Part shown: piece after piece, positions 1-64,000 of the stretch
How the letters are laid out: each line of letters opens with the position of its first letter
Position numbering within the stretch: position 1 is the first letter of the stretch
DNA from: a virus
Virus record (IMG/VR): IMGVR_UViG_3300021092_000026
Span: 1 to 64,000 of that record
Reading direction: 5' to 3' (one strand)
Length of the DNA stretch: 64,000 nt
The notes under the pieces: generated by a model
The model's database searches: none
What the model was told of the DNA's origin: nothing
The model's input: only the letters and a program-made list of their open reading frames with translations
Position numbers and translations under genes: made by a program

Positions 1-192
1 AGATTGTGCCATAGTTGAAACAAAGTTTATTTTGGCTTTAGAAATAGTTTCCAAATCATTTTTTGATAACTTCTTTAAAACCATCATAAGTTTTTTAACA
101 GCAGCTGAATTTGGGTTTATTTTTTTAATATCACCATAAGTCGCTTTTAATAGATTTATTTGATTTTGATTAATGGATTCTTTTAGTCTCAT
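1..192 (-). CDS. 5' part of a hypothetical head-associated protein (runs off the window)
   Basis: Own translation: ATG at 192 overlaps the protease stop (ATGA); MRLKESINQNQINLLKATYGDIKKINP... stays open to position 1. Confidence 0.6.
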   Translation of the reverse strand, partial: MRLKESINQNQINLLKATYGDIKKINPNSAAVKKLMMVLKKLSKNDLETISKAKINFVSTMAQS

Positions 193-827
193 TTTGTTTC
201 TCCAAAATTACATTCACAATATCCACCAATTTCACAAATAATATCTCTCATAATATCATTTGCTTTTTCATACTTATTAACCTTACCAACATTACGATTT
301 ACACTCTCATTAACAGGCTTTAAAAACGCACCAAAGGTAGATGGGTTACTTACAAAATCCCAACATATTAAATCAAAATCACCCTCAACAGCAACTGTCC
401 CATCTTCTTTAATTTGACGAACCGATCCCATACCTCGTGATGATATACCAACGGTACACCCGGCCTCTATTAACTCTTTAAGTATTCTTCCAGAGGGTGT
501 GTTAAGTATTTCTACCTTACCAACAACATCCTTACCATCCCACCAAACATCTCTAATAATGTGCGATGTATTCTTTAACTCAACTACTGATGATTCGGGA
601 TGGTCTAACTCACCATATGCACGGTTTTCTTTAATTTCCCTATCTTTGTATTTTGAAACCTCACGCTTTAATATACTTTCAGGATATACTCTACCATTTT
701 GGTTTTTTTCGTTTGCTCTTTGTAGAACACCACTTACAATAAGTCTACCATCACCCTTCATCGCAGCTTCTTTAAGCTGCTGGGGTTTTACATCAAATAC
801 AATAGTATCAACCAATAGCTGTTTCAT
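189..827 (-). CDS. gp21: Prohead core protease (T4 gp21-like)
   Basis: NxNGRVYP, GELDHP, GISSRGMGS and DFVSNPS motifs. Confidence 0.95.
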   Translation of the reverse strand: MKQLLVDTIVFDVKPQQLKEAAMKGDGRLIVSGVLQRANEKNQNGRVYPESILKREVSKYKDREIKENRAYGELDHPESSVVELKNTSHIIRDVWWDGKDVVGKVEILNTPSGRILKELIEAGCTVGISSRGMGSVRQIKEDGTVAVEGDFDLICWDFVSNPSTFGAFLKPVNESVNRNVGKVNKYEKANDIMRDIICEIGGYCECNFGETK

Positions 828-830
828 CTT

Positions 831-1349
831 TTATGCACCCAATTGTTTAATCTTAAATGAAATACGATTTAACCTCTCTGATATTTTAGAAAAGTTATTT
901 CTTGTCTTTTTCCAATATGTGTTGGATGAAACACCCATTTCGGTTTTTAATTTTATATTTTGATTTACCAAGTGTTCTACTTCGTAAATTTTTCTATTAA
1001 TTTCTTTGATCGCTTTATTAATTTTTAGCTGGGGAGAACCCATTTCTTCTTTTCGATATTGACGATAATTTAATTCGTTAATCGTATCTTCAATCCCCTT
1101 TTCCCATCTTTCTAAAAAATTTCTTTTTACGCTTTTTATTTTTTTATATCCCAACACCTCAATATGGTCATCATCCATATCCTTTTCACTTTTTGCAAAT
1201 GCGTGTGGAGTTCGTGGTGGACCAGCACCACCATCCAAATTAGAGGTAACATTTTGTTCTTCTAATTCGGAATCTTTTTCATCCTGCTCTTCTATTTCCT
1301 CTAGCTGCTTGAATTGTTTATCAAGCTCTTCAATTAGAAATCTACTCAT
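831..1349 (-). CDS. Hypothetical head-module protein
   Basis: Lies between portal and protease; L/I-x-E sites; GxGPPRTPHAF motif. Confidence 0.6.
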   Translation of the reverse strand: MSRFLIEELDKQFKQLEEIEEQDEKDSELEEQNVTSNLDGGAGPPRTPHAFAKSEKDMDDDHIEVLGYKKIKSVKRNFLERWEKGIEDTINELNYRQYRKEEMGSPQLKINKAIKEINRKIYEVEHLVNQNIKLKTEMGVSSNTYWKKTRNNFSKISERLNRISFKIKQLGA

Positions 1350-1350
1350 A

Positions 1351-2181
1351 TTAAATACCTTTTAATTCGTTCAATAGTTGATGATATCGTAAAAGACCTA
1401 AAGCCTGATTTTCCGAAACTATTTTAGAATTAGATAATCCATCAATTAAATTGATAACTTCTTTAAGTTTTATAGCAGAAACTTTATCTGAAATTTTTAT
1501 TTTAGAAAATTCTTTTTTAAGTTTTTCACTTTCTCTTAAAATAAATCTTTTTAAGTTATCAGAATTATCAACATTATTGATGTAATTTCTAAGAACCAAT
1601 TTTTGCTCGGTAGTTAAAACTTTATACTTTTCATTAAACTTATCAACTAAAAATTTGTATGCTAATAATCTTACATCTTTTGATTCATTTACATATTGAT
1701 TGTTTACTGCTTTTTCAGTTTTTGGTTTTTTTGTTACATTTTCTAATATAACATTTTTACATTCAACCCATTCTTTTGGGGATGTCCCTTCGTTGTTTTC
1801 AAACAATTTGTAAATAGATGCAAGAGATTTATAATTGGATACTCTATATTTGAAAAAATCATTTGTGTTAAAGCGTTCATTAATTGTTTTAATTAAGTTA
1901 TATTTCTCACGCTTCAATACACCTTCATTTAATTTTTTTCTTTCGGATAAAACAATATTTAAAAACTCTTGTGCTTTATAAGAATTATCAAAGTTTTCTT
2001 TTACTAAATATTGATATAGTTTTAATTCTTTACTTAGTTCACTTCCGTTTTTAAAGTGTTTTTTAATGATAGAAAGGGCTGGTGAGTTTTTTTCGTTCAA
2101 TGTATCAGATGCAATTTGTCTGACAAGCAATTCAAACAAAACACCTGTATTTTTAAATTTTGAATGTCTAAGTTTGTTCAT
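1351..2181 (-). CDS. Conserved hypothetical head-module protein
   Basis: 276-aa helical ORF in the head operon; KHSKFKNTGVLFELLVRQ-type N-terminus. Confidence 0.6.
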   Translation of the reverse strand: MNKLRHSKFKNTGVLFELLVRQIASDTLNEKNSPALSIIKKHFKNGSELSKELKLYQYLVKENFDNSYKAQEFLNIVLSERKKLNEGVLKREKYNLIKTINERFNTNDFFKYRVSNYKSLASIYKLFENNEGTSPKEWVECKNVILENVTKKPKTEKAVNNQYVNESKDVRLLAYKFLVDKFNEKYKVLTTEQKLVLRNYINNVDNSDNLKRFILRESEKLKKEFSKIKISDKVSAIKLKEVINLIDGLSNSKIVSENQALGLLRYHQLLNELKGI

Positions 2182-2228
2182 TTTTATTTTTATCCCTATA
2201 TATCATTTAATAAATATACTAAAATTGA

Positions 2229-4148
2229 TTAAACCATATCATTTAGTATGTTTTTCTCATCTAACATACTAACTTCATTAATTTCACTTTCCGTTGAAAG
2301 AGATTCAATTAACATTTTTTTACTTTTCATTTTCGATTGTTGTAAACTTGCTTTCAATTGCATTCCCTCAACTGATAACGGTGATTTTCTAAATCTGTGA
2401 TATGTTGATTCGGGTGATATATTTTTTTCATATCCTAACGGATTTCTACCAAAGTTACTTTCATCCGTCCCAGTAGTACTTCCTTTTTGTGGAGCTCCTG
2501 CGTCAGGAAATCCACCTTCGGGCGAACCACCATCCGGTCCTACTTCACTATTAGGTGCGGCAGGGAATTGTTGCCCACCGCCTTCTTCAGCGGGTTGTTG
2601 CTGAGACATGGAAGCCATATCATGTGGTGTTCCAAATGATTCGCCTGTTTTAAGTGGGTCATTACCTTCATTTTCAATTTGATTCTGCCTAAACCCTAAC
2701 TTCAAATCATCAATAACCCTTTGCTGTTCAACTTTCCATTCATCATCGGACATATTGAATATATTTTTATATATCCATTCCTGTGATAATAATTTTGATG
2801 TTTTAATATCGGTTGCTAATCTAACATTTTCAACCCATAAGGCAACTTTTTCTTGCTGATAAACAATGGATGGTGGGGTTAGTTCCAACCAAAAGTTTGA
2901 TAAATCTTCATTTTCATATCCTTGTGCGTAAAGGTGAATAATTGCTATTTTGGTTAATTCCGAAAGAACAATTTTTTGAACCCTCTCAATACTCCGTGCA
3001 AAACGAATATCTTGTTGTGCTAATGTTGCTTTACCCTCTACACCCTCTTCATATCCAATAAACGCTTTTGGAACTTTAAGAGCGGCCTGCATTCGGTTTT
3101 TTAGGTAGTTAATATCTTCAATACCTGTAAATTCCATACCATTTAAAGTATCAATCTGAGTTCCAGACTGCCCACCTCTGACGGGTAAATAATAATCTTC
3201 CAACATATTTTGAATGTTGAATTTAAGATTATAATCCCCAGTGTTTTGGTCCACATATGGGATTTTTTTCATTTGGTCAATAATGTTTCTAATATGTTGG
3301 TCAACCTCATTTGGTGGTATATTACCAACATCAATTTTAAATACCCTTTTTTCAGGTGCTCTCATAATACGATGAATTAACATCGCATCTTCCATAAGAG
3401 TTAATTGCTTCCAAGTCTTTCTTGCCGGTTCTAAAAGTGAACGGCCGTAAGGTAAAAAGTTTGTATCTGAAAATAATCTAAAGTGTGCTATTCTATAGAA
3501 TGGAATATAATTTTGTAAATCATTTTGAGATTTTTGATAATTAAATCCTGTTGTACCTCCACCAAAAGATGTCATTTTAAAACGAACTTCGTATGGATTA
3601 TCAGGATTAAAACCCTCTTCCCTTTCAATCTCATACGCAGATATTGGTGATGCGTTTACAATACCAATACCCTCTTCTATATCCAAATCTAAATAATAAT
3701 CACCATATTTATTCATCCCCCTAATCCATGCCCATAAATTGAACTCAATGTTTAAGACATCATAAAAAAGGTTGTGTAGTATTTTTTTTATATTTTCATC
3801 ATCAGAATTAATTCGTAAAACATCACCTATATCATTTTTAAGAGTGCATTCATCCGAATAAATATCTAACACCGAAGCGATGATTGAATCTTTATCCATT
3901 GCTTCATAATCCGTATATAACTCTAATCTATTGGATGAATAGTTGTATTGATTGTTGTATGTTTCCCAATTTTGGCGGGTGCTGTGCAATCTACCAAATC
4001 TATCGTAGTAAGATGTTCCTTTTATATTACCCTGTGATTGTAATCTTTGAGTATCAATTGCACGAGTTTTACCTTTACCAATTCTCCTTATTACAACTTG
4101 CGTTGAAAATAATCTTTGCAATCTACCGAATAGTGATTTATCTGCCAT
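2229..4148 (-). CDS. gp20: Portal vertex protein (T4 gp20-like)
   Basis: LMEDAMLIHRIMRAPEKRVFKIDVGN, MLEDYYLPVRGG and ALKVPK motifs. Confidence 0.95.
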   Translation of the reverse strand: MADKSLFGRLQRLFSTQVVIRRIGKGKTRAIDTQRLQSQGNIKGTSYYDRFGRLHSTRQNWETYNNQYNYSSNRLELYTDYEAMDKDSIIASVLDIYSDECTLKNDIGDVLRINSDDENIKKILHNLFYDVLNIEFNLWAWIRGMNKYGDYYLDLDIEEGIGIVNASPISAYEIEREEGFNPDNPYEVRFKMTSFGGGTTGFNYQKSQNDLQNYIPFYRIAHFRLFSDTNFLPYGRSLLEPARKTWKQLTLMEDAMLIHRIMRAPEKRVFKIDVGNIPPNEVDQHIRNIIDQMKKIPYVDQNTGDYNLKFNIQNMLEDYYLPVRGGQSGTQIDTLNGMEFTGIEDINYLKNRMQAALKVPKAFIGYEEGVEGKATLAQQDIRFARSIERVQKIVLSELTKIAIIHLYAQGYENEDLSNFWLELTPPSIVYQQEKVALWVENVRLATDIKTSKLLSQEWIYKNIFNMSDDEWKVEQQRVIDDLKLGFRQNQIENEGNDPLKTGESFGTPHDMASMSQQQPAEEGGGQQFPAAPNSEVGPDGGSPEGGFPDAGAPQKGSTTGTDESNFGRNPLGYEKNISPESTYHRFRKSPLSVEGMQLKASLQQSKMKSKKMLIESLSTESEINEVSMLDEKNILNDMV

Positions 4149-4167
4149 AAATATAAATATAAATTTT

Positions 4168-5754
4168 TTATAATAACCAACTCAAGTCAACATCGTTACC
4201 ACGAATATCTTTCATTGAGTATGGGTTTTGTGTTTGATTTCTGCTTGAAAATACTCCTGGTTGGTTTGAAGATACTTTGGTAATATGACTTAATGCAGAT
4301 CTGGTTAAATCCATTCCTTGCTGTCTTAATTTAAGAGCAGTATCTCTTACCCAAAGACCTGTGGAAAATGATATAACTAAATCATCGTTGTAACCCTTTT
4401 GTGCTTCTGCTCTTGAACCATTCCAAATAAACACAAACAATTCATCCAATAACCTTTTAGAGCGAATTATAGGTGATTTCTCTCTCATATAAGTATCTAA
4501 TTTTGATACAATCAATGGACGGGTTTTTTGTGTTATTGAAAACCCTGGTACCATATCCTCTTTTTGTTTTAAATCCCAACCACGCCTTAAATGAATATCC
4601 TCATCAATATAACCCAGTTCTCTATATGAATAATAAAGGTTTTGATAATTACGGTCAATTGCCTCTTGGATAACTGCCCACCCAATATTTGCGTTTTCAA
4701 TCACCAACAAAGCATTGTTCCATTCCGTTGCAACTGATGTTAGAAACGCCCCATATTGTTTTGTTTCTATCTTACCCCTATACTCTGCCACCTGTTCAAT
4801 TCGTTCTACATCAATAACATGAAAAGCAGAATAGTCTGCTCCATCACCCCTAGCAACATCAGCTACAACAATATAATTCTTTTCATAGTTTGGATAATCC
4901 CATATCCAATAATTTGCATCAAAACCACGCTTTTCAACGGGGTCGGTAATGTAAGTTTCTTTATACCACTCCAATACACTACCATCTACAACAGTATAAC
5001 CCGATGATATAAAATCAGTATCGCATTCTTGTGCAGCACCCTTTTCACCCAATAATCGGGTTTGTTCATCTCTCCATCGTTGATTTCTTTCTGGATGAAC
5101 TGTCCAATGTAATCTTGTAGGATGCCATTTATCACCCTGCTCACCTTGCAACCAAACTTTGTGGAAAAAATTACCTACACCATTTGGAGTTGAAAGAATG
5201 ATAGCCCCACCACCGGTTGATAACGTTGATTGTGCTGATAACCATATCTCTTCAATACCTTTAATAAATGCAGCCTCATCAATAATCAGTAATGAAAGTG
5301 CTTCAGAACGACCTGCCGTTTCGGTTGCGGATACTGCTTTAATTTGCGAACCATTTTTCAATCTTAATGATAATTTGTTATCTTCTGCAGCAGGAACTTT
5401 TAACCAACTTGGTAAGTTATCATACATAAACCTAACTTTTGTAACAAGATTTTTTGCTACATCTTGTGTGGTAGCAATTACAAGTATGTTCTTATCTCTA
5501 TGAAATAACATTAACCAAGTTGCATATCCAGCACTAATAGTGGATATACCTAACTGACGTGATTTAAGGATAACATTAAAACGATGTTCTTTAAAATTAT
5601 CAATTAATCCCTCTTGAAAATCGTATAGGTTAAATAATATCTTACCCCTATGTGGGTGTTGTATGTAACAAAATTTTTTAAAAAAGTATACGGGGTCTTT
5701 TGCACACTTTACATACTCATCGGATATTAATTCCTTTAAAGATTTACCAGCCAT
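4168..5754 (-). CDS. gp17: Terminase large subunit (T4 gp17-like)
   Basis: KSRQLGIST Walker A, LIIDEAAFI Walker B, ADVARGDGADYSA and NDDLV nuclease motifs; no intein visible. Confidence 0.95.
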   Translation of the reverse strand: MAGKSLKELISDEYVKCAKDPVYFFKKFCYIQHPHRGKILFNLYDFQEGLIDNFKEHRFNVILKSRQLGISTISAGYATWLMLFHRDKNILVIATTQDVAKNLVTKVRFMYDNLPSWLKVPAAEDNKLSLRLKNGSQIKAVSATETAGRSEALSLLIIDEAAFIKGIEEIWLSAQSTLSTGGGAIILSTPNGVGNFFHKVWLQGEQGDKWHPTRLHWTVHPERNQRWRDEQTRLLGEKGAAQECDTDFISSGYTVVDGSVLEWYKETYITDPVEKRGFDANYWIWDYPNYEKNYIVVADVARGDGADYSAFHVIDVERIEQVAEYRGKIETKQYGAFLTSVATEWNNALLVIENANIGWAVIQEAIDRNYQNLYYSYRELGYIDEDIHLRRGWDLKQKEDMVPGFSITQKTRPLIVSKLDTYMREKSPIIRSKRLLDELFVFIWNGSRAEAQKGYNDDLVISFSTGLWVRDTALKLRQQGMDLTRSALSHITKVSSNQPGVFSSRNQTQNPYSMKDIRGNDVDLSWLL

Positions 5755-5758
5755 TGGT

Positions 5759-6361
5759 TTATTTACTTATTTGCCAATAAATCTTTCCCGTAAAGTTTGG
5801 AGTTAATTCGTTATCTATACCAACACCAAATGCAAATGATTTTCTTTTTTTGGTTCTAATTAATAATTCACCATTGGCAATCATATAGTTTCTACTACCT
5901 GTAAAACCACCCCCTAAATAAATTTCTCTTTTATTTATTAAAATACTATGGGTAACAGTTTTTGTTGGTATGACAACAGTTGTGATTGATTGTCGGGACT
6001 GAATTTGATTTTGTGAAATTGTATCTTTTAATACCACATACCCAAAGGTATCTACCGCAACAGTATCTTCGTAGTAATACTTTGAATAGTAATCTGCTAA
6101 AAGTGCCATTGTATCAATAGGTTGAGGTTGGCTTACTATAAAGCTATCAATATCAATTACAACCCTATCTTTCCATTGTGGTACATAAACTTTTGATTCA
6201 TTAGTGATAGTATCGTATTTATATTCCACCGTTGTAACGGTGTCTATAGTAGGTTCATTGTTAAAAATTCTCTTAACAAACCCCATAGGTAATTTATCCC
6301 TAAGTAAAAATAGGATAATTAATACAACTACTACTAATCCAAAAATTTTAGATATTTTCAT
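5759..6361 (-). CDS. Membrane-anchored protein with beta-rich C-terminus (possible envelope/lysis accessory)
   Basis: N-terminal TM helix; many D-T sequons; C-terminal amphipathic strands. Confidence 0.55.
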   Translation of the reverse strand: MKISKIFGLVVVVLIILFLLRDKLPMGFVKRIFNNEPTIDTVTTVEYKYDTITNESKVYVPQWKDRVVIDIDSFIVSQPQPIDTMALLADYYSKYYYEDTVAVDTFGYVVLKDTISQNQIQSRQSITTVVIPTKTVTHSILINKREIYLGGGFTGSRNYMIANGELLIRTKKRKSFAFGVGIDNELTPNFTGKIYWQISK

Positions 6362-6662
6362 TATTCTTTTTTTGCTTTTTATGCTTTACTCTATAATTAT
6401 TTTTTCTTTTTGGGTTTGGTTTTTGCTCAACAACAGCATCAGTTTTAGGTTCTTCGGCAACAGGTGTTGCTTTTTTAACTTCAACTTTGGGTTGTTCAAC
6501 TTTGGGTTGTTCAGTTTTTGATTCCCAAGTTGGTGCTAATGTACCAGCATATCTTGGCGATGATGTAAAAGTTGGTTGTTTTGGAACTACCAATGTTTCA
6601 ATCTTTTTTGGTTCGGCTTTTTGGCCAAAAATTAAACTAAATAATCTTTTTAAAATGTTCAT
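6348..6662 (-). CDS. Low-complexity Lys/Pro/Glu-rich hypothetical protein
   Basis: Amphipathic N-terminus, EQPKV repeat, basic tail. Confidence 0.55.
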   Translation of the reverse strand: MNILKRLFSLIFGQKAEPKKIETLVVPKQPTFTSSPRYAGTLAPTWESKTEQPKVEQPKVEVKKATPVAEEPKTDAVVEQKPNPKRKNNYRVKHKKQKKNNENI

Positions 6663-6700
6663 AACTTTTCTCCTGTTTTTATAAATATTGATTTTTTTTG

Positions 6701-7636
6701 TTAAACTAATTTTGATATTAAATATGATGCTTTATCAATTAATAACCGATTGTATGGGCTGGATGTTATTATTGGTAATGCGTTTACAATATCCACTTTT
6801 GATTTTATATACAACTTTGATTTCGGGTCATTTTCAAACTTTTTAGCACCCCACAAATGGTATATTGATTGGTTTAATAATTTGTGAGCATCTTCTGATT
6901 GAGAATCAAAATCAAATGTGTAAAAAGCTTGATTGGTATAAACTACGGGGACCAATGCTTTTGTTTTTATTTTTTTATAATACTTTGAAAGTGCTGCTAA
7001 TAACCATTGTTCTAATATAATTTGTGGTGAAGATTCGGCGTACAGTAATAACTTTTCTTTTGTCATATTTTTTGTTTCCCCACTACCACCCAAAACAAAA
7101 TTAAAGTAATGATTTACATAATCGTTTTTAAATTTTTCGTTGAACATCCCAACAATAGCACAATTCATTGGAAATGAATCTTTAAAAGAATTTATTAGCT
7201 TTTTATCCCATTTCCAATTATCCGAATGTTCTATATCCAATGGATTACCATATGTGGTTGGTGATTCTCTATGAAGATACAATAAATCGCATCCCACCGA
7301 TTCTTTCTTTAAATTTTTATACAAAACCAAATCAGTATCATAAATAACAAATGGAGTTTTTAACTTTGACATTGCCCACAATTTAGGTGATGCCCAAAAG
7401 TTGGGTGATATTTTATCGTATGGATAATCATCAAAATAATCAGTAATAACACCATCATAAAGTGGGGTTATATTCCAACTATCATAAAATTCTTTTGATT
7501 TTTTATCCGTTATTAAGTATAATGGTGTATCCGAATTGTGCGTTTTATGCGTAATACAAGAATACATTTGAACTAACAACTCAAAAGAGCCTGGTGGTCT
7601 ATTTTGATTGACCAAAAACACATGATATGAATTCAT
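6701..7636 (-). CDS. Glycosyltransferase-like (GT-A/DUF6734-like) protein
   Basis: FWASPKL..PFVIYDTDL (DxD), NCAIVG, ILEQWLL and YHLWG motifs. Confidence 0.6.
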   Translation of the reverse strand: MNSYHVFLVNQNRPPGSFELLVQMYSCITHKTHNSDTPLYLITDKKSKEFYDSWNITPLYDGVITDYFDDYPYDKISPNFWASPKLWAMSKLKTPFVIYDTDLVLYKNLKKESVGCDLLYLHRESPTTYGNPLDIEHSDNWKWDKKLINSFKDSFPMNCAIVGMFNEKFKNDYVNHYFNFVLGGSGETKNMTKEKLLLYAESSPQIILEQWLLAALSKYYKKIKTKALVPVVYTNQAFYTFDFDSQSEDAHKLLNQSIYHLWGAKKFENDPKSKLYIKSKVDIVNALPIITSSPYNRLLIDKASYLISKLV

Positions 7637-7673
7637 CGTAACTTATTTATAATAAATATGGAACTAAAATTAA

Positions 7674-7946
7674 TTAATTCAATAATTTAATATTTACTTC
7701 AAGTGGTGTATTTCCACGAATAATTCTATGGTAAGTTTCTTTTTTAATTTTAAATTTATCACCAGCTTTTAATTCAATCGGAACTTCATTATCCAACTGA
7801 AACATCCAACCTTTACCACTTACAACCTCTACCAATCTATCTTCCCTATCTCTATGCCAAACCAATTCCGAATTATCTACATTTGGTTTAAATACTCTAC
7901 GAAGATTGTTTTCGGACCTGGTTTCAGAATACGGTCTTTTTGCCAT
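7674..7946 (-). CDS. Small cupin-like protein
   Basis: LVWHRDREDR and YHRIIRG cupin-like motifs. Confidence 0.6.
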   Translation of the reverse strand: MAKRPYSETRSENNLRRVFKPNVDNSELVWHRDREDRLVEVVSGKGWMFQLDNEVPIELKAGDKFKIKKETYHRIIRGNTPLEVNIKLLN

Positions 7947-7947
7947 A

Positions 7948-9396
7948 CTACCAATATGAGTTTATATCCTCACCACCACCGATTTTAGACCAATGGCGTG
8001 GTAAGTTACAAGACCAATATCCTGGTGTTGTTTTATCTTTTTTATCAGGACAATTATGTCTATCTGAAAATGCCCGTCTTGCTTCTGGGTTGTTTATTTT
8101 TGCAGTTAATCCACCCTTTACATCTCCAAAGGTTACTTTTCTGATGTTATCGCTTGATGGGTCTTTTACATACACAACATACTTTTTACCTTCACCTGAA
8201 TTTCTTTTTGGTGAATTTAACTCTACTTCAGTTCCTTGATACTGAGCTTCTACCAACATTGGAAAATCCAATAAAACTTTCTTACCTTCATAAATCCCAA
8301 TCTTACCCATATCAGAATCTAAAAACCATTCATCACTTTCATTCATTGGCATGAACTGACCTTTTCTCCACAAGTTCCTACACTCATTTACTAACTTAAA
8401 AAATTTGGGAGAACCATATCTAAATACATTTTCAGAAAGCGGTTTTTTGTTTTTTAAATGCCATCTCAACCCCTCACTAATTCTTTTTTTACCTTCACCC
8501 AAAGGATTACCATTTACATTTAATTCACCATTCAAATAATGTTTTGCATTAACCATCAATTCTTTTGCACGAATAATATCAGATTGCCACCAATGAGGAA
8601 AATCAACTTCTTCATCAGAGTTATCAAACTGATTCATCATTTCATAAAGTTCTTTTGCGTATTTAGCAATACGAAACAAATCAGCCTTTAACATATTAGG
8701 TTCATCATCCTGATGCCCCACATCAATATCTTCGGTTAAACTTTTTAACTTTTTTAATTTAGTTGTTAAATCGGCCATATTTTTTAAATGGGCCTTTTGC
8801 GCAGAGGTTCTTTTATTTTGAGGTATCTTATTATAAGCAACAGTATCTTTGGCATTATCTTTTAATGTTTTCTGAATACTTAACATTTCCTTTTGTTGTG
8901 CTGCTTGTTCTTTGCCCGATTTTTTAACGGAAGATTTGCTGGGCTCATCATCAATTTCATTTATTACAGGATATTTTTTTCCGTTAAATTCAAACTCTTT
9001 TAATCCTTCTTTTCTTGCATTAAAAAGTGCCCCAGTAAATGCATTACCTTCATTTATATTATCTTGTGCAAGAATTTGAATATCTTTTATATCACCCACA
9101 AATGGGCCTTGAAGGGTTCTGATGGTTACTTTACTACCCTGAATTTTTAGAACCATCCCAGTTTTATTTTTTGATTTAAAGTGAACAAAATCACCAAGAT
9201 CAAATCCTAAATCTTTTTTGGCTTCATCCACAGATTCTTCGGTTTTCCAACCACCACCTGCTGCTTTATATTGTTTCGCAGCCCAACCGTTGGCGTAGGC
9301 ACTAGGGTAAACATCAAACTTTTTCTTTGCTTGCGATTTATAATAAGACCATTTTGCTGGGTCTGTTGGAACATTTTTTTCTAATATTAGTTTCAT
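7948..9396 (-). CDS. Multi-module protein, putative internal head polyprotein
   Basis: Short modules resembling T4-like hypothetical proteins (FDVYPSAYANGW; AQYQG..ELNSP..VTFGD..YWSC) separated by x-x-E sites. Confidence 0.6.
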   Translation of the reverse strand: MKLILEKNVPTDPAKWSYYKSQAKKKFDVYPSAYANGWAAKQYKAAGGGWKTEESVDEAKKDLGFDLGDFVHFKSKNKTGMVLKIQGSKVTIRTLQGPFVGDIKDIQILAQDNINEGNAFTGALFNARKEGLKEFEFNGKKYPVINEIDDEPSKSSVKKSGKEQAAQQKEMLSIQKTLKDNAKDTVAYNKIPQNKRTSAQKAHLKNMADLTTKLKKLKSLTEDIDVGHQDDEPNMLKADLFRIAKYAKELYEMMNQFDNSDEEVDFPHWWQSDIIRAKELMVNAKHYLNGELNVNGNPLGEGKKRISEGLRWHLKNKKPLSENVFRYGSPKFFKLVNECRNLWRKGQFMPMNESDEWFLDSDMGKIGIYEGKKVLLDFPMLVEAQYQGTEVELNSPKRNSGEGKKYVVYVKDPSSDNIRKVTFGDVKGGLTAKINNPEARRAFSDRHNCPDKKDKTTPGYWSCNLPRHWSKIGGGEDINSYW

Positions 9397-9421
9397 TATA
9401 TGATACCTTTTTGATTATATT

Positions 9422-9661
9422 TTAATCTTTATATTCATCTCTTGCTTCTTGTTGTGCATAATCAACAATATCAACTATCAAGTCGGCTAATTTCCCCCAT
9501 TGATACTTATCCCCAACGTTTATTAAGTATTGTTCTAATGCTTTGACCGCTTTTCCAATATCTCCAGTATAAGCTGGTTTTATAGCGTTTACAAGTGGTC
9601 CTTCATTTAGGGCCCGTTTGGCTTCCTCTCGGATTAACTTTCTTAATTGCGATACTTTCAT
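9422..9661 (-). CDS. Hypothetical protein with MKVSQLRKLIREE leader
   Basis: ORF preceded by the ATATTTAT motif; IRE/LNE sites. Confidence 0.6.
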   Translation of the reverse strand: MKVSQLRKLIREEAKRALNEGPLVNAIKPAYTGDIGKAVKALEQYLINVGDKYQWGKLADLIVDIVDYAQQEARDEYKD

Positions 9662-9728
9662 CGTTTGTTTCCTATTTTTGATTTATATTATATAAATATA
9701 GTTTTTGTTCATTTCCATTATATGGGTA

Positions 9729-10124
9729 CTAAGCACCAGTCTTAACAAAAACAGGCTTTTGACCTTTTGATTGTTCACCACCTTTTTTGGCATCCCCTGC
9801 TTTCTTTTGAGCTGCTCTTTTCCTTTTTACAAAAGATGCCCTACCTTCAGGCCCTAACTTATTTGCTTTTTCTTTGGAAAGACACGCCGAATATGCTTCA
9901 CCTTCTTCGGCATCACCACACTTACCCAATTTTTCACCTGTAGAGGAATATCTATCCCAACCACCACCAGTGGTAGAACCGGTCTTACCTTTACCAAACC
10001 ATGCTCTTAAATCCTCTTTGATAATTTGTGCTATCGCACTTCGGATTAATTCTCTAAGTTGTTGTTGTTTCTTCTTCAAGTTCTTGCTCCAATTTTTCGA
10101 TATATTCCTCACGCAACTTTTCAA
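9729..10124 (-). CDS. Hypothetical basic protein (start probably downstream of 10124)
   Basis: LRELIR..IIKE leader followed by a DLRAWFGKG..GWDRY module. Confidence 0.55.
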   Translation of the reverse strand: MKSCVRNISKNWSKNLKKKQQQLRELIRSAIAQIIKEDLRAWFGKGKTGSTTGGGWDRYSSTGEKLGKCGDAEEGEAYSACLSKEKANKLGPEGRASFVKRKRAAQKKAGDAKKGGEQSKGQKPVFVKTGA

Positions 10125-10656
10125 AATCAGAATCTACTTTTGATAAAAGTTCATCCATATTAAAACCATTCCATTCTTCAACCGAACCATTCTCGTTGAT
10201 AAACTTCATTCTTAACGCAACTTTAAGGGCCTCTTTTTCAAATTGAGCCTGCTTTAACCATGCTTTCGCATTCTCCAGCATTTTCTTTTTTTCATACCTA
10301 TCATACTCCCCACTCATCCGTAATTTTGATTCCATACTTAATACACAATCAAAACACATCCCGTGAAAAGCACGCATTTTTTCATCTAACCTCTTTGGGT
10401 TTTTACAGTCGCAGGTTTCCTTCATACAATTAGGGAACTTTTTCAAATCCTGCCTAAGTTGATGAAGCTTACCGAGTTTTACTTTATACCCAGCTTTCTG
10501 CTCCCACATATCCCCATTTTCATCCTGCCATTGTTCACCGACTTCTCTACGAACATAGGTAGGAATTTCTTCAAAACCAACGGTTGTTCGTGTTTGCGTT
10601 TTATGTGTTCCCGCTAACATTTCAGTAACCGCTTTTGTATTTTTTAACTTACTCAT
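10054..10656 (-). CDS. Hypothetical protein with a Cys cluster
   Basis: REVGEQWQDENGDMWEQKAG; CMKETCDC...CFDC. Confidence 0.6.
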   Translation of the reverse strand: MSKLKNTKAVTEMLAGTHKTQTRTTVGFEEIPTYVRREVGEQWQDENGDMWEQKAGYKVKLGKLHQLRQDLKKFPNCMKETCDCKNPKRLDEKMRAFHGMCFDCVLSMESKLRMSGEYDRYEKKKMLENAKAWLKQAQFEKEALKVALRMKFINENGSVEEWNGFNMDELLSKVDSDFEKLREEYIEKLEQELEEETTTT

Positions 10657-10682
10657 AACTTATTTTAATATAAATATCTAAA

Positions 10683-11867
10683 TTAATAGAATAAACCCAA
10701 TATCTGATTTAAACTTGCGAAAGCACCAGTTAGTTTAAGCGTCCTACCCTTATACACAAAAACAACACCCTCATTCGGAACAATTTTATCAGGCCCGCCG
10801 ATTGCTGCCATTCTTTCAAGTTCTAATTGTAATTTCTTTATCTTTTTTTCATCCCCACCGGCTTTAACATCTTTAATGATTTGGTCTAATCTTTGCTTTA
10901 TACTTCGGGTTGCTTCATCCGGGTTTACTGTTAATACTGAACTCATCAACGATAACACTTCCGCACCAACACCTAAAAATATATCTTCAAATGGTCTAAT
11001 ATTATCTTTTGTTATTTTTTGATGGTCGTTTTTATCTACACCCACCGCCCAATCTAATACCTTTTGAGATTTAATGTTATTTGTACCCAATTTAAAACTT
11101 TTATCAAAAAATGCCCACCTTTTTACCAATCCATCCTTTGTTGATTTATCTAATTTTTCAGGTGAATTTTTATCTATGTAATCTCCCCACCAAGCCTGAT
11201 GATATTCTGCAGGCCCATCACTATCTTTTAAACCAAATTTAGATTGTAAGTTTTTTAACATCCCCAAATACTTTGGTTGTAATTTTTCTAAATTTACATC
11301 TTTTGGTAATTGTGTAATTGGTGGCCCTTGTATCTTATACTTTTCTTGTACATCCTGATTGATTTGTTTAATCATCCCCGCCAATATCTTTGCATCAGAT
11401 TGGTCGGCCCCAATCGCCACACCGGATTCATCGTATTCATTTGTATTATGAAATATTAAAAGAGCCTGTCCATAAGGTATTACATTTACCGATGTTGGAT
11501 AAATAACTTCTAAGTTCATAAACTTTTTACCTTGCGCAAATATCTTATCTCGTTGTGCTTTTGATAACCCCTTCACAGCCGTTTCTAAATCCCTCATAGC
11601 AAAGTTGTAAGCATCGGTTAGTCCACCCCTACCTCCGAACTTTGAAGCAACATCAGCGATTGACATTGCGTTTTCACCACTGTTAGCAAGGTGTCCCTTG
11701 TTCCTTGCAGCGATTAATCCCTTATCATCTCTCCAACTAATAGCGAGTGCCTGTCCATCTGTATTATGAATTAATATACCATTTGCATAATAACATGAAA
11801 AATTATCAACTTTTATGTCATATCTGGTCTGAACTTTGTTTATTGGTTTTATTGATTTAATTTTCAT
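10683..11867 (-). CDS. C-half of fractured gene: 35-aa split intein C-part plus 359-aa ligase-like nucleotidyltransferase C-extein
   Basis: MKIKSIK..YDIKV..YYANGILIHN|TDG; downstream ARN, NLE, EGVV and LKL ligase-like motifs. Confidence 0.9.
   Translation of the reverse strand: MKIKSIKPINKVQTRYDIKVDNFSCYYANGILIHNTDGQALAISWRDDKGLIAARNKGHLANSGENAMSIADVASKFGGRGGLTDAYNFAMRDLETAVKGLSKAQRDKIFAQGKKFMNLEVIYPTSVNVIPYGQALLIFHNTNEYDESGVAIGADQSDAKILAGMIKQINQDVQEKYKIQGPPITQLPKDVNLEKLQPKYLGMLKNLQSKFGLKDSDGPAEYHQAWWGDYIDKNSPEKLDKSTKDGLVKRWAFFDKSFKLGTNNIKSQKVLDWAVGVDKNDHQKITKDNIRPFEDIFLGVGAEVLSLMSSVLTVNPDEATRSIKQRLDQIIKDVKAGGDEKKIKKLQLELERMAAIGGPDKIVPNEGVVFVYKGRTLKLTGAFASLNQILGLFY
11763..11867 (-). mobile_element. 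Split intein C-terminal part (IntC), ends His-Asn, Thr+1
   Basis: Blocks F/G: YDIKV...ANGILIHN/T. Confidence 0.9.
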
Positions 11868-12591
11868 ATCTAATCCTTATAAATTTACAGCCCAATAACT
11901 TTTCTATTTTTTCCTGTCGTATTACATCTCTTTTTCGAAGTGAACCATCTTTATTAAAATGATGCGATTCATCTATTTCAATTACAGCGTTTTTTTCTTT
12001 ATCATACCCATCCAAATAATAACCAAGCCCTTCAACATAATACTCACCACCATTTTCCGCGTGTTGGAAGTTATATCCATATTGCTTACCATACTCTTCT
12101 ATAATTGGTATAGCATTTACATTGTAATTTGGAAATAAAGACTTAAATGCTCCAGAAAATCGTATTTTTTCTTTAACTTTTGGGTGCTGAAAAATGTTAT
12201 CAACTCCATATTTTTCTTTAACAGTTTTATTTCTTTTGTGAAATATTACTGTCCCTTTAGATAATGGGTTTATTGCACCATATTTTTTCAAATTAGTTTT
12301 TTCAATTCTATCTCTATACCCATCCATATAATGAGATTGTTTTACATTTCTAACAGGTATATTTAATCGTCTAAGTTGTTTGTTCACTATTGTAGATGAA
12401 CTCCACCCATTTTCATTAGCAATTTGTAGCGCAGATTTACCATTTATTATATATTCAGTATATAACATATCATAATTAAATAACCCATCACGCCATTCTT
12501 TAAATTTACCACAATTTCTTATATGACCATTTATACTCAAACTACTTTTAATTTGAAGTTTATTACCACAATATTTACAAGCTTCTTCCAT
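11857..12591 (-). CDS. Free-standing putative homing endonuclease (Vsr/DUF559-like C-terminal domain)
   Basis: CxxC..HxxxC, HTH-like segment, KYG repeats, YLDGYD...IEIDESHH..RQxKI..IRI; sits between the intein halves. Confidence 0.8.
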   Translation of the reverse strand: MEEACKYCGNKLQIKSSLSINGHIRNCGKFKEWRDGLFNYDMLYTEYIINGKSALQIANENGWSSSTIVNKQLRRLNIPVRNVKQSHYMDGYRDRIEKTNLKKYGAINPLSKGTVIFHKRNKTVKEKYGVDNIFQHPKVKEKIRFSGAFKSLFPNYNVNAIPIIEEYGKQYGYNFQHAENGGEYYVEGLGYYLDGYDKEKNAVIEIDESHHFNKDGSLRKRDVIRQEKIEKLLGCKFIRIRYEN

Positions 12592-12654
12592 AGTATGTAT
12601 TATTTTATATAAATATGTGATTTGTGAAAAAACCGATGGTTGTTGTGTGTATTT

Positions 12655-14229
12655 TTACAATGTTTTCAATTCCATATCTTCGGTCAAATCTTTGGCCTGA
12701 ACATACCCTATACCCTCTACATACATTCTATGATTTGGCGTTACTTGAATGGTTTTACCATCTTCCAGTTCTATTTCTAACCACTCATCAGTATCATCAT
12801 TATTAAAAGATGCCATAATACCCATAAATTCATTATTACCAGTTACTTCATTAAATGATAATACCAAATCGGTAAGTTTATTATCCACAAACTCCGATAT
12901 AGGTATGTTTCCATTATTTTTAGTTTCAATAATACTATCACCCGCTATACACTTTTCTGTTGTTAATTTCAAATCACCTTTTAGGGCTTTTGTTATTATA
13001 TTTTTTAAATCACCAAAAGTTAAACCCAATTCCATATCAAATGGGTGATTCATGTGTCCGTATGCGCCACCCTCTAACAAAAACTTAGAAAACTTTCTGC
13101 CAATTTTTTCTAATAATCTAAATTGTCTATCGTTAATTCTCTTTACTTTAGTATTGGTAGACCATTCAACAATTTCGTGTCCTAATCTTGCATAAGCTTC
13201 TTGTAACTCTTCATCCTTTACTCCTGTAATATCTACTGTATTATTAAGTGGTGCATCCGGTGGTGCTGCATCCAATGGTGATGTTGCTGTATCAGCCGTT
13301 ACAAAATCTTCGGTTTCAGGAATATCTAAAAGGTCATCCATTGTAAATACTTTTCTAGTACTACTATATTGGTAAAAATCCCCAGTACCTTTTGCGGATT
13401 TTTTGACCATTACATCTGCTTTTGGAAAATCTAATTGTACATATCCACCATTAACAAACCAATAATCGTTTTTTTGTGCTTGCTTACTTAATCCCAAAAC
13501 CCTTCGTTTATTAGGAACTACATACATTGCGTCAGGTTCACCTGCATCTCCCCCATATCCACCACTTAGTGTTGACTCAGTTAATGCTTTTATATTAAAT
13601 GTCTTAAAGAAAGATTCCATTATGGATTCTACTGCTATCAACTTTTTTGTTATTAAGTTGTATATTTTGGGATTAAATTTTGGATAAGCTTTTTTAAATC
13701 CTGCTTTTCTTTTTGATTCATCTCCCGCTGATAACCACTTTCTTACATCCGTTCCACTTATTGAGTTTGCCTGCATTGGTGATGCGTAAACATAACCATT
13801 TTCTTCATACCCACTAGCAGGTTTGAATCCGTCTCCACTATGAAACTTTTTGAAATATTTACCACCCAATCGTTGTACATCCTTTTCTCCTACCACAGTT
13901 ACAAACGCTGTTGTTTTGGGTGAAAATCCACTTAATACTTCGGTTGGGTTATATGGGTTTTTTACTTGAACTACTTTATTTGAAGGGATATCAAACATTG
14001 TAGTCATTATTTTTTTCTTCTCCAAAAAGTTAAATGGGTCTTTCGGTCCACCACTTTTATTGGATGTTCCAATCCAAACCTTATCTTTACCAAACTTTTG
14101 AACTAAATGTGAGTATGTTCCATAGTGTCCTTTATGAAAAGGTTGAAACCTTCCTGCATATACAACCACTATATCTTTTATTTCTTCGGTTAATATTTCT
14201 TTAACCCACTCTTTTATTAAATTTCCCAT
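12655..14229 (-). CDS. N-half of fractured gene: HIGH-motif cytidyltransferase-like domain, start of ligase-like domain, and 98-aa split intein N-part
   Basis: GRFQPFHKGH and ISGTDVR; GGAYGHMNHPFD..TTEK|CIAGDS..VTPNHRMY..AKDL. Confidence 0.9.
   Translation of the reverse strand: MGNLIKEWVKEILTEEIKDIVVVYAGRFQPFHKGHYGTYSHLVQKFGKDKVWIGTSNKSGGPKDPFNFLEKKKIMTTMFDIPSNKVVQVKNPYNPTEVLSGFSPKTTAFVTVVGEKDVQRLGGKYFKKFHSGDGFKPASGYEENGYVYASPMQANSISGTDVRKWLSAGDESKRKAGFKKAYPKFNPKIYNLITKKLIAVESIMESFFKTFNIKALTESTLSGGYGGDAGEPDAMYVVPNKRRVLGLSKQAQKNDYWFVNGGYVQLDFPKADVMVKKSAKGTGDFYQYSSTRKVFTMDDLLDIPETEDFVTADTATSPLDAAPPDAPLNNTVDITGVKDEELQEAYARLGHEIVEWSTNTKVKRINDRQFRLLEKIGRKFSKFLLEGGAYGHMNHPFDMELGLTFGDLKNIITKALKGDLKLTTEKCIAGDSIIETKNNGNIPISEFVDNKLTDLVLSFNEVTGNNEFMGIMASFNNDDTDEWLEIELEDGKTIQVTPNHRMYVEGIGYVQAKDLTEDMELKTL
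12658..12951 (-). mobile_element. Split intein N-terminal part (IntN)
   Basis: Block A CIAGDS (Cys1 codon 12951-12949); block B TPNH; acidic C-terminal half. Confidence 0.9.
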
Positions 14230-14262
14230 ATAAATAAATATAAAATTTATTTTAGTTTATTA

Positions 14263-16029
14263 TTATCCAGAATATGATGATGAATAGTATGGTAAAAATA
14301 TTATATAATCAGTGTCAACACCTTCATTACTGTGCAATTTAATTTTTAAATATCCATCCGGGTCTGCTAAGAGTGATATAGTTCCCGGTGATGAGTTTCT
14401 TATCAAAGAAATATTCTCACCCGATAGCCAATCAATTTTTTCGCCTTCACTCAACAGAGTGTTGCTTGGTTCGGTTGTATTATTCCACTCACCTTGAATA
14501 TTTAATCCTAATCTATTATCGCCAGTATCTTTAATTACATTTGTAATAGTAGATAATGAAGAACTTACATTATTAATTTGAGTGGATAATGATGAACTAG
14601 CTTCAGTTAATGTTGTGATAGATGAACTTACATTATTAATTTGAGTGGATAATGATGAACTAGCTACAGTTAATGTTGTGATAGATGAACTTACATTATT
14701 AATTTGAGTGGATAATGATTGACTTAATTCCGTTATATCACCCCCACCACCAGAGCCACTTGCTTGACTATCATATCCTTTAAAATAATAATTGGTTAAT
14801 ATCGATTCATAATTTGCAAAATCGTTTTGTGAATTTAAATATTCAATTTTTATATCATTTGCCACATTTTTATTGGTTGGATTATATAAAAATGTATGAG
14901 TTGATTGAGTTACATTAGTTTGAGTATCAGAGTATATGTCTGTTGATGAGCCTGTAATAATATCATACAATAGTTTTGTTCCTATTAACTGATATTCTGT
15001 TAATGTTCCTCCCGTTGCTCTTGATCTGATATACACATTTATTTTATCAACATTACCTAGAATTGGATTCACATCTTTTATTGTTATATGAGCTAATGAT
15101 TGTGAAAATATGGTAGTAGAACCTGTACTAATTGTTTCCACCACAAAACTCCCGGTAGAAAATAATGTAAAAGTTTTTAGTAGTGATGCTGTTTTAGTAC
15201 TTACAGATGCGGTTAGTGGATTAGAAACTCTAACTTTTCTACTGGTAATAAATGATTGTAATGATGCGGTATAATTTTGTGGCTTTAACATTCCTGCACT
15301 AAGTTCTGCGGATGTAATTTGTGGGGATAATGTGGTATTTTGTAAGTTAATTTTTATTTTACCACCAATCGAATTTGGATTTAATTGATAATTTGGTGTT
15401 TCTAAAAACACATTTTGCCCACCAAAATCCGATGTATAAATTATATTTTGATTTACAGTTTGATTTACTATTTGTGGTTGATTCAAACTTTGGGTTGGTA
15501 TTTCTCTATAAAATGAAAATGATTCTGATACGGATATTATTGGTACTGAATTTTGGTTTGTAAACACTATTGGAGATTCAGATCTACTATCTCTACTTAT
15601 AGAAATTTTTCTTTTCCACCTAACATTAATAACATCTCTAAATTCTTCAGGTATTATCTCACCATCTTCGGTTCTTTCTGCTATACCACATATTATCATT
15701 TCACCAATACCATTTGGGGTATTGTATATATCATCCCGTTCACCATAAACCCACACCGAAATATAGCGTGATAAATCACCTGGTTCGTAATCAGGTATTT
15801 CATAGTAAACCGAATTAAGATTTACATCTAATATTTCAATATATAATTGAGAATTGGGTTTTAGTATATCCTCATTTGGTTTTATCCTAACACCATTTTT
15901 ACCCCTACCAAAAAAAGAAGGAAACTCTTTTATACCAAAGTATGCTTCTGATGTTAATGAAGTATCTTCAATATAAACCGGTATTAAATCTAAATTTTCG
16001 TTAAACCTTCTTTTAAATTCCAATGACAT
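14263..16029 (-). CDS. Putative virion structural protein with a coiled-coil repeat
   Basis: Ser/Thr-rich beta segments; 21-aa repeat SSSLSTQINNVSSSITTLT. Confidence 0.55.
   Translation of the reverse strand: MSLEFKRRFNENLDLIPVYIEDTSLTSEAYFGIKEFPSFFGRGKNGVRIKPNEDILKPNSQLYIEILDVNLNSVYYEIPDYEPGDLSRYISVWVYGERDDIYNTPNGIGEMIICGIAERTEDGEIIPEEFRDVINVRWKRKISISRDSRSESPIVFTNQNSVPIISVSESFSFYREIPTQSLNQPQIVNQTVNQNIIYTSDFGGQNVFLETPNYQLNPNSIGGKIKINLQNTTLSPQITSAELSAGMLKPQNYTASLQSFITSRKVRVSNPLTASVSTKTASLLKTFTLFSTGSFVVETISTGSTTIFSQSLAHITIKDVNPILGNVDKINVYIRSRATGGTLTEYQLIGTKLLYDIITGSSTDIYSDTQTNVTQSTHTFLYNPTNKNVANDIKIEYLNSQNDFANYESILTNYYFKGYDSQASGSGGGGDITELSQSLSTQINNVSSSITTLTVASSSLSTQINNVSSSITTLTEASSSLSTQINNVSSSLSTITNVIKDTGDNRLGLNIQGEWNNTTEPSNTLLSEGEKIDWLSGENISLIRNSSPGTISLLADPDGYLKIKLHSNEGVDTDYIIFLPYYSSSYSG
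14561..14719. repeat. 63-bp in-frame tandem repeat (about 2.5 copies)
   Basis: gaacttacattattaatttgagtggataatgat starts at 14561, 14624 and 14687. Confidence 0.9.
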
Positions 16030-16044
16030 TTATTTCCCCTATAA

Positions 16045-19000
16045 TTATAAGTATTTTATTGAAGAAAAAGAATTTATTTTATTTATATCAATTATTTGGT
16101 CTACCATATCCCTCGTTTTATCTATATGGGATATTGTAATAATAAAATCAAATTGAGTTTTTAAATAATCAAATAATAAATACAAAGAATTAAAATTATC
16201 AGTATCCAACGAACCAAACCCCTCATCAATAGCAATAAAATTGGGACGTGGTAAGTTAGATACACTTATCAATGCGGTCCTGATTGCTATTGAACTCACA
16301 AACTTTTCCATACCACTTGTCAACTCTAATGGCCAGTATCTATCATCACCATAACAAATATATGAATTTATGTTTTTACCATCCGTATTTAATATGATTT
16401 GAAAATCCACTATAGGTTGAAGAATGTTGTTGATTTCAATTTCTAACTTTGGTAATATTTCTGATATTAATCCATATGGAATACCATCTCGCTTAACTGC
16501 TGATAAGTAATATTCATATCCATTGTATTTTAATTCCATTTGATTTAACTTTTCAATGGACTCATTTACAGATTCAATTGTATTTTTTTGAACACGTAAC
16601 TCACCCAACAAATCTATTAAATCGGTTGTAACCCTATTTAATTCAGATTGAGTTTCTACTCTTTTATTTTTCAAAATACTAATTTCATCGTTAAGTTTAA
16701 TATTGAATTCAACCGATTTTTCTTGCTTTTTGGCTTTTTCAATATCGGATGATATTTTTTCATATTGGACTTCGTATTGAGTATAATCAGATTTAGCATC
16801 ATTTAATTCCGATAAAAGATTATAATATTTACGGTTTGTTTCTTGCTCCTTTTCTTTGACCTGATTCACCTTTTCTAAATCTGCTTTTACATCACACGCC
16901 CTCTGCCTTACAACCTTTTCAGATAATTCCGTTTCTAATTCAGTTATCTTTTTAGTAAGAGATAGTATTTTGTTTTCTAACTCCAAACTCTGTTTTGCAA
17001 ATGGAGTGTTTTTGTTTTTAACACAGTGTTCACAATTATCATCGTATGTAAAAGAACCAATACCCTCCAAGTGTTTTTTAGTATGAGATAAATCAATCTG
17101 ATACTTTGATATGGTTTGCTTTACCAATGTTATATCCCTATCTAATACACGCCACTCATTATCTTTTAGTTTTAATTCATCCAAATTGTATTCTTTGTAG
17201 AACTCACCAATTCTTTCAAGCTTTTCTTCTAATGGTTTTACCTGATATTGTAACTCCCTTATATTGGATGATATTACTCCTGTTGAATTTCTACAATCTT
17301 TTAATTGGGTATTTAATACTTCCAAATTTAAAGTTTTATCCACAACAATTAACTTTGCAGATTTATCTTCAATTTGCTGGTTTATAACCCCAAGCCCATT
17401 TTCAAGATTTACTTTTTCAGTTTCTAAATTTGAAATAGAACCTGTTATGGATTGGACTACCATTTCAGCTTTTGCTAACTTTGTTGGAAAATCTTGTCCC
17501 TTATAATCTTTTAATAAGGTTGATAATTCTTTTATTTCTTCACTTGCTACTGAATACAATTGTTCAAAAACATCCATATCCAAAAATTGAGCAAGTAATT
17601 CTTTTCTTTCTTTTTGCGATTTATCAATAAACCCACTATTGTTAAATTGAGTTGATAATGCCGTCAATATAAAATCATCGTATGTTCCTACATACTGTCT
17701 AATGACTGAATTTGTATCCCGCCTTTCATCCCCATTCAAACTTTCAATATCCCCCAAATCATTGAATGTGTAAAATTGAGTATCAACCTTTACAGTTCCT
17801 TTTTTTGTAGATTTATTTGCAGTTCTTTCAATTACATAATCCCTACCATTTAATTCAAAAATAAATTTACAATAAAAATTCTTTTTAGAATAATTCATCA
17901 CATCAACTGCTTTTGATGTTCGGGAACACTTATCAAAAATACAAAATGATAAAGCATCCCATAAAGAAGATTTACCACTTGCGTTAGGCGCAAATACACC
18001 ATACGCCCCCTTCATATTCTGAAAGTTTATATGGTTATTCTCACCATAAGAAAACATATTGGAAAACTCAAAACTTTTTGGTATCCAAACGGAACTTCTA
18101 ATTGCATATGGATTTACAATCTTTGAGTTTATATCGGCGTTTATACCCTTAACAACTTCTAATAATTCTGAATCAATTCCAAATTTTTGGCTTAAATAAT
18201 CCTCTAATAGTTTATTTTGAAAACCAACATCTCTTACATTTTGTAGAGTTACATGTTCACGCTTCCCAACCTGATTAGTGGATAAAACTTTTTGAATACT
18301 CAGCTCTTCTATATCATATTTCTTTTTCAAAGAAGATATAACCTTATTTAGTTGGGATGTGGTTGTATCTTTAACCCTCAATCGTAATCTTGGTTTTGGG
18401 CAAATATAATTGCTTGATACAATTTTACCATCCTCAATATCAATTGTTCCATACCCATACTCATTCTCAATATGAACGAATGTAGAGGACTTTGTGGGTA
18501 AATCCCATACCAATATCCCATGTTCAGGATAAATTGATTCTGAATGGTTCTGTGTAATCAGGGAGCCTGGATACTTTATCGTATCTACACCTGATACTGA
18601 ATTATTGGGGACATGAATATCCCCTAATAAAGTAATATCATATCCTCTAAAAGAATCTACTGTAACTTTTTTATTATCAATCTTAAATCCATGTTCGGTT
18701 TGTATCCCATCAACGGGTCCGTGATAAAGAGCAATCTTAAAATCTCCATTAACATCTGAACTATTTGTAAAACCATCTGATGAATCAAACACCGATTTAT
18801 GTGCAAATGTAATACCACCAAATTCAAAGGTTGTAGTGTTTTTATAATAAAATAAGTTTGGATGATTTAACGCATCAACAATTGGTGATAACGCATCTAA
18901 TCGAGAAGGATTATTTAGGTTTGCATCGTGATTACCGGGGATTAAAATAGTAGGCATAATATCCGATAAACTTCTTAAAAAGTTTTGAGTCATATGAACC

Positions 19001-19185
19001 ACTTCAGGTGTCATATCGGTTTTAGCATGAACAATATCCCCAGCCAATACAATAGCTGAATCATTAGTAACAACCGATTTTAGGTAATCATATAAACGAT
19101 TAAAGACTAACGAATATTCTTTGTGTCTCTTTAAGTTTCGTATATGAACATCGGCAATATGATAAATCTTATTTAACTTTTTCAT
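16045..19185 (-). CDS. Fused Mre11/SbcD nuclease - Rad50/SbcC ATPase (gp47-gp46-like)
   Basis: DVH, GD, GNHD and GDIH metallophosphoesterase motifs; NASGKSS; CEHC hook; SGME signature; IDEGFGSLD; ISH. Confidence 0.92.
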   Translation of the reverse strand: MKKLNKIYHIADVHIRNLKRHKEYSLVFNRLYDYLKSVVTNDSAIVLAGDIVHAKTDMTPEVVHMTQNFLRSLSDIMPTILIPGNHDANLNNPSRLDALSPIVDALNHPNLFYYKNTTTFEFGGITFAHKSVFDSSDGFTNSSDVNGDFKIALYHGPVDGIQTEHGFKIDNKKVTVDSFRGYDITLLGDIHVPNNSVSGVDTIKYPGSLITQNHSESIYPEHGILVWDLPTKSSTFVHIENEYGYGTIDIEDGKIVSSNYICPKPRLRLRVKDTTTSQLNKVISSLKKKYDIEELSIQKVLSTNQVGKREHVTLQNVRDVGFQNKLLEDYLSQKFGIDSELLEVVKGINADINSKIVNPYAIRSSVWIPKSFEFSNMFSYGENNHINFQNMKGAYGVFAPNASGKSSLWDALSFCIFDKCSRTSKAVDVMNYSKKNFYCKFIFELNGRDYVIERTANKSTKKGTVKVDTQFYTFNDLGDIESLNGDERRDTNSVIRQYVGTYDDFILTALSTQFNNSGFIDKSQKERKELLAQFLDMDVFEQLYSVASEEIKELSTLLKDYKGQDFPTKLAKAEMVVQSITGSISNLETEKVNLENGLGVINQQIEDKSAKLIVVDKTLNLEVLNTQLKDCRNSTGVISSNIRELQYQVKPLEEKLERIGEFYKEYNLDELKLKDNEWRVLDRDITLVKQTISKYQIDLSHTKKHLEGIGSFTYDDNCEHCVKNKNTPFAKQSLELENKILSLTKKITELETELSEKVVRQRACDVKADLEKVNQVKEKEQETNRKYYNLLSELNDAKSDYTQYEVQYEKISSDIEKAKKQEKSVEFNIKLNDEISILKNKRVETQSELNRVTTDLIDLLGELRVQKNTIESVNESIEKLNQMELKYNGYEYYLSAVKRDGIPYGLISEILPKLEIEINNILQPIVDFQIILNTDGKNINSYICYGDDRYWPLELTSGMEKFVSSIAIRTALISVSNLPRPNFIAIDEGFGSLDTDNFNSLYLLFDYLKTQFDFIITISHIDKTRDMVDQIIDINKINSFSSIKYL

Positions 19186-20129
19186 TTTTTCCTAAACATT
19201 TTATACTCCACCAAACTTAGTAAATTTAATTCGGGAGTATCGTATATTTTTGTGTTTATCTTATCATATCCTAATTCAGATGCATCATCCTCCGAATCCA
19301 ACTGAACTAAGTGAACTTTAATTCCCCAACCCATTAGTTTCTCACATAATTGAATAGAGTTGTTGATAGCATCGGAATCTAAACAAACATAGATACGGGA
19401 TACTTTTTTATCCAATATCTTTTTTTCTAATTTTGGTGGAATTGTTTTTCCAAATATAGGAATGGCGTTTCTACGAATTGCGATTGCATCAAAGACCCCC
19501 TCACAAATAACGATTGGTTCATTCCAATTTACATACAAATCAAACCCAATAATATCTTTGGATACCTTTGGATTTTTATGCTTTTGTGCTGTATCATAAA
19601 AAGCCCTACTAACAAAATAGTTTAACATCCCATCCGAATCGTATGAAGGGATGATAATTCTATTACTATATTCACCCTCAACACAATACCCCATTCCATA
19701 TTTAACAATATCACCCGGTCGGATTCCTCTACCTAAAATGTAATTTAGGGCATGTGAATAAATAATGGATTTAGATGATTCCCATAAAGGAATAAACTCT
19801 TTAGGTAGTTGAACAAATGTTTGTTGTTGGGTTAGTTGTTCGGTTGGTTGTTTATATTTTCTAATGTTTCTGAAAATAGAATTATACTCATCCCATATTT
19901 GTGGTGATACATTCAGCTTTTTAAACAATGAACGGATTGTTTTTCCCTTTTCATCCGATATCCAACAATGCCAGGGGTTATCACCATCCGATGTTGTTTT
20001 TATGTTTATTTCAAGTTTTGGTTTGTAATGGTCGGTGAATGGTGAATAAAAAGCATAGTTATCCCCAGTGGTTTTTTTACTTTTACCCAAAACCTTTTCT
20101 AATAACTCAATTAATCTTTCTTCTACCAT
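19182..20129 (-). CDS. DNA primase (DnaG/Toprim type)
   Basis: RIIIP, CEGVFDA and CLDSDA Toprim motifs; degenerate N-terminal Zn-binding domain. Confidence 0.9.
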   Translation of the reverse strand: MVEERLIELLEKVLGKSKKTTGDNYAFYSPFTDHYKPKLEINIKTTSDGDNPWHCWISDEKGKTIRSLFKKLNVSPQIWDEYNSIFRNIRKYKQPTEQLTQQQTFVQLPKEFIPLWESSKSIIYSHALNYILGRGIRPGDIVKYGMGYCVEGEYSNRIIIPSYDSDGMLNYFVSRAFYDTAQKHKNPKVSKDIIGFDLYVNWNEPIVICEGVFDAIAIRRNAIPIFGKTIPPKLEKKILDKKVSRIYVCLDSDAINNSIQLCEKLMGWGIKVHLVQLDSEDDASELGYDKINTKIYDTPELNLLSLVEYKMFRKK

Positions 20130-20721
20130 CTCTTAAATCGTATGTATAAATATGTTTTGGTAAGTTAGTAATTATCTTTACATTCTCATCACCCTCTTTA
20201 TATCTCCTATTTATTTCAACTCCATAAGGTCTATCCAACATAGAAAGTGTCCTAATATGAAATGATTTACCATCCACCTCCAACGATTTTGATGCGGATG
20301 TTTCACCCAAATAATTAAAATTGGAAGCACGGTAGATAACCCCCCTATGCCCCTGATTTTGGTCTGCGTAACTTATTATGTATTCCCAATCCGTATTTTG
20401 TTTTAACCACTTAATTGTTTTGGATATAAAATACGATTCAGCATTTTTTGGTGTATCATCTACCAAACACAATCTTCGTAATTCTAAAACCTTATCGGGA
20501 CGGGATGGGTGATATGTTTGCCCTGCGGTTGGGCCTGCTGGTCGGGTGTAGATACAAACACCAATTATTTCAGGCATACCAAAATTTCCTTCTCTGAGTA
20601 GAATAAATGCATGTTTTGTTTGTATATTTACATAATCAGAGTAATGCCACTTTTTTAAAAAGACACGAATGTTCTGATTAAACGATGTATGTTCAACTGT
20701 GTATGTTTTTACTAAACCCAT
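20107..20721 (-). CDS. Mom-like (GNAT-fold) DNA modification protein
   Basis: WHYS, ELRRL, NAESYFIS and ISYAD..GHRGVIYRASNF; ATG at 20721 preferred because a promoter overlaps the TTG at 20730. Confidence 0.8.
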   Translation of the reverse strand: MGLVKTYTVEHTSFNQNIRVFLKKWHYSDYVNIQTKHAFILLREGNFGMPEIIGVCIYTRPAGPTAGQTYHPSRPDKVLELRRLCLVDDTPKNAESYFISKTIKWLKQNTDWEYIISYADQNQGHRGVIYRASNFNYLGETSASKSLEVDGKSFHIRTLSMLDRPYGVEINRRYKEGDENVKIITNLPKHIYTYDLRDGRRKIN

Positions 20722-20723
20722 TC

Positions 20724-20760
20724 TACACAATATACAACAGAAAAACTAATTATCCAAACA
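20724..20760 (-). promoter_or_regulatory. Bacteroidota-type sigma70 promoter
   Basis: TTTGGATAATTAGTTTTTCTGTTGTATATTG on the minus strand. Confidence 0.6.
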
Positions 20761-21169
20761 AAAATGTTTTGGGTTCTTCATTTATCCATTCTGTGGGGAT
20801 TTGTTTTGTGGCCCATTTAAATCCGTTTTTATCGGCCCACATCCCATATGTAGTTTTTGACCTTTTATTTAATTTTGCATTTGGATTTTGAAATACAATC
20901 CGTATATCCAAATCAGGCTTTTGAGCTTTTATTAATAAGTGTTTTTTTCTATCCTCTAAAGTAAACCTACCCTTTGTTTCTATAAAAATTCCATTGGGCA
21001 ATCTAAAATCAGGTTTGTATGTATGATTGGTAGCAGGTTTAGTATAGGATATTTGGTGTTTTTCATATTCACCATCAATACCTATTTGTTTTAATTCATC
21101 CGAAACTTTATCCTCCAAACCCGAGCGATGCCCTTTGGTTTTTTGGATGTGACCCCAATTTTTTGGCAT
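20750..21169 (-). CDS. T7 endonuclease I-like Holliday junction resolvase
   Basis: RSGLE, YKPDFRLPNGIFIETKGRF and DIRIVF motifs. Confidence 0.9.
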   Translation of the reverse strand: MPKNWGHIQKTKGHRSGLEDKVSDELKQIGIDGEYEKHQISYTKPATNHTYKPDFRLPNGIFIETKGRFTLEDRKKHLLIKAQKPDLDIRIVFQNPNAKLNKRSKTTYGMWADKNGFKWATKQIPTEWINEEPKTFLFG

Positions 21170-21171
21170 AA

Positions 21172-22092
21172 CTAATCTATATCAAATTTTACATTTATAA
21201 ATAAATCCGTAATCGTACTTTTCTTTAATGGTGAACCTAATTTTGCAACAGCCATCATTTCACCATCATCGTTGTATAATCCAATAGTTGTTATGTATGG
21301 CATGAATTCTGAACCTGTTGTAAATGATTTGTAAGCTGAAGCTGATCCGGACGTTCCACTCAACGACGCGGTTATAGGTTCTAACACACTTGGATTTGTG
21401 CTTTTATTAAATTCATCTTTTGGAATATGACAAATTAAATTAACTTCTTCTACCAATTTAGTTGCTCTATAGTTTACAATAAACCCTCTATTAGAACTAT
21501 AATCCCAATTACCATCTCCTAAAAAAGTGTTTTGATTATTAGAACCGGTGTTTGTCATAACAATCAAACCCTGTCTATAAAAAACATAACCATATGTTGC
21601 TGATGATGATACTATAGTTCCCCACTCATCATCTACTTTTTCATCCGTATAGTATCTATAGTTTGTTGTTGAGCCTGAATAGTTTGTTATATTAACCGAT
21701 GTTGGCTTTATTTCAAACCCAAATCTATAAACAGGTATAGATAAAACTGATGCGGTATCGTATAATTTTAATCTCCAATCAGTAGTAAATAATCTATCTA
21801 AACTAACCCACATTGTTTTTTGATAAACATCACTTAATCCATCGTATGTGGAACTTTGTGTTAAATCGGTTGGTGTAAATTCAATCCCACCACTAATATG
21901 GGGTCTTATTGCTCTTAAAGTAGATATACCAAATGATGTGTAATGATTTGAATCCGTTACTTCATATCTTTTATGTGCAACAAATTTTTTTTCTTGTGAA
22001 AATACCTCATTTATTTTTTTAAAAGTATAATTAATACCATCAAAATTTCTATTATTTAATACAATTTTTTGAACTGTTCTATTATATGGCAT
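21172..22092 (-). CDS. Virion tail/baseplate-associated protein
   Basis: C-terminal YITTIGLYND..AVAKLGSPLKK motif, shared with the next ORF. Confidence 0.65.
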   Translation of the reverse strand: MPYNRTVQKIVLNNRNFDGINYTFKKINEVFSQEKKFVAHKRYEVTDSNHYTSFGISTLRAIRPHISGGIEFTPTDLTQSSTYDGLSDVYQKTMWVSLDRLFTTDWRLKLYDTASVLSIPVYRFGFEIKPTSVNITNYSGSTTNYRYYTDEKVDDEWGTIVSSSATYGYVFYRQGLIVMTNTGSNNQNTFLGDGNWDYSSNRGFIVNYRATKLVEEVNLICHIPKDEFNKSTNPSVLEPITASLSGTSGSASAYKSFTTGSEFMPYITTIGLYNDDGEMMAVAKLGSPLKKSTITDLFINVKFDID

Positions 22093-22103
22093 TAATTATT
22101 ATT

Positions 22104-23210
22104 TTAAAAATCTAATTTTACTTTTAAAAGAATTTCGTTACCAAAAGATTTTAATATTGGTTTTGATAATTTACCAACTGCTAACATTTCACTTCCAGTA
22201 TTATACAACCCAACGGTTGTAATATATGTTTTTGGATTATTTACAAATGTTGGTTGTCTAAGTACATTTATACCACCGGAAGAAGATACATACGATGGAT
22301 TATTACTAAAATTAAACTTAGTATTTTTAGCTCTTAAAAAATAATATGTAGATTTGACTTCTTCAACATTTCTCCCTTTAAATGCACCATTGGTAGAATC
22401 ATTAGCTGCCGAACTACTTATAGCTTCGAACAACTTAAATGCGTTATCACCATTTACATTAGAACCAGTATTAGTGTTTAATACTGGAATAATACTTGAC
22501 GAACCTAATAGTGTTCCTGATAAAACGATTACACCTCTTTCGGGATAAACCCTTCCATATGTTCGTGTTGCGGCGGCAATTGCTATACCATTCGCTAGTG
22601 AACCGGAAACTACATTAAAAAATTCTGAATTTTGGTTTCCTGCCTGAAGTGTATCTCGAGAATCATCTATTAATCGTAGTTGATTAGAACCACTTCTAAG
22701 ATTTAATTCAAAATTACCGGCATCCAACAAATCTTTGATTCTACCCCTTTTAAAGTTAATTACATAAATTATGTTTTCATCTACGGCCACACCCGAAGCA
22801 CCAAGACCTATAAAACTGAATTTTTGTTGGGTTGAAGGTAAAAGAGTTTGTACATATTGGGCATAAATTGCACGAGATGGGGTGTCTTGCGAACCAGCAA
22901 AATTCGATGCTGCGTTTATTACTAACGAACCACTACCTAATGCGTGTCCATATGCTACTGAAAATTGGACTTCTCGATGTTCATCACTCGCCGGTTCATC
23001 GTAAACATCGTAATAATATTGTCCCGATGAAGCACTTTGTGCAGATGATGTGAAAAATGTTGATAATGTTGGGGAGTTTTGGGTAAATAATCCACGAGTT
23101 ACTCTTTGAATTATTGGATCATCGAATATATCATCTGGATCTAAATTTTCAAATGCTCCAGAGCTAGCAGTTACGTTCTGATTTCCAATTATAATTGTTT
23201 GTGTTGCCAT
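22104..23210 (-). CDS. Virion tail/baseplate-associated protein
   Basis: FNFSNNPS..YITTVGLYN..AVGKLSKPILK..KVKLDF. Confidence 0.65.
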   Translation of the reverse strand: MATQTIIIGNQNVTASSGAFENLDPDDIFDDPIIQRVTRGLFTQNSPTLSTFFTSSAQSASSGQYYYDVYDEPASDEHREVQFSVAYGHALGSGSLVINAASNFAGSQDTPSRAIYAQYVQTLLPSTQQKFSFIGLGASGVAVDENIIYVINFKRGRIKDLLDAGNFELNLRSGSNQLRLIDDSRDTLQAGNQNSEFFNVVSGSLANGIAIAAATRTYGRVYPERGVIVLSGTLLGSSSIIPVLNTNTGSNVNGDNAFKLFEAISSSAANDSTNGAFKGRNVEEVKSTYYFLRAKNTKFNFSNNPSYVSSSGGINVLRQPTFVNNPKTYITTVGLYNTGSEMLAVGKLSKPILKSFGNEILLKVKLDF

Positions 23211-23270
23211 TTGTATTTTTCCCTTTTATATTTTTTTAACATTTTATTAATTGATATACACCCATAAAAT

Positions 23271-23873
23271 TTATTGTACTGTAACTGTAACAGGTATATC
23301 GATTCGTGTACCAAATCTATCCGATTGAACTATTATCGTACCGTTTTGGTCTAGTTGGGGGGTTAGTGTAAAAATGCTCGTAAATTCAAACTTAAAAGGA
23401 TAGACCGGGTCTGGGGTAATTTCACCCAAATCACTATCCAAAAGAGTTACAGTAAAAGTACCTTGTTGAGCGACTTGGCCGGCGATGGTAACGGTTACGG
23501 AGTTTCGGTTGGGGCCGACGGGCGTCCCCGGCGCATTTCTGGGTAGGGCGCTACTTTGTGGTATCGAAATTGATGTTGGAGCAACTGTCATTATAGGTAT
23601 GTTAGAGGTGCGGGTTGGTAATGTTACTAATTTATATTTCAATGCGTAGTTTTCATCTGTAATTGCTTCCAATATAGGCATATTTTCTATCATTTCACCA
23701 TAATATGATGAACCCAATGTATGTGATGGGTTATATAATGTGTAATCAACTTCATCATCTCCTAATGCAAATTTTGTAATTTCAAATTCGTCTCTAGAAG
23801 AAGCTAATCGCTCTCTACCTTTTTTTGTTAAGATAGCATCAACAGTCACCGATGTATTATCTAAGTATCCCAT
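23271..23873 (-). CDS. Virion protein with a tail-collar-like N-terminus
   Basis: LTKKGRERLA..ITKFALGDDEVDY. Confidence 0.65.
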   Translation of the reverse strand: MGYLDNTSVTVDAILTKKGRERLASSRDEFEITKFALGDDEVDYTLYNPSHTLGSSYYGEMIENMPILEAITDENYALKYKLVTLPTRTSNIPIMTVAPTSISIPQSSALPRNAPGTPVGPNRNSVTVTIAGQVAQQGTFTVTLLDSDLGEITPDPVYPFKFEFTSIFTLTPQLDQNGTIIVQSDRFGTRIDIPVTVTVQ

Positions 23874-23884
23874 ATATTATTTCC

Positions 23885-23958
23885 TTAATTTTGTTTTATA
23901 TAAATATAGATTTTTATTTTTTTAATTTTGTTTTATATAAATATAGATTTTATTTTTT
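23885..23958. repeat. 37-bp tandem duplication containing the ATATTTAT motif
   Basis: ttaattttgttttatataaatatagatttt occurs twice. Confidence 0.85.
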
Positions 23959-26900
23959 TATATTAGCACCCCGAACTGACGAATTTCTTGGAGGAATTCC
24001 TAATACATTTGAATCTACTCTAAATATTTCAACACTAGGTAATCCATCTATTGATGTAACTCCACTATTACAACCATTAAATTTTAAATTTGCTAAACCT
24101 AATGGTAATTCATCGGTTTGAACAGATGGGTATGGTATTAATGATGATGAATAATATTTACCTAATGATGCGGATAAAGATGATGAATAGAAGAATTCTC
24201 GTTGTTTTCCGTGCGGAGATAATCTTTGATCCATATAAGACCATATAATCTGCCTTTCCCACCAAGGATTTTGAACATTAAAAAACACCCCACTACTAGC
24301 ACTTAATATGGGATATTGATATTTTATTAAAGCACCTTTATAGTATGAATCTTTAACATATATTGGAGCTGAATAATCAAGTTTTGCTCCAATGACTTGA
24401 ATATTTGGTTTAATATTTACTAAATGGTCAAGCTTTGCTCCAATAGTTTGAATATTTGGTGTAATAGTTCCTAAATAATCAAGCTTTGCTCCAATGGCCT
24501 GAATATTTGGTTTAATATTCACTAAATGGTCAAGCTTTGCTCCAATGACCTGAATATTTGGTATAATGATTCCTAAATAATCAATCTTTGAAGCTTCTAT
24601 TACTTTGGGTGAATCTTCCAAAAGTAGTGGATAATCCAGTCGGGCGAGTGACCACTTATCATCTCGTTTGATTTTGTTTCTTTCTAAAATATGCGGTTCT
24701 AATAATACACCACCAATATACTCACACCTTGCGGGTATTAATTGTTTTACTTGTTGGAATATACTATGGTCATATAAAGATAACAAATCCAACAAAAGTC
24801 CAATTGCAGTCCCACGCCTTTGAGCCGAACCTGAAGCCGGTGTTAGATTAACATACTTTTTAAAATACTCACCTGCTCTCCATTTTAATAAAGGATAATC
24901 ATCATTAAATCTATCATCCGGATCTCCTACCCAATCATCTATTTCAAAATAACCTTCTGAATTGTATATATCATCATTTACTACATCCGTTGATGAGAAA
25001 TATAATCCAACCAAATTTGAATCTAATTGGGTATAATCATATTGAGAAACTTCACCAGTTCTTTCAACATCTAAAGAACCACTTAAAACCGAAGATTCTA
25101 TTCTTACTTTATTATTATTCTCATTTAATACTCCCGCCGATGGAACTTTTACAAATTGAGTATCCACCTCACCAACTAAATCAGCCGATGTGTGATTTGG
25201 TAATGATGCGGTTAATGGTGCTCCACCTGAAGTGGTTTTAAAAAATTGATTTGGGTGGGATGATGAAATAGCTGTTGATATAGTATTAAACCCACTATCA
25301 GGAAATATTCTATAAACCAAATTTTTGTAAGAGGTTTGGCTATTATCAACATCGGTTGTATTATCATCTGAAAAATATGCTTCAGTATTTAAGGCGTGCT
25401 CTTGAAATATTTCTTCGGAAAGGGATGATGAGTAATATCTAATCTCTTGAATTGATGCAATTGATGAATAATCACCAACACCATCACCAACAATGAATTG
25501 GGTTGAGTTACCAAATATACTATTTGGTGTAGAACTTTGAGCCGAAAGTGAAGCTAGGATATTTCCGAAATCATCTTTAAATACGGCTCTAATTGTGGTT
25601 GAACTCCCAGATATAATACCAAACACACCATCTTTTCGTGTTTTATAGTTCATATACGATGAACTCATAACTAAACTAGAACCCGTTTTAGCCAATATTC
25701 TGGCTCGCCCATCTGAATAATTCCATTCAAAGTCTAAATCAGTTCCACCCCCCGTTAATCTACCAATTGTAAAATCATTTAGTGGCATTTTACCAATTAC
25801 TTCAATAGTGTTTGGTATACTAATACTACCATCTATACCTATACTACCAAAAGGGTTTCTTATTGGTTTAGAATCGGATGTTTCTACTTTGTAAATAAAT
25901 CTTTCAGCTTCATATTTGTTTGGGGATTCAACAATTGTGGGCCCACCATATTCTCTTATTTTTAAAAATAACGATGGAATACCATAGCAAGATAAAAGGG
26001 CTTTTATTGAACGAGGCGTTCCTTTTGATTTGTAAATATATGGTAAATTGTTTAATACTCTACGCCAAACTTCTGACCTAATTTTTTCCTTTGATTTTGT
26101 TTCCAACCCACCAATTGTTTGTGATCGGCTTCCTGATGAATTAGTTCCTAAAGTATATTCCCAAAGATTTGCATTACCCCAACCATTGGATAAATACCAC
26201 CCCATTGATTTTGCTACATCATATAACAAATCATCTGACATACCATCTTCAGGATGTTCTTCTCTTTTATTTATATCTTCTAATGATTTTACATAAGTCC
26301 ACAAAATATCAAAGTGGTGTCCTATCATATTAATGAATAATACATAATCTTCGTTGAGCGGGTCTTCCCTTAACGCAAATGGTATCATATTGATTAGGGC
26401 AGAATCATTTTGTGAATCGTAAAGTGAAGCAGAACTATAAGCACCCGCATACCAACTCTCTGCTTGAGAACTTGTGGTTGGATAAAATACTATTGGATAT
26501 GTTGATATTTTTGGATATGGTGTGGCTGGATTATCGGTTGTTGAATAATGTGTGTATAGTGAACCTGTTGCTTTGTTATACATCCATTTTTCAAACCCAT
26601 CAAACCCACCAATTAAAGTATCTCTTCGTGTAATTGCTTGTGATATGTTCGTTAATGCATGTGATCCTGAAATTTGTTGTAGGGTTACTATTCTACTATT
26701 ATATCCCTCTATTGTTTGTAATTTACTAAAGAAATTATCAACTCTTTCGGTTGCAGATGAATAATGAACAAAATTTTTAAAATCGGAATAATCTATGTTT
26801 AATTCGATATTACCAAAAGAACCACTAAAATAACTATCTATAATTTGTTGTGATGTGGATAAATTTGCATCCAATAAATCATTCCATGATTTAAAATCAG

Positions 26901-28569
26901 TACCATCCGATTTACCATATTTATCTAAATCAATGTTAAAATTTGGTTGTAAAAATTGAACCCTTTTAATTTGATTTAATTGATCATATGCAACTATTTT
27001 TTCTATATATGATTTTTGTAATCTACCATCAATTGATAAACTTTGCCCAACATCTATACTATCATCTAATGGTAATGTTAATTTAATGTATAAATCCGAA
27101 ATTCCTTGACGGCCTTGAGGAGTTATAACCCCACTTAATAAAGAACCACCTTTTTGATTTTTTAATCTAACATTTGCAAAGTTTACTAATTGTCCACTTG
27201 AATCTGCAAAAAGTTCTGAGTTGCGTACATCTTCTGGATTTGATGTATTAGTAACACCAAGTGCTTCATACACACCATTTGGACCATCAGCTGGTCTTGG
27301 TAAAATTTGTGAATATCTTACAGTAGTTAAAAGACGACTGATATTGGGGTTTAGGCTTCCAGAAACATATATAGAACCACTTACATAAAATACAATAGTG
27401 GGATTATCGTCATCATCCTTACTTAATTTTGTTCTATTTTTATACTGCTTAACTATAAAATTTGGTCGTGATTCATGAGAAATTTCAAAATTTTGATAAT
27501 AATCGAATGCCGCACCTGGTAATAGTCTTTGTGGAACAGTTATTTCGAGGTTGTCTGTAAGATTACTGGCGTCTTCAGGTTGAATAAATGCAGGAGGGTT
27601 GGTAAATACGGGGCCGTTCGGGCCCCTATTACTTCCCGAAAGTACAAGAATATTATCGTTTCTACCGTTTAATTCAGTTCCAATAATATCATTATTAAAA
27701 AGGTAATATGGAGCGCCTGCATAAGTACCTTCCGTTGCTTTTTCCTGAACCCATTCAGGTTCATTATTTTGATTTAATTCTAATTTAAAAAAAGTAAATC
27801 TTCTGGTTGCTGATCCACTCGGGTATTGTTGATTTACACTACCACTTACTATCTCTTTAAATAAAATACCTCTGGGTGATAGTGGATAATTAGGTGGTTT
27901 AAATAGTGTATGTTGACCATTAAAACTGCCTGTTGGGAATGGAATTGGTGTAATTCCTTCCCCAACAAAATTTATGTAAGATATATCGGAAATAATATTA
28001 TTACCAAAATTTAATAAAAATTCGGGTTTACTACTTCCATTTGTAAAATTATTTAAAGGTTGAACAGTGTATTTAAATTCTTGAATATCTTTAATTAATT
28101 TTAAATTAAAATTGCTTGGATTTTTAATTCGTATTTCAGTTCTATCTGAAGATATTTCTGATATTTTTAAATCCGGTTCATTTGGATTTCCCGCAAAATT
28201 GTATAATGGGTTATACACCATTGTGTATATTCCACTATCATATCCAAGTTCTCTTATATCTTTTTCAGGAGAAAATCCAAATATTGGATTTGTAGCACTA
28301 CTAATCTGACTTCCGGATATTGTTAGGAAGTTTCTAAAATATGATGATTTTAATAAATTATTATCAGAATCATATATGTGTAATTCCAAAAAACTTTGCC
28401 TAGGGCCCGCGATACCTCCAATATTGGAAGGTGTGTCAACAAAGAAATCAACACCTGTGAAAGATGATGATATAAATCGGTAATTACCTAAATTTTCAAA
28501 AGTCTCCCCATACAATGGAGATGTACTTGAAATAATATCATCGAAATTTATAAATCTATCTAATGACAT
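23950..28569 (-). CDS. Large virion (baseplate/tail) protein, 1539 aa
   Basis: In the baseplate cluster; ISEISSDRTEIRI and YKSKGT..SIKALLSCYG (gp7/P2 gpI-like) motifs. Confidence 0.7.
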   Translation of the reverse strand: MSLDRFINFDDIISSTSPLYGETFENLGNYRFISSSFTGVDFFVDTPSNIGGIAGPRQSFLELHIYDSDNNLLKSSYFRNFLTISGSQISSATNPIFGFSPEKDIRELGYDSGIYTMVYNPLYNFAGNPNEPDLKISEISSDRTEIRIKNPSNFNLKLIKDIQEFKYTVQPLNNFTNGSSKPEFLLNFGNNIISDISYINFVGEGITPIPFPTGSFNGQHTLFKPPNYPLSPRGILFKEIVSGSVNQQYPSGSATRRFTFFKLELNQNNEPEWVQEKATEGTYAGAPYYLFNNDIIGTELNGRNDNILVLSGSNRGPNGPVFTNPPAFIQPEDASNLTDNLEITVPQRLLPGAAFDYYQNFEISHESRPNFIVKQYKNRTKLSKDDDDNPTIVFYVSGSIYVSGSLNPNISRLLTTVRYSQILPRPADGPNGVYEALGVTNTSNPEDVRNSELFADSSGQLVNFANVRLKNQKGGSLLSGVITPQGRQGISDLYIKLTLPLDDSIDVGQSLSIDGRLQKSYIEKIVAYDQLNQIKRVQFLQPNFNIDLDKYGKSDGTDFKSWNDLLDANLSTSQQIIDSYFSGSFGNIELNIDYSDFKNFVHYSSATERVDNFFSKLQTIEGYNSRIVTLQQISGSHALTNISQAITRRDTLIGGFDGFEKWMYNKATGSLYTHYSTTDNPATPYPKISTYPIVFYPTTSSQAESWYAGAYSSASLYDSQNDSALINMIPFALREDPLNEDYVLFINMIGHHFDILWTYVKSLEDINKREEHPEDGMSDDLLYDVAKSMGWYLSNGWGNANLWEYTLGTNSSGSRSQTIGGLETKSKEKIRSEVWRRVLNNLPYIYKSKGTPRSIKALLSCYGIPSLFLKIREYGGPTIVESPNKYEAERFIYKVETSDSKPIRNPFGSIGIDGSISIPNTIEVIGKMPLNDFTIGRLTGGGTDLDFEWNYSDGRARILAKTGSSLVMSSSYMNYKTRKDGVFGIISGSSTTIRAVFKDDFGNILASLSAQSSTPNSIFGNSTQFIVGDGVGDYSSIASIQEIRYYSSSLSEEIFQEHALNTEAYFSDDNTTDVDNSQTSYKNLVYRIFPDSGFNTISTAISSSHPNQFFKTTSGGAPLTASLPNHTSADLVGEVDTQFVKVPSAGVLNENNNKVRIESSVLSGSLDVERTGEVSQYDYTQLDSNLVGLYFSSTDVVNDDIYNSEGYFEIDDWVGDPDDRFNDDYPLLKWRAGEYFKKYVNLTPASGSAQRRGTAIGLLLDLLSLYDHSIFQQVKQLIPARCEYIGGVLLEPHILERNKIKRDDKWSLARLDYPLLLEDSPKVIEASKIDYLGIIIPNIQVIGAKLDHLVNIKPNIQAIGAKLDYLGTITPNIQTIGAKLDHLVNIKPNIQVIGAKLDYSAPIYVKDSYYKGALIKYQYPILSASSGVFFNVQNPWWERQIIWSYMDQRLSPHGKQREFFYSSSLSASLGKYYSSSLIPYPSVQTDELPLGLANLKFNGCNSGVTSIDGLPSVEIFRVDSNVLGIPPRNSSVRGANIKK
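24372..24590. repeat. 42-bp in-frame repeat, about 5 copies (PNIQxIGAKLD[YH])
   Basis: gaatatttgg and aagctttgctccaat recur at 42-bp spacing. Confidence 0.85.
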
Positions 28570-28570
28570 A

Positions 28571-28789
28571 TTAATTTATATAGGGAATTACATCAAAACT
28601 ATAACCGATAATTTCTTGATCATCAATTTCCAATTCAGTTATTTTTGTAGTTTGATTTGAATAAAACGATTGCGATGTAAATAATTTTACATTGTTATCC
28701 AACGTAATTACACCATAACTACTGGTTGAATCGGTAATCTCATAGGATAATATGCTTCCTTTTTTATTTCGTTTTATATCTCTTTCCAT
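28571..28789 (-). CDS. Small hypothetical protein in the baseplate operon
   Basis: Tightly packed between flanking genes. Confidence 0.55.
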   Translation of the reverse strand: MERDIKRNKKGSILSYEITDSTSSYGVITLDNNVKLFTSQSFYSNQTTKITELEIDDQEIIGYSFDVIPYIN

Positions 28790-29883
28790 TATCTAATTAA
28801 TTTAAAGTAATACCCATTATCATAATATTTTTCAAGCCCATCAGAATCAACTCTGAACACAAATCTATAATATCTTTCAGGCTGTAATGTATTAAACCAC
28901 ATATCAAAATAGTTTCCGTTTGAATCACATTCTATCTTTGTATAAGTAGTATTAAATGGTATAATTTCTAAATTAGTTTCAACATCCCTAATTGACCAAT
29001 ATGATGATGTGGGTAAGTATTTTATAGTTGATAGTGCCCCACTGTTACTAAATGTTCTTTGTGGGTATCTTTCTCTACCATAAACTCTAATTCTATCTTT
29101 TGAATCTTGCTTATATTCAGATTTAAGATTTTTGGTGTATATAACAATATTTTCTGCGGTTAGTGATGATAAAGAGCCTGTCTGAAATTGGGAATCATCC
29201 CACCTAACTTCCAATGTTGGTACATAAATTGTATGAGTTTCTGTTGAAAAATATTTTGAGATGCCAAACTTAGCTGAACCGATTTCATCGGTATTAGACC
29301 TTTTAATGATAAACCCATTGTTTACTCTATTACCACTAAGAATATCATTTACATATTGAGTTACTTCAATGTTTATGTCCGAAACATTTCTACTAAAAGA
29401 TTGCGAATATGAAATACCATTAATGGATGATGTAAACCAAGTTCCACCACCTTCATTAACCGCCCAGTATGAGCCCGAATTTATTGGTGATGCTACACTC
29501 CAACTTATATTCGTACTTCTATAAACCCAATTTGAATCATTCTCATTATGAGGTGTATCGGGCAATGAACCCAAACCTTCTACCCAACTTTGAGATATGG
29601 GGTAGATATAAAGATTATAATCGGATGGAATTTCTCTTTCATCCGATGAAATAAGATTTAAATAATACTTTATACTTCCCGATATTGTTTCGGCCGTAAC
29701 CAATTGTGAAATTTCGGATAAATCAAATTGAATTAATATTCTACTATTACCTATTAGAGTAGTATCATCGGTATCAAAGAACTTACCTACCTCTAATACT
29801 TCATCTTTTCCAACATTTTGTAATTTTCTTGCTGAATATTCATATATAGTGGTATCTTTTTGAGGATATATTCTATAAATCAT
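28789..29883 (-). CDS. DNRLRE/CBM96-like domain virion protein
   Basis: KDTTIYE..NVGKDEVLEV..SRILIQFD..W.EG.G..NNGFIIK..PTLEVRW. Confidence 0.6.
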   Translation of the reverse strand: MIYRIYPQKDTTIYEYSARKLQNVGKDEVLEVGKFFDTDDTTLIGNSRILIQFDLSEISQLVTAETISGSIKYYLNLISSDEREIPSDYNLYIYPISQSWVEGLGSLPDTPHNENDSNWVYRSTNISWSVASPINSGSYWAVNEGGGTWFTSSINGISYSQSFSRNVSDINIEVTQYVNDILSGNRVNNGFIIKRSNTDEIGSAKFGISKYFSTETHTIYVPTLEVRWDDSQFQTGSLSSLTAENIVIYTKNLKSEYKQDSKDRIRVYGRERYPQRTFSNSGALSTIKYLPTSSYWSIRDVETNLEIIPFNTTYTKIECDSNGNYFDMWFNTLQPERYYRFVFRVDSDGLEKYYDNGYYFKLIR

Positions 29884-29892
29884 TTATTTCTC

Positions 29893-31824
29893 CTAAAATA
29901 ACGGAACAACTCTACCTCTAATATCTACATCAGGAAATTTAACCTCAAAAATAGATGGGTCTTTTGCTGGATATATAACACCATTTCGTGTTGCTCTATT
30001 AATATCATATACATGTGGTGAATATATACCATCAAATTTATTAACTATTTGTAATCCACCCAAATTACCTACGCTTGGTCTAATAACAGTTTGAACTCCA
30101 TCAACTCTATCTAATAAAACATACAAATCTGATAATAGTATAGGACCGTTTATTTGACTATTTTCTTTACTAAAATATAATTTTAATTCATTAATACAAT
30201 CTAATAAAACTTCGTTTGAATTATAGTTTGGTAAAACAATAATTTCAAAATCAATACCAATGTTTATAATATACGCATTTTTAATATTTACCGCATCGGT
30301 CAACATCCTATGATATGAAATATAATTTTTAAGGTTTTGTTTGGTGGCTGGGTTCACATTTGCTATATTACCCTGTCCATCATAACCAAGAACATATAAA
30401 TTTAATGCAAGTGGATTTGGAACTTGAAGAGAACCAACCGATGAACCACCGCTTCCGGCCGGGCTAATAGCTCTTATTTGATAATCAGGAGCTACATATG
30501 CTTTTGCTACTGCACCAAATTGTGGTGGCATAGCATATGCTCTTACAACATAATCTTCAGCAGTAACGGCTCTACTTTGTGCAGCGAAAAATGCCATCGC
30601 ATTATTTCTAATTTCATCCATATCATCATTTGATTTACCACCAGATGCGGGTTCTTCGTTTGTAACCGCAACCGAATTTCTGATTGTATTAAATTGTTGT
30701 GTGTTTGCTGGTGTAATTTCATTTTCAATTTCAATGTTTACAATTGTGGTTAAATCTTTGGATACAACATTATCAATTACACCCTGCCCAACTCTAGCGG
30801 TTACAGTTAAGGTTGTATTTGATGGTGCAGCACCATATGTTTTTGTATATAAAAAATTTGATGGGTCTAAATTTTGCGTTATGTTTCCAGTTGCTTTATA
30901 TAAATTAGAACCAACATTTCCGGGATTTGGTAATAACTCTTCATCTGCATTTGATGATACTCCCGGCCCAAATTGTACTACTATAGAACCATTTTCTTCC
31001 ACTCTAGTTATATATCTTTTAGGTACTTTTTTAAGCTTTAATAAATATGGAGTTTCCGACCCATATTGATTTAAACTAAGTGTATAATCGGTTGTATTTG
31101 GAACTTGCTCAAATACAGTTTCTTGAGCTAAATAATCTACTTTTGTCCAAATATCACCATCATCATCAACAATTTTAATAACATCAATAATACCATCATC
31201 AATAATTTTAATTTTATCATATGGTTTTGGCGAACCAAATGTAAATGTGGCTATTTTATCTTCACCACTAACTACAGGAACACTTTTTTTAAATAAATAA
31301 AAAACAGGCTCATCGGTAATTTCGTTTATTTGATAAACCGATATTTCAGTTGGGTCAAAAGATGATGAATATGCAAAATCAATTTTTCTAGTTGTAGAAA
31401 ACACCACATTTGGATTTTGAGTTGATGATACCTGCATCCCCTCTTTAATTTTTAAGGCATAATCTAAATCAGGTCTAACATTATTACCATTCCCAATGGC
31501 AGGAACTAACTGATAAACAATTAAATTTGTTGTAGCGGGTGAATAAAATTTTGGTTTATATCCCATCGATTGGGCTAACTGAAATAAGTTTCCATTTTCT
31601 TTTACTTGAGTAATAATTGATTCTCTTAATTGAACATCCGTATAATATGATAGAACATCACCAACATACGATGCCATTTCCATAAACATCATTCCAGGAG
31701 ATGATTCGTTAAAATCATTATAAGTGTTTGGATAATACTGTTTAGCAAAATCTACTAAATTTTTTCTAAACGCGGAAAAATCCCTACCAATTAAACTAAC
31801 TTCTTTTTGTGAATCATTTAACAT
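29893..31824 (-). CDS. gp6: Baseplate wedge subunit (T4 gp6/baseplate J-like)
   Basis: RDF..L..F...Y.DFNESSPG..SYVGDVLSYY; RAVTAEDY. Confidence 0.88.
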   Translation of the reverse strand: MLNDSQKEVSLIGRDFSAFRKNLVDFAKQYYPNTYNDFNESSPGMMFMEMASYVGDVLSYYTDVQLRESIITQVKENGNLFQLAQSMGYKPKFYSPATTNLIVYQLVPAIGNGNNVRPDLDYALKIKEGMQVSSTQNPNVVFSTTRKIDFAYSSSFDPTEISVYQINEITDEPVFYLFKKSVPVVSGEDKIATFTFGSPKPYDKIKIIDDGIIDVIKIVDDDGDIWTKVDYLAQETVFEQVPNTTDYTLSLNQYGSETPYLLKLKKVPKRYITRVEENGSIVVQFGPGVSSNADEELLPNPGNVGSNLYKATGNITQNLDPSNFLYTKTYGAAPSNTTLTVTARVGQGVIDNVVSKDLTTIVNIEIENEITPANTQQFNTIRNSVAVTNEEPASGGKSNDDMDEIRNNAMAFFAAQSRAVTAEDYVVRAYAMPPQFGAVAKAYVAPDYQIRAISPAGSGGSSVGSLQVPNPLALNLYVLGYDGQGNIANVNPATKQNLKNYISYHRMLTDAVNIKNAYIINIGIDFEIIVLPNYNSNEVLLDCINELKLYFSKENSQINGPILLSDLYVLLDRVDGVQTVIRPSVGNLGGLQIVNKFDGIYSPHVYDINRATRNGVIYPAKDPSIFEVKFPDVDIRGRVVPLF

Positions 31825-31833
31825 TTATTACTC

Positions 31834-32268
31834 CTAAGCTATGGATAATCCACCCTGATTATCAACTTCTAAAACTATGGTTTGATTGGCACCCTGTGAT
31901 GTAACTCTAAATTTTATTTTTATACTAACTTTATTAGAATCGGGCTCACTATTAACATCAGCACTATCCAATAAAATATATGGAAGCCAAAAATTAATAT
32001 CGTTTGTCAAAGAGTCCTCTAATGATGAATCTAAATCAGATTGGATATTTTCAAACAATAATGAATAAATATCCACACCAAAAAGTGGTTGGAATGGCCT
32101 TTCACCTTTTGTGGTTAAGAGTAGATTTTTTAAATTGGATATGGCTTGTTGTTCAGTTGTGTAACTTAATTTGAACATTGGGTTACCACCCAATGGTAAC
32201 ATCACACCAACAGCTTTATTTGGTTTTAAATCAATTGGATTAATTCTATATTGTAATCGTCGTGCCAC
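31834..32268 (-). CDS. gp25: Baseplate gp25-like protein
   Basis: NLKNLLLTTKGERPFQPLFG..LLFE. Confidence 0.9.
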   Translation of the reverse strand: MARRLQYRINPIDLKPNKAVGVMLPLGGNPMFKLSYTTEQQAISNLKNLLLTTKGERPFQPLFGVDIYSLLFENIQSDLDSSLEDSLTNDINFWLPYILLDSADVNSEPDSNKVSIKIKFRVTSQGANQTIVLEVDNQGGLSIA

Positions 32269-32271
32269 TCA

Positions 32272-32769
32272 TTACCTTTTCTTTTTATTATTCATTGCCT
32301 GCATTAAAGCTGAATAATCTTTTGTAAGTGCATCCACTACTGCAGCACCTGCTTCAGTTTGGGCTAATGTATTCATTGATACCGCTCTACCTTCCGAATC
32401 TTGCACAACCGATTCTTCCATAGAACCCATTTTTTTCATAGAACCAAATGATTGTGCCATATCAGATGTAAATGACCTTCCACCACCTATATCCCTCCAC
32501 TCACCACTTTGGAATGTTTCATTCAATATTGATGATATTGGTGAGTTGTTATTAAATAACTTTTTTTGTGTTTGTGGTTTTTTTGTTTCAAACAAATGGT
32601 CTACATCTAATGGGTCTTTTTCCACCAATGGGGTGGTTTGTCTTATTGGTTGTTGTTTCAATTCTTTTATAATAGATTGTTTTAAAATCTTTTTTTCTTC
32701 AGCGAATCTTTTCTTAACCTCGCTTTCAACCAATATTTTAATAGCTTGAATTAGTTTTTTTGTATCCAT
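32272..32769 (-). CDS. Conserved hypothetical protein
   Basis: ILNET and ALTKDYSALM motifs; preceded by ATATTTAT. Confidence 0.6.
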   Translation of the reverse strand: MDTKKLIQAIKILVESEVKKRFAEEKKILKQSIIKELKQQPIRQTTPLVEKDPLDVDHLFETKKPQTQKKLFNNNSPISSILNETFQSGEWRDIGGGRSFTSDMAQSFGSMKKMGSMEESVVQDSEGRAVSMNTLAQTEAGAAVVDALTKDYSALMQAMNNKKKR

Positions 32770-32796
32770 AGTAATAAATATAATGTTTTATAATAA

Positions 32797-33741
32797 TTAA
32801 CCAATACCTTTTTTAAGCTTCAATAGTATATTAGCAAGTTGTGGGTGTGGTAAGGTTGTTCCTCCTGTTGCCGTTGGAAATCCACCCCTTGCTAATGTTT
32901 CTATAGCAGATATAATTAAATTAATTGTAGTTGTATATTTCAATGTAGATATAGCTACATCCTTTTTAGATGATAGTATAATATTATCAGATTTACTATT
33001 AAATATTAACCTATCAGAATTAATAATAACTTGTGGGTTTTTATATTCAGATGTATTTTTTACTACAGATTTACTCGCTAATTTAGTTGCTACCTTTTGT
33101 TTTGTAGTCATCCATATAGATGAATCATCTTTGTTTATATTCTCAACAACAAATTTATCGTACCCCTTTTTATTAGTATCGTTTTGAGTATTTCTTATAA
33201 TTGTAATTGGTGCACCAGAAACAGACGAATTCCATGATGGTGATCTTTGAGCCTCACTGTTTTTTGGCGTATAACCAAATCTTATTGATTGTCCAAACCT
33301 ACCTTCAAATATGGTATCACCAATATAAGGTTGTAATTGCGATAAATTATTTACTTCTGAAAATCCTTTACCAAAATCTTTTGTATCATCATTAACACCG
33401 GATGTGTTTGATATTGGTTCTTCGTATGAGCTGATGTCAAATAATACTACCCCATTTTTAATCACTTTTGGTAAGGGATTGTTATTTAACGACCTTTGTA
33501 AAAAGGTGGGTGATATATAGTAAAATGAAAAACCACCCGCAAAAGGGTTAGATCTAGAACTTAAAGCACTAATTAAATAAACCTGTTCACCTATAGTGGG
33601 TATTGATTTAATATAAGGGTTTAGTGGATAAGCAAATTCAGATGAAGTTGTACTATCATCACGTTTAACTAAAACGCTTATTTTATAAATATCATCTGGA
33701 TTACCATCCTTTAAAAATACTTCAACTACTTCGCCAAGCAT
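32797..33741 (-). CDS. Baseplate hub/spike-like protein (gp5-like OB fold plus beta-helix)
   Basis: P.IGE.V; GDTIFEGRFGQSIRFG; QVIINSDRLIFNSK. Confidence 0.6.
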   Translation of the reverse strand: MLGEVVEVFLKDGNPDDIYKISVLVKRDDSTTSSEFAYPLNPYIKSIPTIGEQVYLISALSSRSNPFAGGFSFYYISPTFLQRSLNNNPLPKVIKNGVVLFDISSYEEPISNTSGVNDDTKDFGKGFSEVNNLSQLQPYIGDTIFEGRFGQSIRFGYTPKNSEAQRSPSWNSSVSGAPITIIRNTQNDTNKKGYDKFVVENINKDDSSIWMTTKQKVATKLASKSVVKNTSEYKNPQVIINSDRLIFNSKSDNIILSSKKDVAISTLKYTTTINLIISAIETLARGGFPTATGGTTLPHPQLANILLKLKKGIG

Positions 33742-34100
33742 TATTCATCCTCATCTTTTTTTAGGGATTCTAATTTTTCATCTACATCCCTACTAGCTTC
33801 TAACAACTGTTTCTTTTCTTCTTCTGATAGTAGTAACCCATCATCAGAACCACCCTTATCCAATAGTTTTTGTGCAATCGCAGCCAACCTTACTAATTGG
33901 TCATCATTCTTTACTGATACCTCTAAGTATTCCTTAATCAACGGAACTACTACTGATGCATCATTTAGATTTTTAACCAATGGTTCTAATTGAGCAATCA
34001 GTAATTTTATCTGTCTATCTTTTTTACGGGAGTTATCATATACATCTTTTAATAACGATGAAAATGTCGTCCCTTTAAATATATCATCATCCTTCTTCAT
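33741..34100 (-). CDS. Conserved helical hypothetical protein
   Basis: Coupled to both neighbours; VPLIKEYLEVSVKNDDQL. Confidence 0.6.
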   Translation of the reverse strand: MKKDDDIFKGTTFSSLLKDVYDNSRKKDRQIKLLIAQLEPLVKNLNDASVVVPLIKEYLEVSVKNDDQLVRLAAIAQKLLDKGGSDDGLLLSEEEKKQLLEASRDVDEKLESLKKDEDE

Positions 34101-34818
34101 AATACCTTTCTATATTGTGGTTTAATTTTAGAATACCATTTTTGGTATATTCAGAATTTAATTCCACAAATATTATTTTCATTTTTCCTATAACCCTTGT
34201 AATATACTGCGTATTTACTCCTGTCCTATCTCTAATAAGTATATAAAGTGCCTTTTTATTATAAGAATATAAATCTTTCCTGGTACGGAATAGTTCGTTT
34301 ACTGAATCCGCTATTCTCCTATCCCTTTCTTTTACAAAAAGTTTATTTAGATTTAAATCTATATAATCCACAAAGTAATCCATAAAATCAGATTTTTCTT
34401 CTATTGCTTCATATTCTGCAACTTCATTGGGAACATTTCTACCAATATCTACAGCATCTAAATTTTCTTGAGCTTTCATCTTCGCATAGTTTGCGTTATT
34501 TTCATTGAATAAAAAGTTTCTTGCAATTACAGTGAAATAAGAAAATGCTTTTCCTTTATCTCCCTTAAATTTATGCATCTTTTCATTTAGAAACGCAACC
34601 ACAGAGGCTTTTACATCCTCATATGAATCATCAAAGTAGTAGGTTTTGTAAGTATGTATTACATTCTCCGCAAGCTTATCAAACGGATATTCTATAAATC
34701 TATTGTAGATACGATTTTTTTTATCAACATCATCCAAATTATTATATGCGTTTATAGCTATTTCAGTTATATTCGTAAAATACCTATTGCTCTTCGGTGA
34801 TTTCGCTTTTCTTCCCAT
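34087..34818 (-). CDS. gp55-like sigma factor (putative late transcription)
   Basis: KLAEN..; KF....GKAFSYFTVIARN resembles sigma region 2 of gp55 (PFAYFTQI). Confidence 0.7.
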   Translation of the reverse strand: MGRKAKSPKSNRYFTNITEIAINAYNNLDDVDKKNRIYNRFIEYPFDKLAENVIHTYKTYYFDDSYEDVKASVVAFLNEKMHKFKGDKGKAFSYFTVIARNFLFNENNANYAKMKAQENLDAVDIGRNVPNEVAEYEAIEEKSDFMDYFVDYIDLNLNKLFVKERDRRIADSVNELFRTRKDLYSYNKKALYILIRDRTGVNTQYITRVIGKMKIIFVELNSEYTKNGILKLNHNIERYYEEG

Positions 34819-35098
34819 AATACCCGTCCAATTCTTCTATAATACTATACATTTCTCTAAATACATAACCAGTCTCATCATCGGCTTCAAACGAACCAAT
34901 TCTATCTATTGATTTCATTTTATCCATTGCATTTTGAATCCTTTCTTGCATTGAATCCAAAATTGTATCGGCCTGAGTATATTCTTTTTCTAACTCATCC
35001 AAACTATCTTCAACTGCTTCTAATTTTCGTAGTAGATTCCATACAAAGAAACCTAAAACCACATCCGTTAAAAACAATATCACCAAAAGCGTTACCAT
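34784..35098 (-). CDS. Membrane-anchored coiled-coil protein
   Basis: N-terminal TM; GSFEADDETG. Confidence 0.6.
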   Translation of the reverse strand: MVTLLVILFLTDVVLGFFVWNLLRKLEAVEDSLDELEKEYTQADTILDSMQERIQNAMDKMKSIDRIGSFEADDETGYVFREMYSIIEELDGYYGKKSEITEEQ

Positions 35099-35099
35099 A

Positions 35100-35906
35100 T
35101 TAATCCTCCATTATATCTTTAAACGCATCAAACACCATATCAACCTTTGGTTTATCATCTTCAGATTTTTGAGATACTATCTTTTCAAATTTAGATAACC
35201 CATTCGGTTTTCCGTTTGTATTAAGAGTTCCTCTCGTACCTTTTAACTTTTTACCTTCAACCACCCAACGATTATACTCATACTTTGAAGCCATAAAATC
35301 GGCTTGATGTAAAATATGTGGTAAAAATGTTTTTAGTTGATTTTCAGGCTGAAAACTTTTATAATAACTTTCGGTGGATGTATCATATAAACCATCCGTT
35401 AATCGGATAGCAAGATACTCTTCTTCTGAACATTTAACACCAAAGTGATTTAGTAGAAAGAATGTACGGTCGTGAATCTCCATCCAATGTAGGTTTGGGT
35501 TTGATTTATAAATCTTACCCTGATTCTTTACATGCCATTCCGAATCATTCTTTTTATACCAATCATCTTCAACTGAACCTACCTTACCTAAATCGTGATG
35601 AAGGGCTGCAAATACAACCGATTCTCTTGTAATATCATTGGTAATCATATCTAACTCTTTCCAAAGTTCAAATACCTTTAATGCATTACGAGTTACCCTC
35701 ATTATATGGTCAATATATCCGCCGGGAAAAGCATTATGAAAATGTTCAAACGATGAAGCGGGTGTATAAATAATCCTCTCTTCAAAGTGGTCATACATTT
35801 TATTTAGGGCATCCAATCGTTCACCACTAAATTCCTGATTAATAAATTTTCTGAACTTTTTGTAATTCTCCAGTAGTTCTTCTGGTGAGAAAAAATCAAA
35901 ATACAT
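35100..35906 (-). CDS. HD-domain hydrolase
   Basis: PAS...H.AFPGGY..H; ALHHDLGK; HQAD. Confidence 0.85.
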   Translation of the reverse strand: MYFDFFSPEELLENYKKFRKFINQEFSGERLDALNKMYDHFEERIIYTPASSFEHFHNAFPGGYIDHIMRVTRNALKVFELWKELDMITNDITRESVVFAALHHDLGKVGSVEDDWYKKNDSEWHVKNQGKIYKSNPNLHWMEIHDRTFFLLNHFGVKCSEEEYLAIRLTDGLYDTSTESYYKSFQPENQLKTFLPHILHQADFMASKYEYNRWVVEGKKLKGTRGTLNTNGKPNGLSKFEKIVSQKSEDDKPKVDMVFDAFKDIMED

Positions 35907-35908
35907 AA

Positions 35909-36532
35909 TTAAATAATTTTATCAATAATTCCTAACTCCAATGCTTCTTCTGCGGATAAGAATAAATCACTTTGCTGATTTGATTGCCACCAATCTTTTG
36001 ACTTCTTTGTAAATTCAGCCATCATACTATTACACTCTTCTTCTAACCTATCAGCGAATTTGGCATTTGATTTTACATCACTTAATTTACCTGCTGCAAA
36101 AGTAGATAATTGGTGAACCATAATCTTTGAATGCTTTGATGCTGCTCTAACCCCAGTACCTGCTGCGAGTAAAAGAGCCGCTGCTGACATTGCAATACCC
36201 CTACAAATAATATTGAATTTCATATCTTTGTTTCCTCTGATATAATCAATAATACCAAGCGTTTCTACAACATCACCTCCGCCTGAATTTAGTAGGATAT
36301 TAATTGTAGTTGTTTCGGAGTTTACTTTCTTTAACAATCTTACCTTAGCAATAAATTCGGGTAGTAATCCCATTTGAATTTCATCGCAAATTACGATAAC
36401 ATTATCGGTTAAATCAATACCATAATCAAACTCCCTAAAAAAGTGTTTGTGTGGGTCGCTATCATCCCCACTATCATTTTTATAATCAAATTTTACATTT
36501 GGGGAGCTGGTGGTATAAAGTTCATCTATCAT
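35909..36532 (-). CDS. clpP: ClpP-like protease subunit
   Basis: NSGGG, AMSAA (Ser), MVHQ (His), D.FLSAEEALELGIID (Asp). Confidence 0.88.
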   Translation of the reverse strand: MIDELYTTSSPNVKFDYKNDSGDDSDPHKHFFREFDYGIDLTDNVIVICDEIQMGLLPEFIAKVRLLKKVNSETTTINILLNSGGGDVVETLGIIDYIRGNKDMKFNIICRGIAMSAAALLLAAGTGVRAASKHSKIMVHQLSTFAAGKLSDVKSNAKFADRLEEECNSMMAEFTKKSKDWWQSNQQSDLFLSAEEALELGIIDKII

Positions 36533-36552
36533 AAATTATTCGTTTAAATTTT

Positions 36553-36590
36553 ACACAATATACAACAAAAAGTGTATATTACCAAATTAT
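36553..36590 (-). promoter_or_regulatory. Bacteroidota-type promoter upstream of clpP
   Basis: TTTGGTAATATACACTTTTTGTTGTATATTG. Confidence 0.6.
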
Positions 36591-36603
36591 TTTTAGTTTT
36601 TTA

Positions 36604-37602
36604 TTATCTGTATCTATCTGCGCCGGTTTTTCGATAAGTATGCGTTGGTGTTTGGGGTGATACTTCATTATATAAATTTACGGCTTCTTCGGTAGTTGGT
36701 TCAAATACTACATCAGGTTTTTCTTCTTTAGTTTCCACAACCGGTTCTTTAATTTCTTCTTTGGGATTGATAACCACTTCTTTTTTGATAGGTATTTCTT
36801 CAATAGGTTTAATTTCCTCTACCTTTATTTCTTTAATAAGTTTATTTAAGGCTATGACCATAGAGATTGCTAATGGGTCAAATACCAATACAATTAATAA
36901 TGTAAACCAATTTACAATTCTATCCATACCCCATCCCGTCAACTTATCTAAATATCTAAGTGGACCTATTTCTGAAGCAACTACATTATTTGATTCCTTA
37001 TCCAATATTTGTAAATCTAATGAAGTCAATGAATCATTCAACGATTCTATTTTTAGGGTTAAGTTATCTCTTTGCTGAACTGCTAATTTTAATTCACTAC
37101 TCAAAGCCCTTCTTTGTGATATAGCCCCTCGTTCGGTTTGAGAGTTATTATTTGCTAATCCACCCCTCAAAGATGATATGGATGTTTCTAATAATTTTTT
37201 CTCACTATTCAAATCAGCCAACTGTTCCTTAAATCTATTTCGTTTCACATCCACAACACCAACCTCTTTATTAAGGATAGTAAATTTATCGCTTGTGGTT
37301 TGATATGCGGAAGTCAAAAAACCATATATACCCAATGATGTTATCATCATTAAAATTACAACAGCTGAAACCATATACCATTTTAACCAACCAATTACCT
37401 TCCAATAATTGTGGAGGTATGAAGCAAGAATTATTTTTGCAAATTCTAATGCCCCCGCCATTATAATTACTTCGGTTCTTGCTCCAGCAAAAAGTGAACT
37501 AAGTCCGAATATAGAATAGTATGCTGCTGAACCAGCAAGTATAACTGTAGATAATATCATTAAGATTATGAAACCATTTTTTCTCGTAAAAAAATTTTTC
37601 AT
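36604..37602 (-). CDS. Multi-TM plus coiled-coil membrane protein
   Basis: Three N-terminal TMs, EIGPLRY and VFDPLAI motifs. Confidence 0.7.
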   Translation of the reverse strand: MKNFFTRKNGFIILMILSTVILAGSAAYYSIFGLSSLFAGARTEVIIMAGALEFAKIILASYLHNYWKVIGWLKWYMVSAVVILMMITSLGIYGFLTSAYQTTSDKFTILNKEVGVVDVKRNRFKEQLADLNSEKKLLETSISSLRGGLANNNSQTERGAISQRRALSSELKLAVQQRDNLTLKIESLNDSLTSLDLQILDKESNNVVASEIGPLRYLDKLTGWGMDRIVNWFTLLIVLVFDPLAISMVIALNKLIKEIKVEEIKPIEEIPIKKEVVINPKEEIKEPVVETKEEKPDVVFEPTTEEAVNLYNEVSPQTPTHTYRKTGADRYR

Positions 37603-37746
37603 ATGTTATTCCATTTTTTTAACTTTATTAACTTTCCCAGTTGTATTTATTATCAAATCTTTTGATATCAATATTGACTGTAAACAACAAGAGAAACTTG
37701 AAATATTAAATAAATATCCAAAAAATAGATAATAACCTTAAACGGG

Positions 37747-38640
37747 TTAATTATGTCCATACTGATTTAAGTAATTAAGAACCGCTAATTCTTTCATTTT
37801 AGCTTCTACTTCAATATCCAAATCGTAACCATAGGTTTCAATTTTGTTTGAAATGTAATCCGAATGCGCTTGGGGGATTTTACCTATAGCTGATTCTGAA
37901 TAATGAACCACAGGTTTAATACCATCCGGCCAAGTACTCATTGCTAACTCTAAAGCCTCCTGCTCCGATAAACCACCGGTGCAAAACTTGTGGTGGTGAT
38001 AATCAAATACAATTGGAATACCAGTCCTTTGGTGGATATACATCAGGTCCTTTACCGAATACATACTAGCCTTATCATCGTTCTCCACTGTGAGCCTACT
38101 ACGAACCGCATCAGGCAACCTTTCAAAGTTCCGACAGAACCTATCCATCGCTGATTCTTTATCCCCATAGACACCATTACAATGGATATTAATGACATTA
38201 TAGGGTGTCCTACTCAACCCCATCAGGTCAAAGACCTCCCCATGCAGCGATAAATCCGTTATGGTGTTCATTACCACCCTTTCATTGGGTGAAACAAGCA
38301 CATTAAAGGGGCCAGGGTGAGATGTAATTCGTTGTCCATAGTTGGATACCAACACCCCAGCACCCTTCAGGAGATTGGATATAGGAGCAAAATGCGGCAT
38401 ATCTGATAGTGGGTATTCGGATGACCAAGGGAATAGATTGGAGGTGATTCTGAAGAGTTTTATACCCATCTTTTCGTTCCATTTGATGATTTCTATCAGG
38501 TCACGGGTGTTCTGCAACCCAAGTTCCGAAGCCCTACCAATACCCTCTTTTAAAAAGGTTTTCCTAATCATACCCCTATTGGTGGTAATCTTTTTCTTGC
38601 CCAAAGTCATATTGATGCAAGCGTATCCTAAGTTTGACAT
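37747..38640 (-). CDS. uvsE: UV damage endonuclease
   Basis: LGYACIN, FRITS, HPGPF, ENDD, FDYHHH, HYSES and EAKMKE; start MSNLGY follows a promoter. Confidence 0.93.
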   Translation of the reverse strand: MSNLGYACINMTLGKKKITTNRGMIRKTFLKEGIGRASELGLQNTRDLIEIIKWNEKMGIKLFRITSNLFPWSSEYPLSDMPHFAPISNLLKGAGVLVSNYGQRITSHPGPFNVLVSPNERVVMNTITDLSLHGEVFDLMGLSRTPYNVINIHCNGVYGDKESAMDRFCRNFERLPDAVRSRLTVENDDKASMYSVKDLMYIHQRTGIPIVFDYHHHKFCTGGLSEQEALELAMSTWPDGIKPVVHYSESAIGKIPQAHSDYISNKIETYGYDLDIEVEAKMKELAVLNYLNQYGHN

Positions 38641-38660
38641 AGTTTTTGATTTAGATACTA

Positions 38661-38693
38661 CAAATATAATGAAAAAAGGGGATTTTTCCAAAT
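38661..38693 (-). promoter_or_regulatory. Canonical Bacteroidota promoter TTTG-N20-TATATTTG for uvsE
   Basis: TTTG GAAAAATCCCCTTTTTTCAT TATATTTG. Confidence 0.75.
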
Positions 38694-38698
38694 CCCCC
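38672..38698 (-). terminator. Rho-independent terminator after hsp20
   Basis: GGGGATTT-GGAA-AAATCCCC followed by T6. Confidence 0.75.
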
Positions 38699-38753
38699 AT
38701 ATTAAATTTTGATTAATTTTTTAAAAGATTATAACCCAAGGGCGCGGGTTTTA

Positions 38754-39173
38754 TTACTTAATTTTTAGTGCTTTTGGTTTTGATTCTTCAGCAAATGGAA
38801 TACTGATTTTAAGTAAACCATCCTTCATACTTGCTTCTGCTGAATTCAAATCATATTTACGAGCAATCTTATATCCCAAATTAAAGGAACGCTTTGAAAT
38901 TCCTTTGTGAATATAATTTACTACAGCTTCTTTGGCTTCATCTTTTTTAGAATAAGAAACCCTTAATAAATCGCCTTCAATATTGATATCAATATCTTCT
39001 TTACATAACCCCGTTCCGGCGATTTCAAAACATAAACCTTCTTTGGTTTCGTAGATATCTACGGGGTGGCCGATTTTTACATCCATCGCTGGTGCGAAAA
39101 ATGAATCGTTTGTGAAAAAATTTTTCACCAAAATATCAAATGGTGAAAGTGGTAATTCTTTAATGTGTGTCAT
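38754..39173 (-). CDS. hsp20: Small heat shock protein Hsp20
   Basis: PVDIYE..G..KEDIDI; YIHKGISKRSF; A.MKDGLLKI. Confidence 0.93.
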   Translation of the reverse strand: MTHIKELPLSPFDILVKNFFTNDSFFAPAMDVKIGHPVDIYETKEGLCFEIAGTGLCKEDIDINIEGDLLRVSYSKKDEAKEAVVNYIHKGISKRSFNLGYKIARKYDLNSAEASMKDGLLKISIPFAEESKPKALKIK

Positions 39174-39289
39174 AATAGTCCTTAAATCTATTTTAATTGT
39201 TAAACATAATTTTAATTTTGACCCCTTTCGGTAGTCGGTTGCGCCCTTAGGTTACACTCTTTTAATATATATCAAAAATCATACCAAAG

Positions 39290-39511
39290 TTATTTGTATC
39301 TTGAATTGTGTAATTGAAACAAATAATCTTTTGCCTGAGTTTGAGTTCGGGTGGATGTTAAATAAATTTCTATACCATTTAATGGTTTAATTAAATAACA
39401 TCTAAATTCATCTTTCATAACTGAATTTATATTGAAAAAAGATTTTGAATCCTTTTTATATCTTATCTGACCAAATATACCATTACCAAAATCAAACTCA
39501 TCAACTATCAT
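39290..39511 (-). CDS. Hypothetical protein
   Basis: Packed ORF. Confidence 0.45.
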   Translation of the reverse strand: MIVDEFDFGNGIFGQIRYKKDSKSFFNINSVMKDEFRCYLIKPLNGIEIYLTSTRTQTQAKDYLFQLHNSRYK

Positions 39512-39514
39512 AAA

Positions 39515-39901
39515 TTAGTTTAGTGATGTTGGTGGTCCTTGTCCTATTACTAAAAATCTATGGGTATCACCATTTGGTGTTCTTACCATATCATGCCTTT
39601 TAAGTATAAATCCATCACAAAATAATTTAACTAATACAGGTGTTATATCTTCACCACTCATAGATTGAATTTTTATGAACCTTTTATTTTTATCATCGTT
39701 ATCATAATTAGAAAATAACGATTCCAACATATCAGCTTCTAAAGCATCTTCCTCTGAAGATTCTAATATATCATCTTCTTCATCACCAAGCTTATCAAAA
39801 AAGCCTGAATACATATCGGAAAAATAGATAAGTTTATCTCTTGGTGAAAGAGATTTATAGAAATCATACTCCTGTTCATTCCAAAAAACTTCCATATTCA
39901 T
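39515..39901 (-). CDS. Acidic hypothetical protein
   Basis: Packed ORF. Confidence 0.55.
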   Translation of the reverse strand: MNMEVFWNEQEYDFYKSLSPRDKLIYFSDMYSGFFDKLGDEEDDILESSEEDALEADMLESLFSNYDNDDKNKRFIKIQSMSGEDITPVLVKLFCDGFILKRHDMVRTPNGDTHRFLVIGQGPPTSLN

Positions 39902-39913
39902 ACTAATAAATAG

Positions 39914-40399
39914 TTAATCTTTTTTATATTGTTCGTTCAACCAAACTAAAATTTCTTTGGATACTGCGTAATCACTTTCGGTAATATACTCATCAATTAT
40001 CCATACAACCTCTTCCAATACCTCATTTTTATTGTAGTATGTTTTATTCAAAATAAGTTGCAACCTTTCTCGCATCTTATTCCTATAATTTTCATCTATC
40101 TCTACTTCGGTTGGAAAGAAAACTGTTTTAAGATTATTCTTTACTAAAGTATAATATGGTTCTTTTTTCTTTTTTATTATATCAACACAATTGGCAATAT
40201 ACTTATCAAAGGTTTCTTTGTTTAAAAGAATTGATTCTTTATCCGTTGGGTTTTCTATTTGTACCATTGGTCCTTTAGTTGATGGACTAATAGCAATTGA
40301 GTGTGATGTGTGTGGGTCCGGTTTAAATCCATATCCACCAAACAAAGCCTCTTTTAATTTTTCAAATTCAGTAGTGCTTTGAGTTGGTTTTGGACCCAT
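39914..40399 (-). CDS. Hypothetical protein
   Basis: Packed ORF. Confidence 0.55.
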   Translation of the reverse strand: MGPKPTQSTTEFEKLKEALFGGYGFKPDPHTSHSIAISPSTKGPMVQIENPTDKESILLNKETFDKYIANCVDIIKKKKEPYYTLVKNNLKTVFFPTEVEIDENYRNKMRERLQLILNKTYYNKNEVLEEVVWIIDEYITESDYAVSKEILVWLNEQYKKD

Positions 40400-40408
40400 A
40401 TTGAATAA

Positions 40409-40714
40409 TTAGTTGAATATATTTAACCTATATTTTTTTTCTACTGTTAGTAAAGCATCATTAAGAGTATTAATAATTTTTTCTGCTTCCGCCTTTGTAA
40501 TTACCATTTCGTTATTACCTATTTTCAAACTACCGATTTCGGTAAATGGTTTTATAGGATAATCTGATGGTTTTAGTTCCGGGTTAATTTGTAAATCAAT
40601 ATCAGTATAGTTTTTTCCAGCGTATTTCTGAAATTTGGCTTCCTGCTTTTGAGTTACTGCGAAAGAATTATTTACATAGCTCTTAATCGGTGCGTTTTTA
40701 TATTTACTACTCAT
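40409..40714 (-). CDS. Hypothetical protein
   Basis: Preceded by ATATTTAT. Confidence 0.55.
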   Translation of the reverse strand: MSSKYKNAPIKSYVNNSFAVTQKQEAKFQKYAGKNYTDIDLQINPELKPSDYPIKPFTEIGSLKIGNNEMVITKAEAEKIINTLNDALLTVEKKYRLNIFN

Positions 40715-40764
40715 AACTTTTTTGTTTAATTGTTATACAATAATAAATATAGAAAACGATTTAA

Positions 40765-41112
40765 TTATTCCACATTTTTTGATTTTTTATTTTTCCTAAA
40801 ATTGCGGGATGATACTCTATTGAATTTTCTTTCATCAAAATCCATTATACTTTTATCGGGATGTGTACGATTTATATTCTGAATCGTTTTCATAGATTCA
40901 TTAGCCCAATACCAAGCATCCATTACCGTTGGTTGGGAGGGTAGGTAAACCTCATCACCGATATACCCACCATGACCATCGGATACTTTATATCTACCAT
41001 CGGACGTCATAGTGGTTTTAGCATCAGGAAACTTTTTGAGTACACGCCGTTTAATCCTATCAAATTGTGGATTGACCGATACTACCTTCGGCTGCTTCGT
41101 TTTCTTTTTCAT
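40765..41112 (-). CDS. Basic hypothetical protein
   Basis: Packed ORF. Confidence 0.5.
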   Translation of the reverse strand: MKKKTKQPKVVSVNPQFDRIKRRVLKKFPDAKTTMTSDGRYKVSDGHGGYIGDEVYLPSQPTVMDAWYWANESMKTIQNINRTHPDKSIMDFDERKFNRVSSRNFRKNKKSKNVE

Positions 41113-41314
41113 TGAATAATTGGGTTAATCGTTTATTGATTAAAAAGCCATTAGCTATTTCTTTATTAAGTGAACAATTTTCTATCAATCTACCATCCTC
41201 CAATTTTACATCGTAGGCATTGCTGTTTCGTATCTTTGTTTTTGAAACAATCTTACCAACCATAAAATTGGAATATACACTAACTACTACTCTATCGCCT
41301 ATACTATAAACCAT
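41060..41314 (-). CDS. SH3/KOW-like small protein
   Basis: IGDRVVV..GKIV..YDVKLEDG. Confidence 0.5.
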   Translation of the reverse strand: MVYSIGDRVVVSVYSNFMVGKIVSKTKIRNSNAYDVKLEDGRLIENCSLNKEIANGFLINKRLTQLFNEKENEAAEGSIGQSTI

Positions 41315-41316
41315 AA

Positions 41317-41520
41317 TTAATTTCCAATCACATTTAGAATTTTTGTTTGTGTGACTGAACTAACCTCAAACTCCAATGGTGAGTTTTGTAGGAATGCGGT
41401 AATATGGGCTTCTGCGTCTGTAACCGATACAGCCTTTACCAAATATTGTTCGGTATTCTTTTTAATTTTACCATTACCATTATCGGTTTCTACTTTAACT
41501 TTTACTAAATAGTACATCAT
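41317..41520 (-). CDS. DUF4494-like protein (Bacteroidota family)
   Basis: Y.VKVK....G..KK.TEQYLV.A.S.TDAE..FEV..V..TKI..V. Confidence 0.75.
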   Translation of the reverse strand: MMYYLVKVKVETDNGNGKIKKNTEQYLVKAVSVTDAEAHITAFLQNSPLEFEVSSVTQTKILNVIGN

Positions 41521-41527
41521 AATTTTT

Positions 41528-41794
41528 TTACTTTAATTTACTTTTAACGATTTCACAAGTTTTATGAAAATTTTCTTTACCCCATTTACCTAATTGTTCG
41601 TGATGAGAATGGGATATTACCTCACCACTAACAGCAGCACTTCCATACGCAAACCTCTTCAGTTTATAACCTGATAGTGGAGTTGAAAACCTTTTAAGGT
41701 ATTCTGCCTTACTATCTAAATATTCAAAGAACTTATCTTTGGGTAAAGATTCCAATTCTTCGTTACTTAACGGTTTGTTCGGGTCATACATCAT
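41528..41794 (-). CDS. Hypothetical protein
   Basis: ORF with an upstream TATATTTG promoter. Confidence 0.55.
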   Translation of the reverse strand: MMYDPNKPLSNEELESLPKDKFFEYLDSKAEYLKRFSTPLSGYKLKRFAYGSAAVSGEVISHSHHEQLGKWGKENFHKTCEIVKSKLK

Positions 41795-41822
41795 ATCAAA
41801 TATACAAAAGAAATTTTAAATA

Positions 41823-42110
41823 TCAAAATATTGGTGATACATTTTTTTGAGAATAACTATCATTCTCACAAATTTCAAATCTATAACTACCATTACCATT
41901 ATCCCACATTGTAATTGCGAATGTATCTCCAGTTCCAATTGCTTGACAGAATCCTTTGAAAGCAGGCTTTTCTTTATAATTCACTCCACTTTCATACCTT
42001 TTGCGAGCTTTAAGTCTACCCCACGCTCTAACAGGCCCTACAAATGTAGATTGATTATATCTAGTATGATGATTTTTTTTATACTTTTTTAATTCATCTG
42101 AAGTTTTCAT
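41823..42110 (-). CDS. Hypothetical protein
   Basis: Packed ORF. Confidence 0.5.
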   Translation of the reverse strand: MKTSDELKKYKKNHHTRYNQSTFVGPVRAWGRLKARKRYESGVNYKEKPAFKGFCQAIGTGDTFAITMWDNGNGSYRFEICENDSYSQKNVSPIF

Positions 42111-42115
42111 CTTTA

Positions 42116-42535
42116 TTATTTATCAATTGATTTTTGATAGTAATAATTATATAGTTCATCTAAATCCATTGGAGATTCATTCATCATTTCATCCCACACA
42201 TCAACACCAAACTTTTTTTGTAGTTCAGTCCGAAGTGAATTTAATATGCGAATCTCATCTAACTCACCTTCAAATTCAAGCTTTAAAGCACGAACTCTAT
42301 CCATCCTACTCTCATCCCTAGCAAACTCACACCTATCTGAATTAGAATTACCACCATACTTTTTATAGGCAAGTTCATATGCACGATTTGCTTTTTTTCT
42401 AGCCTCTAAAGCCTGTTGAAAGAATTCCGATATATCAAAATCACCATTCACAATCTTATCATAAAGATGTGCGTTAGAAGAAAGGGGCTCTTTACGAGCC
42501 CCCTTTCTCCACCATTTGAACTTATTATACCCCAT
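42116..42535 (-). CDS. Hypothetical protein
   Basis: YNKFKWWR..I.NGDFD.S motif. Confidence 0.55.
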   Translation of the reverse strand: MGYNKFKWWRKGARKEPLSSNAHLYDKIVNGDFDISEFFQQALEARKKANRAYELAYKKYGGNSNSDRCEFARDESRMDRVRALKLEFEGELDEIRILNSLRTELQKKFGVDVWDEMMNESPMDLDELYNYYYQKSIDK

Positions 42536-42540
42536 ATAAA

Positions 42541-43830
42541 TTAAAACGGATTATTAACAGCAGTAGTATCTTCAGTATTGAAGAGGTTTTCTTCACCAGT
42601 TTTTACAAACTTTTGAACGAACTGCTTCATAAACACACGCTCCGATTGAGCCCCACCACTATTATCAAAGAAGGGATAGATAGCAATCTCAGCTGCTTCA
42701 GTCAAACTAAATCCATCGTAGAGTAGCGAACCAATTTCCACAGCAGTACGAGTAGAGAGGGAGTTGGTCAGTTTGGGTGATTCACCACGAACCTCATCAC
42801 GGGTCATCGTTGTAATTTCAGCCACATTAACCAACAGTTCCGAAGATACCGAAGGATACATCATACCAAGCAAAGTAGATTCTTCATCCTTAGTCAGAGA
42901 ATCCATCTCAATAATCGTAAATCGGTCTAAGATAGCCCTATCAAGCATTCGGGTGGCGGTATATTCATTACCAATATTAGCAGAGGCAATAAAGGAAACA
43001 CCATCAGCCACATTGATAGTAGGAGCATCAGCGGCTTCATCCAAACGAAGGTAGCGTTGACCTGGATCGAGAACAGTCATCAGAATGTTCCACGCTTCGG
43101 GGTGAGCCCTCGTAATCTCGTCCAACACAACCACAGTGTTTGGCGTTTGGATTGCCTTCACAAAAGGTGATTGATTAAACACCGTACCTTTGGTGGTGTC
43201 ATATTGGGTATTACCAATCAGCGTAGTTCGGGGGTCTTGAGTAGCACCCAAGTTGATGATAAAGGTAGAGTACCCATCAATTGAACACGCAGCGGCTTTA
43301 GCAGCCATCGTTTTACCACAACCAGCAGCACCGGTCATCATAATGTTTTTACCACGGAGAATGTTACGAATTAAATATTTCCATTTCAGTTCCGGCATAA
43401 ACAACATCTTTGGCTTCAACCCCGCAGCTTCGGTGTGGATGAAGTTCAAAACATTTTCAGGCATAACCACCGGAGCGGTGATTTGAGCCGGAGTTGATAC
43501 CATAGTCACGGTAGGTTTATGAACCGAATCCACAGCGTATTGCTCCAACCCACCGTTTGGTTTATTGAAGTTCATAACGGGAGTGGTGTCGGTTGCTTTA
43601 GAAGCAGGAACACGGCCAAAACAAAGCTCACCAGAAGTGAACGAACCCTTAACCCTAATTTTGAATCGGAACTTATCAGGTCGCTTAGAAGCCTGAAGAG
43701 CCCTGCGGTAGAGGGAAGTCCCCTTCTCGTTAAGAGCTGGGATGTTGAACATTGCTCCATTTGAATCTTGGAACATTAGTACACCGTTACTTTGAACGAT
43801 AGTACCGAAAACAAATCTTTGGTTTTTCAT
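42541..43830 (-). CDS. MoxR/CbbQ/CobS-type AAA+ ATPase
   Basis: GAAGCGKT, VVLDEITRA, SAN and LDRAILDRF. Confidence 0.9.
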   Translation of the reverse strand: MKNQRFVFGTIVQSNGVLMFQDSNGAMFNIPALNEKGTSLYRRALQASKRPDKFRFKIRVKGSFTSGELCFGRVPASKATDTTPVMNFNKPNGGLEQYAVDSVHKPTVTMVSTPAQITAPVVMPENVLNFIHTEAAGLKPKMLFMPELKWKYLIRNILRGKNIMMTGAAGCGKTMAAKAAACSIDGYSTFIINLGATQDPRTTLIGNTQYDTTKGTVFNQSPFVKAIQTPNTVVVLDEITRAHPEAWNILMTVLDPGQRYLRLDEAADAPTINVADGVSFIASANIGNEYTATRMLDRAILDRFTIIEMDSLTKDEESTLLGMMYPSVSSELLVNVAEITTMTRDEVRGESPKLTNSLSTRTAVEIGSLLYDGFSLTEAAEIAIYPFFDNSGGAQSERVFMKQFVQKFVKTGEENLFNTEDTTAVNNPF

Positions 43831-43840
43831 ATATAGGGGT

Positions 43841-43963
43841 TTAACTTACAATATAAAGATACTACAGAAGGAGCAATTATCCAAGCTTTCAATATTAAAT
43901 TATCATTAAATTTATCCACAACTTATCCACATTTGAGGGAAAAGTGTCCATTTTATTGGACAC
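43841..43963 (-). promoter_or_regulatory. Composite early promoter: palindrome, 2 DnaA boxes, phased TTTAA repeats, TTG-N20-TATCTTTA core
   Basis: TTATCCACA at 43912 and 43923; GTGTCCA-N6-TGGACAC at 43944-43963. Confidence 0.75.
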
Positions 43964-46103
43964 CTACCTCAAATTTACCATTCAATGTCTTAGCCAAGTC
44001 CATTACCTCATTCACATTAATGAACCTAGCATCCTTACCATACATCCGAGTAAAGTCATCAGCGTAGGATGTACCACGCATTCTATCAAAGCTATATTCA
44101 CTAATAAAGTAAGATAAAACACTAACACCACCCATCCTTAATTTATTAACCTGGTCGGCGGTGTGTCTGATAGCAATATTGCCCTCATAACTCATGTCCT
44201 TATTTTCAAAGGTAGGCATACCATCCGAAAAGTTAATTAGGTATTTTTCGGAACTATCTTTGGTTTTCAAAATCTCACCCATAATCGCCTCATAACACAA
44301 ACCTTCAGGTGTTGTACCGTGTGGCATTAAATGTTTGAACATGCTCTTAATCTTTGAGAAATTATCAACCTTACTATCGTAAGCGATTACAATCAGCGGA
44401 ACTGAAGCACCATTATCATAAGTGCTTCGGTAACTAATAACCACATTGATATTTGATATCATTGAAGCGGCCTTAGCGATAGCAACCACAGCGGTTTGTG
44501 TATTACGCCATTTTCTTCCACCCATTGAACCACTAGCATCAACTGAAATATGAAGAGTGATTGGTTTTACGGAATTGGTTTGAATCTTTTCAAAGATATT
44601 GAAATTACCAAACCCAACCTCGTGTAACATTCGGGATGATATCTTACCCGATTTAAGACGGGGCGTAACCAAACTACGATTCTCATCACGCGTTTTAAGC
44701 TTTTTACCTAACAACACACCCAATGTAATACCTTTATCAATATATTTTTGATTCTCATCAAGGTGACCGGTATAATTAGTAGTAATAGCGAATGCACGGG
44801 ATTCAATCAACGAATTAGTAAGTTTCCTAACTAAATAACAGTTTGTTCTTTGAATACCACCACCCCAACGGCGTTCCGCGGATACGGTTTTCAAATCTAC
44901 ATCAGATTCCTCCAAAGCGTTTACTACAGAAGATTCACCCTTACTCATTTTCTTTTTAGAAATATTACCACTCAAAAAATCTTTCTGCTTTTTGATAGCG
45001 TTATTAAGTTTGTTTTTAAGAGAGGGTGAAAGCGTGTTCCCAGAACCACCAGAACTATTGTTAGAAGAATTCCCATCAGAAGAATCCCCATCAGAAGAAT
45101 CATCATCAGAAGAATCATCATCAGAAGAATCCCCATTACCATTAGATTCCATAGAACCACCACCCGTTTGAGGTGAATCAAAATCACCTGTCATTGGTGA
45201 GTTACCATTAGAATCGCCTGAAGATGAATCATTACTATCGCCGGATGAAGATTGATTATCCTCTTCAGTAGGTTCGGTATAAACTGCATCAAAAATAGTT
45301 AAGAAAATTTCTGAAGCCAGATTCAAACTATCAGTAGTGGTTTTTAATCGTTCAATGTTTTTCAAATCCAACAAAGTCCAAATAGTGGGTAAAGATTTAA
45401 GAGCACCCAACCTACGATGTTTGTTTGTAATGTTACAAAGTCGGAACATATAAGATTCCCAATCTTCGGTAGTGTATTCATCAGATACCAAAGCCTTATC
45501 AATAACACTATCATTAAAGTATTTATCATACATAGAGTGATAGTACCCACGATAACCAGGGGCTGTGTTATAAATGTAATTATCAATACGCCTATCCTCA
45601 ACAATATTGAGAATATCTTTTAGGTATTGAGACATATACTTTTTCAATGTACGAACAGCCAATATATCAGATTCAGATACCTCCGGCATTTTGGAAATAC
45701 GATTAGCAATAACGGGTGGTAACGCTGTGGAGTTTGGTTGAAAATACTTTTGAAGAATAGTAAAATCGGTAAGTTTAATGTGCGAACCCTCGTGGAGAGC
45801 CAACCCTACCGCCGGGTCAAATTCAGCATCATCCATCTTTGAAGAAATTACCACACTATTACCATCAGTATAGGATTGATTACCCGTAGAAAATTTGACC
45901 GGAATAGGTTTGTTTGTTACAATTCTCACAAAGTTAGAAATGGCCCGTTTATAAGAGGCCAACTTAATAAGGTCATTAGTTTTGACCTGATAAGCATCAC
46001 CACTACCATCAGCACGATAAGTGCCACGATAAGTGGTCGGGGTGAACATAGATTTATCCAACCAATAGTCGGAATAATAGGACTTACTTTTATATTTTTT
46101 CAT
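43953..46103 (-). CDS. vWA domain protein with an N-terminal HExxH domain (CobT-like partner of the AAA+)
   Basis: HEGSH, NIVEDRRID, S/D-rich linker, MIDAS DASGS..T..SDG. Confidence 0.85.
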   Translation of the reverse strand: MKKYKSKSYYSDYWLDKSMFTPTTYRGTYRADGSGDAYQVKTNDLIKLASYKRAISNFVRIVTNKPIPVKFSTGNQSYTDGNSVVISSKMDDAEFDPAVGLALHEGSHIKLTDFTILQKYFQPNSTALPPVIANRISKMPEVSESDILAVRTLKKYMSQYLKDILNIVEDRRIDNYIYNTAPGYRGYYHSMYDKYFNDSVIDKALVSDEYTTEDWESYMFRLCNITNKHRRLGALKSLPTIWTLLDLKNIERLKTTTDSLNLASEIFLTIFDAVYTEPTEEDNQSSSGDSNDSSSGDSNGNSPMTGDFDSPQTGGGSMESNGNGDSSDDDSSDDDSSDGDSSDGNSSNNSSGGSGNTLSPSLKNKLNNAIKKQKDFLSGNISKKKMSKGESSVVNALEESDVDLKTVSAERRWGGGIQRTNCYLVRKLTNSLIESRAFAITTNYTGHLDENQKYIDKGITLGVLLGKKLKTRDENRSLVTPRLKSGKISSRMLHEVGFGNFNIFEKIQTNSVKPITLHISVDASGSMGGRKWRNTQTAVVAIAKAASMISNINVVISYRSTYDNGASVPLIVIAYDSKVDNFSKIKSMFKHLMPHGTTPEGLCYEAIMGEILKTKDSSEKYLINFSDGMPTFENKDMSYEGNIAIRHTADQVNKLRMGGVSVLSYFISEYSFDRMRGTSYADDFTRMYGKDARFINVNEVMDLAKTLNGKFEVGVQ

Positions 46104-46112
46104 ATAGGAGGA

Positions 46113-46185
46113 ATTAACTTACAATGTAAAGATAATACAGAAATAGGGAATATCCAAGCTTTCAATATTAAATTTAGGTTAAATC
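46113..46185 (-). promoter_or_regulatory. Early promoter repeat upstream of the vWA gene
   Basis: CTTGGATATTCCCTATTTCTGTATTATCTTTACATTGTAAGTTAA. Confidence 0.75.
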
Positions 46186-46335
46186 TTTTAACCAAGATTT
46201 GTTCTTTCTTGAATAGGATTTGGATGAGGGGACCACCTTTTCTGTCATTTTCTTACCGATATGGTGTGCAGCCTCTCCTGAACTCCAATTGCCGTTAAAA
46301 TCAAGCAATTTCCTGTCTCGTTTGGGTTTACTCAT
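46174..46335 (-). CDS. 53-aa basic peptide with an ArfA-like motif
   Basis: Own translation MSKPKRDRKLLDFNGNWSSGEAAHHIGKKMTEKVVPSSKSYSRKNKSWLKDLT; has its own promoter. Confidence 0.55.
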   Translation of the reverse strand: MSKPKRDRKLLDFNGNWSSGEAAHHIGKKMTEKVVPSSKSYSRKNKSWLKDLT

Positions 46336-46346
46336 ATCAATAATTA

Positions 46347-46455
46347 TTTAATACCTAAAGATAAGTATAAAAGAGCAAATTTCCAAGCCTTTTAGATTAA
46401 ATTTTCATTAAAGTTATCCACATTCGTGTGGAAAAGTGTCCAATTTATTGGACAG
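46347..46455 (-). promoter_or_regulatory. Composite early promoter with DnaA boxes and palindrome
   Basis: TTATCCACA at 46414, inverted TTTTCCACA at 46427-46435, TGTCCAAT-TT-ATTGGACA. Confidence 0.7.
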
Positions 46456-46461
46456 TTGGTT

Positions 46462-46896
46462 TTATCCCCCAAATGGGGTATCCTTGAGGTCAGCCCCAAA
46501 CCCATACTTTTTCTTAACCCGCTCTGAAATAGGAATCGGATTTCCATCCTCATCAATTCTCACAAAGGTAATATAGGTAGATACAACAGTAGTCTGACCT
46601 CCAGTATATACATTATGCGCTCTTGCTTCAATGTATAGTTTAACGGATGTATTACCAATACGATTTACACTACCATATACCTTTAATAACTGCCCTTCTT
46701 TTGCCGGCTTCTTAAATAAACATTCATCTATCTTAATAGTAACCACACGGGGTGTATCACACACCTGCATTGCGTACGCAGCCGCAGAAGCATCAATCCA
46801 TGCCAATGCTTTTCCACCAAAAAGGTTTCCGTGAAATCCTAAATCGGATTTCTTGACGGGATGTGTATTAATCAACTCCATCCGTAATTTCTTCAA
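46462..46896 (-). CDS. Acyl-CoA thioesterase (hotdog fold)
   Basis: DL..HGNLFGG..LAWID..; F.KP...G; G.TS; TFVRIDEDG.P. Confidence 0.88.
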   Translation of the reverse strand: MKKLRMELINTHPVKKSDLGFHGNLFGGKALAWIDASAAAYAMQVCDTPRVVTIKIDECLFKKPAKEGQLLKVYGSVNRIGNTSVKLYIEARAHNVYTGGQTTVVSTYITFVRIDEDGNPIPISERVKKKYGFGADLKDTPFGG

Positions 46897-47071
46897 ATGG
46901 TATAGATACTATTTCTCTACAAAAAAATAACAAACCATCTTTTTTAAAAGTATGGCTACATTCCCAATATTGTTTTATAAAATCTACATTTAGATTTGGT
47001 TCTTCTTTCATTGTACGATAGACCTGAAACATCCCATCGTTTACATAAATAACCTGTCCTAAATAACTCAT
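46868..47071 (-). CDS. Hypothetical protein
   Basis: Packed ORF. Confidence 0.5.
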   Translation of the reverse strand: MSYLGQVIYVNDGMFQVYRTMKEEPNLNVDFIKQYWECSHTFKKDGLLFFCREIVSIPFEEITDGVD

Positions 47072-47085
47072 AGTTTATTTTATTG

Positions 47086-47156
47086 AGCGGGTAGATGGAA
47101 TCGAACCACCGTCATAGGCTTGGAAAGCGAATGTAATACCATTATACGATACCCGC
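47086..47156 (-). tRNA. tRNA-Gly(TCC), atypical anticodon stem
   Basis: GCGGGTA/TACCCGC acceptor stem, TTCGATT T-loop, loop TTTCCAA; CCA not encoded. Confidence 0.85.
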
Positions 47157-47191
47157 AAGTACCCCCACTAAGGGGATGTGTTGAGAAACTA

Positions 47192-47362
47192 CTATTGTGC
47201 GGTAGTAGTGCTATCTGCAGCAGGATAAAACTCCTGAGTAGAATCTACAACTGCAGAATCAACTGGTTCAGCAACCGATTCTTCAGTTTGCTCAGCGTTG
47301 TTGGTGCAGGCCGTAAGTGATGCAACCATAGCAGCCATTACCATAAAAAAGATGTTTTTCAT
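47192..47362 (-). CDS. 56-aa lipoprotein
   Basis: Own translation MKNIFFMVMAAMVASLTA-C-TNNAEQTEESVAEPVDSAVVDSTQEFYPAADSTTTAQ; lipobox; promoter at about 47383-47420. Confidence 0.75.
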   Translation of the reverse strand: MKNIFFMVMAAMVASLTACTNNAEQTEESVAEPVDSAVVDSTQEFYPAADSTTTAQ

Positions 47363-47438
47363 AATTAAATTGTTTTAAATTTTACACAATATACAAAAGA
47401 AATTTCATATTTCCAAATTTTTTCATAAATAAATACAA

Positions 47439-47822
47439 TTATTTTTTTGATAAAATATCATTAAGCATGTTTATTTCCGTTTTAAACATTTCTTCTTCCA
47501 TTTTACCACGTTCTTTCTCAATTGCCTTTTGAACCAACTCAATCAATTCATTTGATAGAAATGAACTAATAGTAAACTCAAATGTATAATAGTGATTGGA
47601 AACTTTAACCATATTATTTTGCAGTATTAATGTATATTGTTTATCATCAGTTTGAACATAGTATCTACCCGATGGTGTCATCAAATAATGGGTTTTTGGA
47701 TTAGACATTAATCGTATTAAAACCCTCTTTGTTAAAACCTCTCTTTCAGTATATGGTTCGTGTTTAACTAAACCTCGCCTAAACCACACCTGCAATTTTT
47801 TAAATTTGTATTTTATATTCAT
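47439..47822 (-). CDS. Hypothetical protein
   Basis: ORF between tRNA genes. Confidence 0.55.
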   Translation of the reverse strand: MNIKYKFKKLQVWFRRGLVKHEPYTEREVLTKRVLIRLMSNPKTHYLMTPSGRYYVQTDDKQYTLILQNNMVKVSNHYYTFEFTISSFLSNELIELVQKAIEKERGKMEEEMFKTEINMLNDILSKK

Positions 47823-47838
47823 TACTTTTTTATTTTAG

Positions 47839-47912
47839 TACGCCCGAAGGGATTCGAACCCCTGGCCAACAGATTAGAAATCTGTTGCTCTATCCAACTG
47901 AGCTACGGGCGC
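47839..47912 (-). tRNA. tRNA-Arg(TCT)
   Basis: GCGCCCGTAGCTCAGTTGGATAGAGCAACAGATTTCTAATCTGT...GTTCGAATCC. Confidence 0.95.
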
Positions 47913-47926
47913 ATATTTATTTTTTG

Positions 47927-48011
47927 TACCTCGGACCGGAATCGAACCGGTACAGCCTCATCGGCTACAGGATTTTAAGTCCTGCGCGGCTACCTATTTC
48001 GCCACCGAGGC
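47927..48011 (-). tRNA. tRNA-Leu(TAA)
   Basis: GCCTCGG acceptor, CAGGA-CTTAAAA-TCCTG anticodon arm, long variable arm. Confidence 0.95.
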
Positions 48012-48021
48012 ATTATTATTA

Positions 48022-48204
48022 TTATTTATTAACTACTTTTTTTCTTACCACTTCGGTTACATTAAATAATTCATTAAATTGGGATACTTTCATTTTTTTA
48101 GTTTCACAAAATAACTCAATAGCATCTTCTAAAGAACTTGCTTTTGTTTTACTAATTGCTTCCATTTTATTATCCGATTTGAAATAAAAATAGTATTCTT
48201 TCAT
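48022..48204 (-). CDS. Hypothetical protein
   Basis: ORF downstream of a TTTGG..TATATTG promoter. Confidence 0.5.
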   Translation of the reverse strand: MKEYYFYFKSDNKMEAISKTKASSLEDAIELFCETKKMKVSQFNELFNVTEVVRKKVVNK

Positions 48205-48246
48205 AATCTACTCCGATTTAATTTTATACAATATACAAATAATTAT

Positions 48247-48705
48247 TTAATTATCCAAATCTTTTGTGTAATAAAAAACACCAATCCCCGCTTCCTCAAA
48301 CATTTTGATACTTCGTTCCGCACTTTCTTCCCACTTTAACTGATTAGAACCACCACCCAACATCCATATCTCCTTAATCCCAGCGTTTATAATCCCCCTT
48401 GCACAATCTGCGCAAGGTATTCCACAAGTCATATACATCCTCGCTCCATTCGTAGATACACCAATTCGGGCTGCATTATAGATAGCATTTCTTTCAGCGT
48501 GTTCAAACCAATAATACTTTTCAGGTCTATTCTGCCTTTCTTTGACACCATCATCAATCCCTCGTGGGAATGAGTTATACCCAGTAGATATAATCTCATT
48601 ATTATCCCCAACCAACACTACACCGATTTGTGTACTTTTATCTTTGGATTTTAATTTTACTACTTCAGCAATTTTTAAAAAGTATTCAGTCCAGTTCATT
48701 ATCAA
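48247..48705 (-). CDS. dCMP deaminase
   Basis: GYN, HAERNAI and PCADC. Confidence 0.93.
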   Translation of the reverse strand: MIMNWTEYFLKIAEVVKLKSKDKSTQIGVVLVGDNNEIISTGYNSFPRGIDDGVKERQNRPEKYYWFEHAERNAIYNAARIGVSTNGARMYMTCGIPCADCARGIINAGIKEIWMLGGGSNQLKWEESAERSIKMFEEAGIGVFYYTKDLDN

Positions 48706-48977
48706 AACTTAAAAGATAGTTTATATTCCTTATCACCTTCAGTTTTAAAGTGAACATCCTGACCTTTCCAATTTACGATTTCAGTTATCTTATCAGAACA
48801 AAAAGAATAAAATGAACCCATACCATCTGAATATTCAAAATTAAGAACGAGTATATTACCTACATGCGGCCCACCATCTTGCCAATTTTTTATACCACCT
48901 CGCAAATCTCTTTGGGCCCATTTGGCCGATTCTGCCTCCCAAATCCGGCCACTATTTACATCTTCTAATTTATACAT
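48702..48977 (-). CDS. Hypothetical protein
   Basis: Overlap-coupled ORF. Confidence 0.5.
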   Translation of the reverse strand: MYKLEDVNSGRIWEAESAKWAQRDLRGGIKNWQDGGPHVGNILVLNFEYSDGMGSFYSFCSDKITEIVNWKGQDVHFKTEGDKEYKLSFKF

Positions 48978-49404
48978 AATTATTAGCTATATCAATTCCC
49001 ATCATTCGTTTAATATGTCTACCTCCCTCAAAATCGGTTTCTAAAAATGTGGTTAGGATATCAACCGCATCATCAATACAAAGAAACCTTGCAGATAAAC
49101 AAATAACATTTGCATTATTGTGAGCCCTTGCTAATCGTGCAGTATCAACATCCCAACAAAGTGCGGCACGGATTCCCGGCCATTTATTCGCTGCCATACA
49201 CATCCCATTACCACTACCACATATAAGAATACCAAATTGTGATTTAAAGTTTGAACATAACCTATGTGCGTAATCTGGGTAATCAACGGACTCGGGAGTA
49301 TTCGTTCCCAAGTCCGTTAATTCTACGCCATTCTTACTCATAAACTCAATTAGGTGGTTTTTTAATTCCCACCCAGCGTGGTCTGATGCAATTAGTATTG
49401 ACAT
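48970..49404 (-). CDS. rpiB: Ribose-5-phosphate isomerase B
   Basis: SDHAG, DYPD, ICGSGNG, ANK, HNNAN and FEGGRH. Confidence 0.93.
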   Translation of the reverse strand: MSILIASDHAGWELKNHLIEFMSKNGVELTDLGTNTPESVDYPDYAHRLCSNFKSQFGILICGSGNGMCMAANKWPGIRAALCWDVDTARLARAHNNANVICLSARFLCIDDAVDILTTFLETDFEGGRHIKRMMGIDIANNYV

Positions 49405-49416
49405 TTTTATTTTATC

Positions 49417-50985
49417 CTAATTTTTAATAATACGGGTTGTATAATTTCCTGATAGTGTTCTAACATTAACAAAAAGAATACCCCTTATAGTATCTTCAAT
49501 ATTAACTATTGAACGATTTTCATTGTATGTAATATCCGATTGAACATTAGAACCCATAATATTAAATACTGAAATATTTGTAATAGGTTCGTTAGATTCC
49601 ACCGTGAATTGGTTATTCATAGGGTTTGGATAAACACTCATTCGTTTTGAGATATCCATATAACGAATAGATGTTCTAATTGTATCCGGGTTAAAATTAG
49701 ACCAACCAATTGTCCAATCAGATGTACCAAACGCACCACGATGAGTAACGGGTGTAAAGAAATTGTTTGATAGTCGGGGATTTGAAAAAGAAGCACCTGT
49801 TAATAAAATACTATTTTGTTGAGGAAGCAATTGTGGGTTTGTTAGATTATTATATCCTGAAGATAACCCAATTTGCGATGTACTATCAAATACTTCATTT
49901 TCTCTTAAACTATCACTAAAATAATTCACCATCCCAGCCCAAGAGTTTGCTCCGGCCGTTTGTTCAAATTTATTAGTCATATTAGCAAATACTACCCTTT
50001 CAATTTGAAGGATATCGTTGGTGGCATTTGATTGAGCAGCCGAACCATCAATATGTACTCCCGTTGGATATCCCATAAATAATGAATTATAAACGGATGT
50101 TCTCGTGTTTCTACGAAGGTGTAATGCCCTACGATAAAGCGAATTTGGTGTTCCATTTTCTTTTGGACCGATAATAGTTACATTTGAAAATAGTGGTGCG
50201 GTAATAGGAGTATTCCCACTACCCGTTCCATCGTTATCAGATTCAAACCCGTTTGATTGGGATTGGTCGGCAATGGCTGCATCGCGTATTGATAAAGCAA
50301 ACTGTACTTTACCTGTATAACCAAAATCGGTATCAAAATCATCATCCCATCCACGATGGGCAATTAGATATTTACCATTAACTGTTCCACCAAACCACTC
50401 AAAGGCATCATCGCCTGAATAACTGACTTGTACATATTCAATAATAGTTTTACTACCAACACCACCCAAAGTTAATCCGTTAATTTCATTATTTGGTTGA
50501 TAAGCAATGCCGGGAAATTCAATACGAACATACCTAAATACACCCGAACTATCTTCATCATCAGTTCCACCATAGGTCGCATCTTGCCCTAAAAGACCAC
50601 CTTCAATAATACCAACCCCACCAGGAATATTAGTGGTAGCGTTTCCTAAAATAACAACACCACCCCAATCTCCATAACCTCGCTGACCGGTGGGTTCATT
50701 TGAGGTAAAAACAATTGGTTGGGTTTGAGTTCCATTTGCGTTAATACGGCCGTTTTTAGTAACAATTAAAGTTCCCTTTGATGCTTTATCGCCTCTGATA
50801 ATTGTACCAGGTTCAATAGTTAAGGTTGCCCCATTTTTTACAAACCGATTTCCCGTTAGTAAATAAATTGTACCACTATTCCAAGTGGTGTTTGTTGTAA
50901 TATCCGATTGGATAGTATCAACTGTAGTTTGCGCTTGTGCGAAACTAATCATGCTCAAAAGAGCGAGAATAAAACTTTTTTTCAT
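49417..50985 (-). CDS. Secreted beta-helix protein with a T9SS type A C-terminal sorting domain
   Basis: Signal peptide (..FAQA|Q); PIVFTS, WGG and DDAFEWFGG; C-terminal VYPNP..ISVFNIMG..G...V.....TTRIIK. Confidence 0.85.
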   Translation of the reverse strand: MKKSFILALLSMISFAQAQTTVDTIQSDITTNTTWNSGTIYLLTGNRFVKNGATLTIEPGTIIRGDKASKGTLIVTKNGRINANGTQTQPIVFTSNEPTGQRGYGDWGGVVILGNATTNIPGGVGIIEGGLLGQDATYGGTDDEDSSGVFRYVRIEFPGIAYQPNNEINGLTLGGVGSKTIIEYVQVSYSGDDAFEWFGGTVNGKYLIAHRGWDDDFDTDFGYTGKVQFALSIRDAAIADQSQSNGFESDNDGTGSGNTPITAPLFSNVTIIGPKENGTPNSLYRRALHLRRNTRTSVYNSLFMGYPTGVHIDGSAAQSNATNDILQIERVVFANMTNKFEQTAGANSWAGMVNYFSDSLRENEVFDSTSQIGLSSGYNNLTNPQLLPQQNSILLTGASFSNPRLSNNFFTPVTHRGAFGTSDWTIGWSNFNPDTIRTSIRYMDISKRMSVYPNPMNNQFTVESNEPITNISVFNIMGSNVQSDITYNENRSIVNIEDTIRGILFVNVRTLSGNYTTRIIKN

Positions 50986-51028
50986 AGATTGTTTTTTTAA
51001 ATTGTTTATATAAATAAATATTGATTTT

Positions 51029-51367
51029 TTATTTCCAAAATATTTGTATCAATATAATAACTCCTGATAAAATTAAACACACCATTGTTTTTGTATTTAA
51101 ATTCTCTCCAAAAAGTAATTGTGAAAGTATAGCAAAAACCACTACCCCAATACCAAACCCAATAAGACGGGATGGCCAAAGTAACCCACCATAATAGTTG
51201 ATAATTTGCCTAACCGATTCCATATACATCATTGATATTGGAATACCCATTAATACAATAACCCAATAGTTATCTTTGAACCATTGGTATTTTATCTGAC
51301 CTTGTAGTTGATAAAAAGTAAGTACCTGTGCCAATAGCATCAGAAACATTCCGATTAAAAGTGCCAT
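51029..51367 (-). CDS. Four-TM small membrane protein (SMR/DMT-like)
   Basis: Four hydrophobic helices; LFGE.L motif. Confidence 0.6.
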   Translation of the reverse strand: MALLIGMFLMLLAQVLTFYQLQGQIKYQWFKDNYWVIVLMGIPISMMYMESVRQIINYYGGLLWPSRLIGFGIGVVVFAILSQLLFGENLNTKTMVCLILSGVIILIQIFWK

Positions 51368-51407
51368 TTTTTATTTTTTAAATTTATGAATAAACCTTTC
51401 TACCATA

Positions 51408-51857
51408 TTATGAACAATGATAATCTGCTGCTTTGGTAGCAATTTGAGAATGGGGTTTTATATTTACTCTGTATCCTAAAGAACTCGCCCACCCTCTAGT
51501 AGCAGATACTAAACGATTGGAGGGCCAATATTCATCTTCATTATAATCCATATCCAACTCTACATTTACATTTATTTGTTGAGTAAACCATTCAGCGGTT
51601 TCTATTGTACGAGAACATTCTTCAAATAAACGCTTGAACAGGTCTTTTATGATAGGTACTTTTTCTTTACTATAAATATAATGAACCCCTCTAATACCAA
51701 ACCTATACGCAATAGCAGTTACATATACTGTTTGTATTCCCACATTTTGAGAATCAGTACCAATATATATTTTGGTTGATGGATACTTTTTTAGTACACC
51801 CAATGTATGCTCTATAGGGTCAACATAACCATTATCTACTGAACGAAATTTTTTCAA
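51408..51857 (-). CDS. RNase H-like YkuK (DUF458) family protein
   Basis: IYIGTDSQ; RLFEE; D.N; KP....A..AAD. Confidence 0.85.
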   Translation of the reverse strand: MKKFRSVDNGYVDPIEHTLGVLKKYPSTKIYIGTDSQNVGIQTVYVTAIAYRFGIRGVHYIYSKEKVPIIKDLFKRLFEECSRTIETAEWFTQQINVNVELDMDYNEDEYWPSNRLVSATRGWASSLGYRVNIKPHSQIATKAADYHCS

Positions 51858-51919
51858 TTTTTAAAGATATTTTTATCTTCTAATATAATAATTAGTTTTT
51901 TCATAGGTTTATTTTTTTG

Positions 51920-51993
51920 TACTCCGTACGGGACTCGAACCCGTAAGCTTTCCCGTGAAAGGGGAATGTCCTAACCAATTAGACGAACGGAGC
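51920..51993 (-). tRNA. tRNA-Glu(TTC)
   Basis: GCTCCGTTCGTCTAATTGGTTAGGAC-A-TTCCC-CTTTCAC-GGGAA...GTTCGAGTCC. Confidence 0.95.
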
Positions 51994-52003
51994 GCATTTA
52001 TTG

Positions 52004-52077
52004 TGTTCCTGGTAGGGTTCGAACCTACGACCACCTGATTATGAGTCAGACGCTCTAACCTGCTGAGCTACGGGAAC
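52004..52077 (-). tRNA. tRNA with CAT anticodon (probably Ile2, possibly elongator Met)
   Basis: GTTCCCGTAGCTCAGCAGGTTAGAGCG-TCTGA-CTCATAA-TCAGG; no initiator GGG/CCC stem. Confidence 0.9.
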
Positions 52078-52219
52078 GATTTTTTTAGATTAATGATGTT
52101 AAAATATTACCAACAATAGCAAAGGCCCAAGCTATAATTACTAAAGTTGATAACGCTACTACAAAGTAGTGAAATACATCATCCGGTGTGGTTTTTAGTT
52201 TCATACCTATTACTTTTTA

Positions 52220-52435
52220 TTAGCGATATAGTGTAACAATACTACCAAACTCTTCATCAAAGATTTTGATTAAGTTTTCATAATCACCACTCATCATCCT
52301 ATTGGTAATTTCTTTTGAATCCTTACCAAGTTGTTTGGCCAACTTTGATGCAGTTCCAATAAGAAAGAATGCGTTACCTTGAGGGCCAGTCAAATCAATT
52401 TCTAAATTGCGGTTGGTTGGTTTTTTCTTTATCAT
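52220..52435 (-). CDS. Conserved small phage protein
   Basis: IDLTGPQGNAF..M.SGDYE.L. Confidence 0.7.
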   Translation of the reverse strand: MIKKKPTNRNLEIDLTGPQGNAFFLIGTASKLAKQLGKDSKEITNRMMSGDYENLIKIFDEEFGSIVTLYR

Positions 52436-52440
52436 AATTT

Positions 52441-52767
52441 TTATTTTAAATAATTTGGTCCATACGGGGTATAATTACAACCTTCAGTAACATTTCCACG
52501 ACTAATTGCGGCGGGTTGACGGTGGGTTGCTGCTTTTAACAAATCACCTCTAAGATAAGGTCTACCTTTTAATACACCATTATTACGGGCGATAAATCCC
52601 CACACAGAATTGTTTACTACAATTTTGTGAAATTTACTTCCGGTGTTTAACTTTATATCAACTATCGCCCTACCGAATTGAGCATTGTAATACTCATTCA
52701 GTTGGGATGTTAATACATTCATAAAATCCTCAATAGTGGTGCAGGGGGGGCAATTCAATTGTTTCAT
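52441..52767 (-). CDS. Conserved small phage protein
   Basis: SVWGFI..GDLLKAA...PA...RGN. Confidence 0.65.
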   Translation of the reverse strand: MKQLNCPPCTTIEDFMNVLTSQLNEYYNAQFGRAIVDIKLNTGSKFHKIVVNNSVWGFIARNNGVLKGRPYLRGDLLKAATHRQPAAISRGNVTEGCNYTPYGPNYLK

Positions 52768-52966
52768 ATAAAATTTAGGTTAAATCTTTAATTTATAAAA
52801 TCGGATGCGTTGACAATAAAATCTTCTTCTTCGCCTGTATGAAAATTCTTAACAACTACAATGAATGAGTTTTCATTGAATTTACCGTGAACCATACCTT
52901 CACGAATAACTCCATTATCATTGAATTTACGAATTTCTGAAATCTTTATTTTGTTCATAATCTTAA

Positions 52967-53524
52967 TTAAGCTGTGATACCACTCATATATGGTAATAAC
53001 TCAACCTTAGCTTTTTCAGCTATTTTAGTATCTACATACTTTACAGTATCACTAAAGGTTCTCCCACTACGAACTTCATTCACAACCCACTCTACAGTAC
53101 CAAAGCGGGGTTGGTTTTCAGTAAATGCGTATTTAACACCCGCCTCCAACTCCAATCCATTATCGGAAATAGTACCACTATTTTCATAGCTTTCATACAT
53201 ATCAATCATTCCATTGAATTTACCATACTCCCACATATCCACAAAATCAGAAATCGTTTTGAAAGATTGAGAGTCAATTGGAGCGCCTAATTTGGTGCAT
53301 ACATACACACGGAGGGAGTTACCACCTGAAAAGGAATCCGATGCCACACGGCACAACACATTTGGAAAATTTCGCTTAACAAACTGCTTCACCAAAAGAC
53401 CGGCGGTAGGGGGATTCACATACACATACTTACTACCCTTAGTAGGGCCGTAGTTTTTAGTACGGATTGCTTTCAACGGGAGTTCGTAAGAAGAACCGTG
53501 GATACTAACTGAAAATTTTGTCAT
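52967..53524 (-). CDS. LPD29-like polyvalent-protein-associated domain protein
   Basis: FP.....V.SDSFSGG.SL.V ... G.FNGMIDMYE. Confidence 0.55.
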   Translation of the reverse strand: MTKFSVSIHGSSYELPLKAIRTKNYGPTKGSKYVYVNPPTAGLLVKQFVKRNFPNVLCRVASDSFSGGNSLRVYVCTKLGAPIDSQSFKTISDFVDMWEYGKFNGMIDMYESYENSGTISDNGLELEAGVKYAFTENQPRFGTVEWVVNEVRSGRTFSDTVKYVDTKIAEKAKVELLPYMSGITA

Positions 53525-53667
53525 AATATAGGGGTTTAATTTTTTAGGATGCTAATTCGGTATCAAACCTTTGAACAGGCTCTTTAAGCAGGTTTACCCT
53601 ACAAGGTTCATCAACGATGAAAAGGTAAACAATCAATAAACTCATTAGGTTCGTTTTCATATCTCTC

Positions 53668-53792
53668 ATTAACTTACAAAGTAAAGATACTACAGAAAAC
53701 CTATATTTCCAAGCTTTCAATATTAAATTATCATTAAATTTATCCACATTTTGCTCTAAATCCACGAAATAGTGTCCAATTTAGTGGACACT
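53668..53792 (-). promoter_or_regulatory. Composite early promoter with DnaA box and palindrome
   Basis: TTATCCACA at 53740; AGTGTCCA-N6-TGGACACT at 53771-53792. Confidence 0.75.
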
Positions 53793-53807
53793 TTTTTATA
53801 TGGGTGG

Positions 53808-54056
53808 TTAATTCCACCTTTTTTCATGCCGTTCCTTTAATTCATTTACCTCTAATTTAACCTCTAACCAATATTCATATCCTCTATCTGCCCCCATATC
53901 ACCCAATACCTCATTACAGGTTATTAATGCGCATTGGATTGCTTCACTCCACCTGCTACTACAACAATTAATTCCTGTGTTTAGGCTACCATTGTTGGGG
54001 AATGAGTAATAAAATTTATCCACCAACCATTTTGCTTTTTCTTTTGCAGTCATCAT
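53808..54056 (-). CDS. Hypothetical protein of a family common in Bacteroidota phages
   Basis: MTAKEKA..LV.K..A.QCALI....YW.EVK. Confidence 0.6.
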   Translation of the reverse strand: MMTAKEKAKWLVDKFYYSFPNNGSLNTGINCCSSRWSEAIQCALITCNEVLGDMGADRGYEYWLEVKLEVNELKERHEKRWN

Positions 54057-54190
54057 AACATTTACAATTTTTTATCATTATGCTTTTTATACAAATGCGT
54101 TGTAATGATGAATATCGCAAAAACAACCATCATTATAAATGATAGTATCGTAAAATCTATTTTAATCATAACTTTATTTTTTTATTAATT

Positions 54191-54496
54191 TTATGATATC
54201 ATCCAATTAATATCCTGTTTGTATGTAATAATTTCATGCCCATTATAATCATTAATTGTAAATTCGGTATCAACAGGTATTAAACATACTGATAAACCGG
54301 ATATACCTCCGAGATGTATGCCTGGATAAGTTTTTTCTACATATGATATGGTGGCATCGTGATTACCTGATTCAACCAACTCAATTAATTTTGGGTCAAA
54401 AACTGCGTTGGGTGGTGCTCCATAGGTATAAAACCCTGAACCATGCCCTTCAGATATTAAGACCTTGGTCATGCCATCAACAACTACTTTTTCCAT
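54191..54496 (-). CDS. Conserved phage hypothetical protein
   Basis: VLIS.G.G.G..FDP..IP....F.I..Y.G.E. Confidence 0.6.
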   Translation of the reverse strand: MEKVVVDGMTKVLISEGHGSGFYTYGAPPNAVFDPKLIELVESGNHDATISYVEKTYPGIHLGGISGLSVCLIPVDTEFTINDYNGHEIITYKQDINWMIS

Positions 54497-54686
54497 AATG
54501 TATATTATTTAATTTAAACTAAAATAATTATCACCATCCGTAACACCATTATAATATTCTAAAAGAATAAGTTCTGCTGTTTCCTCATCAACCCATTGGT
54601 GGTATTGTGTAAATTCACCAACCCAAAATTTACCATATTGATAAGGTAAATCCCATACTGATAATTTTGTGTTTTTCATATCTTAA

Positions 54687-55085
54687 TTAAAGTTTAATTT
54701 CAAAACGATTACGCATTTGTTCAATCTTTTCTTCGGGTACTCCATGCTCATTGACACCATTATGGCGATTTTCAACAATGATAGAAAATACTTGATATTC
54801 ATATTTAGCAGCCAATTTATAGTATGCTTCCATCTCCCACTCTTGAGTGAAAGTGTTGGAAACCACAATCCGATTTACATTGATTTGTGGGTCATTACAT
54901 CTCATCCATATTTGTGTTTGTGATTGGCAGTAATTATGTGCTAATTTAAGTTTAGAAGCATCAAAATTATATTTACCATCCACCATAAAGTATTGGTCGG
55001 CTTCAATATTAATACCACCAAGCGCTTTAGCAAATGTTGATTTACCCGAACCTGGCAGGCCACGAACTAAAAATAACTTTTTCAT
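54687..55085 (-). CDS. P-loop (AAA_33) polynucleotide-kinase-like protein
   Basis: RGLPGSGKST, EAD, VSNT and HGVP. Confidence 0.85.
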   Translation of the reverse strand: MKKLFLVRGLPGSGKSTFAKALGGINIEADQYFMVDGKYNFDASKLKLAHNYCQSQTQIWMRCNDPQINVNRIVVSNTFTQEWEMEAYYKLAAKYEYQVFSIIVENRHNGVNEHGVPEEKIEQMRNRFEIKL

Positions 55086-55089
55086 TTTG

Positions 55090-55257
55090 TTAAACCTCTT
55101 TTTTTAAAGTAAACCAAAGTATTAGATATATCCAAAATGCGTATGGGAATATAAATAAAAATCCTATTCTCCAAAGGATTGGTGGTATTCCACTCCATTT
55201 ACCAAGTCCATCACATACCCCACCAATATAACCATTACCTAAAAATAACTTATCCAT
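55090..55257 (-). CDS. pspC: PspC-domain protein (55 aa)
   Basis: Own translation MDKLFLGNGYIGGVCDGLGKWSGIPPILWRIGFLFIFPYAFWIYLILWFTLKKEV. Confidence 0.75.
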   Translation of the reverse strand: MDKLFLGNGYIGGVCDGLGKWSGIPPILWRIGFLFIFPYAFWIYLILWFTLKKEV

Positions 55258-55314
55258 AAAATATAGTTATAGTTTTCATATACAAATATACAAATTAAAT
55301 TTTAAATATCCAAA

Positions 55315-56358
55315 TTAAAGTTTAGAAAATTTAGGACGGATTATTTTCCATATCAATCCCGAATAATCTTTATCATCATACATCTTAAATAAGATTGCCG
55401 GGTACTTATGCTTTTTAGCAAGTTCAGCGAACCTGGCACGAATTTCAAATTCATCGGATTTACTAAGAATCTTAAATATCCAAATATATTCATCCTCTAT
55501 TTTATTGTATTTATCCACCAACTTATTTGAGTATTGGCGAATCTTATCATAAAATTCATCGGGAACATCGGTTAGGGTTGATAGAATATCACCACCATTA
55601 GAAAGAGCATCCCATACTGCGGTAGTAGAAAGGTGGGTCATTATTCGGTGAAGTCTTAAATATTCTTCACCTTTTATTTTAACCCTATCACCGTTTGAGA
55701 AACGAACTACGAATCCTTCCTGATTGTTTTTTACCATACCTTTTAATAGATTGTAGTTAGATATAGTATCGTATTTCTTTACTAAATCCCAACCTTTAAA
55801 AGTAGCTGGTTCACCCCAATAAATTTCAAAAGTAGATGAATCATCTCGCAAAATTTCTTCACCGGTATCGGTTTTGATAGCAGCAAGTAAAACAAGTCGG
55901 CTCACTCCACCATAATCAACAACTATCTTATTTTCGGGATAGATTATCTCAAACAGGTAGGTGTAACCATCTAATAGAATTTCAGAAAAATTATACCTAT
56001 CACCCCAATCAGCCATCCATATAGCTTGTTCGGATGTGAATGAACCACGAGTAGCATAAACAGCCCGACCTTCCCACAAAAAAACGATTCCCAAAGAACC
56101 ATCCATTTTTTCAAAAACTTGGAACTTTTCAGTTGGTGTATGTTTTTTCTCTTCAATATTAAAAAACTTTTGGAATGGACGAGCAACTATTTGACCACTA
56201 CCATCAGTAACAAGACCTCTACACTGTAAAGTAATCTCATCCCACAAACTTTCATATTGAACCTTTTCGGTATAGTTCCATATAGTAAGTGGTAAGGTTG
56301 GGTGAATCTGCGAATATAACAATCCCCTCTCCTTATAATCATTTAATATATCTAACAT
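55315..56358 (-). CDS. T4 Rnl1-like RNA ligase
   Basis: CRGL, KFFN, EKMDGSLG, TRGSF, EGFVV and KIK. Confidence 0.92.
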   Translation of the reverse strand: MLDILNDYKERGLLYSQIHPTLPLTIWNYTEKVQYESLWDEITLQCRGLVTDGSGQIVARPFQKFFNIEEKKHTPTEKFQVFEKMDGSLGIVFLWEGRAVYATRGSFTSEQAIWMADWGDRYNFSEILLDGYTYLFEIIYPENKIVVDYGGVSRLVLLAAIKTDTGEEILRDDSSTFEIYWGEPATFKGWDLVKKYDTISNYNLLKGMVKNNQEGFVVRFSNGDRVKIKGEEYLRLHRIMTHLSTTAVWDALSNGGDILSTLTDVPDEFYDKIRQYSNKLVDKYNKIEDEYIWIFKILSKSDEFEIRARFAELAKKHKYPAILFKMYDDKDYSGLIWKIIRPKFSKL

Positions 56359-56374
56359 ACTAAATTTTATCTTA

Positions 56375-56629
56375 TTAATTATAGAATAATCCTTCAGATA
56401 ACTTATTGCTTAATGTATGGTCCATATAATCCCACGGGTGCATTCCTGCTATTTCCCTTAGTTTACTATCTCTAGCTAACCACATAACACTATCATATTG
56501 TAATTCCCCAATATAATTGGAGGATTTCATTTGTTCCAAAATTGCGGAAACCGATAAGGGATACTTATTAGCCTCTCCTTCAATTACTGCTTTAGCTTCC
56601 GGCTTCAATCGTTCAAATAGATTTTTCAT
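56375..56629 (-). CDS. Hypothetical protein
   Basis: Downstream of an early promoter repeat. Confidence 0.55.
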   Translation of the reverse strand: MKNLFERLKPEAKAVIEGEANKYPLSVSAILEQMKSSNYIGELQYDSVMWLARDSKLREIAGMHPWDYMDHTLSNKLSEGLFYN

Positions 56630-56643
56630 AACTTTTATTTTTT

Positions 56644-56712
56644 AATTTACAAAGTAAAGATACTACAAAAGGAGCAATTATCCAAACTTTCAATATTAAA
56701 TTATCGTTAAGT
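56644..56712 (-). promoter_or_regulatory. Early promoter repeat
   Basis: TTTGGATAATTGCTCCTTTTGTAGTATCTTTACTTTGTAA. Confidence 0.75.
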
Positions 56713-56919
56713 TTTAGATGAGGCCTCATTTACCCACTCTCCACTTGAATCCTCCCAGTAGATTCGATTACCTTCAGAATCGTATTCATACTTTACCCAA
56801 AACCTATCCGAATTTTCGGAGTAGATTAGGTTATTATTCGTGTCCCGTATTTCCAACCGACCGATGGTCTCAAAGTCCCAGTTAAGAAACTGTCCAATTG
56901 TTTGTGTCGTATTTCTCAT
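56707..56919 (-). CDS. YD-like repeat family member (short)
   Basis: TIGQFLNWDF cap; YDSEGNRIYWEDS. Confidence 0.7.
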   Translation of the reverse strand: MRNTTQTIGQFLNWDFETIGRLEIRDTNNNLIYSENSDRFWVKYEYDSEGNRIYWEDSSGEWVNEASSKT

Positions 56920-56950
56920 TTTTTAATTTACAATGTAAAGATACTAAATT

Positions 56951-57598
56951 TTATAAACGTTTATAGATGTAATTACCACTACCAACATGCATTACTTCGG
57001 TATATCCCAAATCTTTTAAAGCATCTCTACCAGTATATGGTTTTTTTAATTCTTTATGTAATACTTCAATGAATATTATTGGTGAATTATTAGTAAGTGT
57101 TTCTTTTGCACCTTCAATAGTATTAACTTCATGTCCCTCCACATCCATTTTGATAAAATCAATATTGGTAAGTTCATAACTATCCAACGTTCTTAAATTT
57201 ATTTCAGTCTGTCTTTGTTTGTGTTTGGTTTCTTTTGTTGTTAGTTTTTTCCACTCAAGCGTAGATGAGCCTGAATTAAAATCCAACTCCCGTATCACTC
57301 CCGTTCCTTCTTTGTTTGAAAGACCTACCTCATTCAAAACCACATTAGAGTATTGTTTTAAATTTTCTTTATGACATTCAATATGTTTTGAAATAGGTTC
57401 GAATGCATATACCTTTTCAAATATTGATGCCATTCTTCTTGTCCAAATACCAACATGGGCGCCAATATCTAATGCAGTTCTACATTTACTCAAATGCATT
57501 ACTACTTCTTTCCAATGTTTAATCTCATAATTCAAACACCAATTTTGCCACATTTCCTCATCAGGAATCCATAGCTTTTTATCTTTTGCTAATTTCAT
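56951..57598 (-). CDS. FkbM-family methyltransferase
   Basis: LDIGAHVG, AFEP and IDFIKMDVEGHE. Confidence 0.9.
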   Translation of the reverse strand: MKLAKDKKLWIPDEEMWQNWCLNYEIKHWKEVVMHLSKCRTALDIGAHVGIWTRRMASIFEKVYAFEPISKHIECHKENLKQYSNVVLNEVGLSNKEGTGVIRELDFNSGSSTLEWKKLTTKETKHKQRQTEINLRTLDSYELTNIDFIKMDVEGHEVNTIEGAKETLTNNSPIIFIEVLHKELKKPYTGRDALKDLGYTEVMHVGSGNYIYKRL

Positions 57599-57610
57599 AA
57601 TTAATTATCG

Positions 57611-57811
57611 TTAAGTTTTTGGTGATTGATTCGCTTTGAGGAACAACAGCAAAATCACCAATAACTTTAAGTTAGATGGCTGATGACCCCCTATGTAATT
57701 CATTACGGTTGTCCCCACCACCCACCAAAATAAAAATAAGTAGATGTTATCACCTACAAAAAAGATAAAATCTATGATTTTTTCTTTTATATATTCTAAA
57801 AAGTTTTTCAT
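57611..57811 (-). CDS. Small membrane protein
   Basis: Two hydrophobic segments. Confidence 0.5.
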   Translation of the reverse strand: MKNFLEYIKEKIIDFIFFVGDNIYLFLFWWVVGTTVMNYIGGHQPSNLKLLVILLLFLKANQSPKT

Positions 57812-57837
57812 TTGTGTAATTTATTTTTTGTATATTG

Positions 57838-58044
57838 CTATTTTATTCTAATTGTAGAATAAATTCGACCATCTATTGTTACCCGTATGTGATAAGTACC
57901 GATTGAATCAATACAAATATAATTTCCACTATTTACAGTATAAACAATAGGGTATGTAGTTTGGAGCATTGGTACATCGTGGTATGGGCCGGAACAGCTT
58001 GTAAGTAGAACACCTAAAACGAGTACTGATAGTAATTTTTTCAT
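57838..58044 (-). CDS. Small lipoprotein
   Basis: MKKLLSVLVLGVLLTS-C lipobox. Confidence 0.7.
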   Translation of the reverse strand: MKKLLSVLVLGVLLTSCSGPYHDVPMLQTTYPIVYTVNSGNYICIDSIGTYHIRVTIDGRIYSTIRIK

Positions 58045-58053
58045 TTGTGTAAT

Positions 58054-58674
58054 TTATTTTTTTGATTTGGTATGCGATTCTTTAATAACAATTTTGGTTA
58101 TGGATTTGATATTCTCTAAAATATCATCAAATCTCTTTTCAATATATTCATCAAAATGAGATTCATCATCAAAATCTCTGCCCCCATCAAATTGAACATC
58201 AAATTTTTGTTCTTTCAGTAATTTTTTTAACAGGAATATTACTCGTGATTTGCCTGAATTTTCAATACCAGAGACATCAATGGTTATTTCATTTTTTGGT
58301 CGGTTGTCTTTGATTACACCATTTGAATCCTCAAAGTAGATACTATTGCCGTTAGAATCATACTCCCGAGTTGACCAATACCCATACGAATCTTTATGGT
58401 AGATTTGATTTCCGTTTGAATCAAATTCCCACTCTGCCCACTGTCCATACGAATCCTCCCAGTAGATTAGATTATTTTTGGAATCATACTCCCGTTTTGT
58501 CCAATCTCCATTGAAAGTTTCAAGATAGATTTCATTTCCATTGGAATCATATTCCCATTTATACCAATCCCCATTCCGATTTTCAAAGTAAATTGGGTTA
58601 TCATTTTTGTCCCGAATTTCCAAGTTATCATTCCTATCGAAATCCCAATTGATTTGCTGTCCTATTGTTTTCAT
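58054..58674 (-). CDS. YD-like repeat family member fused to a P-loop-like domain
   Basis: Four 23-aa repeats, then ITIDVSGIENSGKS. Confidence 0.75.
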   Translation of the reverse strand: MKTIGQQINWDFDRNDNLEIRDKNDNPIYFENRNGDWYKWEYDSNGNEIYLETFNGDWTKREYDSKNNLIYWEDSYGQWAEWEFDSNGNQIYHKDSYGYWSTREYDSNGNSIYFEDSNGVIKDNRPKNEITIDVSGIENSGKSRVIFLLKKLLKEQKFDVQFDGGRDFDDESHFDEYIEKRFDDILENIKSITKIVIKESHTKSKK

Positions 58675-59396
58675 TGTTTCACAAGTTTATACTTTACGCC
58701 TTCAATTTCTATTACTTTGTCCTCGCAGGGTTTTGGTCGGTTGTCTTTGATTACACCATTTGAATCCTCAAAGTAGATTTCATTGCCTTTAGAATCCCAT
58801 TCTCGCTTTGTCCAAAACCCATTTGAATTTTCATAGTAGATTTCTTTACCCTTAGAATCGTATTCCCACCTTTCCCAATCTCCAACTGAATTCTCAGAGT
58901 AGATTAGATTATTTTCGGAATCATACTCCCGCTTTTTCCAATATTCATTTGAAGTTTCAAAATATATTTCATTGCCGTTAGAATCATATTCCCATTTATA
59001 CCAATCTCCATCCGGATTCTCATAATAGATTGGATTATTATTTTTGTTTCGGATTTCCAAGAAACCATAGATTTCAAAATCCCAATTGATTTGCTGTCCT
59101 ATTGTTTTCATAATGTTTTTATTTATATTAACCATACACTTTATACCATCTTCGGATTCAAACACCCATTGGTCCGTATAATCTATTTTAATTTCCTTTA
59201 CAAATCTAAATCTACGAAACCCACACGTTCCAAAATTTTTGATATAAAATTGTTTTTTACCATTTGGAAACGGAAACTTATAATATGAACCAACTTCATG
59301 AAGATTCCAAGCATCACCATAGAATGTATTGGAATTAATATCCCATTTAAAGCTATGAATATCGTAGGTTATGTTTTTCACAACTACAATATACAA
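58671..59396 (-). CDS. YD-like repeat family member with an in-frame N-terminal extension (likely starts GTG 59381 and ATG 59111)
   Basis: Internal MKTIGQQINWDF at 59111; promoter at 59383-59420. Confidence 0.65.
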   Translation of the reverse strand: MYIVVVKNITYDIHSFKWDINSNTFYGDAWNLHEVGSYYKFPFPNGKKQFYIKNFGTCGFRRFRFVKEIKIDYTDQWVFESEDGIKCMVNINKNIMKTIGQQINWDFEIYGFLEIRNKNNNPIYYENPDGDWYKWEYDSNGNEIYFETSNEYWKKREYDSENNLIYSENSVGDWERWEYDSKGKEIYYENSNGFWTKREWDSKGNEIYFEDSNGVIKDNRPKPCEDKVIEIEGVKYKLVKQ

Positions 59397-59456
59397 CAGA
59401 AAACCTATATTTCCAAAATTTTCCGATTAAAATTTATCGTTAAATTTGGGTTAAAG

Positions 59457-59954
59457 TTATTCACAAACAAGATGATTTTTTACCCTTTTTTTAACCACAC
59501 TACCTATCAGTATTTGGCCACGGCCCAACACCTGGTCTAACTCAATCGTTGTTGCATAATAGGAATTGGAGCCTGAAGATGTCCAATCACCCTTCTTTAA
59601 ATTCACAAAGAAAACGAACCATTTCATATCCTCTCCACTATCATCATACGAAACTAATAAATAATCCGATTCCCTTTTGGAATATTCTCCTCCCCTCCAT
59701 ACCCCAACCGTCTTTGCTGTTTTAATTTCCAACGGAACATCCCCCACCCATAAATCAGGTTCACCATCCGTAAAAGGAGAACGAATAGTTGGAACGATAT
59801 CCGAAAATGTTGCCTCTAAAATATTTGATATGATTTCAGACCGGAGTTTCGTAGATAAATGATTATAATGAACTACGGACTTGAATACCTTTAATCGATT
59901 GTTCGCTTCGGTAAGTACGGAGGGTAGATGAACCTTAATGTAATCTATTAGCAT
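59457..59954 (-). CDS. PD-(D/E)xK restriction-endonuclease-like protein
   Basis: E....EPDL....PLEIKT. Confidence 0.6.
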   Translation of the reverse strand: MLIDYIKVHLPSVLTEANNRLKVFKSVVHYNHLSTKLRSEIISNILEATFSDIVPTIRSPFTDGEPDLWVGDVPLEIKTAKTVGVWRGGEYSKRESDYLLVSYDDSGEDMKWFVFFVNLKKGDWTSSGSNSYYATTIELDQVLGRGQILIGSVVKKRVKNHLVCE

Positions 59955-60158
59955 ATCGTTTTGTTTTGTATATTATAAAAGAGCTGAAAAGAAAAGAGCT
60001 AAAAAGAGCTGTATTGTATATTATACAAGCTTTTAGGGGAGTATTTCCACAGCCAAAAAAATGACCTCTATATGAAAACCGGTCCCCCGTCCATAACACA
60101 ATAAATTTTTTTTTGGGTTTACATTGAAATGCTACCCCCCCTCCGTTATAACACATTG

Positions 60159-60371
60159 TTATTTTTTACGAGCTCTTTCCCGTACATCCGGCTTTATCAG
60201 CTCAGCGATTGATACGATGTGGCCACCATATTTTTGTTGGTGTCTTTTCTTAAAGTAGTTAATCTTACTAAGCGCTGCCGCTTGTTCGATTGGTGTACCT
60301 GCTTTAAGTAACTTATCTGTCCAATATTGGATTTTAGGGATATACCCTTCACTATATTTGGTTTTTTTCAT
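60159..60371 (-). CDS. Hypothetical basic protein
   Basis: Packed ORF. Confidence 0.5.
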   Translation of the reverse strand: MKKTKYSEGYIPKIQYWTDKLLKAGTPIEQAAALSKINYFKKRHQQKYGGHIVSIAELIKPDVRERARKK

Positions 60372-60380
60372 TTGGGATTT

Positions 60381-60590
60381 TTAATTGGTGAACCTATATT
60401 GTGTAAATGCTCTCTTTGCTTTACTTATATCATCATCAGTACCTCTACCACTATATAGTATAAGATAGCTGTCAGAATATAAATTTGCTCTATTTAAAAG
60501 TCTATTCACATCCCGCGTTCCATATGCTACATATGCAGCATTGGTGATGTTATTAGGGTTGGTGTATAGTATGAATTTTTGCTTACTCAT
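60381..60590 (-). CDS. Hypothetical protein
   Basis: Packed ORF. Confidence 0.5.
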   Translation of the reverse strand: MSKQKFILYTNPNNITNAAYVAYGTRDVNRLLNRANLYSDSYLILYSGRGTDDDISKAKRAFTQYRFTN

Positions 60591-60701
60591 AATTTTGTAG
60601 GTAATTTTTTCTTTGGTGGGTGGATAGTAGCGAACTTATATCCAAGCAAAAACCAAGTAGCGCTGAGTAGTAAAATTAAAATTGCCATAATTTATTTATA
60701 T

Positions 60702-60944
60702 TTAAATTCCCTTCCACTTTTTACCCAATAGTGAATTAGCAAACCTATTATGCTCTTTAATACACCACTCCGTTGAACTCATTGTGGGTTCGGTGATAGA
60801 TTTAATATTGGGGTTGTGCTCTAACCCTAAGCGCTTGGGTGCAGAGTCTATGGGGTTGTATTTAAAATCCATTGGACTTACTATACTATTACCACTATAT
60901 ACTCTTTTTTTCCTATTGAATAGGGATTGGATTAGCTTTTTCAT
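60702..60944 (-). CDS. Hypothetical protein
   Basis: ATGA-coupled to the upstream gene. Confidence 0.5.
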   Translation of the reverse strand: MKKLIQSLFNRKKRVYSGNSIVSPMDFKYNPIDSAPKRLGLEHNPNIKSITEPTMSSTEWCIKEHNRFANSLLGKKWKGI

Positions 60945-61192
60945 ACTTTAGTTAGTTTATATTTAATTCCATCGATTTCTACTATCTTATTCTCACAGGG
61001 TTTGGGGAGGTTGTCTTCCATTTCACCACTTGAATTCTCATAGAAGACTATATTGCCTTGAGAATCTCGTTCATACTTTGCCCACCATCCATCTGAATAC
61101 TCAAAGTAGATTAATTTACCCCTCTTGTCCCTAATTTGCAAGTCACCGTTGGTCTTGAAATCCCATTTGATTTGCTCAGCTATTGTTTTCAT
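60941..61192 (-). CDS. YD-like repeat family member (1 repeat)
   Basis: MKTIAEQIKWDF cap; PCENKIVEIDGIKYKLTKV tail. Confidence 0.75.
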   Translation of the reverse strand: MKTIAEQIKWDFKTNGDLQIRDKRGKLIYFEYSDGWWAKYERDSQGNIVFYENSSGEMEDNLPKPCENKIVEIDGIKYKLTKV

Positions 61193-61626
61193 ACCTTTGT
61201 TAGTTTATATTTTACACCTTCGATTTCTACTATCTTGTTCTCACAGTGTTTAGGTCGGTTATCCCTGATTTTACCTTTTGAATTCTCATAGTAGATTTCA
61301 TTACCTTCAGAATCGAATTCCTTCTTTTCCCAATGTCCATCTGAATGCTCAATATAGATACGATAACCTTTAGAATCATATTCACACTTTGTCCAATGTC
61401 CATCTTCATGTTCAGTATAGATATGATTACCGTTAGAATCGTATTCAAGCTTTGTCCAACGTCCATCAGAATCCTTCCAATAGTTACAATTACCGTTAGA
61501 ATCGTTCTCATACTTTATCCAATATCCATTTGATTTCTCATAATAGATTTTGCCATTACTGCCTTTGATTTCCAATTCACCATCGGTTGCGAAATCCCAT
61601 TTGATTTGCTCTGCTATTGTTTTCAT
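61189..61626 (-). CDS. YD-like repeat family member (4 repeats)
   Basis: MKTIAEQIKWDF cap; YDSxG repeats; HCENKIVEIEGVKYKLTKV tail. Confidence 0.75.
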   Translation of the reverse strand: MKTIAEQIKWDFATDGELEIKGSNGKIYYEKSNGYWIKYENDSNGNCNYWKDSDGRWTKLEYDSNGNHIYTEHEDGHWTKCEYDSKGYRIYIEHSDGHWEKKEFDSEGNEIYYENSKGKIRDNRPKHCENKIVEIEGVKYKLTKV

Positions 61627-61771
61627 GCTTTTTTAATTAGTTGTCCTGACATAAGTAAATAGTAATCCTGATAATATCCTAACTTTTGTAAATGTTGCAA
61701 TTTTTCGGACTTGGTTAAATTTAAAGACATAATTTGCTTTAATAAATAATAGGGGGGGATGTTTGTGCTTT

Positions 61772-61966
61772 TCATATCTGATTTTTTTTCTCTTCCATTA
61801 AACACTCTATTTGCTCTATTGGGGCAGAAAGTATTAATTGACGTAGCATTTGGTCTTCCATACCCACTCCTCTGATAATTTCTTCCATTGTTTCACCATC
61901 CACATCCTGCAGCATTTCAATGGCTGCATTTACATTGTACGCGTGAGATTGATAATCTTTTATCAT
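61772..61966 (-). CDS. Hypothetical protein
   Basis: Packed ORF. Confidence 0.5.
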   Translation of the reverse strand: MIKDYQSHAYNVNAAIEMLQDVDGETMEEIIRGVGMEDQMLRQLILSAPIEQIECLMEEKKNQI

Positions 61967-61977
61967 AATTGTATATT

Positions 61978-62226
61978 TTACACGATTCGGTTTACTACGA
62001 ACCCCGGTACATCCGAAGCATTGTAGTAGTTCTTAATAGCAACCTCTGCTATAGTATTATCTATTAACCATCCATCAACGATATCGAATATCATCGAATC
62101 ATCTATATCACCAGCATCTCTAACTCCATTTTTGAGTTGTTTTAGCTCTTTATCAAGCCGTGCTTTCGTCCAATTTTTCATAACTCCGACTTTTATTTCG
62201 TTACCATTAAAGTTGAAACCACACAT
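61978..62226 (-). CDS. Hypothetical protein
   Basis: Packed ORF; start uncertain. Confidence 0.45.
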   Translation of the reverse strand: MCGFNFNGNEIKVGVMKNWTKARLDKELKQLKNGVRDAGDIDDSMIFDIVDGWLIDNTIAEVAIKNYYNASDVPGFVVNRIV

Positions 62227-62426
62227 TCCATCTCACGAAACATTTTGACCGGCAGTATAGCCTTCAAATCGTTAGTATCGTAATAATCCACATAAATATT
62301 GGTATGGATTGGGAGTTTGATATTTGATTTCTTACCCGTAATTCGTTCTACATAACTTACCACATCTTTGGCCATCATGTAATTTCCTTTTTTTAATAGC
62401 ATAGCTTTTATTTTATTCACCAACAA
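62193..62426 (-). CDS. Hypothetical protein
   Basis: Packed ORF. Confidence 0.45.
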   Translation of the reverse strand: MLVNKIKAMLLKKGNYMMAKDVVSYVERITGKKSNIKLPIHTNIYVDYYDTNDLKAILPVKMFREMECVVSTLMVTK

Positions 62427-62549
62427 TTAACATCAAAAAGTAGAACAACGTACCACCACCGGCGATAAATAGGATACTACCTATTACCTCCTTCGGGTCA
62501 GTTTTCCACATATCCACAATTTCATTAAACATCTCTTTCATATCTTTCA

Positions 62550-62625
62550 TTAACTTACAATGTAAATATAATACACAAAACCCATATATCCAAGCTTTCT
62601 ATATTAAATTATCGTTAAATTTAAT
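62550..62625 (-). promoter_or_regulatory. Early promoter repeat
   Basis: CTTGGATATATGGGTTTTGTGTATTATATTTACATTGTAAGTTAA plus phased TTTAA. Confidence 0.75.
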
Positions 62626-62970
62626 TCACATCCCTCCGAAATGGGGCGTTCTAAGGGGTTAATATGGTATAATTGCGGAAAGGGGATGTACCAATTAAAG
62701 TGCGAACCATCATCATTCCAAAAAGTTAGGTAAAACTTACCATTTTTGGGGTTAAAATCCGGTTCTTTGGTATGATATTTACCCTTCAATTGGGGATATT
62801 CTGAAAAAAGTTCCATTATTCAACCACAATTTTAAAGATATCCTTCTTTTTTTGGGGTAGAGTACCAACAAGCGCTCTCACACCGGCAAGGGTTGATTTC
62901 AACCGATACCTCGAACATTTAAGGGATTTAACCACCTTACCATTCTGCATCAAATAGACCTCTATCATAA

Positions 62971-63261
62971 TTATTTGGATAAAATTAACATACTCATAGG
63001 AATATTGTAACTACGAAACGGGTACGATACATCATTAACCGATGCTTTGGTTCGGTTGATTTTAGTAACCCGTAGTTTACTACCACGCACCTTTGGGTGG
63101 TCACACGTAACCACATCACCAACTTTCAACTGCGAACCAACCAACTTACTCTCAAGGGCACGGGTGGATTTGATTGTGGCAACTACCATACTATTAAGAG
63201 TACGAAGCTCATCAAGACTTAGTTGGGAAAGGAGGGGGGTAATCGAACTTAATTTATTCAT
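62971..63261 (-). CDS. Hypothetical protein with an SH3-like C-terminus
   Basis: LKVGDVV..VTKINRTKA.V. Confidence 0.6.
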   Translation of the reverse strand: MNKLSSITPLLSQLSLDELRTLNSMVVATIKSTRALESKLVGSQLKVGDVVTCDHPKVRGSKLRVTKINRTKASVNDVSYPFRSYNIPMSMLILSK

Positions 63262-63286
63262 TTTTTAGGGGGTTTATTTCCGAATC

Positions 63287-63358
63287 ACTTACAAAGTAAA
63301 GATACTACACAAAGGGCATATATCCAAGCTTTCTATATTAAATTATCATTAAATTTTA
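63287..63358 (-). promoter_or_regulatory. Early promoter repeat
   Basis: CTTGGATATATGCCCTTTGTGTAGTATCTTTACTTTGTAAG plus phased TTTAA. Confidence 0.75.
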
Positions 63359-63580
63359 AATATACCTTATTTCATAGGAATAAAGAGTTCCACACTCATC
63401 ATCCTCCATTGTATCCTCTACCGCAACTATGGGGTTAGGTAAGAGTTTTTGAAGTTCAACCACATTAATCCGTTTCCAATACCCAAAACGGAAATATAGG
63501 TTACTTTTCCAATCCTCACAGATGTCAAACTCACCGAAATGTTCGTGTATCCGACCGATAACTGATGATGTCATTTTCAT
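63356..63580 (-). CDS. Hypothetical protein
   Basis: LYFRFGYW..E...EDDECG.LY.Y. Confidence 0.55.
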   Translation of the reverse strand: MKMTSSVIGRIHEHFGEFDICEDWKSNLYFRFGYWKRINVVELQKLLPNPIVAVEDTMEDDECGTLYSYEIRYI

Positions 63581-63601
63581 ATTATATATTATTGATTTGA
63601 T

Positions 63602-63964
63602 TTAGTAATCATAAGAGCGAGCCTGATCGGCGGCAAATCTAGAGGTGTGGGTGTAGGCGTAGAGGTATCCTTTCATACCGGATTTAGAATCGGTACTGAC
63701 GAATACGACTGTTGCTTTTTCAAATCCGGCCTCAATGACGGCAGGTACGCCCCCGTTGAACTCAAATGTTTGTGTGAAGCCGGTAGAATACTTTTCCGTT
63801 TCAGGCTTAATCCCATACATTTCCATAATGCCCTTAGTCTGATTGATTATCGTATCAGAATAATCGTAGATAGGTACACCATAGTCGGCAGCATCTCGAT
63901 AGATTTGTTTAGAGCGGTTTTGGATTTCACGAACCAAAGAACCCATTTCTTTATATACTCCCAT
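63602..63964 (-). CDS. Hypothetical protein
   Basis: Minus-strand ORF with an A-rich leader. Confidence 0.55.
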   Translation of the reverse strand: MGVYKEMGSLVREIQNRSKQIYRDAADYGVPIYDYSDTIINQTKGIMEMYGIKPETEKYSTGFTQTFEFNGGVPAVIEAGFEKATVVFVSTDSKSGMKGYLYAYTHTSRFAADQARSYDY

Positions 63965-64000
63965 AAGATTATTTTTTAACCATATCAGCCACCTTCTCCG

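What the first reader, a model, noticed from the sequence alone, without database searches (positions are those of the whole stretch)
49417..51021. Phage-encoded cargo for the host type IX secretion system
Seen: signal peptide, beta-helix body and a C-terminal domain with YPNP, (F)NIMG and terminal RIIK features; the gene is preceded by the putative late motif. Established: such CTDs route proteins through the Bacteroidota T9SS to the surface or medium. From memory, to be verified: the body resembles lipoproteins encoded next to TonB-dependent receptors and induced by phosphate limitation. Inference: the phage uses the host T9SS to display a nutrient-scavenging or receptor-blocking protein. 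I do not know of a characterised phage T9SS substrate.
Basis: partly seen in the sequence, partly recalled or inferred. Interest (0 to 1): 0.75.

Follow-up and report, generated by a model that had tools for sequence, protein, structure and literature searches.

The report
Phage copy of phosphate-starvation surface protein
A large freshwater phage of Bacteroidota carries a long-conserved copy of a bacterial surface protein that normally works beside a phosphate-starvation outer-membrane importer. The copy bears the tag that sends proteins out through the host's type IX secretion system, so the phage probably changes nutrient capture or the surface of the infected cell.

Summary
Gene 49417-50985 (-) encodes a Sec signal peptide, a right-handed beta-helix body and a genuine T9SS type A C-terminal sorting domain. 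Pfam PF18962 scores 37.6 bits (cut-off 27) and TIGR04183 34.2 bits (cut-off 23).

It is a real phage gene, not an assembly chimera. It lies in a 74.8-kb virus record with portal, terminase and baseplate genes. It sits at the same syntenic place in contigs from 12 other metagenomes and has phage-like base composition. It evolves under purifying selection (body dN/dS about 0.1). The 10 phage copies form one clade among 62 cellular homologs.

The body belongs to Pfam Beta_helix_4 (PF28492). In 62 of 67 informative bacterial loci the homolog lies next to a TonB-dependent receptor, often beside pstSCAB-phoU or PHO4. This matches the published low-phosphate-induced lipoproteins FI-FIII of Flavobacterium johnsoniae and ElpS of Caulobacter; sequence identity to them was not tested.

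Three related phages carry the same body with a lipoprotein signal instead of the sorting domain. An unrelated 634-kb phage carries a lipoprotein-type homolog together with its own receptor.

The best reading is a surface-exported phosphorus-scavenging auxiliary gene; receptor masking is the main rival. Phage T9SS cargo has been noted before, in two papers and many times in this scan, including this family in five other phage genomes. No secretion or function was tested.

The parts
49417..50985 (-). Whole CDS, 522 aa plus stop: phage-encoded T9SS type A cargo with a Beta_helix_4 (ElpS-like) body
   Evidence: ORF list and translation. Homologs at 63-94% identity lie on phage-size contigs and carry PF28492 + PF18962. 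The position is syntenic in 13 viral loci.
50932..50985 (-). Sec (SPI-type) signal peptide, residues 1-18, predicted cleavage AQA|Q
   Evidence: Read from the translation. The N-terminal helix 2-13 has low pLDDT. Sister phage copies replace it with a lipobox.
49675..50931 (-). Right-handed parallel beta-helix body (residues 19-437), with acidic clusters recurring about every 22-26 residues: D106, E128, E156, D192/D193/E196, D214/D215/D218/D220, D240, E248/D250
   Evidence: AF2 model and VIA-align Z up to 23. 71 of the 73 columns that are at least 95% conserved in 62 cellular homologs are kept in all 10 phage copies. dN/dS is 0.09-0.15.
49648..49674 (-). Flexible linker (residues 438-446) before the sorting domain; this is where the T9SS signal peptidase PorU would be expected to cut
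   Evidence: pLDDT is below 50 at 438-446. The cleavage itself is inference from established T9SS biology.
49420..49647 (-). T9SS type A C-terminal sorting domain (residues 447-522; HMM match 451-520/522)
   Evidence: PF18962 37.6 bits against cut-off 27. TIGR04183 34.2 bits against 23. Foldseek matches the substrate domains in 8glk_D and 8gl6_D. A profile search hits PDB sorting domains 5jvk, 8glk and 8glj.
51014..51021 (-). Upstream motif ATATTTAT, shared with many genes of the 1-41 kb module; candidate phage promoter element of unproven class
   Evidence: 15 of 22 coding-strand copies are intergenic; it also precedes a primase.
51029..51367 (-). SMR/EmrE-like four-helix membrane protein directly upstream; it co-occurs with the beta-helix gene in 11 of 13 viral loci, and no functional link is shown

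Best explanation
Shown:
- The gene is a stable phage gene, captured once from Bacteroidota-type bacteria and kept in a lineage of large freshwater phages.
- It encodes a Sec signal peptide, a beta-helix body of family Beta_helix_4 (PF28492) and a T9SS type A sorting domain.
- In bacteria this body is encoded directly after a TonB-dependent receptor, often inside or beside pstSCAB-phoU/PHO4 loci. It carries either a T9SS sorting domain or a lipoprotein signal. The phage clade uses both.

Inferred mechanism:
- During infection the protein crosses the inner membrane through host Sec.
- The host T9SS recognises its C-terminal domain. The protein is carried across the outer membrane, cut at the linker, and either attached to the surface or released.
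- There it does what its cellular relatives do. With its row of conserved acidic residues, probably through bound metal ions, it captures a phosphorus-bearing substrate and passes it to the host's own TonB-dependent receptor.
- This would raise phosphorus supply for replication of a genome of about 180 kb in phosphorus-poor lake water. It would be an auxiliary gene comparable in purpose to cyanophage pstS/phoA, but one that depends on T9SS.
For: Phage identity:
- The window is a virus record, 41% complete.
- It holds portal, terminase and baseplate genes and five tRNAs.

Sorting domain.

Conservation in phages:
- 13 viral loci from 12 other metagenomes hold the gene, with shared neighbours.
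- The 10 phage copies form one clade with SH-aLRT 100.
- Body dN/dS is 0.09-0.15.
- 71 of 73 family-conserved columns are kept.
- GC3 is 21.4%, against 24.8 +/- 6.6% for the window's genes.

Surface destination:
- Phage sister copies L012-L014 have a lipobox followed by K/E-K-D and no sorting domain.
- Cellular homologs split into 27 with a sorting domain and about 35 lipoproteins.

Link to phosphate:
- A receptor is adjacent in 62 of 67 informative loci.
- PstS, PstC, PstB, PhoU, PHO4 and OlsF-like genes are neighbours.
- Low-phosphate induction of pectin-lyase-fold lipoproteins downstream of TonB-dependent transporters is published for F. johnsoniae (PMC8115612).
- It is also published for ElpS, next to receptor CC0171 in Caulobacter (PMC2996285).

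Independent capture: the 634-kb phage LR745206.1 encodes a lipoprotein-type homolog directly followed by a TonB-dependent receptor.

Weak hints:
- PhoH is present in 4 of 5 related phage records.
- Contigs from lake-water RNA libraries lie inside the gene at 95-99% identity.
Against: - No experiment exists: secretion, cleavage, ligand and benefit are all inferred.
- The ligand of the family is unknown even in bacteria. ElpS was reported not to be a phosphatase itself.
- The phage lineage carries no receptor of its own: no Plug domain was found in five records, one of them 84% complete. It also carries no pstS. The protein must therefore fit a host receptor or act alone.
- The host is unknown.
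- Homology to ElpS and FI-FIII rests on shared fold, context and the papers' descriptions, not on a sequence comparison made here.
- If the upstream motif is a late promoter, late expression suits nutrient capture less well than receptor masking.
- The RNA evidence comes from contigs only and cannot exclude carried-over DNA.
Confidence: 0.5

Rival explanations
1. Receptor masking or superinfection exclusion. The phage copy, displayed on the surface, docks on the host TonB-dependent receptor that is the natural partner of this family. That receptor may be the phage's own receptor. Blocking it would stop later phages from adsorbing and stop progeny from being lost on cell debris, as lipoprotein Llp of phage T5 does with FhuA (from my own knowledge).
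For: - The cellular family is the dedicated neighbour of a TonB-dependent receptor.
- The phage lineage carries the partner protein but no receptor.
- Both phage forms are anchored at the surface, by sorting domain or lipoprotein signal.
- The gene shares its upstream motif with the portal and other genes of the structural module, which fits expression at the time progeny are made.
Against: - 71 of 73 family-conserved positions are kept in all phage copies, including the whole ladder of acidic residues, under dN/dS of about 0.1. This points to retention of the full biochemical activity, not only of a docking surface.
- An unrelated huge phage carries the receptor and partner together, which looks like a working importer.
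- The phage's receptor is unknown.
- The motif also precedes a primase, so late timing is not shown.
Confidence: 0.2
2. Secreted metal-dependent glycan lyase, hydrolase or binder. It would act on capsule, exopolysaccharide or another anionic polymer around the infected cell, easing release of progeny or freeing carbon, and would be unrelated to phosphorus.
For: - The best fold matches are Ca-dependent lyases, epimerases and phage depolymerases: Pel9A, PL6 lyases, AlgE4 and tailspikes, at Z 18-23.
- Conserved Asp clusters together with invariant Arg/His/Lys residues resemble Ca-dependent beta-elimination sites in a general way.
- Bellas 2020 found glycan-active T9SS cargo in a phage.
Against: - The fold matches are generic, at 6-13% identity with no family standing out.
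- No CAZy-type Pfam family hits the protein.
- The genomic context in bacteria is phosphate transport, not polysaccharide utilisation loci.
Confidence: 0.15
3. Virion tailspike or depolymerase that has been misread as a secreted protein.
For: The beta-helix fold is the classical tailspike fold; Foldseek and VIA-align list many tailspikes.
Against: - The protein has a cleavable signal peptide or lipobox in place of a virion-attachment domain.
- It has a T9SS sorting domain.
- The gene lies about 17 kb from the baseplate genes, among RpiB, dCMP deaminase, thioesterase and tRNA genes.
- Its closest relatives are bacterial partners of TonB-dependent receptors.
Confidence: 0.03
4. Assembly chimera or recent host contamination: a bacterial gene wrongly joined to a phage contig.
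For: The family is overwhelmingly bacterial: 9330 representative clusters, and 157 of 185 genomes of one bacterial family hold it.
Against: - The same gene with the same neighbours is found in contigs from 12 other metagenomes.
- It forms a phage-only clade at no more than about 55% identity to chromosomal homologs. Homologs at 63% identity or more are seen only on contigs of up to 335 kb.
- Its composition is like the phage's.
Confidence: 0.01

Closest known systems
Low-phosphate-induced pectin-lyase-fold lipoproteins FI, FII and FIII of Flavobacterium johnsoniae (Fjoh_3856, Fjoh_0546, Fjoh_4889; Lidbury et al. 2021, PMC8115612) and ElpS (CC0170) of Caulobacter crescentus (Le Blastier et al. 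2010, PMC2996285)
   Same: - Beta-helix (pectin-lyase-like) fold.
- Located at the cell surface.
- Gene placed directly beside a TonB-dependent receptor in a phosphate-regulon setting, shown here for the bacterial homologs of the phage protein.
- About 430-aa body.
- Lipoprotein variants exist in the phage clade too.
   Different: - This copy is encoded by a phage, without an adjacent receptor.
- It uses a T9SS sorting domain, whereas ElpS is a lipoprotein released with the help of T2SS.
- Direct sequence homology to these named proteins was not tested here, because no reference to their sequences was available.
- Their ligand is also unknown.
Phage-encoded T9SS type A cargo noted in 'Cryophage' (Bellas et al. 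2020, PMC7468147) and in crAss-like contigs (de Jonge et al. 2019, PMC6949934)
   Same: - A phage of Bacteroidota encodes proteins with Por_Secre_tail sorting domains.
- They are presumed to use the host T9SS.
- Known from sequence only.
   Different: - Those passengers are an endoglucanase, a GH39, a PA14 protein and BACON repeats, and in Cryophage they are hypervariable.
- Here the passenger belongs to a phosphate-regulon family.
- It is conserved under purifying selection across a phage lineage.
- Its anchor alternates with a lipoprotein signal.
Cyanophage phosphate-acquisition auxiliary genes pstS and phoA (from my own knowledge)
   Same: A host-derived gene of the phosphate-starvation response, kept by phages of phosphorus-poor waters and presumed to raise phosphorus supply during infection.
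   Different: - A different protein family and a different compartment: cell surface rather than periplasm.
- Export depends on T9SS or on surface-lipoprotein sorting.
- Function is unproven.
Lipoprotein Llp of phage T5, which blocks the TonB-dependent receptor FhuA (from my own knowledge)
   Same: A phage-encoded outer-membrane or surface protein whose natural target would be a TonB-dependent receptor.
   Different: - Llp is a small, unrelated protein.
- No binding or exclusion has been shown here.
- The phage protein keeps the full set of conserved residues of a large bacterial family.
TonB-dependent receptor genes of Lak-type huge phages (bioRxiv 10.64898/2026.10.24.761521)
   Same: Huge phages of Bacteroidota carry outer-membrane importer genes. 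The 634-kb phage LR745206.1 carries such a receptor directly after a homolog of this protein.
   Different: - The window's phage lineage has the partner protein only.
- That preprint has no occurrence of 'lipoprotein', 'beta-helix' or 'T9SS'.

Membership tests
T9SS type A cargo (TIGR04183 / PF18962 Por_Secre_tail) | C-terminal domain matches the family HMM above the curated cut-off | tested here: met
   PF18962 scores 37.6 bits against 27 and TIGR04183 34.2 bits against 23. Sister phage copies score 32.8, 37.6, 25.3 and 25.7 bits.
T9SS type A cargo (TIGR04183 / PF18962 Por_Secre_tail) | The domain lies at the extreme C-terminus, after a flexible linker | tested here: met
   The match covers residues 451-520/522 of 522. 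The linker at 438-446 has pLDDT below 50.
T9SS type A cargo (TIGR04183 / PF18962 Por_Secre_tail) | N-terminal Sec signal peptide for the first membrane crossing | tested here: met
   Read from the sequence: MKK, hydrophobic core, AQA|Q. No signal-peptide predictor was available.
T9SS type A cargo (TIGR04183 / PF18962 Por_Secre_tail) | Beta-sandwich fold like solved sorting domains bound to the translocon | tested here: met
   Foldseek matches 8glk_D (TM 0.79) and 8gl6_D (TM 0.73) with probability 1.00.
T9SS type A cargo (TIGR04183 / PF18962 Por_Secre_tail) | Export depends on T9SS (GldN/SprA/PorV) and the domain is removed by PorU | not testable with these tools
   Needs expression in wild-type and mutant Bacteroidota.
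T9SS type A cargo (TIGR04183 / PF18962 Por_Secre_tail) | The host possesses a T9SS | not tested
   The host is unknown. The nearest cellular homologs are from Bacteroidota and Ignavibacteriota.
Beta_helix_4 (PF28492) / ElpS-like partner of phosphate-regulon TonB-dependent receptors | Match to PF28492 | tested here: inconclusive
   The local Pfam copy lacks this model. All listed homologs, from 94% identity downwards, carry a precomputed PF28492 hit, and the nearest Atlas clusters are 100% PF28492. Membership is near certain but was not scored directly.
Beta_helix_4 (PF28492) / ElpS-like partner of phosphate-regulon TonB-dependent receptors | Right-handed parallel beta-helix fold | tested here: met
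   AF2 model with pLDDT 86.8. VIA-align Z 23.0 to 7o0y_A (rmsd 3.2 over 273 aligned residues) and many other beta-helix proteins.
Beta_helix_4 (PF28492) / ElpS-like partner of phosphate-regulon TonB-dependent receptors | Gene adjacent to a TonB-dependent receptor | tested here: not met
   This holds for the bacterial homologs (62 of 67 informative loci) and for the huge phage LR745206.1. It does not hold for this phage lineage: the upstream gene is an SMR-like membrane protein, and no Plug domain was found in five phage records. This is a feature of context, not of the protein.
Beta_helix_4 (PF28492) / ElpS-like partner of phosphate-regulon TonB-dependent receptors | Sequence homology to ElpS (CC0170) and Fjoh_0546/3856/4889 | not tested
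   No reference to these sequences could be obtained. The link rests on fold, context and the papers' descriptions.
Beta_helix_4 (PF28492) / ElpS-like partner of phosphate-regulon TonB-dependent receptors | Induction by phosphate limitation | not testable with these tools
   Published for the bacterial proteins. For the phage gene there are only RNA-library contigs of unknown condition.
Phage auxiliary metabolic gene | Host-derived gene kept in a phage lineage under purifying selection, outside the core modules | tested here: met
Polysaccharide lyases of the beta-helix class (PL1, PL6, PL9) | Fold plus Ca-binding Asp cluster and catalytic base in register with a known family | tested here: inconclusive
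   The fold is shared (Pel9A Z 21.6, PL6 Z 20-21) at 8-13% identity. No model coordinates were available to compare active sites, and no lyase Pfam family hits.
Phage tailspike / depolymerase | N-terminal virion-attachment module and a place in the tail gene module | tested here: not met
   A signal peptide or lipobox stands at the N-terminus. The gene lies among auxiliary genes and tRNAs, about 17 kb from the baseplate genes.

The most novel reading that the evidence does not exclude
A widespread lineage of large freshwater Bacteroidota phages raises the phosphorus capture of the infected cell. It does so by exporting, through the host T9SS (or, in sister phages, as a surface lipoprotein), its own copy of the surface partner of the phosphate-starvation TonB-dependent importer. 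This would be the first auxiliary gene shown to depend on T9SS. It would also give a compact, highly expressed model for finding the unknown ligand of the ElpS / FI-FIII family.
Probability: 0.45. Interest if true: 0.7.

Novelty: new variant of a known kind. Interest (0 to 1): 0.55.

Why it matters
Phosphorus often limits freshwater bacteria, and phage replication needs much of it. The known phage answers (pstS, phoA, from my own knowledge) come from cyanophages and act in the periplasm.

Here a phage of Bacteroidota carries a protein for the cell surface that belongs to one of the most strongly phosphate-induced, yet functionally unsolved, protein families of that phylum. It needs the phylum's own secretion system to get there.

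Three things follow if the reading is right:

- It gives a testable case of a phage using T9SS.
- The sorting domain marks the host phylum for a group of uncultured large phages.
- It offers a second route to the function of the ElpS / FI-FIII family, since whatever the phage keeps under strong selection is likely to be the core activity.

The alternation of sorting domain and lipoprotein signal on one body, in cells and in phages alike, also shows that the two surface-sorting routes are interchangeable for this family.

Tried and rejected
The contigs behind the closest database homologs (for example P0021 on a 335-kb contig) could therefore not be inspected. Contig sizes and source names were used instead.
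- PF28492 is not in the local Pfam or in the genome search library, so the body could not be scored against it. The named control genomes (Caulobacter, Bacteroides) could not be queried for it either.
- An attempt to reach F. johnsoniae by searching the bacterial family of a Flavobacteriaceae MAG gave 157 of 185 genomes with a homolog.
- PHROGs gave no family for the protein.
- Sequence searches of the PDB found only sorting domains, and no solved relative of the body.
- Foldseek on the whole model gave only weak, generic beta-helix matches. VIA-align gave strong but equally generic ones, so no function follows from the fold.
- The sigma-70-type promoter scan of 48-52.5 kb found no more sites than shuffled sequence.
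- Reads laid from four lake-water RNA libraries were contigs only. They show presence in RNA libraries, not transcription, strand or 5' end. The lack of cover over 51029-51367 means nothing.
- No model coordinates were available in the script box, so the acidic ladder could not be mapped on the structure or compared with lyase active sites.
- The 'late promoter' reading of ATATTTAT was weakened, because the motif also precedes a primase and an HNH-like gene.
Full report
**What is there.** The minus-strand ORF 49417-50985 encodes 522 residues.
- It starts with a typical Sec signal: MKK, a hydrophobic core, then AQA followed by Q.
- It ends with a domain that matches both curated models of the T9SS type A sorting domain above their cut-offs. 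PF18962 gives 37.6 bits against 27 (E 2.8e-9). TIGR04183 gives 34.2 bits against 23.
- An AlphaFold2 model built on 30 homologs has mean pLDDT 86.8. It shows a right-handed parallel beta-helix from about residue 19 to 437, a disordered linker at 438-446, and a beta-sandwich C-terminal domain.
- That domain superposes on the substrate sorting domains seen in T9SS translocon complexes, 8glk_D and 8gl6_D (TM 0.79 and 0.73).
- The body gives VIA-align Z scores of 18-23 to NosD, phage tailspikes, alginate epimerases, Pel9A and PL6 lyases at 6-13% identity. The fold is certain, but no function follows from it.

**The upstream motif.** ATATTTAT at 51014-51021 sits in the 43-nt gap before the gene.
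- The word is not over-represented overall.
- 22 of its 25 copies are on the coding strand, and 15 of those lie in the 6.3% of the window that is intergenic, mostly 5-31 nt before a start codon.
- It is therefore a real positional signal.
- It precedes the portal gene, but also a primase and an HNH-like gene. Calling it 'late' is not justified.

**A phage gene, not a chimera.**
- The window belongs to a 74.8-kb IMG/VR virus record judged 41% complete.
- It carries portal, large terminase, baseplate wedge and SbcC-like genes and five tRNA genes.
- Thirteen further viral loci from 12 other metagenomes encode the protein at 65-87% identity. Most share the neighbours: an SMR-like membrane protein upstream; RpiB, a 91-aa protein and dCMP deaminase downstream; then a thioesterase, a MoxR-type ATPase and a vWA protein.
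- The gene's GC (36.3%) and GC3 (21.4%) lie within one standard deviation of the window's genes.
- In a maximum-likelihood tree with 62 cellular homologs, the ten phage copies form one clade with SH-aLRT 100.
- Database homologs at 63% identity or more occur only on contigs of up to 335 kb. Homologs near 50% sit on megabase bacterial contigs.
- Two NCBI records of the phage type are filed under Actinobacteria MAGs on contigs of 1.5-3 kb. These are probably mis-binned phage fragments.

**Selection.**
- Pairwise dN/dS of the body is 0.09-0.15. The sorting domain evolves faster, at 0.28-0.87 with saturated dS in the distant pairs.
- The sorting domain still matches PF18962 over its full length in all four sister copies tested, twice above and twice just below the cut-off.
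- Of 73 alignment columns that are at least 95% conserved in the 62 cellular proteins, 71 are unchanged in all ten phage proteins.
- These include acidic clusters that recur about every 22-26 residues, roughly one per helix turn, together with R154, R291 and R292.
- The phage thus keeps the whole conserved surface of the family.

**The family in bacteria.**
- The body belongs to Pfam Beta_helix_4, PF28492.
- The family is very large: 9330 representative clusters at E up to 0.001, and 157 of 185 genomes of one bacterial family hold it.
- In 80 bacterial loci, mostly Bacteroidota and Ignavibacteriota, the gene follows a TonB-dependent receptor on the same strand in 60 loci and precedes one in 2. 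Eleven loci are cut by contig ends and five lack an adjacent receptor.
- Twenty loci hold pstS, pstC, pstB, phoU or PHO4 within 8 kb. In several, the order receptor, beta-helix gene, pstS, pstC, pstA, pstB, phoU reads as one operon.
- OlsF-like lipid-remodelling genes, calcineurin-type phosphoesterases and two-component regulators recur nearby.
- This matches two published descriptions. Lidbury et al. (PMC8115612) describe the low-phosphate-induced lipoproteins FI, FII and FIII of F. johnsoniae. These have a pectin-lyase fold, two lie downstream of induced TonB-dependent transporters, they are among the most abundant exoproteins, and they are 31-36% identical to ElpS.
- Le Blastier et al. (PMC2996285) describe ElpS of Caulobacter. 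It is a surface lipoprotein next to receptor CC0171, made under phosphate starvation, then released. It raises extracellular phosphatase activity when over-produced but is not itself a phosphatase.
- I could not compare sequences with these named proteins, so that identity is likely but untested.

**Two anchors on one body.**
- Among the cellular homologs, 27 end in a T9SS sorting domain and about 35 begin with a lipobox.
- The phage clade shows the same split. Seven copies have a signal peptide plus sorting domain.
- Three copies (L012-L014) have a lipobox Cys followed by K/E-K-D and stop right after the body, with no PF18962 match.
- Both routes lead to the outer face of the outer membrane in Bacteroidota. 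This supports a surface or extracellular site of action for the phage protein.

**A second, independent capture.**
- A tblastn search of GenBank phages found a 34%-identical homolog in the 634-kb uncultured phage LR745206.1.
- There it is a 431-aa lipoprotein, and its reading frame overlaps the start of an 882-aa protein with CarbopepD_reg_2 and Plug domains, that is, a TonB-dependent receptor. NUDIX, NAMPT-like and ClpP genes lie nearby.
- A recent preprint reports transcribed TonB-dependent receptor genes in Lak phages of Prevotella. A term search of it found no occurrence of 'lipoprotein', 'beta-helix' or 'T9SS'.
- A phage that carries receptor and partner together looks like it builds a working importer. 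This favours the nutrient-capture reading for the family in phages.
- In the window's own lineage, no Plug domain and no pstS were found in five records, one of them 84% complete. PhoH is present in four.

**Other T9SS cargo and prior art.**
- Each of the five related phage records has at least one PF18962 match.
- The 227-kb record has a second one on a cohesin-domain protein. The record with the lipoprotein form has another at its contig end.
- Phage T9SS cargo has been noted in the literature for 'Cryophage' (PMC7468147) and for crAss-like contigs (PMC6949934), without experiments.
- This scan's own notes hold 259 findings on the theme. They include first-reader notes on this same protein family in five other phage genomes, and a note on a Pho-type receptor paired with a T9SS-sorted beta-helix protein in a bacterium.

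**Expression.** Short contigs (151-340 nt, 95-99% identical) from lake-water metatranscriptome libraries lie within the gene and within rpiB. This places the phage in lake water and is a weak hint of transcription. Carried-over DNA cannot be excluded.

**Verdict.**
- The most likely mechanism is Sec export followed by T9SS transport, cleavage at the linker, and surface display or release. The protein, an ElpS-like beta-helix probably dependent on bound metal, would then feed the host's phosphate-starvation TonB-dependent receptor. I give this about 0.5.
- Masking of that receptor gets about 0.2, and a glycan-active secreted enzyme about 0.15.
- Tailspike and chimera readings are rejected.
- It is a new variant of known kinds (phage auxiliary genes for phosphorus; phage T9SS cargo), not a new category.

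Noticed in passing
window 51029-51367 (-): A 112-aa four-helix membrane protein lies directly upstream and co-occurs with the beta-helix gene in 11 of 13 viral loci, even where other synteny is lost. It has 360 homolog clusters, seen only on contigs of up to about 300 kb, and no Pfam family. JGI labels some 'EmrE-like'. The AF2 model (pLDDT 88) has SMR proteins (Gdx-Clo, EmrE) as its top, weak, matches. TM1 has an invariant Ala-Gln where EmrE has its essential Glu; invariant motifs are FQLQG, WPSR and E87.
   Followed up: partly
L095 (LR745206.1, 634-kb uncultured phage) 5791-7086 and 6983-9631: A huge phage encodes a lipoprotein-type Beta_helix_4 homolog (34% identity) directly followed by a TonB-dependent receptor (CarbopepD_reg_2 + Plug). 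NUDIX, NAMPT-like and ClpP genes are nearby. This is a whole importer cassette captured by a phage.
   Followed up: partly
L097 (G193:202808-206038) and L096 (G194:32578-34355): Related phages carry further T9SS type A cargo. One is a protein of at least 579 aa with a cohesin domain and PF18962 (43.9 bits). The other is a PF18962 match (57 bits) cut by the contig end in the phage that has the lipoprotein form of the beta-helix gene.
   Followed up: partly
NCBI proteins NDD98338.1 and NCZ70801.1 (cluster of P0024): Phage-type copies of this T9SS protein are filed under Actinobacteria MAGs on contigs of 1.5-3 kb. These are most likely phage fragments put in the wrong bin, since Actinobacteria have no T9SS.
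   Followed up: no
window 42.5-63.3 kb, upstream of 42541-43830, 43953-46103, 56375-56629, 56707-56919, 62971-63261: A second, quite different upstream cassette (TTGGATA ... GTAGTATCTTTAC(A/T)TTGTAAGTTAA) precedes genes of this half of the window. The beta-helix gene is the only gene in this half preceded in intergenic DNA by the ATATTTAT motif of the other half.
   Followed up: partly
window 42541-46103 (-): A MoxR/CbbQ-type AAA ATPase (429 aa) and a 716-aa protein with an acidic Ser/Asp/Gly-rich middle form a conserved pair in all related phage loci. PHROGs names their best families 'porphyrin biosynthesis' and 'cobalamin biosynthesis protein' (CobS/CobT-like).
   Followed up: no
window 46462-49404 (-): An auxiliary-gene run lies downstream of the finding: RpiB-type sugar-phosphate isomerase, a 91-aa protein, dCMP deaminase, a 4HBT thioesterase, and tRNA-Gly, tRNA-Arg and tRNA-Leu. 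tRNA-Glu and tRNA-Met lie upstream at 51919-52077.
   Followed up: no
L060, L062, L076, L080 (Flavobacteriales MAGs) and L095: Several lipoprotein-type family members carry a short Cys-rich module right after the lipobox (C-K-K-x-E-G-C-T-D-P-x-A-x-N-Y ... D-D-G-S-C). The huge-phage copy has it too. Its role is unknown.
   Followed up: no
L065, L070, L033, L087 and other bacterial loci: OlsF-like bifunctional acyltransferase genes (Acyltransf_2 + Acetyltransf_5) recur near the receptor/beta-helix pair, as do GT4 glycosyltransferases in Hymenobacter. Both fit phosphorus-free lipid remodelling in the same regulon.
   Followed up: no
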